Assembly (NCBI GenBank): GCA_964016885.1
Contig: OZ024741.1
Span: forward strand, 308,326,001-308,390,000
From: Eledone cirrhosa
Taxonomy: Eukaryota
Direction: 5' to 3'
DNA length: 64,000 nucleotides
Part shown: positions 1 through 64,000 of the stretch, piece after piece
Numbering within the stretch: the first letter of the stretch is position 1
How the letters are laid out: each line of letters starts with the position of its first letter
Made by a program: the position numbers and the translations under genes
The notes under the pieces: model-generated
Databases searched by the model: none
What the model saw: only the letters and a program-made list of their open reading frames with translations
What the model was told of the DNA's origin: nothing

Positions 1-718
1 AAAGAAGTTATAAGCAAGGACAATTGGTGTACAATGCAGGAGTCAATACAGTCAATAAGGCATGTATGAAGAAAGAGTTATAATGCAGTTGAAATAAACA
101 TATTTTGTGTGGGGTGTTAAAGCATGTTATATTTGTTATAAATGTTTAAGATAGTGTGCAATTTGTTAGAGAGGCGTGTGGTGATAATATTAGGTATTTG
201 TTATGTAAGGTGTAATGCAAAGCACGTGATAGAGTTGGGTATGTGATTTTCATTTAAGTGTTTTTGTGTTGTAGTTCGTATTTTTGTGCATGTGTTGTTT
301 GTTTACTCACAGCTATTAACCATGGGATTATTTTAAGTCGTTTATAGCCAATAGGTGTTTGTTTGTTAAATATAAATTCCTCCGAATTACTGGCCCTGTT
401 GTTATTGTAGGTATATTATCTTATGCATTTTTTATCTGTAAATTATCTTTTCTAAGGTTTGTATTAACCATTATTAAGCTGTTGGTAAACCGGTAGGTTA
501 CTTAATTTTATAAGTTTACACAGGAAGTGATTTTTTTGCCTGTGGTTTTTACTTTTACTTACACTTCCAACCAGTGCTGCCTGTAATTGTGTTATTTCAA
601 GCGGACATCTTTTTAACTCCTGAATCTCCACATGATGCCTTTGACACTAATAACAACTATGTACCCTAAATGTTCTAAATGACTAGGATTCTAGTTACAC
701 GTTTTCGACATTCCTTAT

Positions 719-763
719 GCTCCGATGATTCCAGACTTCCCACTGGAAGAAACAATTGTCAGC
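719..763 (+). ncRNA. Minimal type I hammerhead ribozyme motif (U4->C variant)
   Basis: GCT-CCGATGA-TTCCAG(acttccca)CTGGAA-GAAA-CAATTG-TC-AGC: stems I and II, palindromic stem III ACAATTGT, GUC site. Confidence 0.7.
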
Positions 764-1410
764 TAATAAATGTTCTAAACTAAAATTTGATCGTTTTAAC
801 ACTTTGTATATATATATAACATTAATAAAGATGCTGATGTTACATAAATCGTTTATTCATTATAATTATTATTATATCAACGGTTCTCCCATGCAATCAA
901 GATGTAATTCATGCATTTGTTGTTGTTATGAGAACGATATCCTCAGATGAAATTCGATTTTGTGGTATGCTACCGGCAGGAAAAACAAACACACGTCCTT
1001 CTGCTCGTGCGTCCAGCAGACAAAAGAATATATATATTTATATATGTTAACAGTATCACTAACATAGTGTGGTTCATAATATATTAATATATACAGATAT
1101 GATTAAATTGATTACGTTGAAACCATTTATTGGTTTTTATTCTTTATCTCTATGTCTAACTTGCACCATTCATGTTTTGGGGCACCTGTAGGCCGTTCTC
1201 CCTTTCAATAATTCTATTATAGAGAGGTTTGATAATTTGCTTTTTTAATTTTTTTTTTTTTTTTTGTAGTATATGTAGCCCAGATAATTTTAAGGCTCCG
1301 TCATAGCATTTCATGTTTACATAGAAAATCTGTTCGCTTTCTTTTACTGGAGCGAGTTATCGTGAAATACGAGGGACTTTGTCGGATGCATTATTATATT
1401 TATCTATTGG

Positions 1411-1602
1411 CATGTGGATTGGCAGTATCGGTAGAGGATCGGACGACATGCTTTGCAGCATAGAGTTATGGCCCTTCACGGTATGAGTTCAAATCTCGTT
1501 GAAGTTAACTTTGCCTTTCATCCTTACGGGGTAGATAAAATAAAGTACCAATAATGCACTGGGATAATTACTGGTCTTGTGCCAAAAGTAGAAACAATTA
1601 TT
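1411..1602 (+). mobile_element. tRNA-derived SINE (octopus OK-like, Meta-type core)
   Basis: A-box-like TGGCAGTATCGG, B-box GAGTTCAAATC, core TTTGCCTTTCATCCTTACGGGG..GATAAAATAAAGTACC and tail GAAACAATTATT. A flanking duplication TTATTATATTTATCTATTGG lies at 1391-1410 and 1598-1617. Confidence 0.9.
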
Positions 1603-2278
1603 ATATTTATCTATTGGTCGTTAATTGTGATGAATCTGATAGTAAATATGATATTTTTATTAAGAGCTTTTTCCTGATCAATGGGTAGAATTCAATAATG
1701 TCTAATTGCATTAATATTAACAAGTATGTTTGAGTATCTACGCTGATATCGAATTTTTTGTTCGCTACTTTTAATTCACCTTTGAATATTCTGCATAAAG
1801 ATTGGTTGGTTTCTGGTCTTTTATCGGGATGTTTGGTTTTCGTCTTGCTAGGCTTTCTGCTGTTTTCCAACAGCAGACTTGTTCCTAATTTCTATGTGGT
1901 ATGCACTGCTGATTGTATTATAGATGATGCTTTTGTTTGTTGCATATGTATATTTTTTAATCTGCGAATCGGATATTTTTCCTGACATTCAGAATGATTT
2001 AGCATTTGATTGTAATTTGTTTTGTATAGCTGCTCAGGAAACTAAAATCGCGTCATCAAGGCTATAAACAACTCAACTATGTATCTAACAGCAACAACAA
2101 TGGGTTAAATGTATACACCTCAAGTAAACATTTCATATAAAATAAAAGAAATTATCAACAGGACAAGTGGAGCGTTTAATGCAAGATACAAACAACACGT
2201 GGACTCGTTCTGAAAAAAATTCTAAGGACATTTGGAACTTAAAGTATAAAATCTATCTATCCATATATATGTATGTAT

Positions 2279-2332
<54 letters not shown>

Positions 2333-2379
2333 TATATATATATGTATATACATGTATACATGTATATATGTATATACAT

Positions 2380-2495
<116 letters not shown>

Positions 2496-2510
2496 GCGTG
2501 TGCGTGTGTG

Positions 2511-2650
2511 AAATAACAGAGCAAACGACACAGTACATTGAAGAAATATATTAGTTTAACGCTTGAAATAAAAAGAAAAGAGTCTTAACGTTTCGGTCAC
2601 TAGTCTTTCACCAGAAGATAGAATTAAAAATAAAAGATAAAATAGAACGA
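2511..2650 (-). mobile_element. PLE pLTR-like fragment with decayed hammerhead (2583-2618)
   Basis: Homologous to 13481-13620 (-) and 23068-23229 (+). The core reads TCTT-CTGGTGA-AAGACTAGTGACC-GAAACGTT-AAGA, with A6 mutated. Confidence 0.7.
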
Positions 2651-3049
2651 TAAAAAATGAGAAAAGGAAAAGAACGAAACAAAAATGAAATGATAAAAAA
2701 AACGCACGTGCGTATTCAGTCAGCCATTTTGGAGATACAAATAAATAGATAAATATATGAAATATGTGACAGAAGATTACTCTATACTTGGAGTAGTTTT
2801 GAAACCTTAACAACATTGTTCTAATGGTTGCTGAACCGTCACGATTAAACGTAACCAAGAATTGCTTTTGACAGCAAACGACATACATTGAAAGACTCAA
2901 CAATCTTTTTATTTAATGTTTATTTTATTTTAGTGGCTTATATTTACTTTGCTGCTTTTTATCTTAATATTTATCTTCTTTATTTATTTAGTTAGTTATA
3001 ATCGTCTCAGGCTGTCATCAAATGAAAAAATTGCAACAAACACCTTCAG

Positions 3050-3079
3050 ATGGTGTTGATGGAAGTGGTGACATTGATG

Positions 3080-3135
<56 letters not shown>

Positions 3136-5095
3136 TGGTTGTGGTGGTTGTGCCGGTGTTGGTGTTGGTGTTGTTGGTTGTGGTGGTGTTGGTGTTGATG
3201 GTTGTGGTGGTTGTGGTGTTGATAGTTGTGGTGGTTGTGGCGGTGTTGGTGTTGATGGTTGTGGTGGTTGTGGTGGTGTTGGTGTTGATGTTGATGGTTG
3301 TGGTGGTGTTGGTGTTGATGGTTGTGGTGATTGTGGTGGTGTTGGTGGTGATGGTGGTGGTGGTTGTGGTAGTGTTGGTGTTGATGGTTGTGGTGGTTGT
3401 GGTGGTGTTGGTGTTGTTCGTTGTGGTAGTTGTGGTGGTGATGGTTGTGGTGGTTGTGGTGGTGTTGGTGTTGATGTTGATGGTTGTTGTGGTTGTGGTG
3501 GTGTTGGTGTTGATGGTTGTGGTGGTTGTGGTGGTGTTGGTGGTGATGGTGGTGGTGGTTGTAGTGTTGGTGGTGATGGTTGTGGTGGTTGTGGTGGTAT
3601 TGGTGTTAATGGTTGTGGTGGTTGTGGTATGTTGGTGGTGATGGTTGTGGTGGTTGTGGTGGTTGTGGTGGTGTTGGTGGTGATGGTTGTGGTGGTTGTG
3701 GTAGTGTTGGTGTTGATGGTTGTGGCGGTGGTGTTGGTGTTGATGATGTGGTGGGGTTGGTGGTGGTGGTTGTGGTGGTTGTGGTGGTGTTGGTGTTGAT
3801 GGTTGTGGTGGTTGTGGTGTTGATGGTTGAGGTGGTTGTGTTGGCGTTGATGGTCGTGGTGGTTGTGGTGGTTGTGGTGGTGTTGGTGTTGATGGTTGCT
3901 GTAGGGTAGTGTTGGCGTTGATGGTTGTGTTGGTTGTGGTGGTGTTGGTGTTGATGGTTGTTGTAGTGGTGGTGTTGGTGTTGATGGTTGTTGTAGTGGT
4001 GGTGTTGGTGTTGATGGTTGTTGTAGTGGTGGTGTTGGTGTTGATGATTGTGGTGGTTGTGGTGGTGTTAGTGTTGATTGTTGTGGTGGTTGTGGTTGTG
4101 GTGGTGGTGGTGTTGATGGTTGTGATGGTTGTGGTGGTTGTGGTGTTCCTGGTTGAGGTGGTTGTGTTGGCGTTGATGGTCGTGGTGGTTGTAATGGTTG
4201 TGGTGGTGTTGGTGTTGATGGTTGTTGTAGTTGTGGTGTTGCTGTTGATGGTTATGGTGGTTGTGGTGGTGATGGTTGTGCTGGTTGTGCTGGTTGTGGT
4301 GGTGTTGGTGTTGATGGTTGTGATGGTTGTGGTGGTGGTGGTGGTTGTGGTGGTGATGGTTGTGCTGGTTGTGCTGGTTGTGGTGGTGTTGGTGTTGATG
4401 GTTGTTGTAGTTGTGGTGTTGCTGTTGATGGTTATGGTGGTTGTGGTGGTGATGGTTGTGCTGGTTGTGCTGGTTGTGGTGGTGTTGGTGTTGATGGTTG
4501 TGATGGTTGTGGTGGTGGTGGTGGTGGTTGTGGTGGTGATGGTTGTGCTGGTTGTGCTGGTTGTGGTGGTGTTGGTGTTGATGGATGTGATGGTGGTGGT
4601 GGTTGTGTTGATGGTTGTGATGGTTGTGGTGGTTGTGGTGGTTGTGGTGGTGTTGGTGTTGATGGTTGTGGTGGTGTTGGTGTTGTTGGTTGTGGTGGTG
4701 TTGGTGTTGATGTTGATGGTTGTGGTGGTTGTGGCTGTGTTGATGGTTGTGGTGGTTGTGACGGTGTTGGTGTTAGTTTTATGGTGGTTGTGGTAGTGGT
4801 GGTGTTGATGGTTGTGGCGTTGGTGGTGGTATTGGTGTTGATGGTTGTGGTGGTTGTGGTGGTGATGGTTGTGCTGGTTGTGGTGGTTGTGGTGGTGTTG
4901 GTGTTGATGGTTGTGGTGGTTGTGGTGGTGTTGGTGTTGATGGTTGTGGCGGTTGTGGTGGTGTTGGTGGTGCTGGTTGTGGCGGTGGTGTTGGTATTGG
5001 TGTTGATGCTTGTGGTGGTTGTGGCGGTATTGTCGGTATTGGTGGTGGTGGTTGTGATGGTGGTGGTGGTATTGGTGTTGATGGTTGTGGTGGTA
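3050..5095. repeat. Cryptic GGT/GTT/GAT trinucleotide-based repeat with recurring GGTTGTGGTGGTGTTGGTGTTGAT units
   Basis: Seen directly. It produces the Val-, Gly-Cys- and Pro-Gln-rich ORFs in several frames. Confidence 0.95.
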
Positions 5096-5506
5096 CTGGA
5101 AAGGTAACAGAACAAAATAGATGAAAGAAAAATCGGAAAGAAATTAGGGAAGGAGAGTAAGAAAGAAGGAAAGAAAGAAGGAACGAAAGAAACAAAGAAA
5201 AAAGAAGTGCAATAAAGAATGAAAGGGTTAAAGAAAGAAAGCAATGAATGAAAGAATGTGAAATGGAATATGAGGCTCGATCTGAAGTTCAATTGTAATA
5301 ATAAATAATAATTATTGATTTTTATTATAAAGACAACGATGATGACAACAACTTCTGCAGCAACGATCAGAATTATTGGATTTGACAGAAGAAATGGTGA
5401 GAAAATTGACAAAATGGAAAGGATATATCTATGTGTGTATAAACGTATAAACATATATATATATATGTGTGTGTGTGTGTTTGCGTGTGCGTGTTAATAC
5501 ATGCAT

Positions 5507-5581
<75 letters not shown>

Positions 5582-5678
5582 TCTCTCTGACGTCGGAATA
5601 TAGGAACGCACCACTTTAGGGCGAGAATCTCGGAATAGTGACGATGCGAATCACTATCCTTGAAATTATAGGTATATA

Positions 5679-5729
<51 letters not shown>

Positions 5730-5809
5730 CATATACATAAACATATATATATATATAGATAGATATATACATACATATATAGACACACAGACATACACAT
5801 ATATGTATG

Positions 5810-5887
<78 letters not shown>

Positions 5888-5894
5888 CATATAT

Positions 5895-5952
<58 letters not shown>

Positions 5953-6407
5953 TTACTGGCAGAAACCGCCAAACAGCAAGTGTAAATGTTATACTGTAAT
6001 TGACGCTGATCATCTATTGCAATGTGATAATTATATTTTGTGATCGGTTATAGATCCGTTATAGGAGATGGCATAAATCAACAACATTAAATATAAAACA
6101 AATAAAAATAAAACAAATAACGACACGAAATACACGAAGACGAAATCATACATACCAATAGAGAGAAAGAATGCACCCTTTATATATATATATGTGTGTG
6201 TGTATGTATGTGTATGTATGGGTTGGATGTCCCTTTCTGTATGCATATATATATATGTGTGTGTGTGTGTTGTGTGTGTGTGCGTACATGGGCAATATTT
6301 ATCGAAATACAAACACTCCAACTTACACCAAATATATATATAACTCACATATATGTATCTTATGTTTATACATTCATACTTACATATATGTATGTATGTA
6401 TATATTG

Positions 6408-6489
<82 letters not shown>

Positions 6490-6510
6490 TCACGAACACA
6501 CACACATACA

Positions 6511-6604
<94 letters not shown>

Positions 6605-7158
6605 TTGTATATAGTTGTATATGTGTACTCACACTTATTTTCACTAAAAAGAACATTAAAGGAAGAGTTGAGCTGAAAGGAACATTTTATGACACATTCA
6701 GTCAGAAATAGCTTTTCTTTTTGGTTACAAGCTCCACAGAAACTCGATGGAAGAATAGATTCAGTGAAAAGATTCAGTCAAGTACAAAAGAGTTATTAGA
6801 AAGGGAGATAAACGCATTAGCTAAAGTTTTCATTCTTGCTGAATACACAATTTCAATAGTGTTAAGAAAGAATCAAAATTAGACGTCCGTTATTTGCCAA
6901 TTCCAACGGAGGTTGCAGTCGAGTGTTTGTCGTATTTGAAAAGCTTAAATAGTAAAAGAAACGCCTTAGAGATTGGAGGAGAAGAAAGGGAGAAGGAGAG
7001 GAAGAGATACATATATAGTGCCGTATAAAGACTGATACACATACAAACATAGACAAGCACGCCTATGCACAGATATACGCATACACAGATATTTACAGAC
7101 ATATATGCATATCTAAATGTATATATCAGAATATACACACACATACATACCCCCACAT

Positions 7159-7267
<109 letters not shown>

Positions 7268-7525
7268 GACTAGCAGAAATGTGTTTGCTTTGTTTATTTG
7301 TTTGTTTGTGTGTATGATCAAGTATGTATCTGTGAACGTGTGTGTGTTTATGTGCGTGTTTTCTATCTGGGAGCTTTTTTTATCAATATGTGTGCGTGTG
7401 CGTATGTGTGTGTATGTGTCTGTCTGTCTGCCTGTGTCTGTGCATGTCTGTGTCTGTGTGTGCGTGTGTGTGTTTGTGTGTGCGTGTGTGTGAAAGAGAG
7501 AGAGTGTGTGTGTCTGTGTGTCTGT

Positions 7526-7570
<45 letters not shown>

Positions 7571-8082
7571 TGTGTGTGTGTGTGTGAATGTGTGTGTGTA
7601 TGTGTATGTGTCTGTGTGTACGTATATATATTCGTATTTATATGGAGGACAACAGCGCATCTCTAATCGTTTCAGAAGGAAATAATAAGTTTTTCGACTG
7701 TGGCGGCGAACTCAGTACACACGAAGCTGTGGCTACATTCACGGTGGTACAGTGGTATTGATGCAGATAGTGGTGCTGGTTGGTGGCCATGATGCTCAGA
7801 GTAGAATGGCTCGGGGCGTGCATGGTGATGGGAGTAAAGCTAATTTGATTGAGCAGACGATATGACGACCATGAGAAGCAGTAGCAAACAGCAACAGGAC
7901 GGACGATGACGCTAAAGAACGTTAATAAAATAATGATTTGCTTTCGCAAAAGAAATTCGATTAACTCGATCAGTTTTCAAGAAGAACAATTCCCTTCCCA
8001 CCTCCGCGTTTCCTTACTGCGTGTACACATGCAAACACAAATCAAACACACACACATACACACGCATACACGCATATATATA

Positions 8083-8345
<263 letters not shown>

Positions 8346-8669
8346 ACATGGATAGATATGTATATATACAAATATGTGTGTATACGCACGCATATGAATA
8401 GAGATTTGTTCATGTATATGTACATATGAATATATGCATGTGTGTGTATACACAGAGAAGGAGAGAGGGAGGGGGAGGGAGAGAGAGAGAAAGAGAGAGA
8501 GAGAGTAAGAGAGAGAGAGAGAGAGAGAGAGGTGGGGCTAGAGCCAGAAAAGTATCATAGCTTCAGTGTTTTTACAATAGGAAGAAGAAAGACTCTTTCC
8601 TGGTTTGCATGAGAGACCGGAACGAATCCTTGCTTTTGATTTCATAATTTTTCTATATAATTTCTTGAT

Positions 8670-8675
8670 GCTGTT

Positions 8676-8708
<33 letters not shown>

Positions 8709-8767
8709 CTTCTTCTTCTTCTTCTTCTTCTTCTTCTTCTTCTTCCTCTTCCTCTTCCTCTTCTTCT

Positions 8768-8814
<47 letters not shown>

Positions 8815-8853
8815 TTCTGCTTCTCCTTCTTCTTCTTCTTCTTCTTCTTCTTC

Positions 8854-8894
<41 letters not shown>

Positions 8895-9000
8895 CTGTTG
8901 CTGCTGCTGATGATGATGATGAGAAGGAGGAGGAGGAGGATGACGGTGCAAGTCACCACTATCATTGTCATCATCATCATCATCATCATAACATCATCAT
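8670..9000. repeat. Compound microsatellite (TTG)n-(TTC)n-(GAT)n-(GGA)n-(CAT)n
   Basis: Seen directly. Confidence 0.95.
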
Positions 9001-9563
9001 GTCATATTTATACGAGCCTAGCAAACCCAGAAATATGGCTGGTTTGTTCCTTTCAAAAGATGTTATAGTAGGATTTGAACTATGTAGTAATAGGTACACA
9101 GAAGAGGGGGGGGGTAGTCAGCAACAGACTAAACAAAGAAAATGCAAAAGGTTGTAGGTTCAAATTTTAATTAATTAGATTTCATTCTTCTGTAATCGTA
9201 AATAAACTTATTTCAAAAGTTTCTAGAGAATTTCTAATTATTTCTTTTTCTTTTTTTTCTTCTTTTTTTTTTCTTTGTTTTTTTTGTTATTCTAGAGATC
9301 CCCGAACACTTCTAAAATAACATTGAATGTTTTAAAGTCTTAAAACTACCTTAAAACATCTCGTCATATATATATACTTATATACTGAGTTGCATTACGT
9401 CGAGTGCTTTCCATAATATTACATCGAGGTTGACTACAGTCAATGACCAGTTCTATCCAGTAATGAACCAACAAACCTAAATAAATAAATATATATATAT
9501 ATCCTCTTTTTCTCTCTTTCTCTCTCTTTTTCCACCTGGCCTTTTGATTAATAAAAGGCCTCG

Positions 9564-9638
9564 GGCGCACCCGAACTACACCGATGTCCTGTATTTCAGC
9601 GCCGAAACATCGGTTCAGGAAACATTTACAGCTGACGA
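9564..9638 (+). ncRNA. Permuted (reverse-order) hammerhead-like motif, copy A1
   Basis: GGCGC...ACCGATGT-C-CTGTA-tttcaGCGCC-GAA-ACATCGGT-...-TACAG-CTGACGA: stem III 8 bp, stem I 5 bp, GUC site. Confidence 0.6.
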
Positions 9639-10331
9639 TGGAAACTCCTTTCTTCCTTTCTCCTCCTGTTCCGTCCTAACCACCATCCTAAACCTTATTT
9701 TTAGTAACCACACAGCTCCTTTCGTTTCATAACTTTTTATATTTACCGCTGTGACCCTACCTGCTTTGGTCGATCTGTGTTCCCTCCACACTTTCGCATC
9801 GACCCTCCCTTCTGTCTTCCCTTCTCCTCCTCACTCTCGTTTTTTTTTTCTCTCCCTCTCTCTCTCTATCCATCCGTTCGGTTTTGATTGTTGACGTATT
9901 TACACGTGCCGTGGTGGCCTCTCTGTCCGCAATCTTTGCGGCATGTTTTTACCACCGTTGTAAAGAAACCCTTCTGCATTTTCTCCCTTTCCCTTCTCCT
10001 CCTCACTTTTGGTTGCCCGTGTCTCTCTCTCTCACTTTCTCCTATCTATGTGAGAAGCAGCACGATTATACCAGCTCTGAGTCGTAGCTGACCACCAGGC
10101 TAAAGTCTCCCAGGTTGGCCACAACTTACTTTCCCTATTTTTCCACGGTTACATTTTTGCATGTTTCTTTCACCTGTGTCTTCCCACGATGGGACCTGTA
10201 CACATTTTTTCTTCTATTCCTTTCCTATTTTCCCCTTCTTCCTCCTTTCCCTCTCTTTCCTTTTTACTCTCCTCTTTTTCTCTCTTTCTCTCTCCTTTTC
10301 CAACTGGCTTTTTGATTAATAAAAGGCCTCG

Positions 10332-10406
10332 GGCGCACCCGAACTACACCAATGTCCTGTATTTCAGCGCCGAAACATCAGTTCGGGAAACATTTACAGC
10401 TGACGA
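10332..10406 (+). ncRNA. Permuted hammerhead-like motif, copy A2
   Basis: Same as A1, with two CpG-type transitions in distal stem III (ACCAATGT/ACATCAGT). Confidence 0.55.
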
Positions 10407-10506
10407 TGGAAACTCCTTTCTTCCTTTCTCCTCCTGTTCCGTCCTAACCACCAACTTAAACCTTATTTTTAGTAACCACACAGCTCCTTTCGTTTCATAA
10501 CTTTTT

Positions 10507-10557
<51 letters not shown>

Positions 10558-10761
10558 GAGAATTTTATTTCTCCCCCTAGCACAGCTGATACATAAATGT
10601 AAGCATGCATGCGTACATATATATACATACATTCACATATATACATACACATATATGTGTGTATGTATGCATACTTACATTTATATATGTGTGTGTGTAT
10701 ATATATATGTGCGTGCGTGTGTATGTATGTGTGTATATATGTATATATGTATGTATGTATA

Positions 10762-10794
<33 letters not shown>

Positions 10795-10844
10795 ATGGGT
10801 GAGAGTGTGTGAGTGTGTGTGTAAGTGTTTGTGTGTGTATGTAT

Positions 10845-11951
10845 TCTGTTTTGGCTCAGTTCTTTGGTGACATTTGCATGAATTTAGTAAAAGAGGCATA
10901 AGTTACGAAAGAAGAGGTTCATATAAGATAAGGTTGGCTACAATAATAACCTTTAGATGCTTCTTGACGCAACTTCTTAATGAAACCGCCGTTATCTTCG
11001 GGGACTGCTTCAATACAAGGTCTTAAATGTTGACATGTCCGAATCAGATGATCTTTCTCTATTTTGGACATTGTGCTAGTTATGGCGAAATTCAAAGATT
11101 TTATAGTGTTATGAGGGTGTTGATTGACTTCTCTTTCGATAAGGCCCCATAAACAGTAGTCTAACAGATTCAGATCTGGAGAGCTTGGAGAGCTTAGGGT
11201 GACAAGATCGTAGAGATTGTGACTACTCCATTCTTGGAACATCATGGTCTTATGAGAAAAACTAAAGTATTCCAGGCTCAACAAGCGCTTTTCATGGATC
11301 AAGCGGTTATATTTTGTCCTTCCAGACATGAAGTGGCCTCTTCACATCGCAAATCAATTGTATAGAAGGTCATCATACAACAACATTCTTCCAATAATGT
11401 ACCTTACAATATTGGTTTCTGATTTAGGCACAAGGCCAGCAATTTTGGGGGAGAAGAAAGTCAATTAAATCGACCTTCAGTGCATTACTGGTACTTTATT
11501 TTATTGATGAAAAGCAAAGCTGACCTCGGCGAGATTTAAACATGTTGTCCGATTCTCACCAATATTGCCAATATTACCAATCCATCGTCTTATACCTTGA
11601 AATATTGAGATCCTTAGCAACGGCACTAGTTGAATTTCTACGGTTCTCAACGATATTTTTGCACCTTCCGTAGCATTTCCTTGTCTTCGTTGTATTAGGA
11701 CGCTTAGCAGGCGATTTACGTTGGGCTACTGTTGTAGAACCCTCATCAGCGGCTTCCAGCATTTTGCATACTTTGATAACAACTGCCTGCACAACTTTCA
11801 GGAAATGAGCAACCTTACTATGTTTAGCCTTTTCACTTGCTGGGTTAGCTTGATGTCTGCCATTTTTTATCTGAAAAGAAATAGGAATCAAAACATGTTA
11901 GAAAAAGGTGAGAGCTATTATATATGTCCTCAAAGAACTGACAACCCTGTA
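10845..11951 (-). mobile_element. Decayed Tc1/mariner (maT-like) DNA transposon
   Basis: Minus-strand SSPDLNLLDYCLWG...EAVPEDNGGFIK is the DDE/D C-terminus, and 11574-11891 is an HTH-like N-terminus. Imperfect TIRs CAGTTCTTTGGTGACA (10857) and TGTCCTCAAAGAACTGACAACCCTG followed by TA (11925-11951). Confidence 0.8.
11410..11575 (-). mobile_element. tRNA-derived SINE (internally deleted) inserted in the transposon
   Basis: Reverse complement of the SINE core and tail (GGCACAAGGCCAGCAATTT...TGGTACTTTATTTTAT). Confidence 0.8.
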
Positions 11952-11961
11952 TATATATATA

Positions 11962-12230
11962 CTTTTCAAACCAACATTTGTTTTGCATGCACGTTTACAG
12001 ATATGATACTTGAACTGTCTGTCTTCTGGTAATATCGGGTGGGGTGTTTCTTCATGAATTCTATCATGACTGGTCAGTCCACCAGTTGACTTGCAAATTA
12101 AGCCGCACCCATTGCAAATGTACCATGGAGCTCTTGGCGTTCGTTCCATCTCACAAGTGGCTCGATTTCAACCTGACTCGTGTGACGTCAGATAGGTGAC
12201 AAATCCAGTTCTTGATAGAAGAAATCGGCC
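11962..12230 (-). mobile_element. 3' fragment of an RTE-type LINE with C2H2-like zinc fingers
   Basis: CNGCGLICKSTGGLTSHDRIH and a second degenerate finger resemble RTE-clade C-termini. Confidence 0.6.
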
Positions 12231-12519
12231 ACATACAAGCATTGCACCTCAATTCCTGTTGGTTTTTTTTATATATTCAAATTAAGCTTCAAAATAGCTG
12301 TATACATATATGTATGGGAATTTCGCATATCTAACGATATACGGTATCTTTAATTAATAAACATTTGAAAGCCCAGCTACGAATATTGAAAGGCTGACGG
12401 CCAGCGCCATTTAGCGGATTCCAGCAGAAGCAGCGATGGATAACTGCCTATACGTTTTGGAGGTGATGGTTCTCATAAGGACAATGATCCCCTGATGAGA
12501 ACCATCAGTCTGGCAGACT

Positions 12520-12991
12520 TTCGTGGTTTCAACCAAAGAGTATGGAAAAGATGTGTGGCTTATGTATTGACGAACGAATAACTATTCTAAAGAGATTACG
12601 CAAAAGTGATTGCCTAAACACGAGAAATGAATTTTTCACACGTTGTCCACACGTCGCCAAACACCTATTGCATAACTACAGGGCTCCGGGCTGCTTCTTT
12701 GTAATTTTATTTTTCAACTAAAAACTTTTCGGACTTTCGCAGTTATCTCCCTTACACCTCTCGCACGCATTCTAGTATTGCCTGTGTGAAGTGACCGGGT
12801 TTCTGCGCATGCGCGTTCGTACGGTTGTCCTACCTGCTCCTATAACCATATCCCATTCCGAGCTGAGGATCCGCTAAGGTGAAACAATTGTTCTCGGTAT
12901 GGTGAACTAACTGTTGTGTAACCACTTCTACCTAACTCGTCCCATGGACTGAGTGCTCTACCACTACGGATATTACCTTCCAGTGTTCCAC

Positions 12992-12995
<4 letters not shown>
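12520..12995 (+). mobile_element. PLE 3' end (GIY-YIG C-terminus plus pLTR)
   Basis: The + strand reads MCGLCIDERITILK...CLNTRNEFFTRCPHVAKHLL, similar to the C-terminus at ~37930-38070. It is followed by an HHR and ends at (TA)n. Confidence 0.8.
12858..12897 (+). ncRNA. Minimal type I hammerhead ribozyme
   Basis: CCGAG-CTGAGGA-tCC(gctaa)GGt-GAAA-CAATTG-TT-CTCGG, with palindromic stem III. Confidence 0.8.
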
Positions 12996-13066
<71 letters not shown>

Positions 13067-13317
13067 CATACATACATACATATATATATAAGTATGTATA
13101 CGTACATACATATATGTATACAGACGTACAGTAATATGTATATACATACATATATGCACACATATATATATATATGTACGTAAGGGTTTACCGAACATTT
13201 ATTATAATGCTCGGTTTGTTTGTAAACAAACAGCCCGACACTGTACGGCTACTATTTCGGGCTGTTTGCTTAAGTATCATCCGTACTAAGAGTGAGAAAT
13301 GAAATTTCATTGTTTCC

Positions 13318-13467
<150 letters not shown>

Positions 13468-13544
13468 CATATATATATGTAAAAGATAAACAGGAATAAC
13501 AACACAATCGGTACAGTATATCGCTTCATATAGCAGGAAAAGGG

Positions 13545-13580
13545 TCCTAACGTTTCGGACGTTAGTCTTTCATCAGAAGA
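13545..13580 (-). ncRNA. Minimal type I hammerhead ribozyme in a pLTR fragment (13481-13620)
   Basis: Minus strand TCTT-CTGATGA-aaGAC(taac)GTCc-GAAACGT-T-AGGA. Confidence 0.75.
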
Positions 13581-13751
13581 AAGAATGAGAAATAAGATAG
13601 ATTGAGGGGACGGGCGGGTTGAAATTGGAAAAAAATGTCATTAGATAAAAATAAGCCTATGTATATACAGTTAGGGAAATAGGGTTAAAGCTTTAAAATT
13701 TCAACAATACAATTTAACTAGATTATCATCATTGGAATCCGCTTCGGAAAT

Positions 13752-13792
13752 ATTATTCTGATGATTCAAAAGAGGAAACTATAGTTAATAGT
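13752..13792 (+). ncRNA. Minimal type I hammerhead ribozyme
   Basis: ATTATT-CTGATGA-TTC(aaaa)GAG-GAAA-CTATAG-TT-AATAGT, with palindromic stem III ACTATAGT. Confidence 0.7.
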
Positions 13793-14000
13793 TCTCTTTC
13801 AGATAAAGTCTTTCTATTCTTTATAATATTCTTGCAACAAACGAAAAAAATAAATACACACACCACCCACACACGGAGAGATCCACACACAAAGACAAAC
13901 GCAGAGAAACACAAAAACGCACATATATATATATATATGTGTATGTATACACACACACACGCAGCGCACACACTTACGCACACACATATATATATATGTT

Positions 14001-14033
<33 letters not shown>

Positions 14034-14109
14034 ATATATATATGTATGTGTACGTATATGTATATGTGTGTGTACACGGCTGTGTGTATGAATATCCTTG
14101 TGTCAGTGC

Positions 14110-14154
<45 letters not shown>

Positions 14155-14271
14155 AGCAGGCATAGTAAGCATCAATAATATCCTAACAATGCATATTCAT
14201 CAGTTAAACTGGTCTCAGTGTTCATGATCTCTTACAGTATCTTATATACTCCAGTACGATCTAATCATATA

Positions 14272-14386
<115 letters not shown>

Positions 14387-14439
14387 GTGTATGTATATAT
14401 ATATACATATACACACATATATATATATATATACATATG

Positions 14440-14488
<49 letters not shown>

Positions 14489-14510
14489 ATATGTATATAT
14501 ATATACATAC

Positions 14511-14601
<91 letters not shown>

Positions 14602-15412
14602 CACACCCTCTTCCAATCATTCAGTATTATTTGTGTTGTTTTGTTACGTTTTTCTCCCCTTTTTCTTTGCTGTTTCATCAGTAACCTTTGACACAGAGTC
14701 AACAAACAGATATAAAGCAGCACTGAAAGGAAGAGAAGAAGAAGAAAAAAAAACGAACGGAATACGCTCCAGTATTTATCTACCCTTGGAGGCCATTTAA
14801 AATTCACTACTTCTTAAACCTAATGCGAAAATCTTTGTTGTGAACGAATTATATATATATCATACAGTGCTACAAAGGCAAAATTGCTGGAATATATATG
14901 TACATACATATATATATATATATAACATTGTGTATTACAATATATATATTAATATATATGTATATGTGGATGTATATTGATATAGATTAAAAGATATGTT
15001 CATATGTATATGTATATATATATATATATTTATAGAAATATGTATGTATATACATATAAGCGTAAATAGATATATGCTTCTGTATACGTACGTATGTATA
15101 AATATGTAGGTGTGTGCACATATGTATATTTCCTCAAAGAAAATAGCTTTGATGTCATTCATTCGTAGAAAACACTCAGGGAACAATGTTCAATGTTGAT
15201 CTCTTCAAGTTTCCGGATTGATTCTGTCAGTCCACAGAGTGATGGGTAACTGTTACACATACGCACACACACGCACACACATCGACACACACACACATAC
15301 ACTAATATATACATATGATATATATTTATATATATATATATCCATACAGTACAAAATACAACCATGCCTACATAAATACTTACACATGTATGTATATTAT
15401 ATTAACTCTATG

Positions 15413-15495
<83 letters not shown>

Positions 15496-15627
15496 TTATA
15501 CTTCAAAACGCCAAGCATATGGATCGGATAACCGAAGGATTGTGAGCTTGACATCAGTAGCTTTCACGCATAGTTTCAATGCAGTCAGAAATGTTGTGTG
15601 TGTATCTATACACGTATATATGTGTTT

Positions 15628-15659
<32 letters not shown>

Positions 15660-15831
15660 AAGGAACGATCGACTTTTTTGTCAAATCCGACCGAGGGAAC
15701 AATGTTTCCGTTGGTCTTTCCAATTGCTAATACTATCTATCGGTCGCAACTCCAGGTAGAAGGAGCAACGTGAAATAAAGTGACTTGCTCAAGGACATAA
15801 CGCATCGCCTGGTCTAGGAATCGAACTCACA

Positions 15832-15836
<5 letters not shown>
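15660..15836 (-). mobile_element. SINE fragment with CORE-like domain
   Basis: Minus strand GAGTTCGATTCC B-box followed by TGTCCTTGAGCAAGTCACTTTATTTCAC. Confidence 0.65.
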
Positions 15837-15886
<50 letters not shown>

Positions 15887-15911
15887 GTCCTAATAACTTA
15901 ATTTAGTTATT

Positions 15912-15982
15912 ATTGCACCGACGTGAGGTATATGATTTTTAATGCAATGAAATATCTATGATCGTCGGCAAATCACTGATGA
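15912..15982 (+). ncRNA. Permuted hammerhead-like motif, copy B
   Basis: ATTGCA-CCGACG-tg-AGGTAT-A-TGATTT-ttaa-TGCAAT-GAA-ATATCT-atgat-CGTCGG-c-AAATCA-CTGATGA, inside an insert of ~160 bp between (TA)n tracts. Confidence 0.6.
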
Positions 15983-16040
15983 GGGACTCATTTTATTACA
16001 TGTTATCCATGTGCAACCTGCAGTATTCTTCTCCCCATTT

Positions 16041-16102
<62 letters not shown>

Positions 16103-16292
16103 TCCTGATGATTTCTTTTGAATGAAACAGTTCTAGTCCTATAGAACCCTCTAGAACCCATTTCTATATTAAACATGATGTTTACACTCTACTAATATAT
16201 TGAGTACTTTACTAACTGTGGTTTGTAAGGTTTCGATTTAACGCGGGACATATATATATCGGGATTTTAGCGAATATTTCATGAAACCTTGT

Positions 16293-16340
<48 letters not shown>

Positions 16341-16349
<9 letters not shown>

Positions 16350-16742
16350 TAAACGGAATAGAAAATGCTGACAAATTGTTCACAGTTGAAAAATGGTTTA
16401 ATTAGGAATAAAAGAGTATTAGTGATTGTATGGGTTAGTATTCAGTTGTGGTTTTAAGTTTTTAAGTTTTTACCGGTTGCGCATTTCTAAATGCTTTTCA
16501 AAAATAATTTTGAGATAGAGTGTCCGTGCTGTTTGCTCTGATCTGAGCAAACAGCATGGACACTCTATCTCAAAATTATTTTTGAAAAGCATTTAGAAAT
16601 GCGCAACCGGTAAAAACTTAAAAACTTAAAACCACAACTGAATACTAACCCATACAATCACTAATACTCTTTTATTCCTAATTAAACCATTTTTCAACTG
16701 TGAACAATTTGTCAGCATTTTCTATTCCGTTTACCAATATAT
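16341..16742. repeat. Near-perfect palindrome (~198-bp arms, ~6-nt centre) in (TA)n
   Basis: 16346-16538 is the reverse complement of 16545-16737. I saw one mismatch. Confidence 0.95.
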
Positions 16743-16772
16743 AATAACTTGTGTGTTACACCTCTATTCTTT

Positions 16773-16819
<47 letters not shown>

Positions 16820-17074
16820 AGAAGGCAAGAAAGGAAATTACCCGCTTCGGTCACGAATGACCTTGGGATTTGCACAAGTCCTCCGTGCAAGGTTGTCTGT
16901 AGAAGACCAGTAGTCGCCCATGCATACCAATCTCCCCTCTCCATGCCACCGATGTTGTCCAAGGGAAAGGCAAAGGCCGATACGTGGCACCTCCTTTCTA
17001 CAGCTGAGTGAGCCGAGAATCTAACTTAGAAACTCACGATTGTAAGCCCAACACTCTAACCACTAACCTATGTA

Positions 17075-17106
<32 letters not shown>

Positions 17107-17273
17107 CTCATTCTCACATACATAGATACATATATATATTATTTACAATTTGCTCAACAAATTCATTTGGAGCACACGCTTACGTTTAATTGTAATATAA
17201 CATTCCCAGCCAGAAGCCTATAAATATATATATATATACATATATATGTATATATATGTATATATATATATAT

Positions 17274-17348
<75 letters not shown>

Positions 17349-18118
17349 GCAACCGTACAGAAATAGGGATGGTTAGACGAATAGGGACATTGATCGTTAC
17401 GTAAACGACACAAAGATGGTAACATGAATGAAAACATAAACTGGACAAACATTTCCAGGTTATCAGCTGTCGGAATGAACGTGAACAGTTTCAATCCCCG
17501 GTGGACAGTCATTAGGTTTACACCGGAAACAGCCTACTCGTAAGATTAACATGAATAAATAAAAAATGTTTGTACCCTTAAAGTAATTCCCAGAATCATT
17601 TGGTGTGACAGTTTGTATTACAGGTAAAACTAACACATTTTTCTATTTTCCTTTCTGAGTGAACCTGAGCCGAGCGTCTTAACCACTAAGCCACATATAT
17701 TTATATGCATCTACGCACAAACATCCCAAATGTCACGATATATTTTCCAAGTATCACAATATAAAAACAACATTCATAAAAGAAAAAATTGCCTTACTTA
17801 TGAGTTTCACTATACTCAGTATTTCTTTCTTTAAAATCATTTACCGCTGTTAGGCAAAATTTCTAAATGCCAGCTATATTATAATGACCCCTTTTAACAT
17901 ATTGAAAGGGGCTATTTCAAAATTTAATGTTCTTCAAATATTCATCACGTCCATTCTACGATTCAGCACATCCCTCTTGGTAATTGATTCCACTTTATAA
18001 TTGGTCTTGTTCAAGGTTTCACTCTTTTTCTTATTACCACCTTCTCTCAATCTCTTTTTCCCTCTCACAATTTCTCACTCTCCCCCACTCTCTCCCTCTC
18101 CCTCTCTCGTCCTCCCTT

Positions 18119-18157
<39 letters not shown>

Positions 18158-18642
18158 TTCTCTCGCCTCTCTCTCTCTTTCTCCCTTACATTTGTAAACA
18201 TATATATTTATACGTTATATATATATTTGTGTATTTATTTATGTATGAGTATAAGCATACACACACACATATTGATTGATAGATAGATAGATACATACAG
18301 GTTTATTTGTTTGTGTGTGTATGTGTGTGTGGGGTGGGTGGGGTGGATGTGTGGGTGTGTGTGGCACAAACATCCCAGTCTCCTAAAAATTATACGCTAT
18401 TATCTTGGAAAAAGAGGATCCATTGTGTAATGTATTCCTGTATTATATTCATATATATATATATATATATATACATACATTATATCTGGCAAATAAAACA
18501 GACGGGATGGGCAGAGCTGGAAGTTTTCTGGTGATATGTCAGAAATGTCCTTCATCATAGGTCAGCTTATTCAGAGCTGATCTGTGACTAAACAACATAT
18601 ACAAAACTTACACATTGCAAGTTTACGAAAGACCATTTACGT

Positions 18643-18844
18643 CAGATATGTCAAACACGCGGCCCTTTACAATCCCACCTGCGGCCCGCTCAAAGGTTTT
18701 TAAAGCGCGAGCATGTTTTATCTTCGTTATATAAAATTTAAAAAATATGTTGTAATGTCCGTAATTAGTTGTCGTGTGTAGCCCTCAGACAACACATATG
18801 TGACTCCCGTGGCCCTCGGGGGACCTTCAGTTTTTTCATGGCTG
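18643..18844 (+). mobile_element. hAT (Charlie-like) MITE
   Basis: Ends CAGATATGTCAAAC...TTCATGGCTG, 8-bp TSD ATTTACGT/ATTTAAGT, homologous to 29522-29727. Confidence 0.8.
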
Positions 18845-19213
18845 ATTTAAGTGTTCACTTCGTGGGCTAGAAATAGCAGTCAAGTTCTCCTAAGTGTTCA
18901 CCACTGTTTTTTTTTTTTTTCAAAGGTCACTTTGAATAATGTAGTGTGGGTGTATTATGTGTGAACACAAATACGGAATTGTAATGGATGGAATATCTGC
19001 TATGTAATGAAAGCCTTGGGCTAAATAACAACAGCAACAACAACAGCACTAAACACCACCACTACTACCACCAGCACCACCAGTACATCTATCACATAAC
19101 CACCACAACACCATCACCAACCCCTTCGTCAACACTATCACACTACACTATAACCACCACCACTACTCTTACTACTGGTGATGTTGCTGCTGCTGCTGCT
19201 GCTGCTACTGCAG

Positions 19214-19266
<53 letters not shown>

Positions 19267-19395
19267 GGTGGTGGTGGTGGAGGTGGTGATGCTGCTGCTG
19301 CTGCTACCAATGTGTATGCTGGCGTGGAAAAAGAACGGTAAACAATGTTAATGAAGGATTATGATGTGTGTATATATATATATATATATATACAT

Positions 19396-19428
<33 letters not shown>

Positions 19429-19518
19429 AACCAAAAGTAATTTTGCGAATGAGAGGTGCGAATGGTTTCAAATTAACGAAAGAAACCAGGCGCTGTGTAT
19501 TAGAAAAGTACTGTCATC

Positions 19519-19581
<63 letters not shown>

Positions 19582-19746
19582 GCCTACTATTACTACTTTT
19601 AGGTCAAGTCTTTTCGTAGAAAACATTTTGATGCCTTTTTCTCTGTGATATTTACGTAATTCCAAGTGGGAGATAATATCTAAAGCAAGAGATAGACAAG
19701 CGGGGAAAGAGGGGGAAGAGAAAGGGAGGAATTAGAGAGAAAATAG

Positions 19747-19830
<84 letters not shown>

Positions 19831-19866
19831 AGAGAGTGAGAAAGAGAGAATGGGGAGAGAGAGAGT

Positions 19867-19909
<43 letters not shown>

Positions 19910-20123
19910 ATGGGGTAAATAAAAGGAGGGAAGTAACTGCAGAGAAAAATAGTTGACTTAATATAACGAAAATAGCGGGTTTTCGTTAAAAGCAAAGGGC
20001 TAGATGATAACACCCTGCCTAACATCCAGGCTAGATAAGAGTACTTTTCTAACAACTAGCGCCTGGTTCCTTTTGTTAGTTTGAAACTGTTTGCACATCC
20101 CATTCGCAAAATTTTTGGCTATT

Positions 20124-20155
<32 letters not shown>

Positions 20156-20602
20156 CGTGCGCGCGTGCGTGCGTGTGTGTGTATGTGTGTGTGTGTACAT
20201 ACGTATATATATATATATATATGTATATATATGCGTCTGTGTGTTTGTTTGTGTGTCTGTGTGTGTGTAGTAATATAGGTAGATATGTAAAGGATAAAGG
20301 AAAAGAATGTTCAATCGGGAAGAGATCAGAAATATTATATTATATATTTATGTTCATACATGGAATAAAAGCGCTACCCAAGGTTTCATGGTCCAAATTT
20401 GAGCATACCCCCAGAAAACAAGAGGCACCAAACATATCTTTCTTCGGGCGCTTATACGATACCATTAAAAGTAAATTTTTCTACGAACCCATGTTTACAA
20501 AAGATAACTCGAAAACAAAAAACAAATAGAAATAACTTCAAGATGTAAATATGAATTATGAGATCGTAAAGTGTTCGTATCCTACAGTAGAAGTATTGTA
20601 TT

Positions 20603-20800
20603 ATGTACCGGTCACCGTTGAGACCTCATGCGTACTTGGACCCCTGTACTGCTGAGCTCCTCTGCAAGATCGGAACGTCGGCAGCCCGTCTCAGGAAGGA
20701 GCCCAACGAGGTGGGGTGGCTGTTACAGCGAGTGTCACTGGTTACTGTCCGCGAAAATGCTGTTGCGGTCCTGTCCGTGGGGTGCAACCCCATTAACGCC
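20603..20800 (+). mobile_element. 3' fragment of a CRE-like non-LTR retrotransposon (restriction-like endonuclease C-terminus)
   Basis: PVTVETS (frameshift) ...TAELLCKIG...EPNEVGWLLQRVSLVTVRENAVAVL resembles the CRE-clade P.A.ET.G...L.QR.S...RGNA terminus. Confidence 0.65.
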
Positions 20801-21374
20801 TCGCCCAAGGCCCTGAGCCGAACCGCCCTCCCCATTTTTCTGTGTCATTAGAGCCCTTGCCTTTCCCTTCCTTTTCCATTTTTTTTTAATATTTATTTTA
20901 CATTCCATTATTTCATGTCTTAATTATAAATGTTCTAAAGAGACTGAAATATTTATGAAAGCCAGCCATAGAAGAACCAATTGCTAGCGTTATAGACAAC
21001 CAATAGAGAGGTAACGAGGTAGGGTCTTTACGCAATAAAAATAGTAGCGAAATCTGCAAATCATACTCAACCGGTTAAAAATAACAGCCTCACTAGAATA
21101 ACATAATCTTAAGTATTACAAAAATATGGGATTATCAAGACTGGGTCACATTTTCAGCATACAACGACTCACTTAGTTTTGACCTAGGGCTAAACAAGAA
21201 CAATAACCCACACAAACATACCCCCACACACACATATGCACACGTGCACACACAAACATACCCCCACACACACATATGCACACGTGCACACACAAACATA
21301 CCCCCACACACATATATATATGTATATATATATATATATATAATATATATATATCGTATTATATATATGTATGC

Positions 21375-21440
<66 letters not shown>

Positions 21441-22622
21441 GCGTATATATATATGCACACATATATATATATGTGTGAACCAAAAGTCGGGAGATTTGTG
21501 TGTATACGTGTATTATATGCATATATGTATATATGTATGGATGCATATATATACACACACACACATCCTCATCTTTGTTCTAGATTCTAATCTTATCAGT
21601 ATCTAGTCTTCCTTTCATCCCTATAGGGGTCAATAAAATGAAAACCAGTGATATACTGAGGTCGAAGGCCATCGATTACAGCCCTACCCTGCGAAGTTTG
21701 TTCTTTTGTCTAGTCATAAAAAGAAACCATAATTGTTGCAATGTCGATCGCTAGGAGAAAGAGATGGCAGCCATTTTGTTTCCTCTCTTTTGAATTTTGT
21801 TTTCCGATCTTCTTGCTTTATTTACCTTTATATTTATATTTATGGTGGTATTTACGCTCCTTTTCCCATGTTTCTTTTCTTGATCTTTTTACATTTACTA
21901 AACGACGCGTCTTGAAAGATAAAGATAAATGGAAAGAGATGTGGATAATGATAGAGATGGGGATGAAGAAAGAAACATGACTGACTGTCTGGCTGACTGA
22001 CTAGCTGACGGTTCAATTAAATGGTAGTAGGAGCTTAGACGTGTGAAGTGTGTGTATGAGCGCGTGTGAACAGCAAGAACAAACGAGAGTGGGGGGAGAG
22101 ATATGGAGGGTGTAGACAAAGGAGAAGGGAGGTAAGAGAGAGGAGTTTACAAACTTGACAAGACCTTAAAATGTTGTTGAACGACCTCTAATAACACAAG
22201 GGGATCTCCGTAGGGAGAAATAAATCTTTGAGAGTTGGCTTATTGCTTGCTTACGCAGTTGAAGTACATGAGTCTTAATGGTGATGGAGGGGGATGTTGA
22301 TGGTGGGTGGTGGGATAGAGATGTTTATGTTGTGTTGGCAATGTCGCAGTGTAAGTCGGTTGGTCGACGGCTTGTGGTAAAAGTGTGACGACGGCGGTGG
22401 TAAAGATTGCGCCGGCAGTTTTCGCTTGTTATGATGTGACCTTTAACACTGTGAGGGACTAGCGAGAATAGGAGTGTATATAGGGGAAGCGGGGGTGGTA
22501 GAATATAAACAGAATTACGAAGACAGGCAGACAGGCAGAAACCTTGGCAGATGAATAGATAGAAAGACAGATAGTCAGGAAAATAACTTTCTAACTAGAT
22601 CGAAATATATATATACGTATAC

Positions 22623-22733
<111 letters not shown>

Positions 22734-22875
22734 TATAGAGAGAGAGGAGGGGATAAATACATATATAGATAATGGATAGATAGGTTAATTGATGCATAGA
22801 TAAATGTACATATAGAGATAGATAGATGGATAAATAATCAATAGATCGAACGATTGATAGATAGATAGATAGATA

Positions 22876-22979
<104 letters not shown>

Positions 22980-23113
22980 ATTAAAGGCTTTCCGAATGTG
23001 ACTACATCATTTTGGCTTTATACAGGCTATTACCAGTATCACACTAACCAATGAGTAGTTCTATGTTGTAAAATGGCAGCCCGTCCCCTCAATATATCTT
23101 ATTTCTCATTCTT

Positions 23114-23149
23114 TCTTCTGATGAAGGACTAGCGTCCGAAACGTTAAGA
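23114..23149 (+). ncRNA. Minimal type I hammerhead ribozyme in a pLTR fragment (23068-23229)
   Basis: TCTT-CTGATGA-a-GGAC(tagc)GTCC-GAAACGT-T-AAGA. All stems are intact. Confidence 0.85.
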
Positions 23150-23230
23150 CCCTCTTCCTGTTATATTAAGCGTTAACCTAATATATCCCTTCTATGTACC
23201 GATTGTGTTGTTATTTCTGTTTACCTTTTG

Positions 23231-23301
<71 letters not shown>

Positions 23302-23366
23302 ACATACATACATACACACATACATACATATATATATATATACATACATATATATACATATATATA

Positions 23367-23501
<135 letters not shown>

Positions 23502-23798
23502 TATATATATATAATACTATTTTATAGATCGATATTCAATACTATAATGCATATAGGCATCAAATGTTTTTTTCGATCTTGCTACTCGAAGACTAAAATT
23601 AGAACGAACTCAATACTATACTGTCGTGAAACGTACATACCCAAACAGAAGATACAAGGACGCTGAGAGGATAAATTCTATAGAAAATGTAATATGCTCA
23701 GGCCCAGGAAATAACTAAGTACAGTAAGGGCATTTACACTATTTTATAGGCTATTTTATAAGAACTGTACTTACAGTTTTTTGCTGCGCCTGAGTATG

Positions 23799-23926
<128 letters not shown>

Positions 23927-24045
23927 CCTACCTATAGTTGCTCGCCCATTACTCGGTTTGTTGTTGGTTTTTTCGGTGTTTTGTTACTGTTTCTCTTTTC
24001 TTCCCCTTTGCTTCCTTCCCTCCTTCTTCCGTTTTCCCAATAACT

Positions 24046-24112
24046 TATCCAGGCGAGGTATATTGTCTTTAAAGCGTAGAAATATCCGAGACCCCCATTA
24101 GACAACTGATGA
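24046..24112 (+). ncRNA. Permuted hammerhead-like motif, copy C
   Basis: GGTAT-A-TTGTCT-ttaaagcgta-GAA-ATATC-...-AGACAA-CTGATGA, inside an insert between (TA)n tracts. Confidence 0.55.
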
Positions 24113-24783
24113 GGAACCGCCCCCCCCCCTCTTGCTTTCTTCGTATTCCCACTCCATTTTAAGTTACCTTAAATAGCAACTACACAGCCATTTCTATTCT
24201 CCATATATATATATAAAATAGCATACTCAGGCCACAACAAAGCCATTAAAAGAGAAGGATGGACAGACAAAATGACTTTAGATAGGGTCGAACATCGCTA
24301 CCCGGCAGCTGTCCTCCGAACGACCGGTTTCAATCCTATTTTTTTAAACGCTGCAATGTACAGCGGCGCCTGCGTGGCGATCAGAGGGGATGGCCACCAA
24401 TCGGAGCTAATAAATATTGGTATGTGACACATGCTGCGACACGTTTTCTGCCTTCATCGACTTTCCCTTCCTGTTCAAATTGCTGGCCTTGTGCCTATAG
24501 TAAAAAACCAATTATTTGAATATGTGGTCATACAATGTGTATTATAAAATATATTACGTTCTGCTGCAAAACTATTCTGTCTTGTCATTGCATTTTGTTT
24601 TTGGTTCGAATTACTTTTACATGGTTTTCGTGTGAGCTTAGTATTGTCTTCCTTTGTGGCGGGCTCTGGTACTCTAAAGTGAACGAACTTGGATCTTGTT
24701 TTTAATGCTGACAGATCATGGTGATATTCTGTAGACTTCTGATTATGAAGGGATGTCAGTATTTTCCAGCGTCACAAGTGCTT

Positions 24784-24891
<108 letters not shown>

Positions 24892-24932
24892 GATAGATAG
24901 ATCGATAGGTAGATAGATAGATATATTTCTAT

Positions 24933-27181
24933 ATTAGCCACAAGGGCACAAAAGAGGGGACAAGTACATGGGGGAAGTTTACATTCAATAAAAACGTGTA
25001 AACCAATATCACAGATTAAAATTAAAGAAAAACAATCGATTTTCCACAATAGGGGGGAGACATTAACTATGGGTGACACATACCCACGAAAAAATGTGCA
25101 ATCCTCATCTCCAGGAGTACGAAGAGTGAGCACTCCTTTCCTCTCTTCCTCCTCTTCCTCAACCTACAGGCTGATATAGAGAGAAGGCCCATTCACTCGG
25201 GCCAACGCCATTTTCACCCACTGCTCATAAAACTTGCTGGGGTACAGCACCTCTCTCTCCATCCTGATTTTTCTTCCAAAGTGGTATTTGAAAAAAAGAA
25301 TCCGTTGTTGGCCGGAGAGAAAGGTGTCTGACCTCAGCCCTTTCAACCTCGTCCACCATACAACCTCTTTCACCATTGCCATCACACAGAGGAAAACCGC
25401 CTCTCCTTCGTTTTTGAAGGAGGGTGGCGGTTTGATCATGACAATGGACTCGGTGGTCAACCAGATTAATCTCACCCGCGACAATAATCATTCTACATAG
25501 CCCCACAGGTCGGCAACTCCCGGGCAGTGTACGAATGCGTGCGCGACAGTTTCCTCGTCGCGCACGCATCTCGGACAGATATTTTTCGAAGGGTCCCTTC
25601 CCGGGCGCCCGTGTCTGTAGAGCTTGTCTCGAACTGGTAGAGCTCCTCGGTAGCACTGCCAGGCCAGGGACTTTTGGAAGTTGTCCATCGGTCCCGGGCG
25701 GAAGGTCCTACCGAACAGACTGGCCAGTTCGTCTTCCTCTACGCTTAGAGTTTCTCCGAGCGCGTCGTCGCACTTGCTGCGGACCAACCCTCTATAGAAT
25801 GATGGAGTGGAGTCTCCACTGATCGCCGGGTCCGCCTGCCAGAGGGCTGTCAGTGCCTGAGCACATTCGATGTGCCAGTCGCCCACTTTCTTCGGTCTTT
25901 TATTGACCCAGGACTACAACTCCGTTAGTGAGACGAGCTGTGGGTAGGCTCGCCTCACGAACGGGGCCCACACCGGTTGTCCGGTGAGGAATACGTGGAG
26001 GTGCCGCAGCCTGAGCGCGTGTTTGCGCAACGTCAGCCACGGCATCCCCAGCCCTCCGTTTGAAGGGTGTTGGCACCAGATGGATCTTCTCACCAAAGGA
26101 GTCCGCTTCTTCCAAAGGAATTGGAAGAGCGCGCGCTCCATTTTGGTGAGCGTTTTGTCTGGACAAGGCACGACGGTCAAGCGGCAGTAGATGACGAACG
26201 CTATGAAAGTGTTCGCCACCTCCGACGCCGCTTTCCGCAGTCCCGATTCCAGAGAGATGCCCTGCAATAGCTCCAACTTCCACAGTAGTGACTCGAGAGT
26301 CAGTACGTACAGAAGGGAGGAGAGAGGGAATCCCTGACGGACGGATCGCGTTATTTGGAACAGCTCCGAGAGGTAGCCGTTCACCTTTACTCTTGAGTAG
26401 ATGTTGCCGCTGTGCATTGCAGCAATCCAGCCCCTGAACACGGGTCTGAAGCCTGCCGCCTCGAGCACCGCATCCAGGTAACGATGGTCAACCTTATCGA
26501 ATGCCTTAAACTGATCCAAGTTGATCAGGGCCCCACCGAAGCCGGGTTTACACCCAACCCTCTCTATGATGTATCGCATAAGGTGGAGGGTGTCGTGTAT
26601 GGACCTGGTTTGGATTGCGCATGTCTGCGCTTCTCCCACCAGGTTCTCGATGACATGCGCCAGCCTCTTTGCTAACACCTTGGCCAAAATCTGTAACTCT
26701 GTGTTTAGCAGAGTTATGGGCCGAAAGTTTCCTATCTTGTCCCCCTTATTCTCGTCCTTCCTGACTAGCATGACTAAGCCCCTGGTCACAGAATTGGGAA
26801 TACTCCCGTTCTGCTGCCAATTGCAGTAGACCGTTTCCAGGAGATCGGAGAACAAGTCCGGCGTTGCTACGTAAAATTCGTAGGGTAGACCGTGGAGACC
26901 TGGGGATTTGCGTTTGCCGCATTGGCTCAACGCGTCCCGTCTCAGCGGCCGAAATCGGCTTTTCGCAGAACTTCGCCTCGCTGTCCGATTGCCGCGGTAT
27001 GCCGTCTAGATATGGACCGAAATCCATTGCCCCTCCCGGCTTACCGCCCTGCCCGAACAGCTGATCAAAGTGCCGCTGAAAAGCCGCGCACATCTGCTTA
27101 GGTTCAAGAATCACACGTCCATCCTGGTCCTTCAAAGACCGAATCGTGAACTTGTTTCCACTTTTTGCCTCTGTCACTCGG
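24933..27181 (-). mobile_element. 5'-truncated Tx1/L1-group LINE (ORF2 RT and zinc knuckle), degenerate
   Basis: KSPGLHGLPYEFY, NFRPITLLN, LDQFKAFDKVDH, VRQGFPLSSLLY and CPRC...HAFVHC, with frameshifts. The YADD region is absent (deletion near 26220). (GATA)n flanks both ends. Confidence 0.9.
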
Positions 27182-27756
27182 AGATAGATAGATAGAGAGA
27201 TAGATAGATAGAGGGAGAGATTGATAGAGGGAGAGATTGATATAGATAAGAAATGGTTAAGCTTGACCTTAGAACCTATGTGTCTTATAACAATAATAAT
27301 AATAATATAGATAGATAAACAGATAGATCTTTGTGTGTACACGTTATGTACGTGTACATGCCTGTATGAATATATGCATGTATGTATGTACGTACGTATG
27401 TATGTATGTACGTATGTATATAGTGGTCGTACTCATGGGTCCTGGGTAGTAATGTTGGTGGTGAGAGAAGTCTGTTTGACGTGTCAGCTGGCATGACCTT
27501 TTCCATTCAGAATTTAGGGAACAACTTTTCCAGAGATAATCTGACCGGGCCATTCGGATGTGACCTTTCCCCAAGCTGTTTCCCCAGTTATAATTTTTTC
27601 TCTTTGTTTTCTTTTACCACCAAAATATCTACGATCTACCCACACCCCAAACTCAAAATTTCTCATTGCCCGCCCCCATGTCTATTCTGCTCTCTCTTTT
27701 ATTCTTTCATTCCTTCATTCTTTCCCTCTACCTCATCCCACTCGACCAATCTTTCC

Positions 27757-27812
<56 letters not shown>

Positions 27813-27839
27813 TATATATACATATATATACGTAAATAA

Positions 27840-27954
<115 letters not shown>

Positions 27955-27967
27955 GTAAATATATAGT

Positions 27968-28090
<123 letters not shown>

Positions 28091-28672
28091 ATTATTTTAC
28101 TCTTTTACTGGATTTTCTCATCTGACTGCGGCCAAATCTAGTTTATCTAGGTGAAATGTGTACAATAGCGTGATGGAAGGACTTCGAATATACCCCATTA
28201 AGAAAATATCGAAAATGTACCCACAAATTACCTCAAGGCATATCAGGATCAATCTTTTCGAGAAACTAGTATAGGACCTGACCCTGCTAGGAAAAAACAG
28301 CTGAAATCATACTGATAAGGAAATGAAAACGAGACTTAAAAAGGGCGTTAAAGTTCCCCAACTCTTGATGGAGTCGGGAAAATGGTACCTCAAGTTAATT
28401 CGAAGCAAATCTAGATAAAATCTTTGACGGAATCGTTAAACCATGCCCCCTCCCAGCCAAAAAAGAATAGCTGAGTCCATAGACTATAAAAGAGTGAAAG
28501 TCAAACTAAAAAAAAAAATATTAAAAGTTGTTAAAGGACCTTTAACTTTAGGTGAAGTCGTAAGGGCGCCATCTGGACACAGGTGGCATCTTAAGTATTT
28601 TAAACCTGTTCCGAGCTCAATCCTCCCCAGAGAGAGATAGAGGGGGGGGGAGAAGACAGACAATCAGACAGA

Positions 28673-28705
<33 letters not shown>

Positions 28706-28781
28706 GGTTCTGCTGCTGGTGGTGGTGGTGGTGATGGTGACGGTGATGATGTTGATGATAATGATGATGACGATGACGAGA

Positions 28782-28836
<55 letters not shown>

Positions 28837-29169
28837 CGATGATGATGATGATGATGATGATGATGACGAGGAGGAGGGGGGTTTGATCCTAATGCTAGAC
28901 TGGTACATAATTTATCGACCTCAAAAAGATGAAAGGCGAAGTTGAATTTAGTGGGATTCAAATCCAAAAGCAAATACCGAAGCATTTTTAATTAGACGCC
29001 TTAACTTCATAAAGGGGTTGGCTGGTTAGTTAAGGAGTTTGCCTCACAATCTCGTGGTTCTAGATTCAGTCTCGTTGCGGGGCACCATATAACTATAGCC
29101 TCGGGTAGATCAATACTTTATGAGTGAAAGTTGTTGAAAAGAAACTGCAGAAAACTGACATGTACTCAT

Positions 29170-29292
<123 letters not shown>

Positions 29293-29337
29293 GTGACGAA
29301 ACATAAGTCAATTGCATGAACTCATAATCATTTATTT

Positions 29338-29393
29338 ACTGCTATATATATTTCGATGATAGCCATTGAATGGCTATGACCTCATCAGGCAGT
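29338..29393 (-). ncRNA. Type I hammerhead ribozyme
   Basis: Minus strand ACTGC-CTGATGA-ggtc-ATAGCCATT(c)AATGGCTAT-catc-GAAA-TATATA-TA-GCAGT. Confidence 0.75.
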
Positions 29394-29521
29394 TAGTCAG
29401 TTCTTAGATATGCCGGCTCTGTGTTTATAGTGTTGATGGTATCAGAGCCTTGGGACATATGTATATATGGACATATATATATATAAAAATCAGGATGGAT
29501 TCAGTTTGAAACTGGTTAGAC

Positions 29522-29727
29522 CAGACATGTCAAACTGAGGGTCCCCCGAGGTCCACATGGGTCACATATGTGTTGTCTGAGGGCCACGCATGACAACTAA
29601 TTGTGCACATTACAACTAATATTTTATATTTTATATTACGCTCGCGCTGAAAAAACCCTTGTGTGAGCCGCAGGTGTGCTTGTAAAGGGCCGCAGGCGGT
29701 CCGCGGGCTGCATGCTCGACATGCCTG
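29522..29727 (-). mobile_element. hAT (Charlie-like) MITE
   Basis: TIRs CAGACATGTC/GACATGCCTG and TSD GGTTAGAC/GGTGAGAC. Confidence 0.85.
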
Positions 29728-29788
29728 GGTGAGACCATTACTCAACAGAGTACTCGATATTTGGGGTAGTAGAGTATGGTTATATTAT

Positions 29789-29864
<76 letters not shown>

Positions 29865-29876
<12 letters not shown>

Positions 29877-30773
29877 AAGAATCAAAGAAGTGTTCAAAAC
29901 ATTATTGTGCTTACAGCTGTTTCCTCCAAACCGAGGTTTGGGTTCTTCGGAGCAATTTATTAATGCATGGACAGTTATATGACCTCCTTTTCAGCCAAGA
30001 GACATACCGATACATATGCAAACATTGTGGGTCAACATTCATTACAGAATTTAGAGTGGCAGTACACACTTCGAGATTACATTCATATTAAGAGGTACAA
30101 TCAAAAATCAAAAATACAGGTTAAAATACAACATGAAGATAAGCGGTCATATAGTGCAAATGTTATATGTGTGGCACGCATGTGCGTCTTGTTTATATAG
30201 TGTGGCAGAGAGATATGTGTGGTAGAGGCACTTAGGTAGGTAAACAAAGTGTTAGGTTGGTAGATCTGGTGGCAAATTCTTTATATGATTGATATAGTCT
30301 GTGTGTGGAGAAATGTTATAAGCATTTCTCCACACACAGACTATATCAATCATATAAAGAATTTGCCACCAGATCTACCAACCTAACACTTTGTTTACCT
30401 ACCTAAGTGCCTCTACCACACATATCTCTCTGCCACACTATATAAACAAGACGCACATGCGTGCCACACATATAACATTTGCACTATATGACCGCTTATC
30501 TTCATGTTGTATTTTAACCTGTATTTTTGATTTTTGATTGTACCTCTTAATATGAATGTAATCTCGAAGTGTGTACTGCCACTCTAAATTCTGTAATGAA
30601 TGTTGACCCACAATGTTTGCATATGTATCGGTATGTCTCTTGGCTGAAAAGGAGGTCATATAACTGTCCATGCATTAATAAATTGCTCCGAAGAACCCAA
30701 ACCTCGGTTTGGAGGAAACAGCTGTAAGCACAATAATGTTTTGAACAGTTCTTTGATTCTTATATTTCATATA
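29865..30773. repeat. Near-perfect palindrome (~450-bp arms, ~7-nt centre); inverted PLE pLTR
   Basis: 29865-30315 is the reverse complement of 30323-30773, which explains the identical 77-aa ORF on both strands. Each arm has an HHR. Confidence 0.95.
30684..30730 (+). ncRNA. Minimal type I hammerhead motif (U4->C variant); mirror copy at 29908-29954 (-)
   Basis: TGCT-CCGAAGA-ac-CCAAACC(tc)GGTTTGG-ag-GAAA-CAGCTG-TA-AGCA. Confidence 0.7.
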
Positions 30774-30933
30774 ACTGCTCTGTAAATCATCTGATGTTTT
30801 TACATTGAGCTACTTAACTTACTGGTAATAAGCTAGTAATACATTACTGCCTACCACTATTTAGGGTGTATATAAAAAATACTTATAACTGCATAAGGTT
30901 TTGTATTTACATAACCATAAATAGTATAACTAA

Positions 30934-30979
<46 letters not shown>

Positions 30980-31014
30980 GTGTATCCCAAAAAATGTATA
31001 CACATATATATATA

Positions 31015-31114
31015 CAGTGTGTCCCAAACAATGTATACATACTTTGATTATCTGTACAGGCAATATATATTAGAATGCTGTTGAAATGTGTATATAATTT
31101 TGTGGGACAACCTG
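31015..31114. mobile_element. Tc1/mariner-type MITE
   Basis: TA|CAGTGTGTCCCA...TGGGACAACCTG|TA, with imperfect TIRs. Confidence 0.65.
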
Positions 31115-31157
<43 letters not shown>

Positions 31158-31534
31158 GTCTTTGTGTATATCTCCCGTAAATGGTCGATAAATGATGTAT
31201 CAGGCTTGACAAAATAAGTATTAGATTCCATATGATCGCCTTAAAAAAATGGATTTCTTACGATAAGCAAAGTCAAATGATGGAGACTAGTAAAAGAATA
31301 AAAGATTAAAACAAAACACTTTATACTTTTACCTTATATTTCGCGGTTAGAATCCCCACTTTTGTTTGTTCTCTTATTTCTAACTTGCATTTTATTAGCT
31401 TTCCTAAACCAATCTTAACCACGTATTTCATAATACTGCAATTAAATATCTTTGATAGGTTTTGGCCAGTATTGGCCCAGGCCATGTCTAACTAAATAGC
31501 ACCACCTGGCTTAATTATACTAATTTGTTTTCAT

Positions 31535-31960
31535 AATGATTTCTGATTTAGGCACAAGGCCAGCAACTTGGTGGAGGAGTCGATTAAATCGACCCCAGTG
31601 CATGACTGGTACTTTATTTTATCGACCCAGTAATGATGGAAGGCAAAGCTAACCTCGACGAAATTTGAACTCAGAACGTAAAGGGCCGTAACTCTATGCT
31701 GCAAAGCAGGGAATCCGGCACTCTACCGATACTGCCAATCCACCGCCCTGTTAATAATGATTTCCACTATAGACACGAGACCAGCAATTTGGTGAAAGAG
31801 GAAAGTCGATTAAATCGACCTCAGTGCATTACTGGTACTTCATTTTATCGACCCAGTAATGATGGAAGGCAAAGCTAACCTCGGCGGAATTTGAACTCAG
31901 GACGTAAAGGTCCGTAACTCTCTGCTACAAAGCATGTTGTCCAACGCTATACCGATACTT
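31535..31960 (-). mobile_element. Two tandem tRNA-derived SINEs
   Basis: Two consecutive reverse-complement copies of the SINE consensus. Confidence 0.9.
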
Positions 31961-32009
31961 TGTTTTCATAATAAATCGTTACATGGATCATCTGTTGAAT
32001 CTAGAACTA

Positions 32010-33931
32010 ACACAACTTTGGTCCCCTCTATATCATCTAACACATAGGTCCCCTCTATATCATCTAACACATAGGTCCCCTCTATATCATCTAACACATG
32101 GGTCCCCTCTATGTCATCTAACACATAGGTCCCCTCTATATCATCTAACACATAGGCCCCCTCTATATCATCTAACACATAGGCCCCCTCTATATCATCT
32201 AACGCATAGGTCCCCTCTATATCATCTAACACATAGGTCCCCTCTATATCATCTAATACATAGGTCCCCTCTATATCATCTAACACATAGGTCCCCTCTA
32301 TATCATCTAACATATAGGTCCCCTCTATATCATCTAACACATAGGCCCCCTCTATATCATCTAACACATTGGTCCCCTCTATATCATCTAACACATAGGT
32401 CCCCTCTATATCATCTAACACATTGGTCCCCTCTATATCATCTAACACATAGGCCCCCTCTATATCATCTAACACATAGGCCCCCTCTATATCATCTAAC
32501 ACATATGTCCCCTCTATATCATCTAACACATAGGCACCCTCTATATCATCTAACACATTGGTCCCCTCTATATCATCTAACACATAGGTCCCCTCTATAT
32601 CATCTAACACATTGGTCCCCTCTATATCATCTAACACATAGGCCCCCTCTATATCATCTAACACATAGGCCCCCTCTATATCATCTAACACATAGGTCCC
32701 CTCTATATCATCTAACACATAGGTCCCCACTATATCATCTAACACATATGTCCCCTCTATATCATCTAACACATAGGCCCCCTCTATATCATCTAACACA
32801 TAGGTCCCCTCTATATCATCTAACACATAGGTCCCCTCTATATCATCTAACACATAGGCCCCCTCTATATCATCTAACACATAGGTCCCCTATATCATCT
32901 AACACATAGGTCCCCTCTATATCATCTAACACATTGGTCCCCTCTATATCATCTAACACATAGGTCCCCACTATATCATCTAACACATAGGTCCCCTCTA
33001 TATCATCTAACACATAGGCACCCTCTATATCATCTAACACATATGTCCCCTCTATATCATCTAACACATAGGCCCCCTCTATATCATCTAACACATTGGT
33101 CCCCTCTATATCATCTAACACATTGGTCCCCTCTATATCATCTAACACATAGGCCCCCTCTATATCATCTAACACATAGGTCCCCTATATCATCTAACAC
33201 ATAGGTCCCCTCTATATCATCTAACACATAGGTCCCCTCTATATCATCTAACACATAGGCACCCTCTATATCATCTAACACATTGGTCCCCTCTATATCA
33301 TCTAACACATAGGCACCCTCTATATCATCTAACACATAGGCCCCCTCTATATCATCTAACACATAGGTCCCCTCTCTATCATCTAACACATAGGTCCCCT
33401 CTATATCATCTAACACATAGGTCCCCTCTATATCATCTAACACATAGGCACCCTCTATATCATCTAACACATTGGTCCCCTCTATATCATCTAACACATA
33501 GGTCCCCTCTATATCATCTAACACATTGGTCCCCTCTATATCATCTAACACATAGGCCCCCTCTATATCATCTAACACATAGGTCCCCTCTCTATCATCT
33601 AACACATAGGTCCCCTCTATATCATCTAACATATAGGTCCCCTCTATATCATCTAACACATAGGCACCCTCTATATCATCTAACACATTGGTCCCCTCTA
33701 TATCATCTAACACATAGGTCCCCTCTATATCATCTAACACATTGGTCCCCTCTATATCATCTAACACATAGGCCCCCTCTCTATCATCTAACACATAGGT
33801 CCCCTCTATATCATCTAACACATAGGCCCCCTCTATATCATCTAACACATAGGTCCCCTCTCTATCATCTAACACATAGGTCCCCTCTATATCATCTAAC
33901 ACATAGGTCCCCTCTATATCATCTAACACAA
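32010..33931. repeat. 27-bp minisatellite (ACACATAGGTCCCCTCTATATCATCTA), ~70 units
   Basis: Seen directly. The few unit variants are GGTCC/GGCCC/GGCAC and ATAGG/ATTGG, and two units are 2 bp short (~32885, ~33180). Confidence 0.97.
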
Positions 33932-34158
33932 CACTAAATATTAACTATACCAACTATACTGTTGCTGCCCCTGCCAACACTTTTCTCTCCCTGCAGGAAG
34001 TGATGATGGGAGTGGTGGAGGATAAGTCTAATTTCCCCTCCTTCGATTCACATCCTCATCAACATACGCAAACTCTCTCTCTCCCTCTCTCTCTCTCCTC
34101 TGTACCTCTCCCTTACTCTCACTTTCTCTTTCTTTCCATAACACCATTTCTTTCTCTG

Positions 34159-34204
<46 letters not shown>

Positions 34205-34269
34205 AGTCACTCACTCTCCTCTGATCCTCTCCCTTACTCTCGCTTTCTCTTTCTTTCCATAACAGTATT

Positions 34270-34360
<91 letters not shown>

Positions 34361-34583
34361 CTATCTCTCCCTATGTATAATTCTCACCTTTTTCCTGAAT
34401 TCATAATTGAGATGTTCACCACCCACGCAGATTCCCACCCCGCGGTACACACATCATCTCCAAATGTTAATACGGGTTCCTTGTCGCCTTATCTCTCTGT
34501 TTATCACACTCTCTCCACTTTCTCCCCTCCCTCTCTCACTCGCTCGCTCACTCTCTCTCTCTCTCTGTCTTTCTCTCCACCTT

Positions 34584-34699
<116 letters not shown>

Positions 34700-34775
34700 C
34701 ATGTGTGTGTGTCTGTGTGTATTTATATGTTCTATAGTTATAGAAACTAAGCTTAGCCGTAGGGCAAAGAATCTC

Positions 34776-34817
<42 letters not shown>

Positions 34818-34996
34818 TATATATATATATATATGACCAGAGATTAATATGGTTCGTTGATTACTCAATGAATACAACTTTACAATAGATCAAAAGCACT
34901 CAACCGCAAAATTTTCCTGAGTACAGTACCTTTGAAATATATATAATAAACCATATATTTTGATTATGTGAATATCTTTCATTTCTTAATATTTTG

Positions 34997-35072
<76 letters not shown>

Positions 35073-35078
<6 letters not shown>

Positions 35079-35131
35079 AAGAAAGACGGTTTCAATTGTC
35101 CAGGACAAATGAAACCGTCTTTCTTGTTTAT
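35073..35131. repeat. Short fold-back palindrome containing the 3' half of a hammerhead (GAAACCGTC)
   Basis: TAAACAAGAAAGACGGTTTCA ... TGAAACCGTCTTTCTTGTTTA, in (TA)n. Confidence 0.8.
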
Positions 35132-35229
35132 TATTATAGTAAAACTCCGGATGAACAAAAACCGTGGAGTGCTTGGCATCTGTTAAGAAAAAGTCGGCAG
35201 ATTTTTCAATCAAACAACTTTCTTTAATT

Positions 35230-35345
<116 letters not shown>

Positions 35346-35552
35346 TCTCTTCTCGTGATATTTGGATTACAATGAGTTCTTCATACGGATTGGAGACTAC
35401 CGTATATTTTGGTAGATTTATCTACATACTTTGCTCCTAATTTTATACAGGTATTCATATTTTAATATATATTTTTTATATTTATATATATAATTTTATA
35501 ACTCCCTATATATATAGTTGAGCTCTCTTTCTTGTCCATTATCAATATTACA

Positions 35553-38073
35553 ATGGAAAAACAATATTTGGGAACTTCTTCAAAGAATATACCAATACCT
35601 TCTAAGGATGAATTCTTACTTCTTATGATACAAAAAACCAACCAATTCATCAAAAGGGTCAGACGGAGGGCCTTCCACTTTGATAGAAAAACAAAATGTA
35701 CTAATAAGAAATATTTATATGATTTCATTACATATAAGAACCCACCACACAACTCCTTGCTTGAAAACTTCGAGAAAGACCTTTTTAACTTAATCAAACA
35801 CCTCAAATTTAAGAAATAATAAATCTAATTTTCAAAAGGATCTTGATTCTACCCTATTGGATCTAAAAAGATCTAACAAAATCCATGTCCACTCTGACAA
35901 AACTGGAAATCTATACCACATGGATATTGATAATTACAATGGATAAAGAACTCAGGAAAAATTATAAAAAAACATATAATGCGGCACTTACCAACATCAA
36001 CAACAAAACACACAACATAGTAAATAGACTTAATATTGAAGACAGAACTGAACCTTTGGCACTGAAAAAACCACACTTTAACCTAAAAGATGACAAATCT
36101 AACTTTAACTCTAATCCTTCTATAAGACTCATATGCCCTTCCAAATCTGACATTGGCATCATTAGTAAAAAATTGTAGACAGAGTCATCCCACAATTAAG
36201 AAAACATGTTAATTTACCACTCTGGGAAAACACATCCCAGGAAATTAACTGGTTTACCAATATTAGAAATAAATCATCTGCTTCATTTCTACAATTCGAT
36301 ATAGATGCTTATTATCCCTCTATATCACCCATACTCCTGCACAAAGCCTTGATATTTGCCAAAAATAGATCAAACTTAACTATGGATGACATTAATATTA
36401 TCACGCACGTTAGACAAACACTACTTGAATTTCAGAAGCAATACTGGACCAGAAATACATATAGTAATCTATTCGACATTACTATGGGCTCTAGTGATTC
36501 TGCCCAAATTACCGATCTTGTGGGCCTCTTTCTTCTATTTAACATAAATGCTTCTTTTCCCCACCTTAAAGGTGGTTTATATCGTGATGACTGTCTTCTT
36601 CTTTCCACTAACCTTAGCCTATCAGAAATTGAAAAAAAAAAAAAAACTTATTAGAACTTTCCTCAAAGACTATTATAGTCTCACTATTACATTTGAAAAC
36701 ACCGGTAAAGTAGTTAATTTCCTTGATTTAACTTTAGACTTATCTACGGGTATCTACCAACCTTACCATAAACCTAACCAAAACTTACATTACATCCACT
36801 CACAATCCAATCACCCTAGATCTATCCTTAAAAACCTAGCATATAATATCTCACTCAGAATTTCTAACCTTTCATCTAACCAGGATGTATTCGATAATAA
36901 TGCGACCTTTTATAACAAAGCTTTAGCTAGAAGCGGCCACAAAAACAAATTAGTCTATATATCTTGCACCAATAATACTTCAAACATACAACCCAATATT
37001 ACCAACAAACACCAAATGAAAAACACACACCTAAATGCCACTCACACTATACCCAAAATTACCAACTTAAAACTTAATTTCTCTACCTCTTCTCACATAC
37101 AATATAATAACTTTCAAAAAACCATTCATCCTAATACTCCAATATATGTTAATAACATTACTAACAAAATTCCTAATAATCAGACTAAAACACCTAAATC
37201 AGTTAATCTAACTAAACCTATATATAATAAATTCACTAATACTAACTCTCTTAGTAAACATCATGATACATCGTATAAATATAAAAAACAACATCGAAAC
37301 CGTAAATGACGAGTTACTTGGTATAATGCTCCATTTAATCTACAAATTAAAGATAATATCCCTAAAAAATATTTTACTATCCTAGAGAAAAACTTCCCGC
37401 CAAACCATAAATACCATCAAATATTAAATAGATCAACGGTCAAATTTTCCTACTCCACTACCAAAAATATACAACAAAATATAAGTGCCTACAATGCATA
37501 TACATGTAAAAAAAAAACATGAATATACCACCAACACATCAAACTAACCATAATACTAAAATAAACCGCAACAAACCACCATCTCCTTCACATATAACAA
37601 TTCCACACCAAATTTGACTAACTCCCCTGATATAATATTCACGAATGGTTGTAACTGTAGAAACAAAGGAAATTGCCCTTTAAAAGGAGATTGTCTTATT
37701 AATAACAGTATATAAATGTAAAATTAGCACTAAGGACTCAACTTATTCATATATAGGAGCTACCTCTAACACATTTAAAGTAAGATTTAATACCCACAAA
37801 CATAATTTTAAAAATGCCGCATTAGCTAATACAACATCCTTGGCGGAAACAATTAATAATTATAGAAAAAAGAATATCGATTACAACCTGACCTGGAGTG
37901 TGCTCAAAAGGGCCACCCCTTATCAAAATAACAGATATGAGTGTAGATTATTCTCCCAGGAACTTTTTGAAATAATGAAATCTAAGGATATCCTATTAAA
38001 TAAGCGACAAGAATTAATTATATCTTGCAATCATAAAATTAGAATATCCTTCAAATATTATAAACCTAATTAA
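35553..38073 (+). pseudogene. PLE RT/GIY-YIG endonuclease ORF, broken by frameshifts and stops
   Basis: FLQFDIDAYYPSI, FDITMGSSDSAQITDLVGL, GLYRDDCL, VNFLDLTLDL, Asn-rich linker, CNCRNKGNCPLKGDC, YKC...YSYIG and LNKRQEL..C.H. Confidence 0.92.
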
Positions 38074-38744
38074 TATATTAATCATTATAATTAGTTCTTT
38101 TAATTTAGTTAACCTATAATTAGTATTTTACTACTGAGAACTTCATAATTTTATTTCCCTTTTACAGCTCTCTTTTCCTAAAACTAATACCTATAAGTAT
38201 ACATATAAACTATTTTAATTTCCTCTTATTTCTCACTAATACATTTATCCCCAAAATCTTTTTTCCTTCGTTTTTAACAACATTCTTTAATAACATCTAA
38301 CTCTTATTTATCACACCTATATGAATTAATATAAATTTATCCCTATAAGTATACCTATCAATTAAATTAATTTAATTTCTTGTTATAGATCTAAATTCCT
38401 TGTGTTTTAAATAAGATTGGTATTTCTCACTAACACATTTACCCTAAAATTTTATTCTCCTTCGATTTTAACATTAGCATTATTCTTTAATAACATCAAA
38501 TTTGTGTGTACCTTTCACTGGCTTGACCTCTTTTCATCCCCAAAGTAATCTTTTCATTCAAAGTATTCTTTCCATTCAAAACTTACTCTGCATTCCTCTA
38601 CCCCTAAATTAAATTTCTACTATTACTATTCTATCAACTTGACCACTTGCTACTTTTCTATTGGTCATTTCAAAACCTGTTCTCAAACAGACCTATTATA
38701 TTAAATCTTTGTTGGTTTTTTTCATTAAACAAATATCATTATCC

Positions 38745-38850
38745 CTCGGAGGTTAACTTTGCCTTTCATCCTTACGGGGTCGATAAAATAAAGTACCTGT
38801 AATGCACTGGGTAATTGCTGGCCTTGTGCCTAAAAGTAGAAACAATTATT
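38745..38850 (+). mobile_element. 5'-truncated SINE inserted into the PLE 3' region
   Basis: SINE core and tail GAAACAATTATT. Confidence 0.85.
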
Positions 38851-38976
38851 TCTGAAGACAGCATATATGTGTAGGTATGTATATTTCCTCTGATAGTTTG
38901 TAAAATTTGTACATAGATCTATATGATATACATACCAACACACACATATATATCCTAGAAACGATCGTAAAATGAT
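38845..38976 (+). ncRNA. Type I hammerhead with a long (~100 nt) stem II in the PLE pLTR
   Basis: ATTATTT-CTGAAGA-[ATATATGTGT..GGTATGTATAT / ATATACATACC..ACACATATAT]-GAAA-CGATCG-TA-AAATGAT. Confidence 0.75.
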
Positions 38977-39207
38977 GAATTGCTTAATATAAGGAACTGT
39001 TTCTTTGTTTTTATTCATTGTATTTATTAATTTATCTTGACTCTATTTTCCTGTGATTTTTCATCGAAAAAAATGTTTGAATACATCTTCTCTTCTCATT
39101 ATATTTCGATTACATGGAGTTCTTCATACGGATTGGACACTACCGTATATTTTGGTAGATTTATCTCTATATATATATGTATAAGTGTGTATATATATAT
39201 ATATATT

Positions 39208-39401
<194 letters not shown>

Positions 39402-39665
39402 AACATATATATAAATCGATTTCCACGTGCTATTGAAATGTTGGGTAAATATTCTATAGCGGTTGATCGCGAATAGATTGGTGTCGTTTATTTATCTACT
39501 ATTTCTTCATAGGTGCCTTTTAATCTTATAGCCTGGTTTAATTGTTTGTTTTTTTGTGTGGTTGATTATGCTAATTTGGAGAGGAAATGCTGTATATACT
39601 GATTATTTACTAGAATTCTATAAGAATATAACATCAGTGATCTCAGTAGACAGGAGGGTGTAGTT

Positions 39666-39710
39666 AGCCTTGATAAGCATCAATAAATGCGAAACAAGGC
39701 CTTGTCGGCT
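39666..39710 (+). ncRNA. Type I hammerhead, U3-A8 core variant
   Basis: AGCC-TTGATAA-GCAT(caataa)ATGC-GAAA-CAAGGCCTTG-TC-GGCT. All three stems are perfect. Confidence 0.8.
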
Positions 39711-39840
39711 TATCTCCCCTTGTTTGCTGAGATTAAAGTAAGTGAGTTTGTCACTACTCTAAAACAATAGCATACGGTCTTCAAAATGCTTTTAATTAAG
39801 CATAAAGTGTATTGCAAAATTCATTATATATATATATATT

Positions 39841-39889
<49 letters not shown>

Positions 39890-39935
39890 ATATATATATA
39901 CAAATATATATATATACAAATATATATATATATAT

Positions 39936-39987
<52 letters not shown>

Positions 39988-39990
<3 letters not shown>

Positions 39991-40152
39991 GGAACGAGTA
40001 GGACCCCGACGGCTGAGTTCAAGCCGTTTCGACGGCTATTTCTGGACTAAATGAAAATGTTTATCATGGTATATCAAACAAATGTTCATTTAGTCCAGAA
40101 TTAGCTGTCGAAACGGCTTGAGCTCAGCCGTCGGGGTCCTACTCGTTCCTAT
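39988..40152. repeat. Fold-back palindrome containing the 3' half of a hammerhead
   Basis: Arms of ~65 bp with an imperfect centre. The right arm has GAA-ACGGCT(tgagctc)AGCCGT-C-GGGGTCC. Confidence 0.9.
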
Positions 40153-40228
40153 TACACACTCTACTACCCTAAGTATTGAGTACTTTGGTGCGTTATGGTC
40201 CACCTAGTTCCTTACCACATTTCCTTCG

Positions 40229-40280
<52 letters not shown>

Positions 40281-40301
40281 ATATATAGATATTTGTATAT
40301 T

Positions 40302-40626
40302 CCATTGGCGGGCCACTTTTGAACATTGGAACAACTATTAGGGCCAGTCACTGTCAAAAATATGTAATCTAATGAAAACCAGTAGATTGAGTCATAAATA
40401 CATTGTGAATATATTTTTAAACAATAAAGACAAATATAATATAATATAGTTTTATTTAATGTGAGACTTGGTATTTGCTGTTTTTTGCACAATTTATCAA
40501 TGTCTGGTTACTAAAAAAATTCTAAATAAGCCTACAGGGTAAAAAATAAAAAACGGTCATCGCGGGCTACTCTGACTGGTCTGGCGGCCGGATTGTGGCC
40601 CGCGGGCCACTTGTTGCACGCCCCTG
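40302..40626 (-). mobile_element. hAT MITE, truncated copy
   Basis: Near-identical reverse complement of 44602-44926. Confidence 0.85.
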
Positions 40627-40794
40627 CTAATAAAAATAATGACAATGATGATGATAACTATACTGATGGTAATGACGATATTAGTGAGGATGTTGATAAT
40701 ATAGAATGAAAATGTTAATGATAATGATACAGACGAAGTTGAGAGGAAGACTCTGATGATGTTGATAATGATGTGACGACGATCACAATGATGA

Positions 40795-41875
40795 TAATTG
40801 TTTCTACTTTTGGCACAAGGCCAGCAATTACCCCCCAGTGCATTACTGGTACTTTATTTTATCGACCCCGTAAGGATGAAAGGCAAAGTTAACCTCGGTG
40901 GGATTTGAACTCAGATCATAAAGGGCCGTAACTCTATGCTTCAAAGCATGGTGTCCGACCCTCTACCGATATTGCCAATCCACCATTATAATAATAATAA
41001 TTGTTTCTACTTTTGGCACAAGGCCAGCAATTACTCAGTGTATTACTGGTACTTTATTTTATCGACCCCGTAAGGATGAAAGGCAAAGTTAACCTTAACT
41101 ATAATAATTATTAGCATCTCAGTAGAGCGTCGGACAACAGGCTTCATCGCATGGAGTTACGGCCCTTTACTTTCTGAGTCCAAACCCCACCGAGGTTAGC
41201 TTTGCCTTTCATCCTTACAAGGTCGATAAAATAAAGTACCAGTAATGTACTGGGGTCGATTTAATCGAGTTTCCTCCTTCCCCAAATTGCTGGTCTCGTG
41301 CCTATAGTAGAAATCATTATTAAGAGGGCGTTGGATTGGCAGTATCGGTAGAGTGCCGGATGCCATGCTTTGCAGCATAGAGTTACGGCCCTTTATGATC
41401 TGAGTTCAAATCCCGCTGCGGTTAACTTTGCCTTTCATCCTTACGGGGTCGATAAAATAAAGTACCAGTAATGTACTGGGTCGATTTAATTGACCTTCCC
41501 CGCCGCAACATTGTTTGCTTTGTGGCGATATAAGAAACCATTATTAACAGGGCGGTGGATTGGCAGTATCGGTAGAGTGCCGGATGCCCTGCTTTACAGC
41601 ATAGAGTTACGGCCATTTGCGTTCTGAGTTCAAATCCCGCAGAGGTTAGCTTTGCCTTTCATCCTTACGGCGTCGATAAAATAGACCACCAGTAATGCAC
41701 TGGGGTCGATTTAATCGAATTTGCCCGCCCCCAAAATTGCTGGCCTTGTGCATAAAGTAGAAATCCTTATTACTATTATTATTATTAACTAAAATATATC
41801 ATCATTATTTTATAAAGTACCAGTAATGCACTGGGTAATTGATGGCCTTGTGCCTAAAGTAGAAACAATTATTTT
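40795..41875. mobile_element. Cluster of about six SINE copies (two -, four +)
   Basis: Repeated SINE core at ~40850 (-), 41050 (-), 41200, 41430, 41650 and 41815 (+). Confidence 0.9.
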
Positions 41876-42953
41876 ATTATCATAGTCCTCATTCTTATCA
41901 TCGTAATAATTGACAACGTTACTATCAACTACATCATCATTAACATCATGAAGACCACAACCAACACCTCCACCACTACCACCATCAACGCCACCTTCGC
42001 CACCACCTCCACTGACTCTTCCCCACTTCCCTATCACCGTCGCCAGCATACACATCCACTACCTTCTTCACATCCAACCACTTCCCCAAATCCAAAATGT
42101 CGTCCGTGTTACTATTTGCTTTTCCAACCGTGTCCTTCAAACCACCGCGCCCCCTATGCACTCTCTTTTCTTAATGTTATAATTTTTTTTCGTATTTTTT
42201 TTTTTTTACACTCTCGCGCCCCCGCCTTGAAATTTCTTGTCACCCCTCCTCTGCCCTTCCTCTACCCTACCTCTACCCTACCCTTATCTCTAATTTGGTT
42301 CCTAATTAGGTTCTGATGCTATGTACACGTGTAACGTGTGTCCGTGTGTCCGTGTGTATGCTTGTGTATTCATGGTTGTGTATGAATGGGTATATATGAG
42401 CATGTGTGTATGAGTGTGTGGTGGGTCTTTCTCTTTAAGGGCTCTCTCTAAGGACCTTTTTTTTTATAGACGCAGTCTGCCTTATGTCTTGTATCTAAAG
42501 TGCTGCCTTCTGTCTTGTAATAAGAGTTAGTTCTATTCGTGTGAACCTTTCAATGACTGTCCTTTTGTTTTCATTTGTACGTGATATTACTGTTGTTGTA
42601 GTTATTGTAGTAGCAAGTGTTGTTGTAGATGTTTTGTTGTTGTTGTTTAGACACAGGTCAGTCCAGATTCAGCAGCGGTATCTATGATCAATGGTACTGT
42701 AGCAATGAAATTCCTTTCTGTTTCTTTTCAAACAGAATAGCTAGAACTACAATTATAAGATGATAAACATATGGCTGCTCATGATGTTGTTGCAGTTGTT
42801 GTTGCTGTTGTTTTGTAGCCCTAGGTCGGCCGAAATCGTTTATTCCCATAGCCTCCAGTTTAATGACCGAATGACGATCCAATTTCCAATTTATCCCATG
42901 CTTTTCTGTAGGGGAGGACTATAAAGCACTTTCCGAAATGTAGGGTTGAATCC

Positions 42954-42992
<39 letters not shown>

Positions 42993-43166
42993 TCACACAC
43001 ACACTCACTACTATCCAATCTATTTATGTACCACATTGGCTTGGTGTTATGCTTGTTATAGTTTCCGTTGTCTCTTAGTATTATATTATTTTAAAACTAC
43101 CATAGTACCTGTCAAAAGTGACAGAGTCTATAGTAAAAGACACTCGAATCTGCAAATTTTGCCTTA

Positions 43167-43197
<31 letters not shown>

Positions 43198-44245
43198 CTT
43201 CTTCTTCTTCTTCTTCAGAAGTAGTAGTAGTAGTTGTTGTTCTAGTAATAGTAATAGTAGCAGTGATAGCATCAAATCCGCCGTCACTATCGTTGTCACA
43301 GTAGCAGTAATAAGAATGTTTTTTAATGTCTATGTGTGTGTGCGTGTGTATGTATGTGCATATGAAAACCTTTATATGAATGAGTATATAAAGATAAACG
43401 CGCAAACACAGACACACTTACAAAAATACACACTCACAGACATACATTCACACGAACACACACATGCATTCACATAAACACACACACTCACATACATTTA
43501 CACATACACTCACACACAGCGTAGCAAATAGCACGCCAGCCACTTTTTACCATAGTTTTTTCACCATCCCCTTTCTTCCTTTTACACACACACATACATT
43601 CACACAAACACACACACACACATTGTGTGACGGACGAATGGAAGTCGCTCAAATTTATGTATAGATTGATATATAAAATAGATCAGTCGTTATAGTTCAG
43701 CTGTTCATATGTTCTCTTCACAATCATTAGCTCTTCTCGGTTTCGATCTTAGTGCGTGGTATCATGAGCAAGTGACCCAAGCTTCGTAAGTGAAACTGGG
43801 TAAACGGAAACTATGTGGAGGCTCATCGTATGGATTGTACCCGTAATTCAAAGTTCAGCGTTGTGATATATCCCGTTACGCTGATTTGGCTTAGGAATTG
43901 TGTTATGGTAGGCGTTTCAACCACTCGACCCGCGAGATGCATGTGGCTTACAAACTACTTTTCTATAGCAGAACAATTTAGGTGGCCAATAGTTTCCTAA
44001 AATGTGGTCATGATTCCCTCGCCTTTCTATATTCGGGCTACAGAAACAGTATTAAGCTTCATCTGCCAATCTATTGCAAACAGACGATCGATTTTAAGAC
44101 CAGTCAGGGTCCAACCGTGTTTCTACCCAGGGAAGGGTATATTGTCCTTTGATATTTCAGTCGCTTTCATTTCAAGACCAAGGGATGAAAAGTAGGAATA
44201 TGTATATAATGTTATGTACAATTAAAAGCATTATTAATGGGAACG

Positions 44246-44434
44246 GCGGTGGATTGGCAGTGCCGGTAGAGGGTCGGACACTATGCTTTGACGTATAGAG
44301 TTACGCCCCTTGCCGTTCTGAGTTCTAATCGCGCCGAGGTTAACTTTGCCTTTCATCCTTACGGGGTCGATAAAATAAAGTACCAGTAATGTACTGAGGT
44401 AATTGCTGGCCTTGTGCCAAAAGTAGAAACAATT
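44246..44434 (+). mobile_element. Full tRNA-derived SINE with TSD
   Basis: TSD ATTAATGGGAACG at 44233-44245 and 44435-44447. Confidence 0.92.
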
Positions 44435-44601
44435 ATTAATGGGAACGTTAGTGAAATCTTCATCGGCTTGTTTCAAAGATCTGTTGTGGTGGAGGGATGA
44501 GAGATGTTATAGAAATCTAACTCACACAACAGAACATGAAGAACATTTTTTCTTTCATAATGTGAAAAGGGCTAGATTTAACAACTCATATTGGCGTAGA
44601 G

Positions 44602-44945
44602 CAGGGGCGTGCAACAAGTGGCCCGCGGGCCACAATCCGGCCGCCAGACCAGTCAGAGTAGCCCGCGATGACCGTTTTTTATTTTTTACCCTGTAGGCTT
44701 ATTTAGAATTTTTTTAGTAACCAGACATTGATAAATTGTGCAAAAAACAGCAAATACCAAGTCTCACATTAAATAAAACTATATTATATTATATTTGTCT
44801 TTATTGTTTAAAAATATATTCACAATGTATTTATGACTCAATCTACTGGTTTTCATTAGATTACATATTTTTGACAGTGACTGGCCCTAATAGTTGTTCC
44901 AATGTTCAAAAGTGGCCCGCCAATGGGATATGTTGCACACCCTTG
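44602..44945 (+). mobile_element. hAT (Charlie-like) MITE
   Basis: TIRs CAGGGGCGTGCAACA/TGTTGCACACCCTTG and a perfect 8-bp TSD GCGTAGAG. Confidence 0.9.
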
Positions 44946-45544
44946 GCGTAGAGGATGTACTCGAGGTGACAAATAACTAACACGCAACAGAACATAAGGA
45001 AATTTGTTTTACTTCATAAGGTAAGAAATAGATTTGTCAACTCATATAGCCATGTAGAAGGTTTACCTGTGATGACAGGCAACGCACAGAGATAGAAAAT
45101 CATAGAAAATGTTTGAGAGCCGATTGATAAATAAACAGAAATTTTGACGAAGGACGTATTTCTTTGGTCAACAAAATAATTGAAAAAAAAAAATATTGAC
45201 GATGTCAAAGAAAAGAAGAATTACCGAAGAGAACCAAAGTTTTCAAGAAAAGTGGAAATATTTGTATTTTTGTAATAGAGGTAAAAGATAAAGTACAATG
45301 CTTTATATGCTTGCATAATATTGCCGTACAAAATGAATACAACATAATGAGACATTATAAACAATACACATTGTTCAGGTGTATGGGCCCGTGACTCCTG
45401 ATAGAATCGTAGGGGAGGAGCCGCATTAACATAGGGCGTTTTGGGGGCATTTTAAGCCTGGCGGCGCCCATCCAGGCCTGAGTATAGCAGATTTCTTTCA
45501 GAGAAAGATAGAAAGTGAGAGAGAGGAAATAAGAAATAGATATA

Positions 45545-45710
45545 GAGGAAGAATCGATCCCAGTACTAAACTGGTACTTTTTTTATCGACCTCGAAAGGA
45601 TGAAAGGCAAAGTTGACCTCGGCAGGATTTGAACTCAGAGAGTAGAGAGCCGGAAGGAATACCACAAAGCATTCTATCTGACGTTCTAACGACTCTGCCA
45701 ATTCGCCGCC
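45545..45710 (-). mobile_element. tRNA-derived SINE (related subfamily)
   Basis: Reverse-complement core GATGAAAGGCAAAGTTGACCTCGGC, head GGCGGCGAATTGGCAGA. Confidence 0.85.
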
Positions 45711-45834
45711 TACACTCATCAGTATAACGTATTAAATGCGCGGTCATTATGAGAAAGTTGACAAAATTTCAATGTCACGGAATATATTGGATTTATTATA
45801 TATGAAGGGAACAGTAACAGGTCGAGATATATTT

Positions 45835-46375
45835 ACTACTTACTACTAATTTGACGCTAAACTCCGCCAGTTGCAGACTGCACATCAACATAAGATATCT
45901 CTCTCCTCAAAGTTCGATCACCAGCAGCAGAGTTCAAAGAGCAAAGATCAAGTCCAGTCCATGAATTGACATTGTCAAGCCATCGTTTTGGCTGCCGGCT
46001 TCTGCTTCTCTTACCAGCCAACCTTCCTTCCAAGCATAACCTACTCACACAACGAGTTGATCTTTTTATATGGCCGTATAGTTTCAGTACTCTTGACTTG
46101 ACAATTGATATATTTGGTCTCAGTTTGGTAATGTTGAGCAGCTCACTGATACAGATACGGTCGCTGAGCCGCTTGCCAGTCATAAGTCTCATGACGTGGT
46201 TCTGGAATGTAGAGAGCTTCTGAAGTGACCTTGTCGTCCAATTAACACAGTCAAGACCATATAACACAACTGGTCGGATGTAAGTATCAAAGATCTTAGC
46301 CTTCAAATGATAGGAAACTTGTTTTGATGTTAGTACTTCCTTGTTCTTGTTGAAAGCTGCCCAACCTAGAGCGAT
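45835..46375 (-). mobile_element. RTE-clade LINE 3' fragment
   Basis: KAKIFDTYIRPVVLYG...LKLYGHIKR...LEGRLAGKRSRSRQPKRWLDNV, followed by a short TAG-type tail. Confidence 0.85.
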
Positions 46376-47064
46376 ATATTTAGAGATATAGTTAGTGAAC
46401 TATAAAGGAGCGTTGGCCAAGCAGGATTGAATTAGATGAAACTGGTGTCAGTGGCAACAAACAGTGCATCTGTATGTATTTTAAAAAGGTGGGTTTAGAA
46501 GGGCTTCATAAAGAAAAGCTGACAATCTTGGTGTGCCCATCTCTGCTATCATTTGCATTCTGCATCAAAAAAGCACAGTATGGGATGTAAACGCATTGTG
46601 GATAAATGTTGTTTTTATTTTCCGTTTTAATAATATTTATAGTACAATCTATTGCATTTTATCCATGAAAATGGATAAAAACGTAATTTAACAAACGTGA
46701 AAATTGAAAAGGAAGAAATTACCAAAAGGAAAAGCAGAAAATGTGTTCCTCTACTTTTGGTACTAATTCACAAACCCCACTTACTTTCATATGTTTATTC
46801 ATTTTGATGGAAAAAATAATAAATTAGCATTGTAACTGATTGAAATGACGCCTCCCGTTCTTCAACTCACTTTCGGACCTGTATGTCTCTTCTCAGGATA
46901 CAATGGCTATTTTGAGTCTTTGAGATTGAGACACAAGCGTTAAGGGCACACGTGTCTGAGGAATATTCAAACGTTAATTTGTTTGATCAACCTAATGCTT
47001 ATCGTCGAAATTGATAGAGAAGCCATCCTTATATATCTTATTATTGTGTTTTAAGTGAAGACTT

Positions 47065-47437
47065 TGGATTGGCAGTATCGGTGGAGCGTCGGACAACATG
47101 CTTTTTGGCATAGGGTTACGGCCCTTTCCGATCTGAGTTTAAGTCCTGCCGAGGTTAGCTTTGTCTTTCATCCTTACAGGGTCGATAAAATAAAGTACCA
47201 GTAATGCAATTTAATCGAATTTCCCCTCCCCAAAGTGTTGGCCTTGTGCCTAAATCAGAAACCATCGGTAGAGCATCAGACAACATGCTTTACAGCATAG
47301 AGTTATAGCCCTTTACATTCTGATTTCAAATCCCTCCGTGGTTAACTTTGCCTTTCGTCCTTACGGGGTCGTTACAATAAAGTACCAGTAATGTACTGGG
47401 TATTTGCTGGCCTTGTGACAAAAGTAGAAACAATTAT
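47065..47437 (+). mobile_element. Two tandem tRNA-derived SINEs
   Basis: Two consecutive SINE consensus matches. Confidence 0.88.
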
Positions 47438-47989
47438 TATATTTTAAGTAAATATTTTGTTATTGAAGCAGTTAATGCATGGTGGTGATGATGATGGTAG
47501 GGGTGGATGGGTGGTGGAGGGATGCTAGTGTGGGTTGGGGAAGGGAGAGTGGCGGTGGAGACGTGTGGTGGTTGGGTAGTGGTAAAGGTAGTAGTGGTTA
47601 TGGTGGTAATGACTATTGTGTGTCAGGTTGATAAATAGCTGAACCTGGGTTTGCGTGCTTTAGGGTCTGTTATACTGAATCATTATATCAGTGGTGTTCA
47701 TTCAATATTTTAACAAGTTATTTCGGGAACAATGCAATATAGTATGCCACATCGCAAGAGGAAAACAAACAAATATATTAAATATATTTTTCAAATAAAT
47801 GTACAATTAAAACCAACAAAATAAATAAACAACGACGAATTTAACGCATGTTTATGTTGATTTTTTCTCTTTCTTTTAAATCCAAAATGGATAGGAAATG
47901 GAATAGAATCCACGCCAAAATAAAAGGCCACGAAAAACCCCCCTCTGAGGATAAAAGACACAAATAAACATGGCTGCCCCTGAAAAGAA

Positions 47990-48056
<67 letters not shown>

Positions 48057-48323
48057 ATTTATATATATATAGTATCTTCCATTTTGGAAGTGTACAATTC
48101 TAAGCATGGAATTGTTATTGTTTTAAAATTTCCTTTGCTTGCTTTGCTGGCTTGTTTGTGGCTAGCCTGCTTTTGTTAACCAATCAACAAAACAATCAGC
48201 ATTTGATCTCGGCTCGTTGAGTTTTTAAGATCAAATGAGAGTTAAAAATTATACACACACACACACTCACATATATATATATATATATATATGTATATAA
48301 ACACTCGCGCGTGCACACATACA

Positions 48324-48448
<125 letters not shown>

Positions 48449-48503
48449 ACACTCGCACGCACACACATATACGCACACAACGCACACATACACACACACA
48501 AGC

Positions 48504-48630
<127 letters not shown>

Positions 48631-48720
48631 TATAAGCACTCGCACGCACACACGCACATACACAAACACACACACATATATATATATACATATTTCTATA
48701 TGTGCATGTGTGCGAGTGTT

Positions 48721-48754
<34 letters not shown>

Positions 48755-49513
48755 CGTATGTGTGTGTGCGAGTGTTTATATACATGTGTGTGTAATAAAA
48801 AAAATTACCTCCCCATGAAAAAATAATTTTCACAGAAGCAAAAAATAAATTAATCAATAAATAAATATACTAAAATCATTAACAAGAATATTGTAAACAA
48901 CAACAATGACAACAACAACAACATCAATAAACAAGGTAACAATAAACAAGACTAACTAAATCAACAACACCAAAGATGACGACCAGCAACAACAACAACA
49001 ACAGCAACAACAATAAGAACGACAATTATAACAATAACAAAGAATAACAATATCAACCATAAAAAAACAACACTAAATAAATCAACAACAAAGTTGACTG
49101 CCAATACCAGCACTGGAACCGACACCAACAACAACAACAACAACAAAGACAACGACCACCAACAAAAACAACAATAACAACAACAACAACAACACCAGCT
49201 CTGACACCAACATCGAACAACAACCTCACCAACAATAACAACAACAACAACACCAGCTCTGACCCAACATGAACAACAATAAGAACAACACCAGCTCTAA
49301 CACCAACATCAACAACCTCACCAACAACAACAATAACAATGACGTGAATAAAACAATGAAATAAGCCAGAACAACTTGTTATAAATAATCTTGATAATTA
49401 TTTTGCGCACTTTCACTAATAAAAAAAATGTTACGTTAAAAATGTTTTTTAAATGTAAAAACAAAAGTCTTTAAACCCATCCAGACACACATATAACCAG
49501 ACTTAACATAAAC

Positions 49514-49696
49514 ACATACATACATACATACATACATACATACATACATACATACATACATACATACATGCATGCATACATACATACATACATACATACA
49601 TACATACATACATACATACATACATGCATACATACATACATACATACATACATACATACATGCATGCATGCATACATACATGCATACATACATACA

Positions 49697-49730
<34 letters not shown>

Positions 49731-49877
49731 CATACATACATACATGCATACATACATACATACATACATACATACATACATACATGCATGCATGCATGCA
49801 TACATACATACATACATACATACATACATACATACATACATACATACATACATACATGCAGGCATACATACACACAC

Positions 49878-49910
<33 letters not shown>

Positions 49911-50865
49911 CATACATACATACATGCATGCATACATACATACACACATACATACATACATGCATACATACATGCATACATACATACATACATGCCTACA
50001 TACATGCATACATGCATACATATATACATGCATACATACATACATACATACATGCATACATACATACATACATACATACATACATACATACATGCATACA
50101 TACATACATATATACATACATACATACATACATACATACATACATACATACATACACACACACATACATACATACAGTATCAAAGACATACAGACACACA
50201 GTCACATAGACACAGACATACATATATTCAGTCACATAAACACATAGACAAACATACGTACAGTCACACAGATACACAGATATACAGACACACATACATA
50301 CAGTCGCATAGGCAGATAGACAAACAGACGTACAGTAACACAGACACATAAGCACAAAGACAAACAATCACACAGTCACACAGTCACACAAACATACATC
50401 CACACACGCACACACACACACACACACAGAGGCACACACACAGTCACACAGTCACTCTGTCATACAGTCATACCGGCACACAGTCACACAGTCACACAGT
50501 CACACAGTCACACAGTCACACAGTCACAGTCACACCGTCATACAGTCACACAGTCACACAGACACACAGACAGACAGTTACACAGACAGACAGTCACACA
50601 GACAGACAGTCACACACAGTCACAGTCTCAGTCACACAGACACACAGTCACATAGACAGACAGCCACACAGTCACACAGTCACACAGTCACACAAACAGA
50701 CAGTCACACACAGTCACACAGTCACAGTCACACAGTCACACAGACACACGGTCACACAGTCACACAGTCACACGGTCACACAGTCACACAGTCACACAGT
50801 CACACAGTCACACAGTCACACAGTCACAGTCACAGTCACACGGTCACACAGTCATACAGTCATAC
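49514..50865. repeat. (TACA)n array (~49514-50175) grading into (CAGTCACA)n (~50370-50865)
   Basis: Seen directly. Confidence 0.95.
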
Positions 50866-51809
50866 AAGCACAAAGACCATCAAAAATAAGCAAGTATAAT
50901 TTAAAAAAAAAATTTTTTAAACTGGTTATAAATTAAAAAATTCCATCATAATAAATATGAAATACACAGTGATGTGTTTATTATTAGTAATGCACTGGAT
51001 AATTGCTGGCCTTGTGCCTAAAGTAGAAACAATTATTATTGTCACTGTAATTATTATCATCTGTATTATTGTTGTTGTTACTGTTGTTGTTGACGTTGGT
51101 GTTGGTGGTGGTGTTGGTGGTGGTGGTAATGGTGTTGTTGTTGTTGTTGTTGTTTTTATTGTTCTTGTTGTTGCAACCTTTTGTCTTTTAATGAAAGTCT
51201 ATAAAATAAAGTGAAATAAAACCGGAAGCAAATTTAGTGGAACATCCGGTCCACGTGGTTATTTTAAGGTAGTGTTTTGGGTGGGGTGAGAATTAAGGGA
51301 GGATACAGAAAAAAACAAAAGAGAAAGGAGATTGTAATAAGGAAAGCAAAAAATAATATAATATATATGTATGTGTGTGTGTATGTGTGTGTGTGTGTAC
51401 ATAAGCACATACAAGCATACATGCATACACGCATACATACATACATACATACATACATACATACATACATACATACATACATACATACATACATACATAC
51501 ATACATACATACGTATGTTCGTACTTACATACATACATAATGGCTGCAAACTCTGCTAAGAGTACTGCAATCGCTTGTCAGATTAAAGAGTTTGGTACAC
51601 TTTTAAGCAACCCCCAGGCAAACGAACCTATAACATATCCAGAACAAGGAATGCTTGTGCTTTCAAGGGTTTTTAAGTGGGGAAAGGCCTTGCACTCGAC
51701 CAATCCCACTCTCTGAGCATCGAAAACACTACCCGAAAAGGAGAACTGGTCAACATCATCGGATGCTTCCGAAGAAGTAGGTTTTTTTTCAGAGTTTCCT
51801 ACTCTCGGT

Positions 51810-53730
51810 AGTATCTAACCTTCCGCACTAGTTCCTTCTCCTTGCCTGTAAGGGTTGTGATGTTCCAGATTCCAATTGTTACGGTTTTCTCCCTTTCGAA
51901 CCCTCTTTGGGGTCTCTGGATATACAATCTTTGTACATCCATTCCCATGCCTCCCAGGTCAGGTCGCAAGTCCATCATCAGCTTTTACAGCATCAGATGG
52001 AGACTGCAAAACATTTTTCGAACAGGCCTGGTATTATTGTCTCCGATCTCTTTGATTCTGTGCTGGGTGTTCGTGTTAAGAGAAGGACTGAACTGTCAAC
52101 CGATCACCATCTACTTAACTGTTACTTGAGACTACCTAATGTCCTGGAAGCCCACAAAACTGGCAAGTCCAGGTCGACTTGCAGAATAAAATGGAAAGTT
52201 ATGATGGATACGGAAGTCGGGACCGTATATGCGGATATTATTGCCTCCAAATTTAAAGATCTCCCTGAGCAAACAGAGAACGTATCTGCTTCAGCTGTTA
52301 AATGCTGCGAGTTTGGAGTGACGCCGGATGACTCCTTGAATCAATGAAGAGGTTAAAGATGCCATCCAAGCAAATGAGGAGGCCTACAAAACTTGGCTTG
52401 GAAATATGTCCTGCATGTACTTGCGGTACAAGCAGACGCAAAATGTCGCAGCAGAGAGAGTAAAGGCATCCAAAGTTAAAACTTTGGGGTTAAGCTGGAA
52501 TCCGACTTCGAATTAGCAAATAAAGTGTTCTGGCAGATCACTCCCCCCCCCCCCCCGACATCTTTATAAGAAGACCTCCTCCATACCTGCTATCAGGAAC
52601 GTGTCTGGGATTCTCCTTTCTTCAGAGAGGTGCATCCTCACGAGATGGAGAGAATACTTTGCTGATTTCCTACAACCGGTCACAACAGTATCTTCTGATG
52701 AACACAAGGTGTATCTGGGATTAATGATTAATCTCTGAGGCTGAGGTCACAAAGCAATTAAAGAGCTCAAATGCGGCTAAGCCGCTGGGAAGGATGAAAT
52801 TCCACCCGAGATGTTAAAAGCCTTAAATAAAGAAGATATTCTCTGACGGACTCGTGTGCCGTGTGGCTTTGATTTCAGTAAATGAACTTAGGCAATGGCA
52901 ATCTTAACTATAATAAAGAAAGGAGTGCGAGACAGCGTCCAGAATATATTTTTTTTATCCCGTTTGTAAAATAAGTTGGATTACTTTGAATAAATAATGA
53001 ATGGATATTACATAATTTATCTACTAAATTTCGTAACTCTTGATTAAATATATTTTATTGCTTATTTAAAGATTCACTTCTTTAAAATTTTCAAATGACA
53101 ACACTTCCGGTTAGCGATCGCTTATATAAACATTCATATATTTCCGTCACTAATTTTTCTCCTAATGCAGTTTATATATAATATATATTTTTTTTAATGT
53201 ATCATCGATTACGTTACTGATTACATAAGAGTGTAACGCAGACTTCGTTCAATTTCTGTGTATATTGTCAATTACGATGTTATTTGATGTATCATATCGC
53301 CATGCATATATACTTGTGTATAAATCAATATGCACACTACCGAAGGGTGGTTTTTCTGCTATTGGGAGTAATAATCCCAATTTTCAAATTGGGAAACAAG
53401 AGAAATTGTTCCAATTATGGAGGGTTCTTCTTGTTAAACCTCTCTGGTAATGTCTATGTTAAGTGTTTGATGTGTAGGGAGAATGTTGAATCCAAGCTAG
53501 CTGTTGAACAGTGTGGTTTTCGCCCCGGACACAGTACAGCCACCAAATATTCATATTGTGGCAAGTCTTTCAAAAATCGTAGTACTACTAAGAGTTGTAT
53601 GCTCGCTTCGTAGATCTCGAAAAGGCACACGGCCACGTTTCACGGGACCTGCTATGAAAAGTTCTGCAAGAGGATTGATGGACAGCTTCTTGTTTCTTTG
53701 ATGTCTCTATACGAATGCCCGTGTATTCCA
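51810..53730 (+). mobile_element. Degenerate RTE (Expander/Rex3-like) LINE with an inverted 5' piece and an internal insertion
   Basis: The + strand has VRVKRRTELSTDHHL, AAGKDEIPPEMLK, GVIIPIFK..GN...CSNY, EQCGFRPG and FVDLEKA. The - strand at 51810-51960 has TIGIWNITTLTGKEKELV (APE start). Confidence 0.8.
52902..53361 (+). mobile_element. Probable non-autonomous Helitron inserted in the RTE
   Basis: Splits RTE codons WQ|(L/M)GVIIP. 5' end TCTTAACTATAATAAAG follows an A. 3' hairpin ACTACC(gaag)GGTGGT is followed by CTA(T). No TSD. Confidence 0.55.
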
Positions 53731-54159
53731 AAATTGCTGTCTTGTGAGTTGTGTTATAATGAGTTGACATTGTTATAAGTACATTAGTGTAATCATGGGT
53801 TAACACCATCGATAAAGTGTCGGACAAAATGATTTACGGTATTTGTTCCGATTCTTTACATTCTGAGTTCAAATCCCACCGAGATCAACTTTGCTTTTCA
53901 TCGTTCAGGGGTCGATAAAATAAAGTACCATGTCAATACCATCGAGTTTCCCTGCTTAGAAATTACTGACCTTGTGCCAATATTACAAGCATTTGTTACA
54001 ACTACTACTAGTCCTTCTGCTGCTGCTGGTGATTGTTGGTTGGCCCCAGGTCAATCATAATTCAGTAAATCTTTGTTCAAAGATGTTCTAGTCATGACCA
54101 TCCCATCTTTTTTCGGGCATAATGTCTCTAGCATTAAATTATGTACCATACTCCGTTTC

Positions 54160-54222
<63 letters not shown>

Positions 54223-54437
54223 TCACACACACACTCACGCACTCACACTCACACACGCATACACAGACTCACACACACACTCACGCACTCACACTCACAC
54301 ACGCATACACAGACACACACACATACACACGCACACATAACCACATACACACATACACAAACAAGTTTGTATATAATTGATAAAATGTATGATTTGAAGT
54401 AGATTTGGTTTCTACGTTAGCAGGTCGGGCGGACGCG

Positions 54438-54465
54438 TAGCAGCTGCAGTAGTAGTAGTAGTAGC

Positions 54466-54536
<71 letters not shown>

Positions 54537-54540
54537 CGGC

Positions 54541-54590
<50 letters not shown>

Positions 54591-54639
54591 CGGCAGTAGT
54601 ACAAGTAGCAGCAGCACCAGTAGTAGTAGTAGTCGTAGC

Positions 54640-54693
<54 letters not shown>

Positions 54694-54699
54694 CGTAGC

Positions 54700-54734
<35 letters not shown>

Positions 54735-54766
54735 CAGCACCAGTAGTAGTAATAGCAGTAGTAGTT

Positions 54767-54821
<55 letters not shown>

Positions 54822-54827
54822 TAATAA

Positions 54828-54863
<36 letters not shown>

Positions 54864-54880
54864 CAGTAGTAGTAGTAGTC
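54438..54880. repeat. (TAG)n microsatellite
   Basis: Seen directly. Confidence 0.95.
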
Positions 54881-55430
54881 ATTATTATCATCTTTGTTAG
54901 TCACTCACTACACTAATTAATTTTCAGGAGGGCATGTAAACCAAACCCCCAACCCTTCACTCTCACTACCACACACCACACCAGCCAGATTTACCTTTAA
55001 GATTGTAGGATATTTAGTGTTGGAGGATGTTGTGACGTTGATGCTGATCCTGTGGTGTCACATATAATTGATATGATAGTCATCAACAGGTTGTCTTGGG
55101 TATTTTGTCTTAGTCGTATTACACAATAGAAAGTGGGAGGGAGGACAATAGAGAAGAGATGGTAGGAGTGGGTAAATGAATGAAAGAATGAGGATGGGGG
55201 GGAAACAAATATTGTAAAAAGAGGATGAATGAATGTTTCGCAACAAAAGCAGATGATTGAAATATGGTGCAAACACACACTCACATAAATACATATACTC
55301 ATATACATACATTCAAACATACATACATACACTCACATACATACACTCACATACATACATACTCACATACATACATACATACATACATACATACATACAT
55401 ACATACATACATACATACATACATACATAC

Positions 55431-56425
55431 ATGGTGGCTGCCAACTCGTTTTCGAGTACGGCCACTACTTTATATCCATGTAGGAGAACCCCTACCGATA
55501 AGTCAACATCATTGGATACCATCAGGGTTGCGGCTGTTATATCAGAGTTTTCCTTCTCCTAGAATTCTGCCTTGACAAAGGCTAAGGGGTCATCACTCCC
55601 GGTGATTTTGGATGGCCATTGACTCTTAAGAGCTCCTTTGCCATTTGACAGGTTTTGCTTTTAGTCCTGCAGGATGTCCAAAGTCACCCTCCTCACCAAG
55701 AAACCTTGGTGGGGTTGCCAGTTTAGTCGCCAACGACCCGACCATGGGACAGGTTGTACTGGGATACATGTTACCAGTAACACCAACTGGTGACCTGACC
55801 ATAATACATACATACATGGTGGCTGCCAACTCGTTTTCGAGTACGGCCGCTACCTTATATCCATGTAGGAGAACCCCTACCGATGCGCTGAACGAGTGTG
55901 ACTTTTTAGTCCAGCCAGCGACTTGAAAACTCTGGTACAAACACTACACTTGTGACAATTATTGACACATAGTGCTGGGCCCATGGTACCATGTGATGAC
56001 AAGTGCAGAGAGATCTCCAAATATAAAGCAATGCCTGTGCCGTGAAGCTTTTATAGTGAGCAAAGGCACCGCACAAAGCCAGTCCCACTCACTTAACCAA
56101 GATGATATTTATCAAAAAGAAGAACAAGTCAACATCATTGGATACCATCAGGGTTGCAGGTGTTATATCAGAGTTTTCCTTCTCCTAGAATTCTGCCTTG
56201 ACAAAGGCTAAGGAGTCATCTCTCCCGGTGATTTTGGATGGCCATTGACTCTTAAGAGCTCCTTTGCCCTTCGACAGGTTTTGTTTTTAGTCCTGCAGGA
56301 TGTCCAAAGTCACCCTCCTCACCAAGAAACCTTGGTGGGGTTGCCAGTTTAGTCGACAACGACCCGACCATGAGACAGGTTGTACTGGGATACATGTTAC
56401 AAGTAGCACCAACTGGTGACCTGAT
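55431..56425 (-). mobile_element. Tandem non-coding repeat resembling RTE 5'UTR-derived sequence
   Basis: 55500-55798 matches 56126-56424 and 55431-55499 matches 55815-55884. It shares GTCAACATCAT.GGAT and TCAGAGTTT.C with 51750-51800. Units are bounded by (TACA)n. Confidence 0.6.
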
Positions 56426-56507
56426 ATACATACATACACACATATGTACGTGCATGTATGCATGCATGCAGACATACGTACGTACGTACATATGTATATA
56501 TATGAGT

Positions 56508-56745
56508 GAAGAAGAAGAAGAAGAAGAAGAAGAAGAAGAAGAAGAAGAAGAAGAAGAAGAAGAAGAAGAAGAAGAAGAAGAAGAAGAAGAAGAAGAAGAA
56601 GAAGACGACGACGACGACGACGACGACGAAGAAGAAGAAGAAGAAGAAGAAGAAGAAGAAGAAGAAGAAGAAGAAGAAGAAGAAGAAGAAGAAGAAGAAG
56701 AAGAAGAAGAAGAAGAAGAAGAAGAAGAAGAAGAAGAAGAAGAAG

Positions 56746-56775
<30 letters not shown>
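56508..56775. repeat. (GAA)n-(GAC)n-(GAA)n microsatellite
   Basis: Seen directly. Confidence 0.97.
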
Positions 56776-56776
<1 letters not shown>

Positions 56777-57834
56777 TTCTTTAGAAAATGAAGTGTAGTT
56801 TTGTGGCCTATGATTGATGCCGGGTAAGTAGCTTCTATTGTCCTCTATTCAGCTGTTATTACAATTTCTGTTCAATAACCATTCCGTTATTCTTCCGGTC
56901 GTCTGCAATATCAGATTCTATATTAATTATCTCATTTCCTCGCCTTCACAACAAGGTCCTTGGCTTATTTACACAGTCAGTCTGTTGTGAACTGATGATG
57001 ATGGTGGTGGAGGTGGTGGTGATGGTGGTAGCGGTGGAGGTGGCCACGATGGTGGTTGTGGCAGTGGAGGTGGCCCCGATGGTGGGGGGGAGTGGTAATG
57101 GTGGGGGTAGCGGTGGAGGTGGCCGTGATGATGGTTGTGACAGTGGAGGTGGTGGTTGTGGCAATAAAAGGGGTGGTGGTGGTGGTTGTGGTGATGGTGG
57201 TGGTGGTGATGGTCGGGGATGGTGATTGTGGTAGAGAAGGTGGTGTTGATGGTGTATTGTGGTAATGGAAGTGGTGATAATGATGGTTGTGGAGGTGATG
57301 GTGTTGACGGGGGTGATGGTTGTGGTGGTAGTGGTGTGGACGAGGAGTGGGTAGTAGCATGGACAGTGGTGGTGTTGGTGGTGATAGTAGTAGCGTAGGG
57401 ATTGGCGATGGTGTGGTGTTAGCTGGTTGTGGCAGTGGAGGTGGTAGTATGATGGAACTGGTGTTAATGGCGGTAATACTACTTACATTGTAGTAAGCGG
57501 GGAACATGGCGTTGGTGTTGCTGATAATGGTGGTGGTGGTAGCGTAGACGTGAAGATAGTATTGGTAATGATAATGGCAAGAGGGTTTGGTGGTGTTGGT
57601 AGTGCTGGTGATTGTGGCAGTGTTGATGAATCGTATATGGCGAACTCTGACAGTCTGGATATACTGCACTCTCTCTGATGTCCAGCCTAATTTTGAACTC
57701 CTACATATACTGCAAACGTCGTCGTCGTCTTCTTCTTCTTCTTCTTCTTCTTCTTCTTCTTCTTCTTCTTCTTCTTCTTCTTCTTCTTCTTCTTCTTCTT
57801 CTTCTTCTTCTTCTTCTTCGCCCAATTATTTCTG

Positions 57835-58045
57835 AGAGTGTCGTGGGAGCAGAGTCCTCAAATACTCCTTCCAGCGGGTCCTGTCAGAAGCGACCGTCTC
57901 CAACTCATCCGGGTGGGTCCCCAAGCGAGAACAGCCAAGCTCATGGTTGTTATCCAATCATCTTGTTCGGGGTATACTTCTGGGTCTCCTGCCGGTTGGT
58001 CCTGTCAGAAGCAACCGTCTCCAACTGATTCAGCTGGATCCCCAA
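57835..58045 (-). mobile_element. RTE LINE 3' fragment with (GAA)n tail
   Basis: Minus strand RPRSIPRTR*LD...SRLGTHPDELETVASDRTRWKEYLRTLLPR, with a partial internal duplication. Confidence 0.65.
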
Positions 58046-58649
58046 AGTTGAAGTGGACAATAAATACCGTACACTTCAACATTACAGATATGAACTGCAT
58101 ATGATGTACTGTAATAGTTAAGACATATTGCACTCTCTCCAATATCCAACCTATTCTTGTACATACGTAGATCTGTTGGTGCTCACAGTAGATGCGGAAA
58201 AGGTAGTCTAGACTAGACCGTGAAAGTTGTTGTTTCTCTATTGTTGTTGTTGTTGTTGTTGGTATAGGTTCAGCATGGGCGAATGCTTATAAAGTTTACT
58301 TCACAATCATGAGGTTTCGGATTCGATCCATGGGCAACTGTTGTTTTCCTTAGCCTTTAAGTGAAATTGTGTAATCGGAATTTGTTTGGAAGTTTGTCGG
58401 AGGAGCTGTATCTATCAGACAGACACACGTTGAATGTTCCCAAGAATTACATTAAGGTTACACGGAGAATTACACTGACGAATACTCAGCCAGATGCACG
58501 AGCAAGCTATTTCCTTGACCGAACAAATGGAACATTCAATATCAAAATCGCCGAAAGCTCATTCCATGTTTACACTGTTGATTTTGATGGTTGGTGATAA
58601 TCATTGCTTTCATTTTTTTTTTTTTTCTTGAGCTGTTGATTGGAAGAGA

Positions 58650-59260
58650 TACGTTGGGTTTGGCAGTGGGTGCTACTTTAAGACTGTCATTAAAGAGCTG
58701 GTTTTCTGTGTAAGTTAAGTAGGATTAAACTAGTGCCCACAATGTCTGGAAAACAGTTGGAGGATGTTAATGTGATAGAATCTGTATATGACACTGTATG
58801 TATGTTTTGTAGATATGTAGAAAGGTCGACTAGCTAGAGATCGAAAAGAGTGGCTGAGAAGACGGAGCTCTGTGGTACATTATTCGGGAACGTACGGGTT
58901 CTTGAAATAGTTCCTTGTACACCATTACACTACATAGACGTGGTTGCCTGGCAGGTAGTTTGATAGTAAGCATTTTATGTTGCTTCTTAACTCTGAATAT
59001 CCTGTAATGATTTAGTAGAAATTACCTTAAGACTTCAATCTAAAACCTTGGTTAGTTCAAACGTTAATTGTACTTTTACTCGTTGATAGATTGTTGCGAA
59101 GATTATTTGCAGTATTAGAGTAAAGACTTCAATTTTTCACTTGATACAGTCACCGTACTGTTTTGTACTTTTCAAGAATGTTTTGCTAATGCAGTTTCAT
59201 GTCAATTAATTCAAATAGTTGTAGTATCTTTACCAGTGGACAAATCGTGGTGAAAATTTG
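58650..59260 (-). mobile_element. Highly decayed non-LTR RT fragment (Jockey/I-like)
   Basis: Minus strand ELTKVLD ... VPQSSVFSATLFDL ... VSYTDSIT, resembling DLTKAFD, GVPQGSVLSP.LF and YADD. Confidence 0.5.
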
Positions 59261-59567
59261 CAGTATTAGAGTAAGCACTTCATTTGTTAATGTGATGCAG
59301 CTACACTGCGGCTTTACATTTTTCAAGAACGTTTGGATGCGATGTCATGTGGTAAATAACGTTAATAGTTAGGGCCATGATGATTAATTCTTGTATGAAT
59401 GGATAATGAGGAATACAGTGAAAGCTTTACTATAGAAGGGTACTCATGGGAGAGTTTTCGTTGTACAATCTCTCATGCATTTTCGGTATTGAGTTGTTGA
59501 GTAGTGTGGAGGTTAAGTGTAGTGGTTTGAATTTACTTGGATTTGGAAAGGGACGGGGGGGAGGGGA

Positions 59568-59610
<43 letters not shown>

Positions 59611-60091
59611 GGAAATAGACAAAAAGATAGACGAGAGGCAGAAAGAGAGAGAAGGAGGGAGGGAGAGAGAGAGACAGAAGGACAGAGAGAGAGGGGGAGA
59701 GAGAGAGACGGAGAGAATGAGGGTTAGTAGAGTCAGGTATTAGTCTTTCTAGAAGTTTGGACGGTGAACATGGTATGAACTTCCGTCGGTTTCGACGACC
59801 ATTATTCCAGTTGTTGTATCAACAGTGTCGATAGAATAAATCCAATTAACTGAGCATTCCACAGACACGTGTATCCTTAATGTAACTCTCAGAGAGATTC
59901 AGAGTGACACAGTATGTGACCTGGTTGTCTCTTTGAGTATATACAAGGGAGGTTGGTGTGTGTCATTATCGCCATCACTACGTCCAGAACCATTACTACC
60001 GATTTTACAATGTCTCCACCACCACCGCTGCAACTACATCCACTACTAACAACACCTCTATCACCATTATCATCAGTACGATACAACTACT

Positions 60092-60131
<40 letters not shown>

Positions 60132-60216
60132 CCACCACCAGAACCATTACTGCTAATACTATCATTACTAGTACTATTACCGCTACCACTAACATTACTT
60201 TTGTACCACCATTATT

Positions 60217-60407
60217 GCGGTGGATTGGCAGTATCGGTAGAGGGTCGGGCGCCATGCTTTGAAGCATAGGGTTACCTCCCTTTATGATCTGAGTTCAAAT
60301 CCCGCCGAGGTTAACTTTGTTTTTCATCCTTACGGGGTCGATAAAATAAAGTACCAGTAATGCACTGGGCAATTGCTGGCCTCCTGCCAAAAGTAGAAAC
60401 AATTATT
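60217..60407 (+). mobile_element. tRNA-derived SINE
   Basis: Full consensus match. Confidence 0.9.
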
Positions 60408-60955
60408 ACCACTACTACTGCCACTACTAACACTGCCACTAACAGTAGTACTACCACTATCACCTCCACTAACACTACAACACACACACACTACCATTAC
60501 CACCACCTTCTCCACCACGTCCACTACCACTACTACCACCTTCTCCACTAACACTGCTACACAAACACTTCCATTAGCACTACCATTACCACTACCATTA
60601 CCACTAACACCACCACCAACACTACACTTACCACCCTACAATTACTACGACACAAACACTACCATTACCACCAACACCACTACCATAACCTCTACTACCA
60701 CCACTTACCTTCCTTCAAATACTACTACACAAACACTACCACTATCATCACCACCACCACTACCGCACTTACCATCCTACTAACAAAGTACATCTTGAAT
60801 ATTTAAAACTCTCAAATTCCTGATTTTTCAATTTGTATATTTGCATAGAGCTAAGGTTATTTGATGAAAGGACGGCGTGTGTAAACTGTACAGCATGGTT
60901 AGTAGATTTTAGACGGGGTTTTATCTTGTCTCTGTTCTTCCATTATCTCTTTCTC

Positions 60956-61015
<60 letters not shown>

Positions 61016-61129
61016 GCTCTCATTATTTCTTTCTTTCTTTCGTTCATATTCTCTCGTTCTTTCCCTGTATGCGTCTATGTATATAAATGTGTATGTATGT
61101 GTATTTATATATATATGTATGTAAATGGT

Positions 61130-61179
<50 letters not shown>

Positions 61180-61256
61180 AGTATGCAAGTATGTATTTTA
61201 TGTATATATATATATATATAGATATATATATATATATATATATATATGTATAGATA

Positions 61257-61300
<44 letters not shown>

Positions 61301-62802
61301 TATATATTATATATATTATATATATATTTACATATGATGACATATTACTTTGTAATTACGTCTATTTATCTATTATTCTACAAGTAAATCTTCTGTACAT
61401 ACATACACACATACATGCATACATACACAGATACATACATACATACACACATATATGTATACATACATACATACACACATATATGTATACATACAGACAT
61501 ACATACATACATACATACATGCATACATGCATACATGCATACATACACAGATACATACATACATACATACACACATATATGTATACATACAAACATACAC
61601 ACATACACACATACACACATACATACATACTAATATAAATATTATATGTGCATAATATGTAAATTTTTAAGAATGCTAAAGAAAACATGTACTCATATAC
61701 ACCCATTATAATTCATCCAAATTAAACAAGCATGCGTACAGCAAAAGACATATATACATACATAGATGCATACATATATACATACATATATACATATATA
61801 CATACATATATACATATATACACATACATATATACATATACATACATACATACTTACATAGATACATACACATATACATACATACCTAAACATACATACA
61901 TACATACATTCGTACATACACATACATACACATACATACACATACATACACATACATACATACATACATATATACACATACATATATATATATACACATA
62001 CATACATATATACATACACATACATACATATATGCATACACATGCATACATATATACACATACATACATACACACATACATACATACATACATACATACA
62101 TACATACATACATACATACATACATACATACATACATACATACATAGATCTATATACATATATACATATATACGCATACATACATATATGCACATACATA
62201 CATATATACACATACATACATACACACATACATACATACATACATACATACATACACACATACACACATACACACATACACACATACATACACACATACA
62301 TACATACACACATACATACATACATACATACATACATACATACATACATACATACATACATACATACATACATACATACACACATACATACATACATATA
62401 TACAGCTTCTATATGCAACCACAATAGTCACACATGTACATAGAAAACAGAGAAACACAAACATACACACATACACATACACACGCATTCACACATGCAC
62501 ACACATTCACACACATACGCACATAAGCCTAAACGCCAATGCACAGTCACAATAACAAACATACACAAACTAATACTACAACACTCTCCACTTCCCACAC
62601 AAACAAACAACCTCAGGCCGCCATTTATATGTATACATTTGTGTATGTGTATATATATGTGTTTATATATTATATATATATATATATGTGTGTGTGTGTA
62701 TGTGTGTAAATGTGTAAAGAAAGAGAGAGAGTTTTTAAATTAGAAAAGCCAACAATACTCAGTTTTTCGTGGAACCACCATATTCAATATATAGGTACAC
62801 TA

Positions 62803-62856
<54 letters not shown>

Positions 62857-63018
62857 TGTGTGTGTGGTGTATGTATACATATATACACTGGTATACATAT
62901 ATACACTGGTATATATATATACACACACAAACACACACACACACGACACACACACACACATACACAACACACACACACACACACACTCACACACATACAC
63001 ACACACACACACACACAT

Positions 63019-63071
<53 letters not shown>

Positions 63072-63741
63072 ATACGCACATGTATATCAATATCACAACC
63101 ATTGCCAACATTAGTGATGCCTTAAGCACTGCACGCAAATTGTAATAATGACGTTCCCACGACCAAAATTACAAGCAAATATCTCAATGAAACGAGAATT
63201 AAATATTTAATGTCGGAAGATGTGACTTAGTCCATTCCAGAACAATACCCATTTGTCGATCAAAAGGAATCTTTTAAAAATAACATTATCATTACTTTAT
63301 TTCTTTATATGGTGAATGTGGATATAAAATGGCGGCTCGGTCTGCGTGTAATATCAGTGCGCGTGTGTGACTGTTTTGTGGTGGTGGTGGTGGTGGTGGT
63401 GTGTGTGTGTTTGTGTGTGTTTGGTGTCCGTGCTGTTGTTGTTATTGTTGTTGTTACGTTTGTTTATTTGATTTTAGTTTCCTTGTTAGTTTTTGAAAAC
63501 AAAAACAACTATTTTTTTTTAAAAAAACAGTGTAAAATAATAGGGTGACAAGCAATAGCAGACGATAGCAACCTGAACAGTAAAGTAAACTAGTTTGTAG
63601 TAGTAGAAGTTGTTGTAGTTGTTGTAGTAATAGTTGTACTTTGGTTTTAGATGTAATAAATTATTGTATTAGTTGTATTAAACAACACTTTAGCTATATC
63701 GATAGTAATGCTACCACTACTACTACTACCACCACCACCAT

Positions 63742-63782
<41 letters not shown>

Positions 63783-63972
63783 TAGGCACAAGGCCAGTAA
63801 TTTGGAGGAGGGGAAAATTGATTAAATCTACCACAGTACGTTACTAGTGCTTTATTTTATCGACCCCGTAAGGCAAAGTTAACATCGACGTGATTTTAAC
63901 TCAGAACGTAAAGGGCCATAACTCTATGCTGCAAAGCATGGTGTCCAACGACCTACCGATACTGCCGATCCG
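63783..63972 (-). mobile_element. tRNA-derived SINE
   Basis: Reverse-complement consensus match with a small internal deletion. Confidence 0.85.
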
Positions 63973-64000
63973 ATGGTTTCATTTATTGGTCACAAGTGCC

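Follow-up and report, generated by a model that had tools for sequence, protein, structure and literature searches.

Eckert et al. (2023) described six orders of the hammerhead blocks and assumed the CUGANGA block to be indivisible from stem II; type SGC came from metatranscriptomes and type CSG, with only two reported sequences, from metagenomes, and none came from the genomes of known organisms (PMC10085705). In the literature searched, outside which most subscription papers lie, the term type-SGC is used by Eckert et al. alone, and one further paper merely cites the permutations (PMC13725137). Insertions of Penelope-like elements (PLEs) typically show partial tandems, inverted 5′ copies, and a bias toward microsatellites (PMC8557442). 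Craig et al. (2021) described the PLE clade Naiad as being without a canonical hammerhead, flagging eight "half cores", and reported only Naiad remnants in cephalopods (PMC8557442). Non-autonomous Chlamys elements such as MRC1 carry PLE pseudo-LTRs that were mistaken for LTRs and generally share 3′ sequence with an autonomous family (PMC8557442). Animal non-LTR retrozymes are noncoding head-to-tail units with one hammerhead motif per unit (PMC7229834; 10.64898/2026.07.22.740005); they have type I hammerheads, often long arrays, and proven circular RNAs, and have been proposed to be non-autonomous PLE derivatives (Cervera and de la Peña 2020; Li, Clavereau and Pollet 2026). The type of element reported below is in this respect already known.

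We analyzed a 64,000-nucleotide stretch (hereafter the window) of the 3.0-Gb, microsatellite-rich genome of Eledone cirrhosa. The initial annotation had described a retrozyme-like element with direct repeats of about 235 bp lying 768 bp apart, a noncoding pyrimidine-rich interior, and (TA)n on both sides. By measurement, the repeats are 237 nt long, differ at 8 positions (96.6% identity), and are spaced by 768 nt; the longest ATG-started frame of the element is 103 aa, and both (TA)n tracts are present (Table 1). Each repeat contains, in order, GUC, GAAAC, and CUGACGA, as expected for the permuted hammerhead motif that had been annotated in it. The window element is noncoding and lacks the Naiad-type ORF (N-terminal GIY-YIG, CxC, DKA motif, and C-terminal RT). 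A search of the whole window at the Rfam gathering thresholds gave no match.

Table 1 Features of the element in the window.
Position	Strand	Feature
9490..9502	none	Left-hand (TA)n tract, target microsatellite
9502..10269	+	A 768-nt head-to-tail unit, truncated 5′ at an arbitrary point
9502..9738	+	Repeat 1 (pseudo-LTR), corresponding to the preceding unit's 3′ end
9538..9560	+	Hairpin with AATAAA (9550–9555) in loop and 3′ arm; present in subfamilies A, B, and C
9564..9568	+	Strand D, GGCGC, the stem II 5′ strand; pairs with 9599–9603
9570..9574	+	Helix IV 5′ strand; pairs with 9615–9619 (4 of 5 pairs here; the family majority has all of them)
9580..9593	+	Block S: stem III 5′ strand (9580–9587), C17 (9588), stem I 5′ strand (9589–9593)
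9599..9614	+	Block G: stem II 3′ strand (9599–9603), GAA (9604–9606), stem III 3′ strand (9607–9614)
9627..9638	+	Stem I 3′ strand (9627–9631) and core CUGACGA (9632–9638)
9739..10269	+	Noncoding pyrimidine-rich interior with an internal duplication (9817–9873 and 9989–10049, 75%)
10270..10506	+	Repeat 2, the insertion's actual 3′ end
10332..10406	+	Second D-S-G-C motif; C17 is 10356; stem III 4 bp, helix IV 7 bp
10509..10554	none	(TA)23 on the 3′ side, target and 3′ junction

The insert consists of 1.3 head-to-tail units cut at a random 5′ point, and its two "LTRs" are the overlap of these units. Since other copies continue past repeat 1 into the end of the preceding unit, the repeats are not element-terminal. 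Several other features lie in the window. A different high-copy repeat (9386–9490) ends just 5′ of the left (TA)n, as indicated at 9386 by read depth and loose ends. Minimal PLE hammerhead motifs of the ordinary kind, from other families, occur near microsatellites at 13553–13576 (−), 23118–23141 (+), and 29351–29388 (−). We also found a GT-rich minisatellite (3136–5094), a 27-nt array of about 71 copies (32020–33930), and a 224-nt unit in 2.8 copies (41149–41772).

The element proved to be multicopy, in support of its annotation as a non-autonomous element: a 30-nt piece of it had 265 exact matches in the genome versus 0 for a control, and the repeat used as a query gave 1116 first-look candidates, a figure that is not a copy number. 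A duplication unique to the locus, the outcome that had been named as speaking against the annotation, does not apply, because hundreds of dispersed copies exist. Among the first 30 loci, most have a single 3′ repeat with an interior of variable length, and 28 have no pair of full repeats like those of the window. In a second set of 30 loci, chosen by the repeat/interior junction, at least 9 run upstream past repeat 1 into the unit's end, and 4 carry an inverted 5′ piece. Read depth over the element was high in three runs of one sample. In DNA contigs of one sample, neither an empty site nor a piece spanning the locus was found.

For an 80-copy set, the first 100 of the 265 matches gave 88 loci and 85 rows, from which four segmental duplicates and one row cut by the fetch edge were left out. 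The copies in this set are 57–1182 nt long (median 481 nt; these lengths are lower bounds), and 64 of them have their 3′ end at unit positions 234–245. Sixteen are longer than one unit and eight cross two sites. (TA)≥3 flanks 72 copies at the 3′ side and 45 at the 5′ side (raw counts, not set against the genome background), which bears out the annotated PLE-type insertion into (TA)n. The motif spacing was 746–821 nt in 15 of 16 measured pairs, the remaining pair being a 194-nt local duplication; the 768-nt unit therefore holds at the locus but not across the family. The mean divergence from the majority base was 3.6% (75 segments), and the family is young. One insertion (L402–L407; G000:C3, 89.4–90.1 Mb) is found in at least four loci about 140–150 kb apart, which represents a segmental duplication.

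The copy pattern of the family is the one described for PLE insertions. Its pseudo-LTR partial tandems, 5′ truncation, inverted 5′ copies, and fixed 3′ end are those of a non-autonomous Penelope-like element, and its head-to-tail noncoding unit with a ribozyme motif in every unit is that of a non-LTR retrozyme, although its hammerhead is not type I. Compared with animal non-LTR retrozymes, the window family has a non-circularly permuted motif and dispersed copies of at most 1.5 units, and it is known here from DNA alone. With Naiads, the window element shares the (TA)n target, partial tandems, inverted 5′ copies, and an RNA fold at the 3′ end; unlike them, it has no ORF, no sequence similarity outside the fold, and a young age (3.6% divergence). 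A plant-type LTR retrozyme was also considered and rejected, as two true LTRs with fixed element ends were not found. A related possibility, either an LTR-type retrozyme or a tandem duplication confined to the locus, draws on the two direct repeats that flank the interior. However, the hundreds of dispersed copies, mostly with a single repeat, the copies that run past repeat 1 into the unit's own end, and the high read depth in the three runs of one sample all contradict it, so that this reading is refuted by the copy structure across the genome and retains only a vanishing probability.

The motif contains every base of the hammerhead core, arranged non-circularly as site–GAAA–CUGANGA. Stem II is paired with the strand 5′ of the site (D) rather than with what follows CUGANGA, and the fold is closed by a fourth helix. 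In the window, the bases after CUGACGA form 0 bp with 9602–9603, or 2 bp with one base bulged. The resulting strand order D-S-G-C is predicted to open the core between A9 and G10.1. PLE hammerheads with an unpaired base here have been described (PMC4209133), so the link is tolerant of such a base. The initial annotation had thus recognized the permuted core but had missed the upstream stem II strand and, more importantly, the link to Naiads. Both window copies are mutated: copy 1 has one helix IV mismatch (A9617) and lacks the sixth stem I pair (T9594), and in copy 2 the substitutions A10351 and A10380 reduce stem III from 8 to 4 bp. A local hairpin (9561–9574, −7.4 kcal/mol) competes with stem II (−7.9 kcal/mol) in the window family, whose nested minimum-energy fold is not the ribozyme; nested folding is unable to score the pseudoknotted form.

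A pattern of the block order S-G-C had 780 matches in the genome versus 47 for its reversed control, and therefore the window motif is not a chance occurrence. Two further S-G-C patterns gave 219 versus 14 and 74 versus 4 matches against reversed controls, and the patterns revealed several subfamilies that differ in their helix letters. All four helices persist in subfamily E despite other letters, and D and helix IV are kept in subfamilies B, E, and K. In the old copies of subfamilies F, G, and J, on the other hand, a bulge or a first-pair mismatch disturbs the pairing of D, which counts against the fold.

The order S-G-C and the helix joining stems I and II are those of type SGC; unlike in type SGC, the stem II strand does not directly follow CUGANGA, and block C is not intact. 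The circular types I, II, and III (CGS, GSC, and SCG without crossing stems) do not apply to an S-G-C order with crossing stems. By eye, readings as a minus-strand hammerhead, a hairpin ribozyme, or an HDV-like ribozyme did not fit. D-S-G-C shares with SGC and CSG of Eckert et al. the cyclic block order, the core, a link of 1–7 nt between stems I and II, and a fourth helix that ties these stems together at their far sides (PMC10085705). It differs in that its chain would be opened inside block C, at A9/G10.1, and in that it sits in animal retroelement DNA; cleavage by SGC and CSG has been demonstrated experimentally, whereas D-S-G-C is known here as a sequence. Judged from the strand orders, SGC, CSG, and GCS can be read as three openings of one block cycle and D-S-G-C as a fourth, outside the six orders of Eckert et al. 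The literature searched contained no hammerhead open at A9/G10.1, none with this link open that was shown to cleave, and no permuted hammerhead in Naiads.

The same fold was found at the 3′ ends of Naiad-type loci. A broken Naiad RT of the genome led to 150 proteins, of which 30 were aligned, and thence to the best 80 of 442 metagenome stretches. The D-S-G-C descriptor matched in 18 of these 80 loci, 3′ of the RT and 20–548 nt past the stop codon. Controls gave no match on the antisense strand (0/80) or in the last 1500 nt of the RT match (0/80), and one match in 20 shuffled sets of 3′ regions. Neither D-S-G-C nor CSG was present in 60 of the 80 loci, which counts against the reading preferred below; at least 300 nt of 3′ sequence was available in 50 of the 62 loci without D-S-G-C. 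Clustering of the 18 loci by RT identity yields 17 groups at 90%, 13 at 70%, and 11 at 60%, and an N-terminal endonuclease motif precedes the RT in 13 of them, the rest being cut by contig ends or without an N-terminal match. In eight (L260, L261, L280, L283, L284, L286, L301, and L311), the ORF continues for 326–381 aa past the RT; all three long ORFs tested matched Pfam UCH (PF00443; E values of 1e-26 to 3e-35), representing a deubiquitinase-domain fusion.

When loci were chosen on the core and stems I and III with no condition on stem II, the same 18 were returned. All 18 have an upstream stem II partner of 5–6 bp. The bases after the core reach at least 4 bp in none of them and form 0–1 bp in 17, and an equal control window downstream reaches 5 bp in 3. 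A set of 20 elements was formed from 17 of the 18 loci, the window, and subfamilies B and E. Neither the core nor the pairs G10.1-C11.1 and U16.1-A15.1 vary in it; every element has CUGANGA, GAAA, and an NUH site, as do both window copies, and D always begins with a G opposite C11.1. Pairing in this set was 0.99–1.00 with the own partner versus 0.60–0.68 with swapped partners.

In a nine-row alignment, 92% of the cells are paired versus 31–46% in slid controls, and none of 500 shuffles matched this value, which related rows inflate. Changes on both sides occurred in 16 of 24 pairs (stem II, 5 of 6; helix IV, 6 of 9), and all four helices contain compensatory changes. Because MAFFT misregistered strand D (alignments A2 and A3), the pairs were counted in 9 of the 18 loci with the window copy left out. 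The covariation rows were picked by the descriptor, so that they are free of selection only for the stem II test and helix IV. Covariation in stems I, II, and III, together with G10.1-C11.1 and U16.1-A15.1, is as expected of a hammerhead.

The supplement of PMC8557442 was covered for the two motifs at 15 of 30 and 15 of 17 places; within this part, D-S-G-C was recognized by eye in seven published Naiad consensuses, including Naiad_Ovul, which is flagged there as HHR_half_core, and the CSG type of Eckert et al. in three entries. The type-CSG motif is also present in two Naiad-type 3′ regions (L282:3470–3560 and L295:2920–3000). An ordinary tandem was rejected, as no second CUGANGA directly precedes D in any of the 18 loci. 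In one clade, D is preceded by a 6-nt CUGAUG-like vestige without A9 (0–1 mismatch in five related loci); this vestige suggests that a partial tandem duplication of CSG, followed by loss of its first core, gave rise to D-S-G-C. In their stem I letters, two type-SGC-variant rows in the supplement of PMC10085705 resemble Naiad motifs, e.g., those of L280 and L301, and such metatranscriptome ribozymes may come from PLE transcripts.

Taken with the copy pattern, these data make it likely that the element is a young non-autonomous Penelope-like retroelement of the non-LTR-retrozyme type, with a unit of about 750–820 nt, that carries a Naiad-type D-S-G-C hammerhead. A minor rival for the window family is an ordinary type-SGC hammerhead with a stem II of 2 bp (GG/CC) after one bulged base, in which D would be accessory or inhibitory. 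Most members of subfamilies A, B, and C could form such a stem, as could the two octopus Naiad consensuses, natural hammerheads with two-pair stems II exist (PMC3088659), and a bulged base at this place is common in PLE hammerheads (PMC4209133). Nevertheless, 17 of the 18 Naiad loci and subfamily E have only 0–1 bp after the core, all 18 loci pair 5–6 bp with D, and the first G of D opposite C11.1 is invariant in all 20 elements, which makes the plain SGC form improbable. The fold may instead be conserved but inactive, as a hammerhead-derived element that binds protein or stabilizes RNA, or may need the PLE protein or dimerization in order to cleave. In support of this, the backbone of the core is interrupted at A9/G10.1, a joint of only 0–6 nt connects helices III and IV on one strand and strains the monomer fold, and cutting has left no genomic trace in the 80 copies. 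Luense et al. reportedly described dimeric variants of PLE hammerheads in 2017. PLE hammerheads are often weak, dimeric, or protein-assisted (PMC11167929, PMC4209133). Against this, all 20 elements retain the catalytic bases and an NUH triplet despite differing helix letters, and the closely related types SGC and CSG are active in vitro (PMC10085705); we regard this alternative as rather unlikely. For the family and the Naiad examples, self-cleavage after C17 is quite likely by analogy, less so for the two mutated window copies, and the cut sites annotated after C9588 and C10356 find support in the same analogy.

The D-S-G-C ribozyme could also serve the classic retrozyme cycle of the initial annotation, in which two cuts release a unit-length RNA that circularizes and acts as a template, giving a 768-nt circle from the window locus. 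The head-to-tail units, the copies longer than one unit, and the passage of copies through the site all fit this cycle, which has been shown for animal type I retrozymes (PMC7229834). An uncleaved multimer fits them equally. Moreover, the longest aligned copy among the 80 is 1182 nt (1.5 units; lengths are lower bounds), the loci fetched contain no long tandem array, stem III is damaged in copy 2 of the window, and the main in vitro substrate of another PLE was unprocessed RNA (PMC11167929). The circle is thus possible rather than probable.

The search for an autonomous partner sharing the repeat, which the initial annotation had called for, yielded no intact one in the genome. Unlike MRC1-like elements, the window element has no partner here with which it shares 3′ sequence: such sharing was found with neither the Naiad remnants, one presumed Neptune-type family, nor two other intact PLE loci. 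Since comparison with Naiad remnants, metagenome Naiads, and the tested intact PLEs revealed no DNA similarity, the link to Naiads comes from two features, the shared fold and the (TA)n target. The Naiad remnants of the genome comprise broken RT and endonuclease sequences (145 matches; L122, L125–L154, and L229), are old (16.8% divergence; 30 loci), and have 3′ ends too decayed to read. One RT pattern gave 0 matches in the genome and the other 2, including one broken Naiad RT. In three protein searches (best 150 of 220, 51 of 14065, and 150 of 4600 candidates scored), all Naiad RTs were broken, and intact RTs of other PLE clades were reached by the 150-of-4600 search. The published octopus Naiad motif had no exact match, and neither a homologous-protein search with a 95-aa piece nor a search of viral contigs produced a match.

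An endonuclease-motif pattern gave 1789 genome matches, and the 30 fetched represent one intact family with a C-terminal endonuclease and a different 3′ end, presumably Neptune-type by its domain order. This family also ends at (TA)n and has the same age as the element family (3.4% divergence; 30 loci). In 29 of 30 of its loci (L091–L120), no CUGANGA occurs within 1.5 kb after the endonuclease motif, and some copies end at (TA)n within those 1.5 kb. There is about an even chance that one of the intact C-terminal-endonuclease PLE families is the current helper of the element; a Naiad helper is a weaker candidate, as Naiads were found only in old and broken form.

On the preferred reading, the RNA would fold with stem II built from the upstream strand D, helix IV would tie the far ends of stems I and II, and the usual core would assemble though A9 is not joined to G10.1, with predicted self-cleavage after C17. 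A PLE RT/GIY-YIG protein acting in trans would nick (TA)n, and reverse transcription would begin at an internal RNA position some 150 nt 3′ of the site. The 3′ junction has a few bases in common with (TA)n, and unit sequence extends past it; from these features we infer internal initiation, by analogy with an Anolis PLE that started reverse transcription internally on unprocessed RNA in vitro (PMC11167929). The template would be an uncleaved multimer or a re-ligated circle, from which the RT would drop off at random. In the 80-copy set, which could not include copies starting 3′ of unit position 101, no excess of 5′ ends was observed at the site (3 of 80 at unit 85–101 versus about 2.6 expected on the basis of the 13 starts at unit 1–84), and 77 copies run through the predicted site; one copy of another, non-random set starts exactly at it (L037). 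Given this lack of an excess and the 77 copies that cross the site, a linear cleaved monomer is not the usual template; a circle would fit, as would an uncleaved multimer. The probable role of the ribozyme is to trim read-through tandem transcripts to unit length, the insertion itself not needing it.

More tentatively, and somewhat short of an even chance, D-S-G-C may be an active seventh natural hammerhead order with its chain opened inside the core. Derived from CSG by partial tandem duplication, it would constitute, together with CSG, the missing ribozyme of Naiads across invertebrate phyla, and it would here have outlived its Naiad host in noncoding units that still spread, probably via the enzyme of another PLE clade and unit-length circular RNA. 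Evolution keeps a fold that separates CUGANGA from stem II, contrary to the assumption of Eckert et al., and present descriptors would miss D-S-G-C motifs in any genome scan. Non-circularly permuted hammerheads had no known genomic host in the literature searched; here they occur in a named retroelement clade and, within an animal genome, in hundreds of copies. The fold explains at least one Naiad half core and restores a hammerhead core to a PLE clade that was thought to have lost it.

What the first reader, a model, noticed from the sequence alone, without database searches (positions are those of the whole stretch)
15883..16045. Copy B shows the clearest three-crossing-stem (z-a-b-z'-a'-b') architecture
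Seen: ATTGCA/TGCAAT (6 bp), CCGACG..AGGTAT/ATATCT..CGTCGG (two 6-bp helices) and TGATTT/AAATCA (6 bp) all cross each other within 71 nt. A competing hairpin ATGAG-gga-CTCAT overlaps the CUGAUGA core. Inference: full intramolecular pairing may be topologically strained, which suggests dimers or a switch that sequesters the core.
Basis: partly seen in the sequence, partly recalled or inferred. Interest (0 to 1): 0.7.

Follow-up and report, generated by a model that had tools for sequence, protein, structure and literature searches.

The report
Knotted hammerhead ribozyme with kink-turn
A 100-base motif repeated over 14,000 times in this animal genome holds all the catalytic bases of a hammerhead ribozyme in a scrambled, knotted order with a predicted kink-turn, so it is likely a self-cutting RNA, and the same layout can be read in jumping genes that were reported to lack hammerheads.

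Summary
The crossing helices are real. They are stems of a hammerhead ribozyme whose three blocks run in the non-circular order S-G-C: cleavage site A15932, GAAA 15949, CUGAUGA 15976. The pattern occurs 14,183 times in the genome (reversed control: 1), and all four core helices covary across subfamilies.

A k-turn sequence between stem III and the outer helix (GA in register in 13,624 of 14,183) would remove the strain in cis. A helical junction replaces the base of stem II, whose 5' strand comes from upstream, splitting a block assumed indivisible. The competing hairpin is confined to one lineage (23 of 98).

The motif lies in a 516-nt tandem unit inserted into (TA)n, a retrozyme-like mobile element. 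The same fold follows the ORF of a REL-type LINE here (23 of 30 loci). By eye it is also in 3' UTRs of published Naiad Penelope-like elements, reported to lack canonical hammerheads. Cleavage is untested and no RNA data were available. Dimer function remains a live rival. Verdict: new variant of the SGC/CSG hammerheads, previously reported only from environmental sequences in the papers I searched.

The parts
15883..16045 (+). 5'-truncated copy of a 516-nt retrozyme-like mobile unit, inserted in (TA)n; keeps the whole ribozyme motif and the fixed 3' tail
   Evidence: at least 40 copies identical over 121 nt; 3' end at (TA)n/(CA)n in 29 of 30 loci
15887..15891 (+). W 5' strand (GTCC/T), pairs with 15983-15987 just after CUGAUGA
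   Evidence: invariant in subfamilies B-F, 12 bp with different sequence in the REL LINE, ambiguous in old subfamily A
15892..15911 (+). Hairpin H, side arm of the junction at the base of stem II (absent in old family G)
   Evidence: stem sequence differs between subfamilies and still pairs
15912..15917 (+). z 5' strand = displaced 5' strand of stem II; pairs with 15943-15948
   Evidence: 4 of 5 counted pairs with changes on both sides, 70.9% of cells paired
15918..15923 (+). Helix a 5' strand (k-turn NC-side helix; analogue of the stem I-II 'I' helix of type SGC); pairs with 15963-15968
   Evidence: 6 of 6 pairs with changes on both sides, 83.1% paired
15924..15926 (+). Predicted k-turn, non-bulged strand (U3n G2n A1n)
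   Evidence: both GA pairs present in 73 of 89 copies not selected for them
15927..15932 (+). Block S: stem III 5' strand GGUAU (U16.1 = 15931) and H17 = A15932; predicted cut between 15932 and 15933
   Evidence: sequence; stem III 94.4% paired, 4 of 5 pairs with double changes; cut site by analogy to hammerheads, untested
15933..15942 (+). Stem I 5' strand (15933-15938) and 4-nt TTAA linker joining the distal ends of stems I and II
   Evidence: stem I 95.4% paired, 5 of 6 pairs with double changes
15943..15956 (+). Block G: stem II 3' strand (z'), G12-A13-A14 (15949-15951), A15.1 (15952) and stem III 3' strand
15957..15962 (+). Predicted k-turn, bulged strand: 3-nt bulge UAU, then G1b A2b U3b
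   Evidence: GA at this register in 13,624 of 14,183 genome matches
15963..15987 (+). a' strand, 1-nt linker, stem I 3' strand (15970-15975), CUGAUGA core (15976-15982) and W' strand (15983-15987)
24031..24116 (+). Copy A: member of an older subfamily of the same motif; lacks about 16 nt (H 3' strand, z and most of the a 5' strand) relative to its relatives, probably dead

Best explanation
The motif holds the complete hammerhead catalytic core in the non-circular order S-G-C within a tandem, (TA)n-inserted repeat, and it likely folds as a single knotted RNA, closed by a predicted k-turn, that would cut itself after A15932 to release unit-length RNA of a retrozyme-like element. Shown: core bases, block order, covarying helices I, III, z and a, k-turn sequence, copy number, seamless 516-nt tandems, fixed 3' end. 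Inferred steps: (1) the nested rod (a + III) and hairpin H fold first. (2) The k-turn bends the rod back so that its terminal loop pairs with both flanks, forming stem I and z (= stem II). (3) W, H, z and the core's G12-A9 end form a four-way junction, so the 5' strand of stem II comes from upstream rather than from the bases after CUGAUGA. (4) Cleavage of tandem or read-through transcripts gives monomers that are probably circularised, then reverse-transcribed by an autonomous Penelope-like element, priming on (TA)n. The module likely derives from Naiad 3' UTRs and is shared with a REL-type LINE.
For: 14,183 pattern matches vs 1 reversed control. Covariation on 79 distinct cores, none dropped for poor pairing: 86.2% paired vs 69.3% shuffled, slid registers 31-45%, 19 of 22 pairs with double changes. 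k-turn GA in 13,624 of 14,183 and both GA pairs in 73 of 89 unselected copies. Rod a+III, or most of it, is in the MFE for 8 of 9 representatives. Triangle estimate 19 A vs 17 A. SGC and CSG hammerheads cleave in vitro at the predicted site (PMC10085705). Same fold after the REL-LINE ORF in 23 of 30 loci and in a metagenome contig (L180). Same fold by eye in published Naiad consensi. Tandem in 11 of 26 distinct loci, inverted 5' piece in 3 of 30.
Against: No cleavage or expression data. No Rfam family reaches its gathering score in the window, although it also misses the canonical minimal hammerheads there. Stem II is at most 1 bp between the base after CUGAUGA and the base before GAAA, unlike any tested hammerhead I read about. 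Individual helices are weak (stem I -2.3, stem III -0.7 kcal/mol). The count of pairs with double changes is not beyond the shuffles (28 of 500), and copies are related, so covariation rests on about 7-9 lineages. W does not covary within subfamilies B-F and is ragged in A. One subfamily (D) has a different MFE. No Naiad ORF was found next to the motif in this genome, and cephalopod Naiads are described as long inactive while subfamily B copies are identical, so the mobiliser is unresolved.
Confidence: 0.65

Rival explanations
1. The same permuted hammerhead works as a strand-swapped dimer: each RNA forms the nested rod, and its terminal loop (stem I 5' strand + z') docks into the flanks of a second copy, giving two cores. 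Neighbouring tandem units could supply the partner.
For: Only stems I and z cross the nested fold, so they could form in trans. An unkinked arm is about 39 A against a 17 A stem I. Naiad relatives read by eye have long arms without a k-turn (EuTe: III 10 bp nearly continuous with a; coral: III 12 bp, a 10 bp), which by hand estimate cannot close in cis. Minimal PLE hammerheads may cleave as dimers (PMC7761336). Tandems are common.
Against: The k-turn sequence is kept in 96% of matches, and arm lengths are fixed at values that close the cis triangle; a symmetric dimer would tolerate any arm length. SGC constructs with one ribozyme cleaved co-transcriptionally, though the passages I read do not test dimers.
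Confidence: 0.2
2. The fold is a hammerhead-derived but non-catalytic 3' structure that recruits reverse transcriptase or an L7Ae-family protein; the core bases are retained for structure.
For: Genomic insertions always keep the sequence downstream of the predicted cut up to a fixed 3' end. Stem II is abnormal. The window's 3b.3n pair is U.U, which fits neither ion-folding rule (3n=G or 3b=C; PMC4382518); from recall it is the box C/D type.
Against: H17 is A, C or U in 77 of 79 cores although it was not fixed by the search. Core bases are kept in two unrelated retroelement classes and several phyla (by eye 39, 42, 85). The retrozyme model explains retention of both flanks through a circular or tandem template.
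Confidence: 0.08
3. One reading: the ATGAG/CTCAT hairpin sequesters the core and regulates cleavage.
For: The hairpin is in the MFE of the short window construct and overlaps both the core and W'.
Against: Intact in 23 of 98 distinct copies, only in lineages B and B2; no covariation seen; absent from the REL LINE and the other subfamilies.
Confidence: 0.04

Closest known systems
Type-SGC (HRIMA-1) and type-CSG hammerhead ribozymes, Eckert et al. 2023, PMC10085705
   Same: Non-circular block order, full core, short linker from stem I to stem II, extra helix tying the other sides of stems I and II, and the same geometric puzzle of that helix joining stem III.
   Different: Here block C is split: the 5' strand of stem II lies upstream, behind a W/H junction. 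Both linkers of the arm are closed and contain a k-turn sequence ('kink' has 0 hits in their supplement). SGC was reported from metatranscriptome-type data and CSG from two metagenomic sequences, none in genomes of known organisms; here it is in an animal genome at >14,000 copies.
Non-LTR retrozymes of animals (review PMC7761336; preprint 10.64898/2026.07.22.740005)
   Same: Tandem units with one hammerhead each, no LTR, dispersed, linked to Penelope-like elements.
   Different: Known ones carry type I hammerheads in 150-300 nt units; these have the knotted form in units of about 510-750 nt. Circular RNA is not shown here.
Naiad Penelope-like elements, Craig et al. 2021, PMC8557442
   Same: (TA)n target, 5' truncation, partial tandems, inverted 5' pieces. 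By eye, the Octopus Naiad consensi have the same W-H-z-a-k-turn-S-G-C fold and a near-identical H loop.
   Different: The paper reports no canonical hammerhead, only unexplained 'HHR_core/half_core' flags. The window's element has no ORF of this kind, and no Naiad ORF was found in this genome.
Standard k-turn (Kt-7, U4, box C/D; PMC5061560 listing, PMC4382518 passages)
   Same: 3-nt bulge followed by tandem G.A and A.G pairs between a canonical and a non-canonical helix.
   Different: It sits inside a hammerhead, with stem III as the canonical helix. My searches listed no natural hammerhead with a k-turn.

Membership tests
Hammerhead ribozyme | Core CUGAnGA, GAAA, UH | tested here: met
   15976-15982, 15949-15952, 15931-15932; H17 is not G in 77 of 79 cores
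Hammerhead ribozyme | Stems I and III flank the core in register | tested here: met
   95.4% and 94.4% paired, with double changes
Hammerhead ribozyme | Canonical three-way junction (types I-III) | tested here: not met
   order is S-G-C with crossing stems; no Rfam hit
Hammerhead ribozyme | Site-specific self-cleavage after H17 | not testable with these tools
   no RNA run listed
Type-SGC hammerhead (Eckert 2023) | 5'-3' order S, G, C | tested here: met
Type-SGC hammerhead (Eckert 2023) | Short linker from stem I to stem II and a helix joining their other sides | tested here: met
   4-nt TTAA (paper: typically 3 nt); helix a covaries at 6 of 6 pairs
Type-SGC hammerhead (Eckert 2023) | Block C intact: stem II strand directly 3' of CUGAnGA pairs with the strand before GAAA | tested here: not met
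   at most 1 bp; the strand before GAAA pairs and covaries with upstream z. Filed as a variant, not a member.
Standard k-turn | 3-nt bulge plus tandem G.A/A.G between two helices | tested here: met
   the REL-LINE version has an extra A on the non-bulged strand
Standard k-turn | Adopts the ~50 degree kink / binds L7Ae-family protein | not testable with these tools
   needs FRET, gel shift or structure
Non-LTR retrozyme | Head-to-tail units, each with a hammerhead motif, no LTR | tested here: met
   up to 8 units seen in L096
Non-LTR retrozyme | Type I hammerhead, 150-300 nt unit | tested here: not met
   knotted form, 516-nt unit
Non-LTR retrozyme | Expressed as circular RNA | not testable with these tools
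   no run on record as RNA
Naiad-derived non-autonomous element | (TA)n target, 5' truncation, partial tandems, inverted 5' copy | tested here: met
   29 of 30, variable 5' ends, 11 of 26 distinct loci tandem, 3 of 30 inverted
Naiad-derived non-autonomous element | Shared 3' end with an autonomous Naiad (N-terminal GIY-YIG + RT) in the same genome | tested here: inconclusive
   none found; resemblance to published Octopus Naiads is by eye only

The most novel reading that the evidence does not exclude
Animal retrotransposons carry a hidden, widespread class of knotted hammerheads that canonical descriptors cannot see: a split-core S-G-C form with a junction at stem II in Naiads of cnidarians, an acanthocephalan, a crustacean and cephalopods and in REL-type LINEs, and the CSG form in nematode Naiads. 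The module has moved between unrelated retroelement classes, and its k-turn makes self-cleavage dependent on an L7Ae-family host protein in the U.U lineages.
Probability: 0.35. Interest if true: 0.92.

Novelty: new variant of a known kind. Interest (0 to 1): 0.8.

Why it matters
If it cleaves, non-circularly permuted hammerheads move from a metatranscriptome rarity to one of the most abundant ribozyme forms in an animal genome. It would correct the published view that Naiads proliferate without hammerheads and explain their flagged orphan cores. It would add hammerheads to REL-type LINE 3' UTRs, break the assumption that block C is indivisible, and offer a natural k-turn-containing ribozyme in which protein-gated cleavage and monomer versus dimer function can be tested with a 105-nt transcript.

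Tried and rejected
Rfam at gathering thresholds: 0 matches in the window. HDV-like, snoRNA or SECIS readings were considered from the sequence and dropped, because covariation fits the hammerhead register. Canonical type II reading rejected: the strand after CUGAUGA does not pair with the strand before GAAA beyond 1 bp. Expression: no RNA holder listed; 2 of 4 listed runs laid were contigs of unrecorded kind and say nothing on expression or ends.

Search for an autonomous partner: the element between two copies in L091/L092 is an opposite-strand nested PLE fragment. In 46 GIY-YIG loci the long PLE ORFs that I could see have a C-terminal GIY-YIG and nearby cores were mostly of canonical order; three loci held an S-G-C copy far from the ORF (output partly cut). 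A short Octopus-Naiad motif gave 0 hits. Family G extends only about 400 nt upstream, and a tblastn showed only canonical-PLE-like RT fragments.

Metagenome pattern scan: 2 of 118 examined matches fit the structure, the rest look like chance (9 of 64 parts scanned). Searches were one base off register and are not used. Literature searches that listed no report of this fold in animals, Naiads or REL LINEs. These cover open-access full text only. 'HERO' is a label from recall; only RT and a sub-threshold zf-RVT were confirmed by Pfam.

Full report
Observation. Three crossing 6-bp helices with G-U allowed arise in 91 of 300 shuffles, but Watson-Crick-only triples in 0 of 300 and the four-helix set in 1 of 300. 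Rfam gives no match in the window.

What it is. The stems map onto a hammerhead: stem III GGUAU/AUAUC with U16.1-A15.1, H17 = A15932, stem I UGAUUU/AAAUCA, GAAA at 15949 and CUGAUGA at 15976. The blocks run S-G-C, the non-circular order described and shown to cleave by Eckert et al. (PMC10085705; I read the abstract, introduction, all Results, the first part of the Discussion and one Methods section, and searched the supplement for four terms). That paper found SGC and CSG forms in environmental data only, with one unsupported GCS candidate in a bacterium, and assumed that CUGAnGA and its adjacent stem strands cannot be separated.

Family evidence. The genome (3.0 Gb) holds at least 40 copies identical to 15890-16010 (40 scored of 823 candidates). 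A pattern for the block order matches 14,183 times against 1 reversed control. From the loci held I extracted 98 distinct copies and 79 distinct 70-nt cores, truncated and rearranged ones included; U16.1, TTAA, GAAA and CUGAnGA were fixed by the search, so their invariance is not evidence. On these 79, 86.2% of cells pair against 69.3% in shuffles and 31-45% in slid registers; 19 of 22 pairs change on both sides, a count that 28 of 500 shuffles also reach. The copies are related, so this reflects roughly seven subfamilies rather than 79 events.

First, the loop between stem III and helix a reads as a standard k-turn: a 3-nt bulge, then GA, opposite NGA (definition from the PMC5061560 search listing). 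The bulged-strand GA is in register in 13,624 of the 14,183 matches, and both GA pairs are in 73 of 89 copies not selected for them. A crude triangle with a 50 degree kink gives 19 A between the arm ends against 17 A for stem I, and 39 A without the kink. The window's 3b.3n pair is U.U; other subfamilies have C.U, C.C, U.G or A.A/A.G. By the rules in PMC4382518 (passages) 3b=C or 3n=G fold in ions, and U.U meets neither rule. Second, the strand before GAAA pairs with upstream z, while the bases after CUGAUGA pair with upstream W; hairpin H lies between W and z. This gives a four-way junction on top of the core (three-way in old family G). In subfamilies C, D, E and G one base pair can still form between the base after CUGAnGA and the base before GAAA. 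W is invariant in B-F and ragged in A, so its support comes from other lineages: 12 bp in the REL LINE and 5 bp in L180.

Copy A in the window has lost about 16 nt including z and most of a.

Carrier element. Subfamily B forms seamless 516-nt head-to-tail units. Among 30 loci (26 distinct) the 3' end is fixed at (TA)n/(CA)n in 29, 5' ends vary, 11 distinct loci are tandem and 3 have an inverted 5' piece. These are the Penelope-like hallmarks listed for Naiads (preprint section 6) and fit the retrozyme model of cleavage, circularisation and rolling reverse transcription (PMC7761336 passages). A 2026 preprint on animal retrozymes searched type I hammerheads only (first fifth and passages). The longest frame seen in the B unit is 151 low-complexity codons; it was not scanned against families.

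Autonomous relatives. Craig et al. report that Naiads lack canonical hammerheads but flag unexplained cores (PMC8557442 passages and supplement part 1). In fragments of their consensus file, read by eye and not run through any tool, I recognise the split S-G-C fold in 10 families (Chem-3, Amil, Aacu, Anas, Movir-2, Plae, EuTe, Obim, Ovul, and Esco with a weak z), tentatively in Bfor, and the CSG order in 7 nematode families. The file has 54 families; I saw only fragments, several showed nothing recognisable, and the bivalve ones end in a different motif. The two Octopus families show the k-turn; the coral and EuTe forms have long arms without one. Independently, a metagenome scan gave two structural matches of 118 examined, both after a REL-type LINE C-terminus. 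Using one as query, 23 of 30 REL-LINE loci in this genome carry the motif just after the ORF; one lies in a partial tandem with a 3.6-kb unit. The name HERO for this LINE is recalled; Pfam confirmed RVT_1 only. No Naiad ORF was found in this genome, and intact canonical PLE ORFs are present, so the mobiliser of the young B copies is open. The host is probably a cephalopod, inferred only from this resemblance.

Mechanism and rivals. Most likely the RNA folds in cis through the k-turn and cuts after A15932 (0.65). A strand-swapped dimer (0.2) fits the nested-first folding and the k-turn-less relatives. A non-catalytic scaffold (0.08) and the hairpin switch (0.04) are less likely. Nothing here shows cleavage or expression; no RNA run was listed.

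Novelty. Eight searches of open-access text listed no report of this fold in animals, Naiads or REL LINEs; subscription papers and preprint supplements were not visible. Unchecked notes from this scan mention a rearranged hammerhead in Penelope-like elements of other genomes and twisters in clam Naiads; these are leads that agree, not support.

Noticed in passing
window 12858-12897 (+), 23114-23148 (+), 13576 (-), 29388 (-), 16101-16150 (+): Canonical-order type I hammerhead motifs of at least four other (TA)n-inserted repeat families, some minimal with a palindromic stem III (PLE dimer type); none reaches an Rfam gathering score.
   Followed up: partly
window 23118 family vs 15976: The canonical family reads CUGAUGA-A-GGAC...GUCC-GAAA, the same helix sequence as W in the knotted form; a possible trace of how the permuted form arose, or chance.
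   Followed up: no
L294-L323, L354-L357: Two REL-type LINE families (HERO-like by recall) carry the knotted hammerhead right after the ORF; L354 shows a 611-nt 3' piece followed by a 3.6-kb unit, like a pseudo-LTR.
   Followed up: partly
L180 1690-1795 (+); L256: Metagenome contigs with the same fold after a REL-LINE C-terminus; L180 pairs fully in z, a, III and I with different sequence.
   Followed up: partly
L145-L174, L324-L353: Old, decayed family G (about 70-85% identity between copies) keeps the k-turn but lacks hairpin H; its core resembles the Octopus Naiad motif.
   Followed up: partly
L129 4809-7622 (-), L131 1775-5062 (+): Long open PLE frames (938 and 1096 codons) with RT and C-terminal GIY-YIG; candidates for the active mobiliser.
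   Followed up: no
PMC8557442 File S5: Nematode Naiad 3' ends read by eye as type-CSG hammerheads, a form published from two metagenomic sequences only.
   Followed up: no
G000 matches listed: Further subfamilies with a 1-nt longer a' side and different a/stem I sequences were seen but not analysed.
   Followed up: no
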